64,000 bases of DNA from Chlamydiales bacterium (lineage in GTDB: Bacteria > Chlamydiota > Chlamydiia > Chlamydiales > JAAKFR01): positions 231,331-295,330 of the forward strand of contig JACKPM010000003.1 of NCBI GenBank assembly GCA_024233495.1, in the 5' to 3' direction. Both the position numbers and the translations under genes were made by a program. The notes under the pieces are model-generated. The model saw nothing but the letters and a program-made list of their open reading frames with translations. It had not been told where the DNA came from and made no database searches. This document shows, one piece after another, positions 1 through 64,000 of this stretch (position 1 is its first letter; every line of letters begins with the position of its first letter).

Positions 1-250
1 TCATGCGATTGAGGTGTGCATAAATGAGATTGATTCCAGGGACCGTGCCCCAGTGCCCGAGGAGGCGGTCTTTGATGTGCTCAGGCTTGAGTGGGTCAGA
101 AAGGAGAAAGTTCTCCTTCAGATAAAGTTGTGCTCCTGCGAGGTAGTTTGCTAAACGCCATTGCTTTTCAATCTGTTCGAGCTCAGCTCGATGCTCTTGA
201 CGGCACTGCGAGATGCTCGCCTCTTTTTCGTGGCTTGTCTTGGTTTCCAT
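1..250 (-). CDS. xfp: Phosphoketolase (xylulose-5-P/fructose-6-P), N-terminal 83 codons only; gene continues past the left edge
   Basis: Absent from the ORF track because no stop lies in the window. The reverse strand from ATG (complement of 248-250) reads [83 protein letters not shown]... This matches the conserved phosphoketolase N-terminal block (ANYL.A.Q.YL..N.LL...L...[21 protein letters not shown]). The + strand ORF 91-315 is its antisense shadow. Confidence 0.8.
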
Positions 251-295
251 ATCTTTATAATAAAATATTTAACATATATATTGTACCCGCTTTCA

Positions 296-324
296 TTGTC
301 TTTTTCCTTAAATAGAGGTATAAT
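296..324 (+). promoter_or_regulatory. Candidate sigma-70-type promoter of the AGCS transporter gene
   Basis: TTGTCT (296-301), a 17-nt spacer, then TATAAT (319-324). The -10 box ends only 9 nt before ATG 334, so the mRNA would be (near-)leaderless. Pattern match only. Confidence 0.3.
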
Positions 325-333
325 GGGAACCTT

Positions 334-1653
334 ATGCTAGCTCTATTCAATCAGTTTCTCACCTGCTATACGCTCTTCCCTGCCCTTGTGGCACTTGGGG
401 TCTACCTTACCTTTCGTCTTCGCTTCTTGCAGATTGGAAAAGTAAAGATGGGTTTCAAGTACCTTTTCCAAAAAGAGAAGGGGGCTGAGGGGAATATGCC
501 TCGCTATCAAGCGATTGCAAGCGTACTTGCAGGAAACTTTGGTACGGGCAACATTTCAGGGATGGCGGTTGCCCTCATGATGGGGGGCTCAGGCGCTCTT
601 GTCTGGATGTGGATCATGGCCTTTTTTGGATCTATCATCCAGTATTCTAGCTGCTTACTTGCAATGAAATACCGTGAGCAAAATGAGCAGGGTGAGTTTG
701 TAGGCGGACCTATGTACTACATCTCTAATGGATTAGGGATGAAAAGATTGGGTCGTCTCTTTGCCTTCTTAGTGATTTTAGGTGCGATCGCTGTTGGGGT
801 CTTTTGCCAGATTAATAGCATGAGCATCTCATTTGTCACACTGGGGATTGCTCCTTGGGTGACAGGTGTAGTGGTTGCAGCTGGAGTGGGTATTGTTCTT
901 TTAGGGGGGGCACAGCGTGTGGCGAAGGTAGCAGCTGCAGTGATTCCCTTTGTAGCGGTCTTCTACATGGGAAGCGCTATCTATATCTTGGGTCACTACT
1001 GGAGTGCGATCCTTCCGGCATTTGGGATGATGTTTAAGAATGCATTTGCCTTCCATTCAATTTTGGGGGGAGCTGCAGGCTTTGGAATGATGCAGGTAGT
1101 GACGACAGGGATTGGGCGTGCTCTTTTTGCAACAGATGTGGGAACCGGCTATGTGCCTATTTTGCAGGCGGGAGCAAAGAGTCGCCATTATGTTGTAGAT
1201 GGCGCTGTAGCTCTTGTTGCTCCTCTGCTTGTTATGATTGTCTGCACAATCACAAGCTTGGTTCTTATTGTCACAGGTGCGGACCAGGCAGTGGGACTTA
1301 AAAGCACTGCGATTGTGGTGCATGCTTTCCAAATCGGTGTGGGTAGAGTGCTTGGAAGCGCAGTTGTGAACACAGCTCTCTTGCTTTTTGGTTATACGAC
1401 AATTTTGGCATGGGCGTGCTGCTTTGAGCGTGCTGTTGGTTTCTTGGTGGGGTGTCGGTGGACCAAGCCGCTAAGACTCTTTTTCATCGGTCTGATTCCA
1501 TTGAGTGCTTTCTTCACAGTGAATTTTGTATGGGCTTTCGCTGATATTGCGCTCGCTCTCATGACCCTTGTCAATTTGATTGGTATTTTTGGCCTCTCCA
1601 GGGAAGTAGTGCGAGAGAGCCGTGACTATTTTCTTCCGCAACAAGCGGGATAG
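334..1653 (+). CDS. Alanine/glycine:cation symporter (AGCS family)
   Basis: 439-aa polytopic membrane ORF. It carries the family-typical blocks AGNFGTGNISGMAVALMMGGSGALVWMWIMAFFG and GRALFATDVGTGYVPILQAGAKS. Confidence 0.9.
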   Translation: MLALFNQFLTCYTLFPALVALGVYLTFRLRFLQIGKVKMGFKYLFQKEKGAEGNMPRYQAIASVLAGNFGTGNISGMAVALMMGGSGALVWMWIMAFFGSIIQYSSCLLAMKYREQNEQGEFVGGPMYYISNGLGMKRLGRLFAFLVILGAIAVGVFCQINSMSISFVTLGIAPWVTGVVVAAGVGIVLLGGAQRVAKVAAAVIPFVAVFYMGSAIYILGHYWSAILPAFGMMFKNAFAFHSILGGAAGFGMMQVVTTGIGRALFATDVGTGYVPILQAGAKSRHYVVDGAVALVAPLLVMIVCTITSLVLIVTGADQAVGLKSTAIVVHAFQIGVGRVLGSAVVNTALLLFGYTTILAWACCFERAVGFLVGCRWTKPLRLFFIGLIPLSAFFTVNFVWAFADIALALMTLVNLIGIFGLSREVVRESRDYFLPQQAG

Positions 1654-1674
1654 TGCTCTGCCTATTTAGGGAAA

Positions 1675-1836
1675 TATAGTCAAATCGGTTGAAAATTTTA
1701 CAAATTCATGGCAGATGGCAAAGCCAAAGTAAGCGCAAAGTTCGGCTTAGACCATTGATGGTCTATGAGAACGAGCGCAATCTTTGGTGAAACCAAATGG
1801 TATGAATTTGTAAAATTTTCAACCGATTTGATTATA
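1675..1836. mobile_element. 162-bp MITE-like element, copy 1 (inverted relative to copies 2 and 3)
   Basis: It has 35-nt terminal inverted repeats, tatagtcaaatcggttgaaaattttacaaattcat and atgaatttgtaaaattttcaaccgatttgattata, with 1 mismatch. The interior is the reverse complement of the interiors at 20650-20811 and 47986-52. The ends TAGTC...GA(C/T)TA are flanked by TA on both sides. No ORF. Confidence 0.8.
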
Positions 1837-1850
1837 GAGTAGATGGACTT

Positions 1851-1876
1851 CAAATTTTCAACCGATTTGACTATAA
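1851..1876. repeat. Solo terminal-repeat fragment of the MITE
   Basis: The sequence caaattttcaaccgatttgactata repeats the right-end TIR 14 bp after copy 1, with no matching left end. Confidence 0.7.
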
Positions 1877-2012
1877 CTTCTGAAAGTGAGCAAGCACCAG
1901 TGCGACCTCATACGTGAAAAGATGTGGGAAAAAAATAATCCCAATGCAATAAAATATTTTCTTTAATTTAGATTCCTCCTATACTGCTAAGTGTTGGACA
2001 AGGAGGTCAGCG

Positions 2013-3341
2013 ATGTCAGGCGAAATATGTAGCTCCACGAGTGGAGATCCAAGTGCTTTTCAATTACAAAGTGCTGTTGAAAATAGTAGCAGTCCTCTTG
2101 TATCGCTTCCCCCAGAGCTTTTAAGTAAAATTTTTAGAATGCTCAGTTTTGCTGATTCTGTAGCTTTTGGCTGTGTCTGTAACAAGCTTCGCCAAGTTGC
2201 GCAAACAGACATTTTAAGGACAGATGAGCAGAAGTTCATGTATGCAGTGCTAGTGCAAAGAGAGGCTGTCAATCTAGTCAGAACGAGAATATCGTCTCCA
2301 AGCTTTGAAGTCCGCTACTTCCCCAGCCATGTCGTGATATTACATTCAGGTAGGGTTGCCGTACGGAATCTTGACACAGGAGAGCTTCACAAGGTTTCTC
2401 TGCCATTTACCCCAGAAAGACTTTTGCGCGATGACGATAGGACGCTCAAAATAATGGGGGGAGAGGGGGTTGTTTGCCTTGATGTAGAGAGGTTAGCTTG
2501 CTCTGAGCTATACCGAGATGATGTTTCTGTCTACCAATTCAAAGAATATAGAGTTCTGGTTCGAGACCTGATGATAGAAGTAGGCAATCATATTTTCCCA
2601 AAAGGAGAACATCTGCAAATCAAAAGAATCGATATTCAAGGAAAAAAAATGATGATTGTATGGGACAATCTAACGCTTCAGCGATTTGATCTCACTAGTG
2701 GAGAAGTAGAGCTTTGGCACTTAGAGCCAGAAGTTCACGAAGAAGTTCTTACTGGAACAGGTGCGTGTCTTCTTGATGGGAATGGAAGCGTCACTTTAAT
2801 TAAGAAGAATAGAGAGTTAGTGAATCTGCGAGGCCATCTCTCCCTTCAGGAGGGCGCTTCTGATCTAGCGTACAATAATAAGTTTTTTCTCCTATTTTCT
2901 CCTCCGCCACTTAAAATCATGTATTTCTGCAGTTTGGAAACAGGCAAGGTTGTTTATTACCTAGACATTCCCGAAGGTGTGCAAAAGATGCAGTTGATGG
3001 GCAACCGCCTTCTGTTCTACAGAAGTGATTGTACGCTAACAATTTTCGACTACGAACAAGATCAAGTGCTTTTCGATGACACTGTTGTTCTTTGTAGTGC
3101 ATCGGTTGGAGTAGATGATATGATACAAAATGGTGTCGGAAATATATTGGCATTGAGAACAGCCTCAAGTGTTTTGTTAATAAATCTTGAGACTGGGCTG
3201 AGGCTTAGAGAAATTCCCATTACCCCAAACTCAAACGGTGATCTCTATTTTGATGGTACAAAGTTACGCCTATGTGATATTGCGGCATCACCTTTAGAAG
3301 GCTTTTGGTTAAATACAACTACATACGAATTTTCTTCATGA
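2013..3341 (+). CDS. F-box domain protein (eukaryote-like), tandem paralog 1
   Basis: 442-aa ORF preceded by the SD box acaaggaggtca. Residues ~32-65, LPPELLSKIFRMLSFADSVAFGCVCNKLRQVAQ (nt ~2106-2210), fit the F-box pattern LP.E[LI]...IF..L...D......VC. The remaining ~370 aa have no recognisable motif but are colinear with the next gene. Confidence 0.8.
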   Translation: MSGEICSSTSGDPSAFQLQSAVENSSSPLVSLPPELLSKIFRMLSFADSVAFGCVCNKLRQVAQTDILRTDEQKFMYAVLVQREAVNLVRTRISSPSFEVRYFPSHVVILHSGRVAVRNLDTGELHKVSLPFTPERLLRDDDRTLKIMGGEGVVCLDVERLACSELYRDDVSVYQFKEYRVLVRDLMIEVGNHIFPKGEHLQIKRIDIQGKKMMIVWDNLTLQRFDLTSGEVELWHLEPEVHEEVLTGTGACLLDGNGSVTLIKKNRELVNLRGHLSLQEGASDLAYNNKFFLLFSPPPLKIMYFCSLETGKVVYYLDIPEGVQKMQLMGNRLLFYRSDCTLTIFDYEQDQVLFDDTVVLCSASVGVDDMIQNGVGNILALRTASSVLLINLETGLRLREIPITPNSNGDLYFDGTKLRLCDIAASPLEGFWLNTTTYEFSS

Positions 3342-3355
3342 CAAGGAGGTCAAGT

Positions 3356-4654
3356 ATGGCTATCACTCTCGATACCCATCCAAAATACAGCGCTCGGCTG
3401 TTACAAGAGTTTCCAGAGGAGCTCATGTTGCAAATCTTCAAGAATCTAAAGCTTGAGGATTTGGTTGCTGTTAGCGAAGTGTGTAGAAATTGGTGCAAAA
3501 TCTCCAAGGATCGTAATTTGTGGACGCCCTACTTTCGCATTGTGCGCGCCATTTTGCGCGGAGATGGAAATTCACGTACCCTCTCATTAAAGGTAGGAGC
3601 AGGGATCTACGACGCGCGCTATTTCCCCAACGATATAGTGATTTTGCAAAAAGGCAATCTTTTTGTTCGAAATTTCGATACAGGGTTGAAGACTAAAATA
3701 AATCTCCCATTCAAAGAAGCTGAATTGCATCGCTTCGATGACTCCAAAGTTGTCGTGGAGGGGAAAGGTGAGATTCTTTGCTACGATGTAGAGACAAGAG
3801 AGTGTGTGCAGCGTATTGAAACGCCAAGCCGCCCCTACACATTTGGCGAATACACTGTCATCGTCAGCGATGTAGAAATTAAAGTGGGCCCGCATATTTT
3901 CCAACGGCCCGAAGATTGCACGCTCTACCGAATCAATTTGGCGGGGAAGACGTTGATGATTGTATGGAGCAATGGGACGATTGATCTCTTTGATGTGGAC
4001 GCTGGCATGCGTAAAGCGTCTGTTGAGGTAAAAGGGATTGATGCAGTCTCCTTAACCCCCACAGGAGAGTGCCTCTTTCAGCATCATGGCCGGACAGGTT
4101 TGATCAAGAGAGATGGCTCGGTTCTCGAAACAAGAGGAGTTTTATCTCTCCCACCCGGAGTCTTTGCCCCTGTGTATAATGAAACGCTCTTCATTCGCTA
4201 CCCCTACCCATTTATGCGCGTGCTTTTTCTCTGCAGTTTGGAAACAGGAGAGGTTGAATACTGCATTGATTTGCCAGGATTAGTGGAGTACGCCACATTG
4301 ATCAGAAATCGACTTTTCATCTATAACAGCAACCTTGAACTTTCGATCATTGATTATGAGAACGGTCGCACCCTTTTTTGCGAGAGGATGGAGATCGACC
4401 ATGACGATAGCGTGGGGGTTGATGGTATGATGGCAAACAGCTATGAGAACATTTTGGCACTCAAAACAACAACTGGGATTGAATTGATCGACCTCACGAA
4501 TGGAAAAAGGCTGAGGCAGATCGATGTAGGAGGACGTTTTTCCGACATCTATTTTGTCGATGGGAAACTGCGAGAGTGTTTTGTTGAGGAGGCAGAAGAT
4601 GGTGGTGTTTGTCTGAAAACAACGACACGAGATTTTCTTTGCGATGAGACATAG
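3356..4654 (+). CDS. F-box domain protein (eukaryote-like), tandem paralog 2
   Basis: I moved the start from the track's 3305 to ATG 3356, which has the same SD box (acaaggaggtcaagtATG) and avoids overlapping the upstream gene. FPEELMLQIFKNLKLEDLVAVSEVCRNWCKISKDRNLW (nt ~3410-3525) is an F-box including the VC..W signature. It shares blocks with paralog 1: RYFP..V.IL..G...VRN.DTG....LPF, LMIVW.N.T, F.CSLETG.V.Y..D.P and ILAL.T. Confidence 0.8.
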   Translation: MAITLDTHPKYSARLLQEFPEELMLQIFKNLKLEDLVAVSEVCRNWCKISKDRNLWTPYFRIVRAILRGDGNSRTLSLKVGAGIYDARYFPNDIVILQKGNLFVRNFDTGLKTKINLPFKEAELHRFDDSKVVVEGKGEILCYDVETRECVQRIETPSRPYTFGEYTVIVSDVEIKVGPHIFQRPEDCTLYRINLAGKTLMIVWSNGTIDLFDVDAGMRKASVEVKGIDAVSLTPTGECLFQHHGRTGLIKRDGSVLETRGVLSLPPGVFAPVYNETLFIRYPYPFMRVLFLCSLETGEVEYCIDLPGLVEYATLIRNRLFIYNSNLELSIIDYENGRTLFCERMEIDHDDSVGVDGMMANSYENILALKTTTGIELIDLTNGKRLRQIDVGGRFSDIYFVDGKLRECFVEEAEDGGVCLKTTTRDFLCDET

Positions 4655-4673
4655 AAATATGTAGCATGGCAGC

Positions 4674-5126
4674 ATGAAACTTTCGAGCTCCGCATTTCAA
4701 CACGAGAGAAGTATTCCGCGCATTTATACATGTCAAGGGAAGGATATCAATCCTCCCCTTGACATTTCAGGTGTTCCAGAAAACGCCGTGAGTTTAGTGC
4801 TCATCATGGATGATCCTGATGTTCCAAAAACTCTGCGTCCCGATGGCATGTTTGACCACTGGGTTGTTTTTAATATCGACCCCACCTTGACACACATTGA
4901 AGAAGATGCACAGCCCTTTGCTATTTTTGGACAAAATACGTATGGCGAAAATTGCTATAAGGGGCCGTGCCCACCTGATCGCGAGCACCGCTACTTTTTC
5001 AAGCTCTATGCCCTTGATACAAACCTTAGTCTGAAGAAAGGTGCAACGAAAAAAGAAGTGGAAACAAAGATGGAAGGGCACATACTCGCGCAAACAGAAC
5101 TCATGGGCCGGTATGTTAAATCTTAG
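4674..5126 (+). CDS. PEBP / YbhB-YbcL family (Raf-kinase-inhibitor-like) protein
   Basis: 150 aa. Family blocks present: IPRIYTCQGKDINPPL, LIMDDPDVP, FDHWVVFNI and YKGPCPPDREHRYFFKLYALD. Confidence 0.85.
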   Translation: MKLSSSAFQHERSIPRIYTCQGKDINPPLDISGVPENAVSLVLIMDDPDVPKTLRPDGMFDHWVVFNIDPTLTHIEEDAQPFAIFGQNTYGENCYKGPCPPDREHRYFFKLYALDTNLSLKKGATKKEVETKMEGHILAQTELMGRYVKS

Positions 5127-5134
5127 GGAGCAGT

Positions 5135-5589
5135 CTAGATGGTGTCGTCAAATTTTCTCCTTTGTGAGGCGAGAGATTTTCTAGGCAAAATGCGCCTTCG
5201 CAACCTCGGAAGTAGCGCTTTGGCTACTCCCTTCGCTTTCGATTGCGCATTTTGCCTAGATGGTGTCGTCAAATTTTCTCCTTTGTCAGCCGGATCTTTT
5301 CTGCCAAAATGCGCCTTCGCAACCTCGGAAGTAGCGCTTTGGCTACTCCCTTCGCTTTCGATTGCGCATTTTGCCTAGATGGTGTCGTCAAATTTTCTCC
5401 TTTGTCAGCCGGATCTTTTCTGCCAAAATGCGCCTTCGCAACCTCGGAAGTAGCGCTTTGGCTACTCCCTTCGCTTTCGATTGCGCATTTTGCCTAGAAA
5501 ATCTCTCGCCTCACAAAGGAGAAAATTTGACGACACCATCTAGAAAATCTCTCGCCTCACAAAGGAGAAAATTTGACGACACCATCTAG
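5135..5589. repeat. Modular repeat locus A: 3 tandem ~119-bp units closed by two inverted 50-nt end modules
   Basis: Units lie at 5135-5255 (121 bp variant), 5256-5374 and 5375-5493 (both 119 bp). Each unit is a 31-nt head ctagatggtgtcgtcaaattttctcctttgt, an 18-19-nt linker, and a 70-nt imperfect hairpin closed by caaaatgcgc/gcgcattttg. The sequence ctagaaaatctctcgcctcacaaaggagaaaatttgacgacaccatctag follows at 5494-5543 and 5540-5589. It is the exact reverse complement of 5135-5184. The locus lies between two convergent gene ends. Confidence 0.9.
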
Positions 5590-6209
5590 AGTTTTTTGCG
5601 GTTGTTCCAGTAGATTTCGCCGTAGTCATAGGTAAGCTCGGTGCCGGCGGCAATCTCTTCAATAGCTCGAAAGCCGATGCGAAAGACGCCATCGTGAAAA
5701 AAACTAAGCGATTCAACGTTGGGGGTGTCGCTATGGTTGATAAAGCGGGTGTAGTTTCCCTGATCCTCACTGTCGATAGTGAATGCTTTAGTAGTGCGCC
5801 ACTCGCGCGGATATTGAAAGCAGTAGTCGTTCACATTGCGGAAAATGAGGTTGCGGCGGCGCAAAAGCCCCACATACTCACCCACATATTGCCACTTTTT
5901 CAGCTTTTGATTGGTGAAAAGACCGTACCCAATGCGCTCGTCAATCCACTTGATGGTGACGTCGATGCCCGCTCCCTCTTCCATACTCTTGCCATGCAGC
6001 TTGCCAAGCCAAATCGCAAGAGATTCGATATTCCCTTTTCTATGTGCCTGGGCACACTTTTTACGGATATAGCTCTCCGTGCGCCAATCATTAAATTCGA
6101 GTGCGTCGAGGTAGCGGATATTGAACACACGCTCAAAGTCAGCACGTGTATAGGGGCAGGGCCCTTTGCCGTGATCGACGCTAAAAATGTGTGGGTTCGC
6201 TGTTGACAT
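5586..6209 (-). CDS. SET-domain protein-lysine methyltransferase (chlamydial NUE-like)
   Basis: 207 aa with the SET signatures RFINHSDTPN (NHS motif) and GTELTYDYG. The stop codon (complement of 5586-5588) lies inside the terminal CTAG of repeat locus A. Confidence 0.85.
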   Translation of the reverse strand: MSTANPHIFSVDHGKGPCPYTRADFERVFNIRYLDALEFNDWRTESYIRKKCAQAHRKGNIESLAIWLGKLHGKSMEEGAGIDVTIKWIDERIGYGLFTNQKLKKWQYVGEYVGLLRRRNLIFRNVNDYCFQYPREWRTTKAFTIDSEDQGNYTRFINHSDTPNVESLSFFHDGVFRIGFRAIEEIAAGTELTYDYGEIYWNNRKKL

Positions 6210-6945
6210 CTTGATGAGCTATAGAGATTTTGATTTTGTCCCCAATTCTTTTGTGTACAGTCTCAAGTGCTCGCTCGGGTGTATTACACTCTTGTGAGAG
6301 GTGAGCTAAATAGATGTGTTTGAGCTCATCGTGCACGATTTCTGAGAGAAGCTCAGCACACGCTTCATTTGAGAGGTGGCCACTACGCGAAAGAACACGC
6401 TGCTTGTATACCATGGGGCGGCTGCATGCATGCACCATATGCGGCTCGTGGTTCGCCTCTACATAGAGGTAGTCGCAGTTTTTGAGTTGGCTTTTCACAA
6501 GCGTAGAGGGAAAGCCGAGATCTGTACAAAATCCCATCTTGAGATCTTCTGTCTCAATTGTGAAGGCAACAGGATCGGGAGTGTCGTGCTGAATACTGAA
6601 AGGGTGAATGGTAAGGTCTTTAAAGTGAAATGTCTCACCTGTTGTGAAGATATGAAACTTGGGGCACTCTCGTAGCTGTGCATAAATCCCTTTGGCTGTT
6701 TCAGCATTGGCAAGGATTGGGATGTTGTGCTTGAGAGCAAGCATTTTAAGCCCAGCTGTATGATCCGTGTGGTCATGCGTGATCAAAATCGCTTCAATCT
6801 CTTCAATCTCTAGTTCGATCTCTTCAAGACGCCTTTTTGTGGCCCGGCCACTCAATCCAGCATCGATGAGGATTTTGGTCTCTTCTGAGCCAAAGTAGAT
6901 GGAGTTTCCCTTTGAGCCCGAGGCGAGTGGGCAGAATCCTTTCAC
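6181..6945 (-). CDS. MBL-fold metallo-hydrolase (YycJ/WalJ-like)
   Basis: 254 aa with the HxHxDH motif in ILITHDHTDHTAG. There is a 4-nt ATGA-type overlap with ftsK upstream. Confidence 0.85.
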   Translation of the reverse strand: MKGFCPLASGSKGNSIYFGSEETKILIDAGLSGRATKRRLEEIELEIEEIEAILITHDHTDHTAGLKMLALKHNIPILANAETAKGIYAQLRECPKFHIFTTGETFHFKDLTIHPFSIQHDTPDPVAFTIETEDLKMGFCTDLGFPSTLVKSQLKNCDYLYVEANHEPHMVHACSRPMVYKQRVLSRSGHLSNEACAELLSEIVHDELKHIYLAHLSQECNTPERALETVHKRIGDKIKISIAHQDVNSEPTHF

Positions 6946-9110
6946 GTCTCGTCCTGTGGGTAGTAAATTTTGCGCGGTTTGGCTCCTTGTGAAGGACCAA
7001 TGACACCAGCCGCTTCGAGTTGATCCATCACGCCAGCAGCGCGGGCATATCCAATCTTAAGCTTGCGCTGCAAAAAGGTGGTGCTCGCAGTGCCTGTTTC
7101 ATAGACGAGCGCTTTCGCCTCTTCAAAGAGGGGATCGCGCGTCGTGCCTTCTTCATCAAAGAGGTCATTGCCATCTTCCCGATAGGTGTCAAAGTTGGGG
7201 ATGAGGTAGTTGGTGGGCGCTTGAGAACAGCTGTGATGGATGACTTTGTTGATATCCTCATCGCGAATGAATGCTCCTTGTGCGCGAATGAGTGTTGACG
7301 TGCCAGGAGGAAGAAAGAGCATGTCGCCATTGCCAAGCAAAGAGTCGGCACCATTTTCATCGATGATAATTTGGCTGTTGACCCGACTGGCAACCTTGAA
7401 CGCAATGCGGCAGGGGAAGTTCGCCTTAATAAGACCAGTAATCACCTCACGCGATGGCCGCTGTGTCGCCAGCACAAGATGAATCCCCACAGCGCGCGCC
7501 ATTTGCGCAATACGTGCGATCGGTGTTTCGATGTCACTTGATGAGACAAGCATGAGGTCAGCCAGCTCATCGATGATCACCACAATAAATGGCATTTTTT
7601 CTGGAATCTCAATATCGAGAGAACTCTCAAGCTCTTCGTTTTTCTTCCTTGTATTAAAGCCATGGATATTGCGAATCCCTAAAAGGCGGTAGAGCTCATA
7701 CCGTTTTTCCATCTCCTTCACAAGCCACCGAAGAGCTGCTGTTGCCCCTCCCGGCTCGGTGATCACAGGCGCGAGCATGTGAGGAAGGTGTGTGAAGCCC
7801 GTAAGCTCCACTTTCTTAGGGTCAATCATCACAAGCTTGATCTCATCGGGACGCGCATTCATCACAATCGACATCACAAGGGTGTTGATGCAAACAGACT
7901 TTCCAGAGCCAGTTGCTCCTGCAATGATCAGGTGTGGCATCTTGGTAAGGTCTGCCCACACATCGTCTCCATTCACCATCTTGCCCAGAAGGAGAGGAAT
8001 ATGCGCCTTTTTATTTCCTGCTTGATAATCCTCTAGAAGATCGCGGAAGCTCACCTCTTGCGGATGAGGGTTGGGCACCTCAATGCCAACTGCTGCCTTG
8101 CCCGGAATAGGGGCAATGATGCGGATCGATTTCGCCTGCATATTGAGTGCGATGTCGTTTTCTAGTGCTTTGATCTTCTGAACTTTTACGCCAAAAGCGG
8201 GATGCACTTCAAATGAAGTAATGGTGGGGCCGCAGTGAATATCGCCCACCCTAGCTTCAATGCCAAAGCTTTGCAATGTCTCTTCCAGCACATTCGCCTG
8301 CTTTTTCAAGTCGCTCTTCAGCGCTGTTTGGTCAATGTGCTTCACCTCAGTGAGCAAATCTGAGGGGGGAAGTGCGTAGTCACCAAGAACAATGGGCTTT
8401 AGTTTGGGCAGAGGTTTGCGTTCCTGTGGCAGTTTAATCTCAATCTCTCGCTCAAGTGGATCATCACGCACAATTGAACCGCTTTCAAAAGGCGTGGAGC
8501 GTACAGGCATTGCAGCTGCAAGTAGCCGCTTTTTCGGCACTAATCTTTTGAGCTTGTGAAAGGGGATAGTAATAGGGAAAAGTTTGTAGAGCGAGAAGCC
8601 AAGAAGGAGCAAGAAAAGAAGAGAAGAACCGACAGAACCTAAGATTCTTTTGAGACAAAATGCAGTGTCAGCGTAGAGGCGGTGTAGTGGCACGCCCCCT
8701 AAATAGTGGCGGGAAAAGGAGGGGGCAGGAGCATGACTTTTAGGGAAGTAGTCAGTGTAGACAAAGCGATCAAAAGCAGAAGTGTTAGAGGCTTGCACAA
8801 GTAAAAATGCAAATGCTATCACGACAAAACTAAAGTAGAGCACCTCTTTGCGCATGAAGTTTTTTTTGGCAAGCAGTGTATAGGCACGCCACCCCCAAAA
8901 GAGGGGAAGCAAGAAAGCAGCGAGGCCTAAAAGGTAGAAGAGAGTCCATCCAATGAGGTGGCCTGCAAAGCCTAACCAGTTGACATGTGCGTCGCGGCTG
9001 TGATAGCTCAGAAGGCTGAGAAGCGAAAGAAGGGAGAGTGCGCCGAGAAAAACTCCGCGCATTGCAATTGACGGTTTTTTTCTCTTTTTTGGTTTTTTCT
9101 TTTTGCGCAT
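6942..9110 (-). CDS. ftsK: DNA translocase FtsK
   Basis: 722 aa. It has a basic N-terminus plus 4 hydrophobic segments, Walker A IIAGATGSGKSVCINT, Walker B VVIIDELADLM, and a C-terminal gamma winged helix STTFLQRKLKIGYARAAGVMDQLE. Confidence 0.95.
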   Translation of the reverse strand: MRKKKKPKKRKKPSIAMRGVFLGALSLLSLLSLLSYHSRDAHVNWLGFAGHLIGWTLFYLLGLAAFLLPLFWGWRAYTLLAKKNFMRKEVLYFSFVVIAFAFLLVQASNTSAFDRFVYTDYFPKSHAPAPSFSRHYLGGVPLHRLYADTAFCLKRILGSVGSSLLFLLLLGFSLYKLFPITIPFHKLKRLVPKKRLLAAAMPVRSTPFESGSIVRDDPLEREIEIKLPQERKPLPKLKPIVLGDYALPPSDLLTEVKHIDQTALKSDLKKQANVLEETLQSFGIEARVGDIHCGPTITSFEVHPAFGVKVQKIKALENDIALNMQAKSIRIIAPIPGKAAVGIEVPNPHPQEVSFRDLLEDYQAGNKKAHIPLLLGKMVNGDDVWADLTKMPHLIIAGATGSGKSVCINTLVMSIVMNARPDEIKLVMIDPKKVELTGFTHLPHMLAPVITEPGGATAALRWLVKEMEKRYELYRLLGIRNIHGFNTRKKNEELESSLDIEIPEKMPFIVVIIDELADLMLVSSSDIETPIARIAQMARAVGIHLVLATQRPSREVITGLIKANFPCRIAFKVASRVNSQIIIDENGADSLLGNGDMLFLPPGTSTLIRAQGAFIRDEDINKVIHHSCSQAPTNYLIPNFDTYREDGNDLFDEEGTTRDPLFEEAKALVYETGTASTTFLQRKLKIGYARAAGVMDQLEAAGVIGPSQGAKPRKIYYPQDET

Positions 9111-9121
9111 GGTGGCAATGA

Positions 9122-10168
9122 GTGTTGATTCCTGTTCTCATTATATTCTATGAATTCGTGCTGAATATGTCTAATAGCATGTGCTACCCAGCACTTGTCG
9201 AAATTACGACTGACCTCAATACGCGCTACAACACAGCGCAGCTCTCCATTTCCACGTGGCTTGCAGGGATCGCCTTTGCAGCCCCCTTTATGACTCCTTT
9301 GGCAAATCGCTTTGGTAGACGCCCTTTCATCTTGGGTGGCATGCTCACCTTTCTTTTTTTTACGTTGCTCACGGCACTGGCTCCCACAATCGCCCTTTTT
9401 ATTTTGGCGCGCTTTTTCCAAGGCATTGGTGTTGCAACCTTCCTTGTTCTTGGCTATGTGACGGCGCGAGAGAACTATTGCGGACATACACTCTACCCCT
9501 GGCTTATACTCGCCCCAATGGTAGCTCCTCTTGTGGGGGGCTCGCTTCTAATTGTGCTCGACTGGCGTCTTCTCTTTACGCTTATTTTCCTGCTTGCCCT
9601 GCTGCCTCTGTTTCTTTTCTGGTTCTTTTTACCTGAGACTAACCCAGAGCCCAAAAAGATTGACCTTAGCCTCACTAAAGATACCCACTTCTATGCGCGT
9701 ACGCTCACAGGAGCTGCTCTTTTTGCCACCCTCTTTATCTGGATCTCTGCCTCTCCATATTTGATTGTCTGGAAATTGAAATACACCCCCTTCGTTTTTG
9801 GAGCAGCCCAAGTGCCGGTTTTCGGGGCAATTGTCGTGGGGCGCCTCTTAAAAAAACGACTCCGCAAGTGGGGGCTTTATATCGCTTTTGCCTCTGCGGT
9901 GTGGCTTGTCTTGTGGAACCTCTTTGTGAGCGGCAACCTCCTTACCACTCTCCTCCCTATGGCTGGGGTGGGACTTGGCTATGGAGCCCTCCCTAAGATG
10001 GGGCGAGATGGCCCCTCTATCACTCTCTACTTCCTGATGGCCGCCCTTGGTAGCTTTTGGGTCGCCCTCATGGATGAGAGCATTTTGGGCGTATCTGCCC
10101 TCATTTTGATCTTCTCTAGCTTCGCCTGTTTCTCTCAGTTCTCCTGGGAAAGAATGAAACAATCTTAA
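9122..10168 (+). CDS. MFS transporter (Bcr/CflA-like), short
   Basis: GTG start, 348 aa, multiple TM segments. It has the MFS loop-2/3 block LANRFGRRPFILGGM preceded by YPALVEITTDL. It is shorter than the usual ~390-400 aa, so it may be degenerate, but there are no internal stops. Confidence 0.6.
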   Translation: MLIPVLIIFYEFVLNMSNSMCYPALVEITTDLNTRYNTAQLSISTWLAGIAFAAPFMTPLANRFGRRPFILGGMLTFLFFTLLTALAPTIALFILARFFQGIGVATFLVLGYVTARENYCGHTLYPWLILAPMVAPLVGGSLLIVLDWRLLFTLIFLLALLPLFLFWFFLPETNPEPKKIDLSLTKDTHFYARTLTGAALFATLFIWISASPYLIVWKLKYTPFVFGAAQVPVFGAIVVGRLLKKRLRKWGLYIAFASAVWLVLWNLFVSGNLLTTLLPMAGVGLGYGALPKMGRDGPSITLYFLMAALGSFWVALMDESILGVSALILIFSSFACFSQFSWERMKQS

Positions 10169-10221
10169 TCAATGTTTAATATTAAAAATCTACAATGCAT
10201 TTAAACTAAGTTAATTCAACT

Positions 10222-13200
10222 TTGAAAAAAAGGTGTGTTTTGGCAAGTCCTCTGCATTCGAAAAGTCCTGCATTAGATTCACCCCTAGAGGAAAAGAGGG
10301 CAAGCTCCTATGACTATGCCAAGCTTTTTGCGCGCATATGTCCTAAAATGCCTCCCCTTGGTCTTGAGCAAAAACTTGTCCCTGCAGTCTTTTTGGATGG
10401 AAGGTTAAAAGACTCTGGCTTAGAGGGGCTTAGCACTCGTATATGCGCAGAAGCTCTCGCTGCTGTTTTAGAGGAGTTAGAGGGGCATATCCCTGAAGTG
10501 GCAGAAGTCGCCGCGCTCTTTCGCCAATTAGCTATAACAGCACTAGCGCTCAAATCTTCTAATCACGACGAAGTGATCAGAGAAGTCCAGCAACTTGCCG
10601 CAGGGCAATCGCTATTGATTCCAGGAGGATGGAGAGCGCGACCGGAAGGGCATGCGATGATCTATCGCTTTGAGAAGTATGCACCTGGCTTCTATAATTT
10701 CTATCTGTACAATACGGGAGCTGGTCTTTCGTATCATCCAACTGGAGGATCTCCGAATGGTCAAAGATACGCTACAGTTCTTCATTTCGAAAAAATTCCA
10801 GAAAGTGTGATTTTTCAAGGCACAGACTCGGCACTTATTCAGCATCTCCTATTTTTGTTAACAACTGTCCAGAAAGATGATTTTGAGCCAAGGGTCATTT
10901 ACGAGGGTATATTGCGTAAACTCTGGGAGTATCAGCAATTCCCTAAAAAGGCTCTTGAAGGAAGAAAAAGTCAGCGTGAGGGAGTGTGTGCATGGAAGAG
11001 TGGTCTGGCAGTTCTCTCACACATGCTTGAGAGAGCGGTTTATGATAGAGTACACTTTTATATTCGGTGGGCGTTTGTTCATAAAATCGAAAGTGCATCT
11101 ACTTCTAATGAAGTGGCCATACGTTGCCACCATAAGGCAATTGAGATTTTCAATTTAGAGGGGTCGGAAAAATTAAAAAGAGGGCAGCTATCATTAGAAG
11201 AGGTGGAAGCAGCGCTCTTAGCTTCTGATGCTGTAAAAAAAAAGTGCGCTTTGCAACAGCCTCCCCTTCAATTAAGAAGGCAGCTTCCTGCTCTAGACGC
11301 CCCTTCGGACCTGACATGTTCAATTTCTCCTTTAGCAATGGGAAAAAGTTGTTCAGGACATCCTAAAAATCCTCCTCCTCAATACCCTCTGTTTTCTCTT
11401 ACAGATTCTCATGAAAAGCAGCTTCAAATCATATACAACTGGCAAAACCCTCAAGGTGATGCAGCAATTGATATGTGGATGCAGATGCTGCACTATGCTG
11501 TAGCAAAGCTTCCTTTCGAAGAGGATTTTTGGAATAGAAGTACGCTTTCTACGGATGTTCTTCTCAACCTTCTGGAGCGATTAAAGGAAGCGACTAGAGT
11601 AAGACATGGCCACCTCTCACCTCAAGAAAAGCTTACAGCTTATACTCTTTACGTTCATACTTTTGAGCTCTCAAAGAGCAAAAGTCCGAACGCTTTTGCC
11701 TCCGTCTCTCCTTATATTCCAAGCTTTTTAGAAAATGAGCGCATTTTTAGCCTGAAGACTCCCTTTTTCCACCTACTTGAACCAGGAGCGCAGCAGCAAT
11801 ACTCAGCGCTATTACGCTATCAGCAAAGGTACTTGTCTAAAAAAAATTTTACCTCTTTTGAAAGAATTCCAAAGGAAAGGAGACATAGAAGAATTGAGGG
11901 GGTGCCTAAGGATTTCGACATCAGGGTACTGCGTGCCATTTTGGATGAGCATCCAGAATATATTGGACCAGCGTCAGCTGGGAGCTTTCCATTTGAGTGC
12001 AATCCATCCTTTTTCAGGCATTTTCTAAAAGACCCTATGGACGATAGGGTGAAAGCTATAGGAAATTTCTTAGGAAGGGGTTCGCAGATACCACAAGAGA
12101 GTATGTGGGTCAAGATTTTTCTAAAGAGTACATGGCTCATTTCTTCCTTTTTTGAAAAGGAGGTGCTAGAGCAAGATTGGCATTCTGTGGCCCCTAATGT
12201 TTCTCGGCCTTATGAGACGTATGGTAGATTCATCAATACCTCGGCTCCCTATTTATGCGAGAGCGTTTCGCTTTCCCCCCCATATAAGACTTTAAGAAAG
12301 GACCCACTTCTGCATTTTGACAGAAGTTTTGCTGCTGATACTGCTTTGGCTCTCCCCTACAGTGAAAAGACTACAAGAGAGGCAGAAAGCCTTATCCAAT
12401 ACCGCCAGGTGACGGCCCTAAAAAAAGGGGATCGTGATTTGTGGCTCATCCGGCAAATCTCTTGGGCGAATGCGCGGAAAGAGTTACGTGCTCTTCAGAT
12501 GTTTCTCTCGTTCAAACATTATCCTGAAATGTTTGATAAGGAAGAGCATCGACTGCTCTTTTGGGTAGAGCTATTTAAAAGCCACATTATTGAAAACGTT
12601 GTAGTGCATGACTTGCCCCAGCAGATAGCTGAAAATCCTGTCCTTATGATTGAAGCTGCAGAATTTGTTCAAAATGGCCTGCGCTACTTTGTTGAAGCAG
12701 AAAAAGATCCTCTTAATAAACTGAGCAAAACGCTCTTTTTTGTCCAGATAGCATCTGAGTTATATCAGCACATAGTCTCTCTTCCAGACTCACAAGAAAA
12801 ACAAATTTTCGTTGAGATGGTAGGGCGGTGTGAAGCTGAGCTTAAACGGCTGCTTGAGGAAAAGAAACCCTCCTTTGATCAAAAAAGCGCGATTTTCCTC
12901 CATCTTCTTCATATGGAACTAGCGAAAAGAGAAGAGGGAAGAAGGGAGAACGTAGTTGCTTTGTGGTGTGCACACACAGTTTTCCGCATTCCAGGGGGCG
13001 AATATCAAAGGGAAGTCGTCGAGCTAGAAAAGTTAATGTCCGGCCGTTTGTTGCTTCACCTATTACAGTGGCAGGGCGATGAAAGCTTCGACTGGAATCC
13101 GTCGATGGCATCTGTTTTTCGTATTTTGGGGCTTGAAGGGCGTGATGTAGAGAGATGGTCGAAAACACCGGGAAAACTTGAGTTTAGAAGCGGAGGTTTA

Positions 13201-16200
13201 ACTGTTCATCTACAAACAGGAAAAGTGTTTGAAGGTGGGAACGAAATCTCTCCTAAGGTGCTTCGGCCGGATGTGAATAGCCCCGTCTACAAAAATCTTT
13301 TTGGCACTCTCACATTTGACTACTTCCAAAATGGCGATTTTTATACGTTCCAGCACCCTAAATACGGTGAAATGCGTGTGAAAGGAGGTGCAAACTTTGA
13401 TACGACAATAGAGTTTTTCCATGAGGGAGAGTGGAGGCTGTATATCCCTCGAAAAGTGGTTTTAAAACATACCGAAACTACTCTTCCTCTTTCGCTCGTC
13501 GAAAAGCCCTATTTGCACTGGGTGAAAGGCGACTTTACCGGCTCAACGCTTATCATCACAACTGAGGAGAACTGGAAACAAGAGGTGGCAACCTACTGTA
13601 CGCATGAACGCCTCTTACGCTGTGGCCCACACCTGGTAACTCAAGGGAAGAGGCAAGGTTTTACTTGCTTTGGAGTAATAGACTCCGCTCAATATCAAGA
13701 GATCTATAGGCAAGTGGATGGAGAGCTGCATAGAGTGGTTTTCCCTCGAAGGCATTCCCTTGATGGGAAGCCGCTTACGTTTCTATGGAAAGAGGGGCAT
13801 CTTGTTTGGGGAAGCGACTTGCGCTTCTTTTTGACCGAAAAAAAAATGGTGGGCTTCCTTCCTGTTGAAGAATACTTAGTTGTAGAAAATCGAGCAGGAA
13901 AGAAAAAAGTTCTCCTCCCGGTGGATAGAATCAGTTCTTGGGATTCGAAAGCTTTTGCTGCTCACACAAAGCTTCTAGTTGCTCAAAGAAAGTACCCTAC
14001 CACGGAAGAAGAGTTTGTGGAGTCGAAAAATTTTTACTACCTTGAGTATGATTTGAAGGGAAGGGAATTGATTCCTCAAAGTGTCGAAGGTCAGCTATTT
14101 TTGTCATACTTGAAGCTGCAGGATCGCAACTTCACACAAGCAATAGCACTCTTACAGCAGCTCTCCTTAATCGATCAACTCTCTTTATTGAGCCAAGAGA
14201 TTTTTAACTTGATCTTCTCCTGTGCTACTGATGGAAAGCACAGAGCTCCTGAATGCGCAGCAATTATTTTGAAAGCTTTTTGCTTATATAAGGCACATAT
14301 TGAGAAAGGGCCCAGTGGCGTAGTGAAAAGTTTGAGCCCAGAATGCGGAAAAGAAATTGTAGCGCTCTACAAGTACTATGATGATATGGAGCGTGCTGTG
14401 CCAAAAGCATTTCGCCTCACACAAGAGGAGAAAATGGCCTTTCCTTTTCTCGGGGACACTCCTAACTCTACATCACCAATCATTCTCCCTAAGATGGCAT
14501 CTTGGGATATGCCTCCTAATATCCTACCCTTGTACTCCCCAGGGGCAGAGAACTTTATCACTTCTCCTATATCACCGAAGGAAAGACTCTACCGCGCAGA
14601 CTTTTGGTGGATGTGGAATATCGCTATTAATGGAACAGAAAAAGAAAAAGCTTATCTAGAAGTTGCTCTTTTGAAGGAGCTTAGCTATCAGAATGATGGG
14701 AGGGGGCTGGACGTCAGTATAAGTACGCTCCTCCTTGATGCTTTGAACACTCCAGGTAGACCGCATGCTCTATTTCCTCCTGTCGAGAAATCTGGTGAAA
14801 CAAGTTTGAGCAGATTTGGCTCATCTGAATCTTCGAGAAATTCTGAAGCTAGAATGAAAAATGATGAAATTCAAAATGACTGGGTCAAGAAAATTATGCA
14901 TTGGCGTGTCCAGACGAACAACTACCCTAGTCATAGAAAAAAATCGCCATCAGTGCAAATTGAGGCGCTGACAAGTGAAGAAGAGACACTAGCTGCTGGT
15001 ACCTTTGATCTTAGCTGCGCCTCTCTCAATCTTTCGGAATATGAGGAGAAGTATTTAAGTCTGCATGAGGGGTTAGTCATCATCAAAGGAAGAAGCACAC
15101 CTTTGGACAGAGTGACATTTCCACGCACTGTTGAAACCTCTCTTGTACCGACAACCTACAAAGCCTCAGTTGAGCGCGCTTTGGATGCCGCAGAAAAAGA
15201 TTACACGGCTGGAGAAAGGTTGTTAGAGGAAAAAGAGGAGGTGGAGATCTCTCCTGAATCGGCTCAACAAATGACAGAGCTTTTCAGGTCTAGGGAGGCG
15301 AATCTTCTTGAGCAGATAGGAGAAATTGAACTAAGCATTTTGGAATTGGCAAATAAGTTACCTCAAGAGCGGAGAGCGCGCGCCTTTAGAGAGGCTGATC
15401 TTCTTTCTGGCGTTGCCAAGCCTTTAGACATTTTCGATCTGGAAGCGCTTTTCCTCTCTCGTAAGAGAGCTAATTTCAAGATGAGCAATCCAGCTCTTAC
15501 TGCTGAAGATATTCACACTCTATACGAAGGGATAGCAAGATGGGAAGTATTGCAGATCAATCTTTTGCGCATCCAACAGCTTGAAGGCTGGCTAGGAAAG
15601 ATAGAGGCTTTGGATAACAAACCAGGAGAGTCGACAGAAGAGCTTGTTGAATTGCGCAAGGTGTTTTGTGGGCGCATTTACGCCATTTTGCAGATGGATC
15701 CTTCCAAATTTCAAGGGGAAGAGAGAAGTACCTACCTTGTTTTCAATCGCATTTCTGGAAGGCAGCCACGTCCTGATCAAGTGAGAGATGAAGAGTTTGT
15801 GCGCACAAGGCCGTGCATTTTGACACGCATCATGGGGGCAGGAAAGACATCCGTGGTTGCTCCGCTCTGGGCAAAGCGGTGTCAAGATAGGGGTGTTCTT
15901 CCTGTCTTGTTTGTAGAAGACGCTCTCTACGGCCCCTTTGCACATGCGCTGAAAACATCGCAAAAAACGTGCTTTGGGCAAGAAGTATTCACCATTCGAT
16001 ACTCGAGAGAGCAGCTTACAGAAGCACGGCTTCGCTATATTTTGAAGAGACTGAAGCAAGCAAAAAACAGAGGCGACCTATTGATCATGACGCCTCAAAT
16101 GCTCCAGCTTCTTGATCTAGAAAGGTTCTTAGCTTTTAAAAAAGAGGTGAATGCGCCCCATTCAGATGGTCGACTCAATCTTCTAAACGAAATTTTAGGA

Positions 16201-19200
16201 ATTTTCAAATTACAAGCAGAAGGGTTGGGGGATGAGATTGATTTATTGCTCCGAAGCAATATGGAAGTGAACCTGCCTTCAGGAGAGGAAGTCAATATTT
16301 CGATGCCAAGGGTGGCCTTAACAAAGGTGATTTTCGATGTCCTTTGCTCTGACACAGTCTTCGCGTATCCAGACACCTCTATGCGCACATTCGTACGTTT
16401 AGAAAAAAAAGAGCAGACCGCTTTGAGTGAGCTGGATTGGAAAGTAGCAAGAAAAAGGGTAGCTGAAGAGATTGTGTCACACCCTCTCCTGCGCATTGGA
16501 ACTGAAAAGTCTAAACAGCGGGAGTTTATTGAATTTGTGTGTGGTGAAATGAAGGATCCCAAAAATCCTTTTATCACCTACGTTGATCAGCTTTTAAAGT
16601 CTGAAGATGAAGAAGATAAAGAGGCTGCCCAGCTAATTTGCTTAACAAAGCTTCTATTGGTCGAACTAATGCCAAACTGTTTCAGAGAGACTGGAGGAAG
16701 AAACTTTGGTCGATGGAGAGATTTAGGACAAGCGTTAAAGACTCCAGGGAAAGTAACACCTTATCTTGCTGTTCAGACTCCTGCTCCCACAGAATTTGCA
16801 TACCACTACGAGGCGCTTGTAAAGCACATGATGCTAGCTGTGCAGGAGGGAGTAGAGGAGGAGCAGGTGAAGTTTGTATGCTTGTGCATGCTCAGGTCAG
16901 CCCGCATTCAAGTTTTACAAAAAGCAATTCCCTTCCACAAAACAGACTTTGCTTCCCTATTTCACCACCTTACAGGTGGTATGGACCTTCTTGATATCGA
17001 GCAAGAGGGGATGTTGGAAGAGGCGACAAGAAGGATCAATAGCTCGGTTAGTAGGCGTCTCGCCTTCGAAAGTGAGACAGCCAGTGTGCATGTCACTTAT
17101 CATGAAGAGCGCCTCTCTAGTAGCCCTCATGACTATGAGCGGCTTATGCACAAAAAACTCTCTGGAATGTCAGGGACTACCTGGAATAGCGACGGCTATC
17201 CTATTCACTTGGCAGATAACGTCAAGCCAGATGAAGGAACGCAAGGACGTATCAACAAGTGTGTCATGATGCGTAAAAGGGAGACACAAGTTGAGGTATT
17301 TACTTCTGCTGATATCAAAGCAGAGTTAGAAAAATTTTATGATGAGAAAAAAAACACCTTTGTCACTGGAATTTTTGATTCTGGAGCCTTCTTTGGAAAG
17401 AGAGGTTTAAGTAACCGGCAGGTTGCAGAAAAGATTTTGGAGTTGATGCTCGAGAAGCAGGTGTCTCAAAGAGCGGTTCTTTTCTTTGATAAGCCGCCAG
17501 GCGGTGTACAAGCGAACCAGTTTGCTGCGGTTGTCGCCCTCCCGAGTGGAGAAATTACTTACAGATTGATTGAAGGAACTTCAGCTCAAGATATTGCAAA
17601 AGCCGGTTTTGAGTCATCAAATGAATATATACTTTTCTTGCCTGAGCGGCAGACAACAGGAACAGATGTTCCCCTCCCGCTCACTGCACAAGCAGTCGTC
17701 ACAGTTGATGAAACGATGACTATGCGCACGTTCCACCAAACAATCATGCGCCTACGCGACTTCACCAATCGGCAACGCGTGCATTTCCTAGTCTCACCGG
17801 TTGTAGCTGAGAAATGCCCATCGGGGACAGATATGATTGACTACATTTTGCAGCTTTGCGTAGTGAATGAAGCGCGAGCAAAGGCTGACTCCATGTTACG
17901 CTCATACAAGCAGATGATTGATCAGGTAGTAAAAGATCATTTCCGCAAGAAAATTGAGAGGTATTCCCAGCTTCCAATAGATCAAAAAATAGCGTTTGAG
18001 AAGTTTTATCACCCATTTGTTTTCCCCTCAAATACCGATGACCTATGCGGCCAGTTTTTAGGTATTGAGGAAGATGTGCCCACAATTCATAGTTTAGAGC
18101 TCTATGCAGCGCGCCTCACTGCAAGGTTAGAAGCACAGAAAGCAAAAGTGGAGGGGATGTACGTTGGCGAGTCTCTTTCTGAAGAGGTGCAAAGTATTAG
18201 AAATGAAGTAAATGAGATACTTGAAAGAGCGGCGCATCATAAAGAGGGCTTCAGTGACACTGTACATATGATTCGAGAGAAAAAGGCGGAAGAGGGCCCC
18301 TCAATGCAAGCAGAGATGCTGCAGGAGTCTCAGGTGCAGCAAGAGCAACGAGCAGATGTCAAAGTTGAGTTAGAGCTTTCTGTGCAGTTAGAGCAAGAGC
18401 TTCAACAGCTCCTGTCAACAGGGGAGCACTTGATGCCTCGTGAGCAAGATAAGTGGTTCTTAGAAAAGGCGCAAGTTGAGGGGATGATTGCCGCTATGCA
18501 GGCTGGAAAATATGTAGCCGGTGTACATCCTTTTGCCAACTCCATCTTGAACACCTTGAATGTTCCCGAGAGCTATCAGCGCTTTGCTGCATGTTTCGAC
18601 TCTCCGCTCTTTGCCACGACTAACTTCCTAGAGCCCGTTGAAGGGGGAACATTTGCCATCATGAACCCTCTTTACCGTCCAGCTAATCAGGTTTTAGTTT
18701 TGCAGAAGAGCGACTCAAGATATGTGTTTCTGCTTCTTTCGGAGGCAGAAGCAGAAGGGGTAGCAAGAGTATTACGAGAGAGTATCCATGAGAGAGTTTG
18801 GCTAGTAGCCCCTTCAGCAACACCTATGGCCCCTTCCAAGTCGCCTTTCCCTATTAGGGACCCAGAAGTTAGAGCGGCCCTTTTAGAGATTAACTTGATC
18901 CGTGGTAGCTTGAGTACAATTCATGACCTCAAGATGTCTCTTGAGGCTCTTTGTTGGGCAGCTTCTTCAGTGGTGGATGCAAAAAGAGATTTCCTCAGGC
19001 TTAGGTTTGCAAAGATTCCAATTGAGCAAGATATATTAGCATGCAGTGGTTTGTTGACTGGATGCGTTAGTGAGAAGAGAACCCTTACTACTGTTGCCTC
19101 ATTTGAGGAAACTACTCCCGTTGAGGTGAACCCTGCAGTCATCAAGGCAATTACAGATCCCTATGAAATTTTGATGTTGACTCAGCATCAAGTGCCCCAT

Positions 19201-37024: not shown

Positions 37025-37976
37025 AGTTGCTATAGTAGGTGGGCCACACCTCTCTTTTTTGGATCACATCATTCCGCTTTGTGATCTTCTCGACATGCCG
37101 CTGTACGCTCCTGATGTGTGGGAGTGGACAATGCTTTATCCACATGTGCAAAAGGCGGAGGAGTTAGAAAGCTACGATACCTTCTTCTATGTGGAGCCCT
37201 CTCGTCTGCATGAGAGATGCTTTCAGTTCGGCAACCACTTCTTTGACCAAAAGAGGCGCTCTGTGTGTGGGTTGCATGGTAACTCAAACAAGTGCCGCGA
37301 TGCCTTTTGGGCTGAGCGCTTTCTAGAAGAGGATAGCGTGCTTCTGTATGGCCCTTACATGCAACAATTTTTCGAAGAGAAGGGGGTGTATAGCCGCCTC
37401 AAGAATCCCATTTTCTGCGGCAACTATCGCCTGTGCTATTATGAGAAGTACAAAGAGCACTTTCACATGAAGCTTCCAGGTGAGGGAAAAAAGATTTTGT
37501 ATGCTCCCACATGGAGCTTTGACGGTGCAACAGACAACTCTCCTTTCTTCACATGCTATCGCCGCCTTCTTGACCACGTCCCTTCTGGTTTCACTGTTTT
37601 AGTGAAGCTTCATCCCTATATGTACCGCCTCCACCCTCAAGAAGTTCAGCGGTTAATTGAAAAGTATGTCGATAACCCTCGCGTCTATTTCTTAGAAGAG
37701 ACACCCCTTGTCTATCCCATTTTGGATCAGATAGATATTTACATAGGAGATTACTCCTCAGTGGGCTATGATTTCTTGAGTTTTGATCGCCCTCTCTTTT
37801 TTTGGAGCGAAAACGTCGATCCACATCTATTGGAATGTGGGCACAAGATTCAAGAGGGAGAGATTTTCTCGCAGCTTGAGAAAGAGGGAAAGAGTGAGAA
37901 GAGGCAAGAGCTCTATCACCACTGTTTTGCCAACGTGGAGGACCTAGGTGAAAGGTTGCGGCATTGTTGTTCATGA
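37014..37976 (+). CDS. CDP-glycerol glycerophosphotransferase family protein (TagB/TagF-like), copy 1
   Basis: ATG 37014 overlaps the upstream stop by 11 nt. Family blocks present: KKILYAPTWS, VKLHPYMY and IYIGDYSSVGYDFLSFDRPLFF. Confidence 0.75.
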   Translation: MDSRVAIVGGPHLSFLDHIIPLCDLLDMPLYAPDVWEWTMLYPHVQKAEELESYDTFFYVEPSRLHERCFQFGNHFFDQKRRSVCGLHGNSNKCRDAFWAERFLEEDSVLLYGPYMQQFFEEKGVYSRLKNPIFCGNYRLCYYEKYKEHFHMKLPGEGKKILYAPTWSFDGATDNSPFFTCYRRLLDHVPSGFTVLVKLHPYMYRLHPQEVQRLIEKYVDNPRVYFLEETPLVYPILDQIDIYIGDYSSVGYDFLSFDRPLFFWSENVDPHLLECGHKIQEGEIFSQLEKEGKSEKRQELYHHCFANVEDLGERLRHCCS

Positions 37977-38904
37977 GGTGGCGTTTCTCGACCACATCGT
38001 TCCGCTTTTGCAGACGCTTGGTTTTCCCCTCGTCGTATGCGACCCATTTTTGAAGGAGATGGTGGAAATTTATTATCCTCCCATGGAAGTGATCGTTGCA
38101 AAGGATTTTTGCCTTGACGATGTGCTCGCTCCTTTTGACACTTATATCTACTCTGAGTTTTATCGTAGACCCACTGGCTTTTTCCAATTTGGGGATCACT
38201 TTGCGTCAGGTCCAGCGCGCTCGCTCTTTCTTTTCCATGGCCATAGTGACAAGTTTCGTGACTTGCACTGGATAGAGCAGCTTGCAGGAGAGGATATTGT
38301 GCTTGTCTATGGCCCACAGTTCTATGAGTGGATGTGTGCAACGGGCATTGTGAGGCGCATCCGCCACCATATCTTTTGCGGCAACTATAGGCTAGAGTTC
38401 TACAAACAAAATCGCGAGTTTTTCAAAAGGGAGCTGAAGGGGAAAAAGCGTGTTTTGTACGCCCCCACATGGAGCTCTCCTGTGAAAAGCAGTGGGCGGA
38501 GTCGGCACTACTCCAATGTTGTGGAGGTATATGAAGGGGTGAAGGAGGCGCTTTGCGACTACGACCTCTATATCAAATTGCACCCCTACTTCGAAAAGTT
38601 GATGCCCCAGGAGGCACAGCGCATCAAAGGGGATCAATTGGGGCCGGTGATCTATTCCATCTTGGAGGAGACAGATATCTTTCTTGGCGATTATAGCTCC
38701 ATTGCCTACGACTTTTTATATTTTGAGCGCCCCATTTGTCTCTTTGGGTGGGACAAGCCATGGGCAACGCAGGTAAGTGTAGAGAATTTGCGGGAGAAAA
38801 TCGAAAGGCCTCCTTGCCCTGGACAAAAAGAGGCGTATACGCATGCTTATGGAGAAAAGAAGAGTCTAGAAACCCTTCGAAAGGAGATCCTGGATGCGTA
38901 TTGA
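37948..38904 (+). CDS. CDP-glycerol glycerophosphotransferase family protein (TagB/TagF-like), copy 2
   Basis: GTG start with a 29-nt overlap. Blocks present: KRVLYAPTWS, IKLHPYFEKL and IFLGDYSSIAYDFLYFERPI. The N-terminus (VAFLDHIVPLLQTLGFPL) parallels copy 1 (LSFLDHIIPLCDLLDMPL). Confidence 0.75.
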   Translation: MKGCGIVVHEVAFLDHIVPLLQTLGFPLVVCDPFLKEMVEIYYPPMEVIVAKDFCLDDVLAPFDTYIYSEFYRRPTGFFQFGDHFASGPARSLFLFHGHSDKFRDLHWIEQLAGEDIVLVYGPQFYEWMCATGIVRRIRHHIFCGNYRLEFYKQNREFFKRELKGKKRVLYAPTWSSPVKSSGRSRHYSNVVEVYEGVKEALCDYDLYIKLHPYFEKLMPQEAQRIKGDQLGPVIYSILEETDIFLGDYSSIAYDFLYFERPICLFGWDKPWATQVSVENLREKIERPPCPGQKEAYTHAYGEKKSLETLRKEILDAY

Positions 38905-39652
38905 CATTTTAACGCGCAATTCTTTGCCCTATACGTTTGAAAATTATGCAGCGACGCTCTTAGAGGAAGAGTTAGAAAAAAAAGGCATCGAGTGCCGTCG
39001 CATCTCCGACTTGGGTCCCTATCTCTATGAGGTGCGCGCGAATCCTCCAGATTGGACCCTTGCCTTTGAGGATGTGATTGGGAAACAGACGCCTCTATGT
39101 GATATTTTGTGCATCCCACACTTTCACTGGGAGCGTGAATCGTTAGAAAGGGTCTCTCACTTGTTGCGCAGCCGCTTTGGTGAGGTGGGCTTTCATGAAA
39201 AGGTGGAAGGTGTGCACTATCTTCCTCTCCCAGCTCAAGTGCGTCCCCGACTAGAGCCACAATTTGAAGTTGTCGCATTTTTTGATGTGACAGAGAAGAG
39301 CGCTCCTTTTGTAGAAAAGTTTGAGTGTCGTGTGGATATTTTTGGTGCGCATAAGGGGAAGAACTGGCTTGTACGGCTGAAAAATGCAGAGCGTGTCCAC
39401 CTCCACATGCCCCTTCCTTACACTGAGAAATTGCGCGCCTTTCAGATGAGCGCGCTTTGCGTTGTGCCTCCCCATCTTTTCGCTCCCGCTGTTTTGTGTG
39501 GATGCCTTCCCGTTTCGGCAGAAAATGCGCAATACTTTCTTGAGAATGCTCTAGAGCGGGAAAAAGAGTGCGCGCGCTTGACTGAAAAGCTCCTTGCTTG
39601 CCATAGTTGGCCAGCTAAAACGGAGGAGCTCCTAAAATGTCTCTCTCGGTGA
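38894..39652 (+). CDS. Hypothetical protein, shorter paralog of the CgeB-like transferase at 40364
   Basis: 252 aa with an 11-nt overlap with the upstream gene. It is colinear with the 40364 gene: PDWTLAFEDV/PDLTFSFSDI, IPHFHW/IPHFTF, VDIFGAHKGKNW/LTIWGDGTWKKY and MPLPYTEKLRAFQMSALCV/PIPFEETLKVMSEAKCVLN. Confidence 0.55.
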   Translation: MRIDILTRNSLPYTFENYAATLLEEELEKKGIECRRISDLGPYLYEVRANPPDWTLAFEDVIGKQTPLCDILCIPHFHWERESLERVSHLLRSRFGEVGFHEKVEGVHYLPLPAQVRPRLEPQFEVVAFFDVTEKSAPFVEKFECRVDIFGAHKGKNWLVRLKNAERVHLHMPLPYTEKLRAFQMSALCVVPPHLFAPAVLCGCLPVSAENAQYFLENALEREKECARLTEKLLACHSWPAKTEELLKCLSR

Positions 39653-40392
39653 TTACCCCAACAGAAGAGCGTCCCACCTTTCTTCTCTCTCTTTATCAAG
39701 TGCTCTTGAGGCAAGAGAGCGGTGATTGGGAGTGGTTGATCTATGACTCTTCTCTTCGTCCGTGCAAAGAGCTTCTTCAGTACAATGATCCGCGCATTCA
39801 CTACATCCATGACCTTGACCGAAAGACTATTGGAGAGCGGCGCAATCTCCTTGTACAAAAAGCAAAGGGGGAGATCATCGTTCACTTTGATGACGATGAC
39901 TACTACGCGCCTCACTATCTTTCGACGATAAAAGAGGCGCTCAAAAAAGATGATTTTTTCCACATCCATTCATGGTTTGCCTACCACGCTGCCTCTCGGC
40001 AATTTTTCTATTGGGATAGCCAGGAGAAGACCAAAAGTCGCATGGCACTCAACCCCCTTGTAGGCGCACGTGTGCGAGAGATTGACTTTGGGCAAGAGGC
40101 GGCAGAGAATATGATCAAGCACGGCTATGGTTTTACTTTTGCCTATAGAAAGTATTTGGCAGAAAAATACCCCTTTCCTGCTGTTGATCTTGGTGAGGAT
40201 GAAAACTTTTTCAATCGCATTCCAAAAGAGAAAGTGGTCTCGATTGCGGATCGTGAGGGGCTTGCCCTTAAGGTGATTCACGACACCAACGTATCGTGCA
40301 TTTTTCCGCAGTTCATGATTCCCCGTTTTATGATTAAAACCGCCTTCCCCCACCTGGCTGCCCATGAAGATCGCTATCTTAGTCGGGGATAA
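39637..40392 (+). CDS. Glycosyltransferase family 2
   Basis: 251 aa with a 16-nt overlap. It has the GT-A start LSVITPTEERPTFL and an acidic DxD region, IIVHFDDDDYYAPHYL. Confidence 0.8.
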   Translation: MSLSVITPTEERPTFLLSLYQVLLRQESGDWEWLIYDSSLRPCKELLQYNDPRIHYIHDLDRKTIGERRNLLVQKAKGEIIVHFDDDDYYAPHYLSTIKEALKKDDFFHIHSWFAYHAASRQFFYWDSQEKTKSRMALNPLVGARVREIDFGQEAAENMIKHGYGFTFAYRKYLAEKYPFPAVDLGEDENFFNRIPKEKVVSIADREGLALKVIHDTNVSCIFPQFMIPRFMIKTAFPHLAAHEDRYLSRG

Positions 40393-41242
40393 CCCCTACG
40401 GTACGACGCCCATTTTTGCGAAAGGGCTTGCAAAAGCGTTGCGTCGCCTCGATGTGGATGTGGATCTTCACTATGTAGGCGATGGTCACTTTTTCCATGC
40501 CTTCTATGACATGCTCGCTGACCCCCCCGATCTTACCTTCTCTTTTTCTGACATTCGGGGTTTGAATTGGGGTATTCCTCACTTCACCTTTGCACTCGAC
40601 CCCGTCTATTTTTACCGCCACCAAAAAGGGATTTTAACCTGTGTGGATGAGGAAGATGCAAAGCGAGCCGGCATTCCTTTTCTTCCGCATGCTTATGACC
40701 CTATGGAGGTTGAAGAAAAAGAGCGCATTTACGATACAGTCTTTTTTGGTAGCTGCTTCGAGCTCGATTTTCCTGCGCATATTGTCAAGAAGGGGGAGCG
40801 CGTTTTGCATGGAGAGTTGGCCGAGTGGGATGACGATTTTCTGCTTGTTGATCGCTATGTGCGTGCAGTGGACCGCATCAAATTGTGCGAGCAGTTTGAA
40901 AATCTAACTATTTGGGGAGATGGCACTTGGAAAAAATATATTCCTCACGCTAAAATTCTTCCGCCTATTCCGTTTGAGGAAACCCTAAAAGTGATGAGTG
41001 AGGCAAAGTGCGTGCTCAATAGCTCTCCTCGCATACGGAATGGATTACATGAGCGCATCCTCTATGCTGCCCACTTGGGTTGCCGCGTCGTCACTGCTGA
41101 AAATGCGTGGACAACAGGCTTTCCACAAGGGGAATGGGAGAAGGCGAAAGAGTGCTCCTCACAGGTGAAGGGAGAGCATACTTGGGATGTGCGCGCAAAA
41201 CAGATCATGGAGGTCATAAATGGCATCACCAGTAGAGGGTAG
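40364..41242 (+). CDS. CgeB-like (Glyco_trans_1_2-type) glycosyltransferase
   Basis: 292 aa with a 29-nt overlap. The C-terminal block VLNSSPRIRNGLHERILYAAHLGCRVVT resembles the CgeB/DUF3880 GT-B C-terminal half. Confidence 0.55.
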   Translation: MKIAILVGDNPYGTTPIFAKGLAKALRRLDVDVDLHYVGDGHFFHAFYDMLADPPDLTFSFSDIRGLNWGIPHFTFALDPVYFYRHQKGILTCVDEEDAKRAGIPFLPHAYDPMEVEEKERIYDTVFFGSCFELDFPAHIVKKGERVLHGELAEWDDDFLLVDRYVRAVDRIKLCEQFENLTIWGDGTWKKYIPHAKILPPIPFEETLKVMSEAKCVLNSSPRIRNGLHERILYAAHLGCRVVTAENAWTTGFPQGEWEKAKECSSQVKGEHTWDVRAKQIMEVINGITSRG

Positions 41243-41261
41243 TGCGGTTGTAGGGCAGGCA

Positions 41262-41507
41262 ATGCAACCTGGAACAAAAGCCAAAAGGGACCCTGCAGTT
41301 GAGAAAGCTCTTGAGATTCTCAGACGTCAGAAGCAACTTTTCTATGTAGTCATAGATGGCAGCAGCTGTTTTTGGGATGGTGAGGGAAAGATGTATAAAG
41401 TGAATGATATGACAAATGCACTTCTTGCTTCGGAGCAGCGAATGAAAATTCAATTTAGGGAGCTCAATGGGATGTGTACTTATTCTGTTACTTTGAAGGG
41501 GAATTAA
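41262..41507 (+). CDS. Small hypothetical protein
   Basis: 81 aa from ATG 41262; the track's 41220 start overlaps the upstream gene. No motif recognised. Confidence 0.35.
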   Translation: MQPGTKAKRDPAVEKALEILRRQKQLFYVVIDGSSCFWDGEGKMYKVNDMTNALLASEQRMKIQFRELNGMCTYSVTLKGN

Positions 41508-41697
41508 ATTGGGAGCATTGCGGGCATTTTGAGACTTTTTCCTCTGCAAGGTAGGAGAAGTGGCAATATTCGCAGCGCATCAGTTGTTCGCGCGCAGGAA
41601 GAGCTACCTTTTTGCGCGCTTTTTTGTGGGAAAGAAGCCAAATCGTGAAGCAGATGCCGAGCATGAGCGCGAGATAGATCATGAGGGCGGTGCTCAT
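41488..41697 (-). CDS. Small membrane-anchored zinc-ribbon protein
   Basis: 69 aa from the internal ATG. It reads MSTALMIYLALMLGICFTIWLL (TM), a basic stretch, then CEYC...x13...CPQC (two CxxC pairs). The ATG lies 1 nt after the stop of the upstream gene. Confidence 0.45.
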   Translation of the reverse strand: MSTALMIYLALMLGICFTIWLLSHKKARKKVALPAREQLMRCEYCHFSYLAEEKVSKCPQCSQFNSPSK

Positions 41698-41698
41698 C

Positions 41699-42091
41699 TC
41701 AATCGTGATCAAAGTCCACCTCCAAAGGTATATACTCAAATGCCTCAATTTCAGAGAAGTCGGGTTCATAGCATAAAAACTCGTGATCGCTCTCAAGCGA
41801 GCAGATCACACCTGGAAGCGTCACTTGGTAGAGAGTAGGCGTCTCAAGTTGGACAAAAGAGGGGGCCTCTTTGATTGGCTGTGTTGTCCCCAGATCAATC
41901 ACAACAGATGAGGGGGTACGTGGCTCTCCATCAAAGGTAGGAGTAGGAGAGACAACACGAAAAACGACCAGAAATAGAACATGGAAAACAAGCGCGATCC
42001 CAAACCCTTTCAGCAGGTTGGGGGAGAAACGGCGCTCTTTGCGCACCAGAAGAAAGCGCACATCCTCTTTTTCTCTCTTGACTCTGAGCAT
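41699..42091 (-). CDS. Hypothetical N-terminally anchored protein (TonB/TolA-like topology)
   Basis: 130 aa with a basic N-terminus, the TM segment GFGIALVFHVLFLVVF, then a Pro/Thr-containing linker. No family-level motif. Confidence 0.4.
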   Translation of the reverse strand: MLRVKREKEDVRFLLVRKERRFSPNLLKGFGIALVFHVLFLVVFRVVSPTPTFDGEPRTPSSVVIDLGTTQPIKEAPSFVQLETPTLYQVTLPGVICSLESDHEFLCYEPDFSEIEAFEYIPLEVDFDHD

Positions 42092-42135
42092 GCGCTCAGC
42101 ATAGAAAAGGGTTTTAATATTTACAAGGTAGTGAG

Positions 42136-42753
42136 ATGCGTTATTTACTTTTACTTTTGTTATGTACAGCAGTTTATGCCTCCCCCATTGACAAGTTGAT
42201 GGAAGGGAATCATCGCTTCATGAATGAAAATATCAAGTGCATTGACCGTGATACAGAGCGGCGAGAGAATACAGCCTTTGTCCAAAAGCCATTTGCAATT
42301 GTGTTGACGTGCGCTGATTCAAGGGTGGCTCCAGAGATTGTTTTTGATCAGGGAATTGGGGATCTTTTTGTGGTGCGTGTAGCAGGCAACGTAGTGACAC
42401 CTGCAGTGTTGGAAAGTATTGACTATTCAGCTGTAGCTCTCAACTCCTCTTTGATTGTGGTGATGGGACATCAAAGGTGTGGGGCTGTTGCTGCTGTGAT
42501 GGATCACCACACAGAGTTGATTCCCCATTTGGCGATGAGAATTGATCCTGCGACAAAGATGTTTCCCCGCAACCTGGAAAAGGCAGTGAAGCAAAATGCG
42601 CGCATACAGCGTGATTTGCTGCTGAAGGCGCCACACATCTCCAAGCTTGTAGAGAAAGGAGAGTTGGAAGTTGTAGCCGCGTATTACGACTTTGACACAG
42701 GTCAAGTGGTGGTCTTGGACAGAAAAGAGGCATCGACAAGTTCCCAAGGGTAG
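42136..42753 (+). CDS. Beta-class carbonic anhydrase with signal peptide
   Basis: 205 aa with the signal-like N-terminus MRYLLLLLLCTAVYASP. Zinc and active-site motifs are CADSRV (C-x-D-x-R) and GHQRCGAV (H-x-x-C). Confidence 0.9.
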   Translation: MRYLLLLLLCTAVYASPIDKLMEGNHRFMNENIKCIDRDTERRENTAFVQKPFAIVLTCADSRVAPEIVFDQGIGDLFVVRVAGNVVTPAVLESIDYSAVALNSSLIVVMGHQRCGAVAAVMDHHTELIPHLAMRIDPATKMFPRNLEKAVKQNARIQRDLLLKAPHISKLVEKGELEVVAAYYDFDTGQVVVLDRKEASTSSQG

Positions 42754-42763
42754 TTTTTCCAAG

Positions 42764-43180
42764 TCATAAGGGGGTTGTGTAGCAAAGGCGGAGCTTCACG
42801 TGCGCCTCTTGCGCCGCACTGAAAAGGCGCAAAAAGTCGCCATACTCCACTTCTTTATCAATACTTAGGACAACAGTTTTGTCTGCTTCAGGAGGGAGCT
42901 TCTCAATCTCTTTGAGGAGCGCCGATTTGAATGAGCTCATATCAACGATCTCTTTGCGGCTGCCGACATAGATAACGTTTTGCGCATCCATGACCACAAG
43001 CACTTGCGCTGTGCGAGGAGGGGAGGGGAGATCCACTTCAGGAAGTGAGATATTGAGTGATTTGAGTGGAAGGATGTCAGAGGTGACGAGAAAAAAGACG
43101 AGCATTAAAAGCACGACATCGACAAGGGGAGTGAGGTCGATGAGCGCGCTTGTGGGTTTCAATTTCGACTTAAATTGCAT
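42764..43180 (-). CDS. ExbD/TolR biopolymer transport protein
   Basis: Start taken at MQFKSKLKPTS (43180). It has LIDLTPLVDVVLLMLVFFLVT as the TM segment plus a periplasmic domain. It overlaps the upstream TolQ-like gene. Confidence 0.85.
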   Translation of the reverse strand: MQFKSKLKPTSALIDLTPLVDVVLLMLVFFLVTSDILPLKSLNISLPEVDLPSPPRTAQVLVVMDAQNVIYVGSRKEIVDMSSFKSALLKEIEKLPPEADKTVVLSIDKEVEYGDFLRLFSAAQEAHVKLRLCYTTPL

Positions 43181-43808
43181 AGCTCTCTTTGTGTGTGAGT
43201 AGATCAACAACTTCAGAGGAGGTCATCTGCATTTCGAGCATAATGGCGTTAATACGGCTCACCAAGTAGTTGTAGGCTACAACAGTGGGAATAGCAACGA
43301 CAAGGCCAGCTGCAGTTGTCACAAGGGCGTATTCCATCGCCTCTCCCACCCGAGTTGTAGAGATGTCCATCAGGCCAGAGACGCGCATCTCAGAGAAGGC
43401 TTGAATGAAGCCGATCACCGTTCCTAGCAATCCAATGAGTGGTGCGATGTGTGCAATGACAGAGAGGATTTTTGCATTTTTTTCAAGGCGGGCAATTTCA
43501 CAAAGCCCCGCCACCTCCATTGAGTTTTCGATCTCATCTTTTGGCCGGTCATGCTTGAGGAGGCCTGCGCGCAAAATGTTGGAGACTGCACCCTCTTTTT
43601 CTTCACAGACGCGGATCGCCTCCATGATGTTTTGCTCCCGTATTGCCTTGCGCAAGCTGATTACAAGTGTATTTGAGTCCACCTCTGCCTTTCTAAGAAA
43701 GAGGAGGCGTTCAAAGAAGATTGCCATGCCGATAAGAGAGCATCCTGCAATCACCACAAGTACAGTATTCCACTCTGTGAAGTAGCGAGAGATGTTAGTC
43801 CAATCCAT
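43170..43808 (-). CDS. MotA/TolQ/ExbB proton-channel protein
   Basis: 212 aa with 3 TM segments and the signature APLIGLLGTVIGFIQAF. Confidence 0.9.
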   Translation of the reverse strand: MDWTNISRYFTEWNTVLVVIAGCSLIGMAIFFERLLFLRKAEVDSNTLVISLRKAIREQNIMEAIRVCEEKEGAVSNILRAGLLKHDRPKDEIENSMEVAGLCEIARLEKNAKILSVIAHIAPLIGLLGTVIGFIQAFSEMRVSGLMDISTTRVGEAMEYALVTTAAGLVVAIPTVVAYNYLVSRINAIMLEMQMTSSEVVDLLTHKESYAI

Positions 43809-46767
43809 AGTTCGTCCTTAGCTTTTGTTTTGCTTTCTCTCCCCATTCGCCTCCCATGCGCGCCACTGATTCGAGTTGGCGGTAGGCGAGTTCTGGGCGT
43901 TCTTGCAGCTCGTAGAGATCGGCGCGCAGCAGCATCGCTTTCAAGCGCAGAGGAGAGGCGATATCAGCATTGATCGCTTTTGAGAGGAGGCGCATCGCTT
44001 GATCATACTCCTTTTGTCCCCGGTAGCAAGCGCTTTTATTGATGAGCAAATCGAGCGTTTGTTCTGAAGAGAGGTAGTGTTGTCCACACTCTTCGGCTAT
44101 CTCGAAGCAGGCAAGAGCAGTTGTGAAATCTTCGCACTCCATCGCGAGCTTTGCTGTTTCACACCATGTCAGCGAAGGGTAAAGACCCTCTGTTACCCCA
44201 AGCGCGTCGAAATGCTCCAAGAGCTTTTCAAAACACTCTTGGGCACGCCCTTTTTGTCCCAATGAGAGAAGGCTTTCTCCATAAGCAAATTGCGCCCTTT
44301 CAAAAAGTGTATTTTTTTCTGGGAGTTTGGAAACAAGTGGGTGGTGAGGAGAGGCAAACTCTTCGAGCATGATTTCAAGCACTGTTTTTCCCCTTGGGAT
44401 GTCATGCTTCATATGCAAAAGGGCAAGGTCAAGGCGCGCTTGGTAAAGAAAGGAGATAGCTGTAGGATCGAATGTTGAGCAGCTGTGAAAAGAGCGGATT
44501 GCCTCTTTGAAACGCCAAACGCCCTTTTCATATGAGTGGGCATGTACTCCCATCAAGTAGTGCACAGCAACAACAAGGGGGGACTTCGGAAACATTTGCG
44601 GGAAGGGCATGAGATGAGAGAGCGCCTCTTCCTTTCCTTCAAGGTAATCGGCATAGGCATACTGATGAAAGTAAGCTTCCGCAGCAAATTGCGACGACGG
44701 GTAGCGCTCATACACTTGCCGTCTTAACCGAAAGATGCGGGATTTTTCTCCTCCCAGTTTCTCTGAAGCAAGCGCAGCCCAATACCACCCATCTCCCGCG
44801 AAGGAGGAGTCGGGGTAGTTTTGGGCCAGTATAAGAAACGTTTTTTCTGCCTCGCCGTAGCGCTCCTCTTGAAACTCGAGCGAGGCAAGCCAAAAAAGGG
44901 CATCTGCTGCATAGCGTCCATCAGGAAAAAGAGTGGTTACTTGGGTAAGGCAATCGCGCGCGAGCGCATTGTCATTCAAACTTGAAGCAATGATGCCGCG
45001 CAAATAAAGTGCCTCCTCTTTCTCCTCGCTCTCCTCACTATATTGTTCTAATAGCTCTTCAAGGTAGGCGAGAGAAGTGGAGGGGGAATTGCGGTAGAAG
45101 TCGGCTTTTGCTTCGAGTTTGAGGATGCGCGCTGCCGCTTTTGGGTCGACATCTTTATAGTGGAAAAAGGCTTGTTCGAATGCAGCCGTAGCAAGCTCAA
45201 AAGCGCTCTCACCAGAGCCTGTATCTTGCAACCCTTGTTGAAAGTGGTTTACTCCTCTTTGGTACCACGCCTTCGCATAGGTAGCGCATCTAGCATAGTG
45301 ATCTGCGCACGCCTCTTCATAGAGCGCTTCTCGCTCCAGATATTTTGCAGCCACCTCCGCGCGTAACAAGAGCGCCTCGTGCTCGGCACCTAAAGAAAAT
45401 GTCTTTCCAGAAAAAAGATCTGCAAGCCGCTCTTGCACGTTGTCTTTTCCCTGCGCGATGTACAGACGGCCAAGAGCAAGAGTCGCGCTCTCCTCCTCGC
45501 TTGTAGGGAGAAGGCGTAAAAAGAGCCCCTCTGCCTTCGCAAAGTTCTCCAGCTTAAGGTGGCTCCACCCCAACTTATAGAGCGCTTGTAAGCGCCACGC
45601 CCCTCGGCCACGCACAGGAACAGCTTGCTCATAGTGCTGCGCCGCCCCTTGATAGTTTTCCAAAGCGTATGCAGCCTCTCCAATCAAATAGTGGAGCTCG
45701 CATCGCAGGCTGTCGGTTTGGGGTAGACGATTCAAAAGTGGAGAGAGAAGCTGTTGCACATCGCTATACCGCTCCTCATCAATAAGAATACGCGCCAAAT
45801 AGGTAGCAGCAACAATAGTGGGCTTTGGCTTTTTCCCCTTAGGAGTTTGCAACTTTTCAAAGTAGGGGCGCGCCTTTTGTATGTTACCAAGGCGGTAGTA
45901 GTGATACCCAATCTCAAAGAGTGCCTGGTCGTAATGCTCCCCTCCGCTTTCAGCATAGTTTTCAAAGCAGGCAAGCGCCTGTTCAAACTCCTTTTTCTCC
46001 TTATAACAAAGCGCCATCAAGTAGAGCATCTCTTGGTCGAGCTCATTTTGGGGATCTAAATTAGAGGAGACAAAAGAGAGGCTGCGCGCATACTCTTTCA
46101 ATGCGTAATTTGCCTGCACAAGGAGGTAACGTAACTTTTTCTCCAGCATTGTGTTGTAGCGCGCCTTTGGGTAGTGTCCCAACTCAATAGAGCGCAGAAC
46201 CTCTTCATAGATTTGAATTGCCTCTTCATGAAAGCCAGTTGCAGTAAGCCTCTTAGCCTTTCTCAGCATGTCGTCATAGTTGGCATCTAAAGAGTAGCTA
46301 AGCGCATGGTAAAAAGAGAGCTCTTCAGGGGACCAGTCGTGTTCAGGAACAGACTCGATGATTGTCTGCATGTCAAGGAATGCTTTTTCTGGTTCACTCT
46401 TTTGTGACGTAAGGCGCGCGCGAAAAAGCGTGATACGCGGCACAAACGTTTGAGGTGGATTTTTCAAAAGCAAGTCAGAGAGCGCTTTCACCCCTTCATC
46501 GCATTGGTCGAGCGAAGCACACGCTTCGGCAAAGCGGAGCACGATGTCGATATAAGTTTGCCAGTCGACAACGTTTTTCTTCCCTTCAGAAACACGCACA
46601 CGTTTGATCAAAGTGGTATACGCCTCTTTCGCAGAAACGAAATCTTGATCGCGCATGGCAGCCTCTGCCATTTGCTGCAGCGCTTTTATTTCTTTCTCAT
46701 CATCTTCCCAAAAAAAAGAAGAGCAGAGAAACAGAACGCTAATAAAACTAATGTGATACCAACGCAT
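43795..46767 (-). CDS. Large TPR-repeat protein with signal peptide
   Basis: 990 aa with the N-terminal MRWYHISFISVLFLCSSFF. There are many TPR-like helical pairs, for example YLMALCYKEKKEFEQALACFENY, FEIGYHYYRLGNIQKARPYFEKL and LFWLASLEFQEERYGEAEKTFLIL. The 3' end overlaps the TolQ-like gene by 14 nt. Confidence 0.8.
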   Translation of the reverse strand: MRWYHISFISVLFLCSSFFWEDDEKEIKALQQMAEAAMRDQDFVSAKEAYTTLIKRVRVSEGKKNVVDWQTYIDIVLRFAEACASLDQCDEGVKALSDLLLKNPPQTFVPRITLFRARLTSQKSEPEKAFLDMQTIIESVPEHDWSPEELSFYHALSYSLDANYDDMLRKAKRLTATGFHEEAIQIYEEVLRSIELGHYPKARYNTMLEKKLRYLLVQANYALKEYARSLSFVSSNLDPQNELDQEMLYLMALCYKEKKEFEQALACFENYAESGGEHYDQALFEIGYHYYRLGNIQKARPYFEKLQTPKGKKPKPTIVAATYLARILIDEERYSDVQQLLSPLLNRLPQTDSLRCELHYLIGEAAYALENYQGAAQHYEQAVPVRGRGAWRLQALYKLGWSHLKLENFAKAEGLFLRLLPTSEEESATLALGRLYIAQGKDNVQERLADLFSGKTFSLGAEHEALLLRAEVAAKYLEREALYEEACADHYARCATYAKAWYQRGVNHFQQGLQDTGSGESAFELATAAFEQAFFHYKDVDPKAAARILKLEAKADFYRNSPSTSLAYLEELLEQYSEESEEKEEALYLRGIIASSLNDNALARDCLTQVTTLFPDGRYAADALFWLASLEFQEERYGEAEKTFLILAQNYPDSSFAGDGWYWAALASEKLGGEKSRIFRLRRQVYERYPSSQFAAEAYFHQYAYADYLEGKEEALSHLMPFPQMFPKSPLVVAVHYLMGVHAHSYEKGVWRFKEAIRSFHSCSTFDPTAISFLYQARLDLALLHMKHDIPRGKTVLEIMLEEFASPHHPLVSKLPEKNTLFERAQFAYGESLLSLGQKGRAQECFEKLLEHFDALGVTEGLYPSLTWCETAKLAMECEDFTTALACFEIAEECGQHYLSSEQTLDLLINKSACYRGQKEYDQAMRLLSKAINADIASPLRLKAMLLRADLYELQERPELAYRQLESVARMGGEWGEKAKQKLRTNYGLD

Positions 46768-46888
46768 AACAACACCATACTGCAGTATGTGAAATCAGAA
46801 ATCTAGAAAAATTTGTTGCCAAATTATCTCTTGAGAGATTACGTAAATGAAAAGTAATACATCATTTTATGGAGGAGGTTAAATCCAT

Positions 46889-47341
46889 ATGGGATTAAAA
46901 GAAACTTGCAAAGAACTGGAACATCTTTTGACAGAAGTGTTGAAGGATCTTCCAAAGGGTGCTGAGGGAAATAAGGCTGCAGCACAAAGAGTACGCACAA
47001 ATACAATCAAGCTCGAGAAAGTTGCGAAGCGTTTCCGCAAGGAGTCGGTTAAAGCTGGAAAGGGGTTGAAGCGTGCGGCGAAAAAGCGTGTAGGCGCAAA
47101 AAGAAAGCCAGCAGCTAAGAAGTCAGCAGTTAAAAAGAGCGTAGCGGCAAAGATGCCAGCAGCTAAGAAGCGCAAAGTGGCAAAGAAAAAGCCAGCGGCT
47201 AAAAAGAGCGTGGCAACGAAGCGCAAAGCAGTGGCTAAGAAGCCAGCAGCGAAGAAGCGTGTGGCTGCAAAGAGAAAGGCTCCAACAACAAAGAAGAGAG
47301 CCACCACAGCAAAGCGTCGCACTGTCCGTCGCAAGAAGTAA
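46889..47341 (+). CDS. hctA: Histone H1-like nucleoid protein Hc1
   Basis: SD ggaggagg 8 nt upstream. The N-terminal block KGAEGNKAAAQRVRTNTIKLEKVAKRFRKESVKA matches the conserved chlamydial Hc1 core (GNKAAAQRVR...IKLEK....RKES.KA), followed by a Lys/Ala-rich tail. Confidence 0.9.
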   Translation: MGLKETCKELEHLLTEVLKDLPKGAEGNKAAAQRVRTNTIKLEKVAKRFRKESVKAGKGLKRAAKKRVGAKRKPAAKKSAVKKSVAAKMPAAKKRKVAKKKPAAKKSVATKRKAVAKKPAAKKRVAAKRKAPTTKKRATTAKRRTVRRKK

Positions 47342-47498
47342 GGTAATGAGCAAGCCTCCTTACTGGGGGTTTGCTCTTCAGCTTTCGGCAGTTATTCAAC
47401 TGCTTTTATCTTGTTATAGATTAGAGAGATAGGAAGAATTATCGATGCTAAATTGTAGCGCCAAAGTTCTTTGGTCTTCATTTTTTCTCTAGATAGCC

Positions 47499-47520
47499 TT
47501 TTCAACCGATTTGACTATAT
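47499..47520. repeat. Solo terminal-repeat fragment of the MITE
   Basis: ttttcaaccgatttgactatat is a right-end TIR with no partner nearby. Confidence 0.65.
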
Positions 47521-47610
47521 CCTTACCCGCATAATCTCTCACTCGGCGTGTTACCCACACAGCCCGCGCTCGAGATCATGAAAGTTCTTTCGGTCTCTCT
47601 CTCATCTTGA

Positions 47611-48300
47611 GCGTGAAGTGGCAAAGAGGATTTGGCCCAGCAAGTGGAGAGCTTCACCACTGAGAAGGCCTAGCACGAGCAGGAGATGGAGACAAAAATA
47701 AGGGAGCTGCAACAGTTGCAAGCGAATCTCGATGAAATGGTTGCAAAGTTAAAGGGGGGTGAGGCACTCTTTGAGCAGTATAAGCTTAAGACAGCCGCCT
47801 TATTCTAACATTTGGAAGAGGCAAAGGCAGGGCGTGAAGGAGCAGCGGCCTGCCTAGATCAAGAAAGCACGATTAGCGGCAAGCTAGGCGATGTGTAAAG
47901 CTGTATGCAGGCTTAATCACTGGTCTTGAGGAAGAGAAGGCAGGGGTTTTAAGAGAGTTTGCATCGTTTTTCCAAGCGATCAAGGTATAGGTCAAATCGG
48001 TTGAAAATTTTACAAATTCATACCATTTGGCTTCACCAAAAGGTGCGCTCTCACGTTCTCATAGACCATAAATGGTCTAAGTCGACCTCCGCGCTTACTT
48101 TGGCTTTGCCATCTGGCACGAATTTGTAAAATTTTCAACCGATTTGACTATATAGAGGCTCAATTCACTGAAATGAAAGAAGAAGTAGATAAAATTAGAC
48201 GATCCGCTGATGGATTTTGCGAAGGGGCAGCTGATGTGATTGCTGCAGCTCGCAATCTGGAGGATTTTGCTGACATTTTGAAAAGAGATTCGACTACATG
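47611..48300 (+). pseudogene. Decayed coiled-coil protein gene, interrupted by stops, a frameshift and MITE copy 3
   Basis: One frame reads SGKEDLAQQVESFTTEKA*HEQEMETKIRELQQLQANLDEMVAKLKGGEALFEQYKLKTAALF*HLEEAKAGREGAAACLDQESTISGKLGDV*. A shifted frame then reads ITGLEEEKAGVLREFASFFQAIK. The MITE follows, then EAQFTEMKEEVDKIRRSADGFCEGAADVIAAARNLEDFADILKRDSTT*, ending at 48300. Confidence 0.5.
47986..48152. mobile_element. MITE-like element, copy 3 (inside the pseudogene)
   Basis: Same TIRs and interior as copy 2, with one extra G in the left end (tataggtcaaatcgg). Flanked by TA/TA. Confidence 0.8.
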
Positions 48301-49404
48301 ACATTTTGTGAGGATTTGATTGAGGCGAGGTGCCGCCACTTTGGCACATGCGGTGGGTGTAAGATGCAAAACGTGCCGTACGATCAGCAAATCGAGCGGA
48401 AAGAGGAGATGGTGCGTGCACTTTTCCCCGACCACACTGTGCACTCCATTATTGGATGTGATGATGCGTGGGAGTGGCGTAACAAAATGGAGTACACCTT
48501 CTCTCAGACAAAAGCGGGTGAGCGCTACCTTGGCTTGATGATGCGGGGCAAAAGGCGCGTGGTGCAGCTAGAGGAGTGTCACCTCACACCAAGCTGGTTT
48601 GTAGAGACTTTGCAAGCGGTCTATGCGTGGTGGGAGGAGAGCGGTCTCGATGCCTATTTTCCTCCAGCTGATTTGGGGTGTTTGCGCACACTCACGCTCC
48701 GTGATGGGGCACAGCAGATGGCCGTGCTCACCATTTCAGGTTTTCTCGAGCACGACCAAAAGCAGAGTTTGGTCGAGACGCTCTCACATTTAGACTCTGT
48801 GATTTTGCGCAGGCAGGTGATTCAAAAAAAGGTGCCTACCCGCTTTGAGGAGGAGGTTCTGTGGGGAACCCCCTACATTTTAGCAGAACTGGATAAGTTT
48901 TTGTTCCGCATTCGTCCTGACACATTTTTTCAGCCCAACACAGCGCAAGCAGAGGTGCTTTACGGCCTCATCCGGGATGAGGTGGAGGGAGAGGTCCTGC
49001 TAGATCTCTACTGTGGCAGCGGCTCGATTGGCATCTTCTGCGCCTCAAAGGTGAAGCGGGTAATAGGAGTAGAGGTAGTGCCAGGGGCTGAGGAGAATAT
49101 AAAGCTTAACGGCATCTCGAATATGGAGGTGCAGATTGGGACAGTGGAGAGCTTGGCAGAGAGTCTGCCCCACGCCGATACAGTGGTAGTGGACCCACCC
49201 AGAGCTGGACTGGGGCCAAAAGTGGTGAAATGGCTCAATGAGCAGAAATTCAAAAAAGTAATATATGTTTCGTGTAATCCGAAGAGCCAAGCCAAGGATA
49301 TCGCTTCTCTCGAGTACTCTGTGGAGTCTTTGCAGCCGGTGGACCAGTTCCCCCACACCCCCCATGTGGAAAATATTGCTTTGCTGACCCCCCTTATGAT
49401 ATAA
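48298..49404 (+). CDS. 23S rRNA (uracil-C5)-methyltransferase, RumA/RumB (TrmA) family
   Basis: 368 aa. It has the Fe-S cysteine cluster CRHFGTCGGCKMQ, FFQPNTAQAEVLY, the SAM motif DLYCGSGSIG, VVDPPRAGL, and the catalytic IYVSCNP. There is no N-terminal TRAM domain, so it is RumB-like. Confidence 0.85.
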   Translation: MTFCEDLIEARCRHFGTCGGCKMQNVPYDQQIERKEEMVRALFPDHTVHSIIGCDDAWEWRNKMEYTFSQTKAGERYLGLMMRGKRRVVQLEECHLTPSWFVETLQAVYAWWEESGLDAYFPPADLGCLRTLTLRDGAQQMAVLTISGFLEHDQKQSLVETLSHLDSVILRRQVIQKKVPTRFEEEVLWGTPYILAELDKFLFRIRPDTFFQPNTAQAEVLYGLIRDEVEGEVLLDLYCGSGSIGIFCASKVKRVIGVEVVPGAEENIKLNGISNMEVQIGTVESLAESLPHADTVVVDPPRAGLGPKVVKWLNEQKFKKVIYVSCNPKSQAKDIASLEYSVESLQPVDQFPHTPHVENIALLTPLMI

Positions 49405-49431
49405 TAGGACATCAACCCAAGGGGATTAGCT

Positions 49432-49827
49432 ATGAAAAACCTTTTGTCAAAAATTTTCTTTCTTCCCGTCGCCCTTTTTGCGGCAAGCCCGCTGATGGCA
49501 GCTGACGTGGATCAAATGGCCAACCGCGGCTCAATGTGGCAGACACTCATGATGGTGGGTATCGCTGTATTGTTCTTCTATTTCATTCTCTGGCGTCCTG
49601 AGCGTAAAAGACGCAAGCAGATGGAGCATCAGCGCTCTTCGATGAAGAAGGGTGACCGCGTGACAGCAATGGGAATCATCGGTGTAGTAGACCGTGTAAA
49701 AGAAAAGACTGTTGTTGTAAAGATGGTCGATGGTGCTAAAGTTGAATTCCTAATGGCGGCAATCTCTGAAGTACATCCGAAAGCGGATGGTGACGAAGAG
49801 GTAATTGAAGCGAAAGTTTCAGCTTAA
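49432..49827 (+). CDS. yajC: Preprotein translocase subunit YajC
   Basis: 131 aa. It reads MMVGIAVLFFYFILWRPERKRRK...LKKGDRVTAMGIIGVV..V....VVVKM, the typical YajC core, preceded by a signal-like segment. Confidence 0.85.
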   Translation: MKNLLSKIFFLPVALFAASPLMAADVDQMANRGSMWQTLMMVGIAVLFFYFILWRPERKRRKQMEHQRSSMKKGDRVTAMGIIGVVDRVKEKTVVVKMVDGAKVEFLMAAISEVHPKADGDEEVIEAKVSA

Positions 49828-49844
49828 GGGAAGGACCCCTTTAG

Positions 49845-49877
49845 AAAAAAGGCGCTCATTTTGAGCGCCTTTTTTTT
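49845..49877. terminator. Bidirectional rho-independent terminator (yajC / htpG)
   Basis: aaaaaa-GGCGCTC-atttt-GAGCGCC-tttttttt. A 7-bp GC-rich stem is flanked by an A-run and a T-run between two convergent genes. Confidence 0.8.
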
Positions 49878-51660
49878 ATTCTTTGATTTTTTCAGCTAGT
49901 TTTTCAAGAATTTCTGTGTTGCGGGTAATGAACGCTGAGAGTGCTTCGGGCTCCATTTCCCGTTGAGAGAGCTTAGCGAGGTCGAGCACGTTGTGCGCCA
50001 TTTCATCGGCAAGCTCGGGATCAGTGGCGCTTAGTTTGAAGATCGCATTGATTAGCTTACTGTTCGTATTCACCACAAGTGTTGGCTTGACGAGTCCAGC
50101 AAGCCCTTTCTGTCTTTGAAAAGCAAGAGAGTCGCGCAGTCTACGCTCCTCCTCTTTGATCATGAGAAAGGCAGGAAGTGACTCAGATGCTAAACTCTTT
50201 GCTTCCACTTCCGCTTCCACATGTTTACGGAAAAAGTCAGCAATTTTTGCGCTCTCAGGGCGGCCATCCGCATCGAGAATGCTCTTCTCTTTTGAGGGAT
50301 CTAAAATTGCATCGTCGAGATGGGCATCGATGCGCTTGAATTTTGCTTTTGTCTGCCTCTCCAGAAAGTGGAGCATCGCTTGGTCGATTGGGGTGGATTG
50401 TGCGAAAATCACCTCTTGATCTTTGAAGAGGTCAAGAACGTGCGACTTTTGCTCAGGAGAGTAATAAATGGTCTCTCGATCGTTACGCTCAAGGTATTCG
50501 TCAACTGTTGTCCACTCTTCTTTGTTATTTTTCCACACGAGAAACTCTTTGATACGCTCGTAGAATTTCTCATCTTGAATAGCTCCAAACTTAATGATGA
50601 GCTCAATGTCAGGCCAACACACTAAAAACTTCTCTTTCTCACTGCGGTAAAGAGCGCTGAGGCGGTCAGAGATCTTTTTCGAGATGTGTGCGCCTAGCTG
50701 TTTCACAGTGCGGTCCACCTGCAAGTAGCTGCGGCTCACATTAAGCGGAATATCAGGGCTGTCAATGGCGCCACGCAAAATCATTAAATAGTCGGGGAGA
50801 AGATCTTTGCAATTGTCCGATACAAAGACGCGGTTGCAGTAAAGCTGAATCGTCTCCTTCCTCAAATCATTTTCTGCATTGATCTTTGGAAAATAGAGAA
50901 TCCCTTTTAGGTGAAAAGGGTAATCAACATTGAGATGCACCCAAAAAAGAGGGTCTGGCTCCATGGGAAAGAGGTGGCGATAGAAATCAAGATACTCTTT
51001 CTCTGTACACTCGCTTGCAGGTTTCATCCAAAGAGGCTCAGTCTCATTGATTGCTTTATCATTGAGATAGATAGGGTAGGGGAGGAATGAACAGTAGCGC
51101 GTTAAAATAGCGCGAATGCGCGCTTCTTCGAGATACTCTTCCTCTTCTTGCATAAGGTTGAGGGTGATCTTTGTCCCCCGCTCCTTTTTTCCACTCTCTT
51201 CAAGCTCATAGGTAGCGGCACCATCGCTCTTCCACAAAGCTGCAGGTGCATCGGTGTACGACTTGGTGTCAACTTCAACGGTTTCAGCTACCATATACGA
51301 GGAGTAAAAGCCGAGGCCAAAGTGGCCAATCACCTGGTCTTCTTCCTTGTTCGTTTGATATTTTTTGATGAACTCTTCAGCTCCTGAAAAGGCGATCTGC
51401 GCGATGTACTTCTCCACCTCATCAGCCGTCATGCCAATGCCGTTGTCAGAAAAGGTGAGCGTGCGCTTTTCCTTGTCGATCTTGATGTCGATGCGGAAGT
51501 TGCTCTCATCGGTGATTTTGTGCAGCTTTGTGCAGGCGTCGCACGCATTCGAAACGAGCTCGCGGACAAAGATATCTTTGTCCGAATAGAGCCACTTTTT
51601 AATGATGGGAAGAATATTTTCTGTGTGAATCTTGAGTTTGCCTTTCATGGCAACCATCAT
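49876..51660 (-). CDS. htpG: Molecular chaperone HtpG (Hsp90)
   Basis: Start taken at ATG 51660, which has SD agagga 7 nt upstream; the track's 51723 adds 21 unlikely residues. Motifs present: ELVSNACDA, FSDNGIGMT and IGHFGLGFYS. Confidence 0.92.
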   Translation of the reverse strand: MMVAMKGKLKIHTENILPIIKKWLYSDKDIFVRELVSNACDACTKLHKITDESNFRIDIKIDKEKRTLTFSDNGIGMTADEVEKYIAQIAFSGAEEFIKKYQTNKEEDQVIGHFGLGFYSSYMVAETVEVDTKSYTDAPAALWKSDGAATYELEESGKKERGTKITLNLMQEEEEYLEEARIRAILTRYCSFLPYPIYLNDKAINETEPLWMKPASECTEKEYLDFYRHLFPMEPDPLFWVHLNVDYPFHLKGILYFPKINAENDLRKETIQLYCNRVFVSDNCKDLLPDYLMILRGAIDSPDIPLNVSRSYLQVDRTVKQLGAHISKKISDRLSALYRSEKEKFLVCWPDIELIIKFGAIQDEKFYERIKEFLVWKNNKEEWTTVDEYLERNDRETIYYSPEQKSHVLDLFKDQEVIFAQSTPIDQAMLHFLERQTKAKFKRIDAHLDDAILDPSKEKSILDADGRPESAKIADFFRKHVEAEVEAKSLASESLPAFLMIKEEERRLRDSLAFQRQKGLAGLVKPTLVVNTNSKLINAIFKLSATDPELADEMAHNVLDLAKLSQREMEPEALSAFITRNTEILEKLAEKIKE

Positions 51661-51725
51661 AAAGATTTCCTCTTTCCTAATCAATACTTGAATGAGAGAA
51701 GCGATTTGTGTACCCTTTGGCAAGG

Positions 51726-53033
51726 ATGCTTGTTTTAGGACAATTTCTCGAAGGGTTGACGGTCACTGCAGTGGCCATTGTAGCGTTTGTGGTAATCGGC
51801 TTGATTCTCACTTCGCTTATCTTGTTCACCAAGAAAAAGTTGGTGCGCACTGCGCCGTGCAAAATTGTGATCAACGATAGTGATGACCTCACTAAAACTG
51901 TGGCGGGAGGGCAGACTTTGCTTGCTGCTTTGTCGAACGAAGGAATTCCCGTCCCTTCACCGTGTGGGGGTAAGGCAACATGTAAACAGTGCCGCCTTCA
52001 AATTTTGGAAGGAGCGGGAGATGCGCTCGAGACCGACAAGGGAACGTTCAACAAAAAAGAGCTCAATGAGGGATGGAGGCTGTCGTGCCAGTTTAAAGTG
52101 AAGCACGATTTGAAGGTGCACGTTGAAGAGCGGTATCTCAGTGTGAAAGAGTGGAAGGCAAAGGTGCTGAGCAATGATAACGTCGCTACATTCATTAAAG
52201 AGTTAGTAGTAGAGCTTCCGGAAGGGGAAGAGGTGCCGTACCGCTCTGGGGGCTACCTCCAGTTTCATGTCCCCCCCTTCAAAACAAATACTGAAGAGTG
52301 GAAGCAGACCATGGATCCCAAGTATTACGCAGATTGGGAGCGCTTTGGTCTTTTCGGGCGTACAGTTGACTTCTCTCACCTCTCCGAAGGTGAAGTGATC
52401 CGTGCCTATTCGATGGCTTCTTATCCTGCTGAAGGAAGAAAGCTCAAGTTCAATATCCGCATCGCAACACCTCCTTTCATTAAAGGGGAAATGGTAGAAA
52501 AAATTCCTTGGGGGATTTGTTCTACCTATACCTTTGGCCTGAAGCCAGGCGATGAGGTAACGCTCTCCGGTCCCTATGGGGAATCATTTATGATCAATGA
52601 TCAACGGCCACTTGTTTTCCTCATTGGAGGAGCAGGAAGTTCATTTGGGCGGAGTCACGTGCTCCACCTATTTAACACGGAGAAGACAAATCGACAGGTT
52701 GACTTTTGGTATGGTGCTCGCTCAATCAAGGAGAACATCTATCAAGAGGAGTACGAGGAGCTCGATCGGAAGCATGACAACTTCCGCTACCACCTAGTCC
52801 TTTCTGAGCCTCTTCCTGAAGATCTTGAAGCGGGTTGGCCAAAAGATGATCCCATTAAAACTAACTTCCTTTTCCGCGCCTTTGAGCAAGGGCAGCTGAA
52901 CAAAATGGAGGAGCCAGAGGAGGCTCTCTACTATGTGTGCGGTCCGCCGCTGCACAACAGCTCTGTTTTAAAGCTGCTCGACGACTACGGCGTTCCCCGC
53001 GAAAGCATCGTCTTGGACGACTTCGGTAGCTAA
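51726..53033 (+). CDS. nqrF: Na+-translocating NADH:quinone oxidoreductase subunit F
   Basis: Start is ATG 51726 (the track uses GTG 51708). It has an N-terminal TM, the 2Fe-2S motif CGGKATCKQCRL, the FAD motif RAYSMASYP, and the NAD motif FLIGGAGSSFGRSH. Confidence 0.92.
   Translation: MLVLGQFLEGLTVTAVAIVAFVVIGLILTSLILFTKKKLVRTAPCKIVINDSDDLTKTVAGGQTLLAALSNEGIPVPSPCGGKATCKQCRLQILEGAGDALETDKGTFNKKELNEGWRLSCQFKVKHDLKVHVEERYLSVKEWKAKVLSNDNVATFIKELVVELPEGEEVPYRSGGYLQFHVPPFKTNTEEWKQTMDPKYYADWERFGLFGRTVDFSHLSEGEVIRAYSMASYPAEGRKLKFNIRIATPPFIKGEMVEKIPWGICSTYTFGLKPGDEVTLSGPYGESFMINDQRPLVFLIGGAGSSFGRSHVLHLFNTEKTNRQVDFWYGARSIKENIYQEEYEELDRKHDNFRYHLVLSEPLPEDLEAGWPKDDPIKTNFLFRAFEQGQLNKMEEPEEALYYVCGPPLHNSSVLKLLDDYGVPRESIVLDDFGS

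Positions 53034-64000: not shown

Follow-up and report, generated by a model that had tools for sequence, protein, structure and literature searches.

What kind of element recurs in a bacterial genome as a single unit at one place and as three tandem units at others, each time closed by an inverted end? The question is raised by three loci, A, B and C, in a 64-kb stretch of DNA (C3:231331-295330, hereafter the window) from an uncultured member of the Chlamydiales, whose genome comprises 1.716 Mb in 27 contigs and is 91% complete. The original prediction had described a modular non-coding element with a 119-bp unit (31-nt head, linker and hairpin) in variable tandem copy number and had offered two readings, a BIME/REP-like mosaic or a MITE whose interior expands like a minisatellite. 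We show here that the three loci are copies of one non-autonomous DNA transposon family, a foldback MITE, and that, though its sequence family is new, the element is of a well-known kind, the IS5-family-type foldback MITE. The explanation that best covers the data as a whole, to which we assign a probability of about 0.8, is an IS5-type foldback MITE that formed its arrays by nesting at an internal CTAG, followed by later changes in single modules.

One foldback element bounded by a duplicated TA

The 11 heads and seven hairpin cores, together with the numbers of units and ends at loci A, B and C, were recovered where they had been predicted (Table 1); the number of heads expected by chance, obtained from shuffled sequences, is 0. 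The neighbourhood of locus B, between tRNA-His plus a MITE and the rRNA operon, likewise agreed with its earlier description. The predicted unit length of 119 bp held in loci A and B, where TRF reported a period of 119 with 3.0 copies at 5135-5498 and at 20910-21271, but not in the first unit of locus A, which is a 121-bp variant in which a perfect complement of the right arm has taken the place of the left inner arm (GAGGCGAGAGATTTTCTAGG, longer by 2 nt). TRF also reported a period of 46 with 2.1 copies at 5494-5590. Searched against Rfam 15 at the gathering score, loci A, B and C gave no match, and the window as a whole matched only rRNAs, tRNA-His and a group I intron.

Table 1. Features of the element and its surroundings in the window (U, left arm plus core, 117 nt; E, right arm, 44 nt; position 1 is the first base of the window).
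Feature	Position	Strand	Remarks
Locus A, array U3E2	5136..5588	+	left TA 5136-5137, right TA 5587-5588
Units of locus A	5138-5256, 5259-5375, 5378-5494	+	first unit a variant with symmetrised left arm
Right-arm modules of locus A	5497-5540, 5543-5586		
TA junctions of locus A	5257, 5376, 5495, 5541		
TAG stop of the SET-domain gene (5586..6209, minus strand)	5586..5588	-	made of the duplicated TA and the terminal base of the element
Locus B, array U3E1	20911..21315	+	TA junctions 20911, 21030, 21149, 21268, 21314
Locus C, canonical monomer U1E1	29636..29803	+	element proper 29638-29801, internal CTAG 29754-29757, target C-TA-A
Single internal Y-TA-R site	29755..29756		core/right-arm junction; position of all nested copies genome-wide
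31-nt heads, forward	5135, 5256, 5375, 20910, 21029, 21148, 29635	+	
31-nt heads, inverted	5513, 5559, 21286, 29773	-	
69-nt cores, exact copies	5186, 5305, 5424, 29684		three further, variant copies in locus B
tRNA-His	20324-20398	-	flanks locus B
16S rRNA, rRNA operon	from 21997		flanks locus B
Second MITE family, unrelated, ~162 bp	20650..20811		TA-flanked, ends ...GTCCAATTGGTTGAAAA; adjoins locus B

Alignment of the flanks of complete loci placed the element proper at 163 bp, beginning with G and ending with C (GATGG...CCATC; ends GATGGTGTCGTCAAATTTTC.../...GAAAATTTGACGACACCATC), with a duplicated TA on both sides. The TA was present on both flanks in 66 of 72 complete loci. Among these 66, the base to the left of the TA (-1) was C in 40, T in 23 and A in 3 (C or T in 63), and the base to its right (+1) was G in 35, A in 20, T in 8 and C in 3 (G or A in 55). 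The target preference is thus Y-TA-R with weak A/T at +/-2, the target logo is symmetric, and the favoured TA contexts are CTAG, TTAA, CTAA and TTAG.

The terminal inverted repeats had been thought to begin with CTAG. We rejected CTAG both as a 4-bp duplication and as part of the inverted repeat because many copies have unequal outer bases at their two ends, as in TTAG...CTAG; the boundary is the TA, and the apparent CTAG termini consist of this TA, one base of the element and one base of the flank.

The left and right arms are perfectly complementary over ~28 nt and imperfectly over ~50 nt, and they enclose the self-complementary 69-nt core; the 31-nt heads are exact and inverted at every locus. 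Folding predicts that the whole element forms a single hairpin of ~62 pairs with a stem of roughly 80 bp. The predicted DNA fold has a free energy of -49.7 kcal/mol (z = -10.4), the RNA folds have -86.6 kcal/mol for the plus strand and -100.1 kcal/mol for the minus strand, and the element is 78% identical to its own reverse complement. What had been described as a hairpin plus separate modules therefore has to be redrawn, as unit and end fold together and the "head", "linker", "hairpin" and "inverted end" all belong to a single long foldback, in which the linker (CAGCCGGATCTTTTCTGCC) pairs imperfectly with the inner part of the inverted end (GGCTAGAAAATCTCTCGCCTCAC). The 163-bp element has no coding capacity.

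Copy number, age and array grammar

The possibility, raised in the original prediction, that the element is confined to three loci was dispelled by a whole-genome BLAST search with its modules, which gave 217 heads and 107 cores at ~110 loci. These comprise 57 clean monomers (head, core and inverted head; 169 bp including the flanking bases), 13 arrays with extra modules and a remainder of truncated or rearranged copies, and the family makes up 0.98% of the genome. The median copy has 2 mismatches over its 163 bp, and 6 of 49 copies match the consensus exactly; judged by this divergence, the copies are young.

Neither 185,579 species genomes nor JGI metagenome contigs contained an exact match to a 25-nt head probe, and two genomes of the same genus contain no copy of the family. 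Locus A is not syntenic in these same-genus genomes, where the PEBP and SET genes lie 12 kb apart and are 70% identical. On a contig of a sister strain, the head is present at the same SET-gene stop. A search of a literature library for chlamydial MITEs yielded no paper describing this family. Chlamydiae are generally regarded as poor in mobile DNA, and ~110 near-identical loci in a 1.7-Mb environmental chlamydia that are absent from two congeners point to transposon activity of recent date in a lineage of obligate intracellular bacteria.

All arrays of the genome can be written as U^nE^m in a single orientation, with TA at each junction. The U-U junctions read ...GCC-TA-GATGG..., the centre reads ...GCC-TA-GAAAATC... 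and the E-E junctions read ...CCATC-TA-GAAAATC.... The counts of units and ends (n,m), which for the arrays rest on one assembly, were (1,1) at 57 loci, (3,3) and (2,2) at three each, (3,2) and (2,1) at two each, and (3,1), (4,3) and (1,2) at one each. The two numbers are coupled, with at least two ends in 9 of 12 loci that have at least two units compared to 1 of 58 loci with a single unit (Fisher p = 3e-8). Units outnumber ends in 6 of the 13 arrays, and ends outnumber units in 1.

The element contains three internal TAs, only one of which, gcc-TA-gaa at the core/right-arm junction, stands in a Y-TA-R context (CTAG). Outside the family, the genome has 418 intergenic CTAG sites; a further 212 lie inside family loci. 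Because CTAG sites within the MITE thus form a sizeable share of the neutral CTAG sites, nesting is unsurprising in a compact genome. We propose that an IS5-family DDE transposase acting in trans would move the element, which would insert at Y-TA-R and duplicate the TA. A second copy entering the internal CTAG in the same orientation would convert U-E to U-(U-E)-E, that is, U-U-E-E, and a third would yield U3E3; the donor would often be the local copy. Nested insertion of this kind would explain at once why the modules are bounded by TA, why the units consist of left arm plus core and the inverted ends of right arms, and why their counts are coupled. Once direct repeats had formed, slippage or unequal exchange could gain or lose single modules, and losses mostly among the identical 46-bp right-arm repeats would leave 3/2, 3/1 and 2/1 arrays such as loci A and B.

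A different account, in which minisatellite-type growth by slippage or unequal sister exchange after one insertion was the main process and nesting played no role, has to be weighed against these data. It draws on the similarity of units within arrays, which differ at 2.0 positions compared to 3.3 for random pairs (permutation p = 0.002), and on the excess of units over ends in almost half of the arrays. It also draws on the private variants of locus B: GGCGTC (column 8 C) is shared by units 1 and 3 and is matched by a change in the single right arm, and units 1 and 2 both have A at column 98. All three units of locus B in addition carry A at column 57, a variant found in 13 of 78 units genome-wide; the variant of loci A and C, T at unit column 60, is a minority type as well (14 of 78 units). 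At C2:181790 (2,1), two identical units with a private variant are followed by one end.

The monomer, however, has no direct repeat that could misalign and start slippage or unequal exchange, so the first duplication needs another mechanism, namely the insertion of a whole copy. Slippage would further be expected to change U and E independently, yet n and m are coupled, and every junction carries the TA duplication of the family. Several arrays also mix family-wide subtypes, often where units and ends are balanced, as seen for the non-CpG C/T difference at unit column 60 in C12:20800, C6:20589 and C2:85843 and also in C6:58068; units of differing family-wide subtypes within one array imply different donors. 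We therefore consider it unlikely that minisatellite-type growth was the main process, and nested self-insertion fits the coupling of n and m better than slippage does. Local amplification is nevertheless real and more than a minor add-on, and the unbalanced arrays and the private variants shared among the units and the end of locus B show that local duplication or loss was added. The amplification that had been suggested for locus B is thus borne out; the notion of an interior expanding like a minisatellite survives as far as this local amplification goes and fails in that the repeated modules are the element's own halves with coupled counts.

Nested self-insertion leaves one feature to be accounted for, as all nestings use one internal site and one orientation. 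Among the arrays of the genome, we found no inverse-orientation nesting, no head-to-tail tandem of whole elements and no insertion at a U-U or E-E junction, even though ~75 of the flanking sites read CTAG as well. For each absence, p is ~1e-4 if at least 13 independent and unbiased events are assumed, with about four nestings being surely independent by a non-CpG variant. Nesting is thus stricter than simple transposition predicts, and the symmetric target logo is too weak to account for its pattern. The cause could be that the arm/core junction is a structural hot spot, that abutted ends and inverse nestings are unstable, or that arrays transpose as units.

A more far-reaching version of the first cause would make the arm/core junction a polar, self-directed insertion hot spot that is guided by the transposase or by extruded-hairpin DNA, with a conserved apical motif of the core as a putative protein- or transposase-binding site that organises it and hairpin-templated conversion that keeps the arms paired. 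If this were true, the hot spot would build ordered U^nE^n concatemers and amount to self-homing that spares the host genome, but we give this version a low probability. In unit 2 of C2:85843, two adjacent changes produce a perfect core stem, and at C7:35142 the core is flipped relative to the arms. Together with unit 1 of locus A, these cases suggest that arm-to-arm conversion and inversion between inverted repeats may have occurred. The strict site and orientation of nesting pose a small, testable puzzle about target choice in the IS5 family.

Genomic context and covariation

The context of the loci was assessed on a crude longest-ORF map, by which the genome is 89% coding. Between a PEBP-family gene and the SET-domain gene, which converge on it, locus A begins 9 nt past the stop of the former and overlaps that of the latter, and locus C begins 9 nt past the stop of a 303-codon ORF; the predicted spacing of 8-9 nt after a stop codon was therefore accurate. 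Genome-wide, the flanking genes are convergent at 33 of 70 intergenic loci, an arrangement that accounts for 17.4% of all gaps (binomial p = 1e-8). At 15 of 66 loci, a neighbouring ORF of 100 codons or more has the TA in its stop codon, and 25 of 66 loci are no more than 30 nt from a 3' end.

Because the first base of the element is G and the last is C, its insertion into the TA of a TAA or TAG stop always rebuilds a TAG stop, whichever side is considered. Stop codons are frequently hit because TA is preferred in CTAG, TTAA, CTAA and TTAG, and, with the stop rebuilt, such insertions and those into convergent gaps are tolerated in this genome of 89% coding density. Target choice and purifying selection are thus enough for the bias towards 3' ends. 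In sum, the family explains ~1% of the genome, many short-read contig breaks and 15 stop codons to which transposon ends contribute bases.

A canonical intrinsic terminator was considered and rejected, since no T-run follows any stem and the element ends in ...GACGACACCATC-TA. No terminator-like site was called on either strand of locus A.

Relatives of the element were sought by searching 401 genomes for the pattern of its apical core. Related foldbacks were detected only in two other chlamydial MAGs, from different genera of the same taxonomic family, namely G012 (KR126_chlam_2, with two copies) and G021 (a single copy in MFD04463.bin.c.14), and on three metagenome contigs of the G012 type. 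All of these G012/G021-type relatives are flanked by TA in a Y-TA-R context. They share CTCGGAA-n-CTTTGGC-n-CCTTCGC with GGATCTTTTCTG to one side and GAAAATCTCTC to the other, and their stems differ; in G021, the terminal repeats are unrelated as well. Most core-pattern matches outside the chlamydiae lack the flanking motifs and were discarded as chance matches.

When five such foldback elements were aligned, 93.5% of the cells formed pairs, and compensatory changes were seen at 37 of 68 pairs. Slid controls gave 4-10 compensated pairs, and none of 500 shuffles reached the observed value, so that the doubt whether the hairpin is supported by covariation, which the original prediction had voiced, can be laid aside. 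Within the genome, the family shows ~100 single-sided changes against one compensated pair, and the substitution rates are similar at paired (2.2%) and unpaired (3.0%) positions; because the copies are too young, covariation within the family is uninformative. Covariation of transposon arms is by itself no argument for RNA function.

These results bear on a further explanation, namely that the element or its arrays were recruited as a functional 3'-end signal (a bidirectional attenuator, an mRNA stabiliser or a protein-binding site in the core) and are kept by selection. Consistent with it are the enrichment between convergent genes and beside stop codons, the very stable hairpin predicted on both strands, and the conservation of the apical motif and GAAAATCTCTC on covarying stems in G012, G021 and the related metagenome contigs. 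It is opposed by the lack of a T-run and of called terminator-like sites, by the predominance of single-sided changes and the similar rates at paired and unpaired positions, and by the occurrence of the G012 and G021 relatives in only one or two copies. Moreover, transposon ends covary in any case, and the bias towards 3' ends is predicted by the targeting of the TA in stop codons together with purifying selection. On balance, such recruitment appears quite improbable. It is highly improbable that only the monomers are real and the multi-unit arrays are assembly artefacts of a repeated 163-bp element, because, even if the short-read contigs of the same organism (three runs) all end inside the head, array C5:30828 is full of small indels and the array copy numbers come from one assembly, 13 arrays follow a consistent grammar and are embedded with unique flanks in large contigs, and the units within an array differ at specific positions, which collapse or expansion would not create.

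Candidate transposases and comparison with known elements

We found ten matches to DDE_Tnp_1 in the genome. Two IS5-family loci are candidates for the mobilising lineage. The first, C1:316338-317253, is an intact 913-bp IS in which orfA (DUF4096) and orfB (DDE_Tnp_1) overlap at an A-AAA-AAG slippery/frameshift site, and it matches NF033580 (IS5 family) with 203 bits. It ends in GAGGGTGTCCAAAAATTT, has 13 of 17 terminal bases in common with the MITE and shows a TA duplication in CTAG; further copies comprise a full-length degenerate one and three that break off at position 482. The second, C5:84600-85441, is a decayed IS5_3-type gene of the NF033580 class (157 bits) that is broken by stops and by another repeat, and its right end, GATAGTGTCGTCAAATT-TA, matches the MITE end at 16 of 17 positions. 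No intact IS with ends identical to those of the MITE (GATGGTGTCGTCAAATT) was found in the assembled 91% of the genome.

From the similarity of the ends, the parent lineage was probably the IS represented by C5:84600-85441, now dead in the assembled 91% of the genome, and the intact relative at C1:316338-317253 may cross-mobilise the MITE. The transposase link is imperfect, as the intact candidate matches the ends imperfectly and the best match is a pseudogene. The IS5-family elements of this genome have GA.GGTGTC... ends and the same TA-in-CTAG duplication as the MITE. We take the NF033580 class (~258 aa, two-ORF frameshift) to be the IS427/IS1031-like group of the IS5 family, some members of which, such as IS1301, duplicate TA in AYTAG. 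With terminal inverted repeats, a TA duplication, a non-coding interior, ~110 loci and IS5-family transposases with similar ends, the MITE alternative of the original prediction has held.

The element resembles IS5-derived bacterial MITEs in being short and non-coding, in its terminal inverted repeats and TA duplication in Y-TA-R/CTAG, and in its many dispersed, near-identical copies. It differs from them in its new sequence family, the full-length foldback and the strict self-nesting, and its cognate transposase is a candidate only. The BrickBuilt MITE of Porphyromonas gingivalis has inverted-repeat ends, contains variable tandem units inside and is intergenic (Klein et al. 2015, PMC4596501). 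Its interior is a 23-nt minisatellite unrelated to its ends (PMC4596501). In the element described here, by contrast, no such internal minisatellite is present, as the repeats consist of the two halves of the element itself (117 and 44 nt), which are bounded by TA and coupled in number.

Among foldback MITEs, the Correia elements (NEMIS/CREE) of Neisseria may be set alongside by their way of working, the host in our case being an obligate intracellular chlamydia. They are 100-160 bp long, duplicate TA, number in the hundreds within a small genome, are frequently located at gene ends and are transcribed into long hairpins; to our knowledge, ordered self-nested arrays are not described for them. 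The REPs and BIMEs of enterobacteria and pseudomonads are comparable as extragenic palindromic repeats that are often located between convergent genes and clustered. REPs are 20-40 nt long with GTAG/CGTC heads, do not duplicate their target and require a RAYT (Y1) transposase, whereas the present element is a 163-bp foldback with GATGG ends and a TA duplication. A search for PF01797 (Y1/RAYT) gave no match in this genome, with controls matching in 6 of 14 genomes. The predicted BIME/REP-like identity thus has to be abandoned.

The modular build of head, variable repeats and tail recalls BOX of Streptococcus pneumoniae, which is organised as boxA-boxB(n)-boxC and found at about a hundred intergenic loci. 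In BOX, only one module is variable and, as far as we know, the module junctions show no clear target duplication; here, two modules vary together and a TA stands at each junction. The likeness of the element to BrickBuilt and BOX is limited to the variable number of modules. The coupled counts of units and ends provide a quantitative signature that separates nested self-insertion from minisatellite slippage, and it can be used on other modular bacterial repeats. The second MITE family that adjoins locus B is a frequent neighbour of the element elsewhere in the genome as well and is not part of it.

Atypical monomers and variation among units

Two monomers of the 163-bp foldback MITE (MITE-A) depart from the standard form (see the table). 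In one of them GATGCCATC, made up of the element's first 4 bases and its last 5, lies at the second internal TA (GGC-TA-...); it resembles the footprint left by an excision, or what remains of a copy once nested at C-TA-C, which is not a preferred site. The flipped core of the other, which is inverted relative to its arms, implies recombination between the inverted repeats of MITE-A itself.

Among 78 units (left arm plus core) from the whole source genome, 7 of the 15 polymorphic columns fall in CpG dinucleotides (hypergeometric p = 0.002), and nearly all changes at these 7 columns are transitions. This CpG excess may be a sign that cytosine methylation or deamination is directed at CpG sites in this chlamydia. 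Each standard unit carries a weak sigma-70-like match, and such sites are no more numerous than in shuffled sequences.

Features by position (G000, source genome; G021, chlamydial MAG MFD04463.bin.c.14 of the same family)
Feature	Location	Remark
Monomer bearing GATGCCATC	G000:C3:87572-87745	outside window
Monomer, inverted apical core	G000:C7:35142-35310	outside window
CpG-located polymorphic columns	unit columns 57, 62, 70, 71, 80, 98, 103	G000 genome-wide
Sigma-70-like match	window 5283-5310, 5402-5429	TTGTCA-16-TG-CAAAAT, 9/12
Foldback L003, unrelated outer repeats	G021:C1:1173362-1173542	MITE-A-type inner core, GAGAGATTTTC
Foldback, unrelated outer repeats	G000:C2:50524	MITE-A-type inner core, GAGAGATTTTC
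Family-B MITE	window 20650-20811, 1675-1836, 47986-48152	~162 bp, TA-flanked
Family-B MITE, further sites	G000:C4:142254, C1:196060, C3:65946	
Cassette-like segment	G000:C11:15361-16901	1.54 kb, outside window
IS copy, positions 1-482 only	G000:C2:310344-310812	
IS copy, positions 1-482 only	G000:C5:87334-87803	
IS fragment, positions 174-482	G000:C1:193987-194282	
Group I intron in 23S rRNA gene	window 25735-26371	Rfam RF00028, 58 bits

Shared cores and a second MITE family

Foldbacks that combine the conserved inner core and the GAGAGATTTTC motif with unrelated terminal repeats were found in both genomes; one of them occurs just once in its chlamydial genome, which is complete at 2.4 Mb. From these sequences, the core module seems to be older than the terminal repeats and separable from them. 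The second MITE family (family B) has ends GTCAAATCGGTTGAAAATTTT, which have GTCAAAT in common with MITE-A. The TA adjoining family-B ends is often occupied by MITE-A (at least 7 loci), and hybrid ends, in which a family-B terminus is fused to a MITE-A terminus, are also present.

A larger segment and partial IS copies

Inverted copies of the MITE-A terminus GATGGTGTCGTCAAATT delimit the 1.54-kb segment on C11, with TA in CTAG at both edges, and no transposase is present within it. The segment carries an F-box ORF, joined by fusion or a frameshift to a second ORF of 353 codons that, judged by eye, looks similar to WD40. As a whole it resembles a mobile insertion cassette with a eukaryote-like effector gene.

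All three partial copies of the 913-bp IS5-family element end at internal position 482, which suggests a defined deletion derivative that has spread in its own right.
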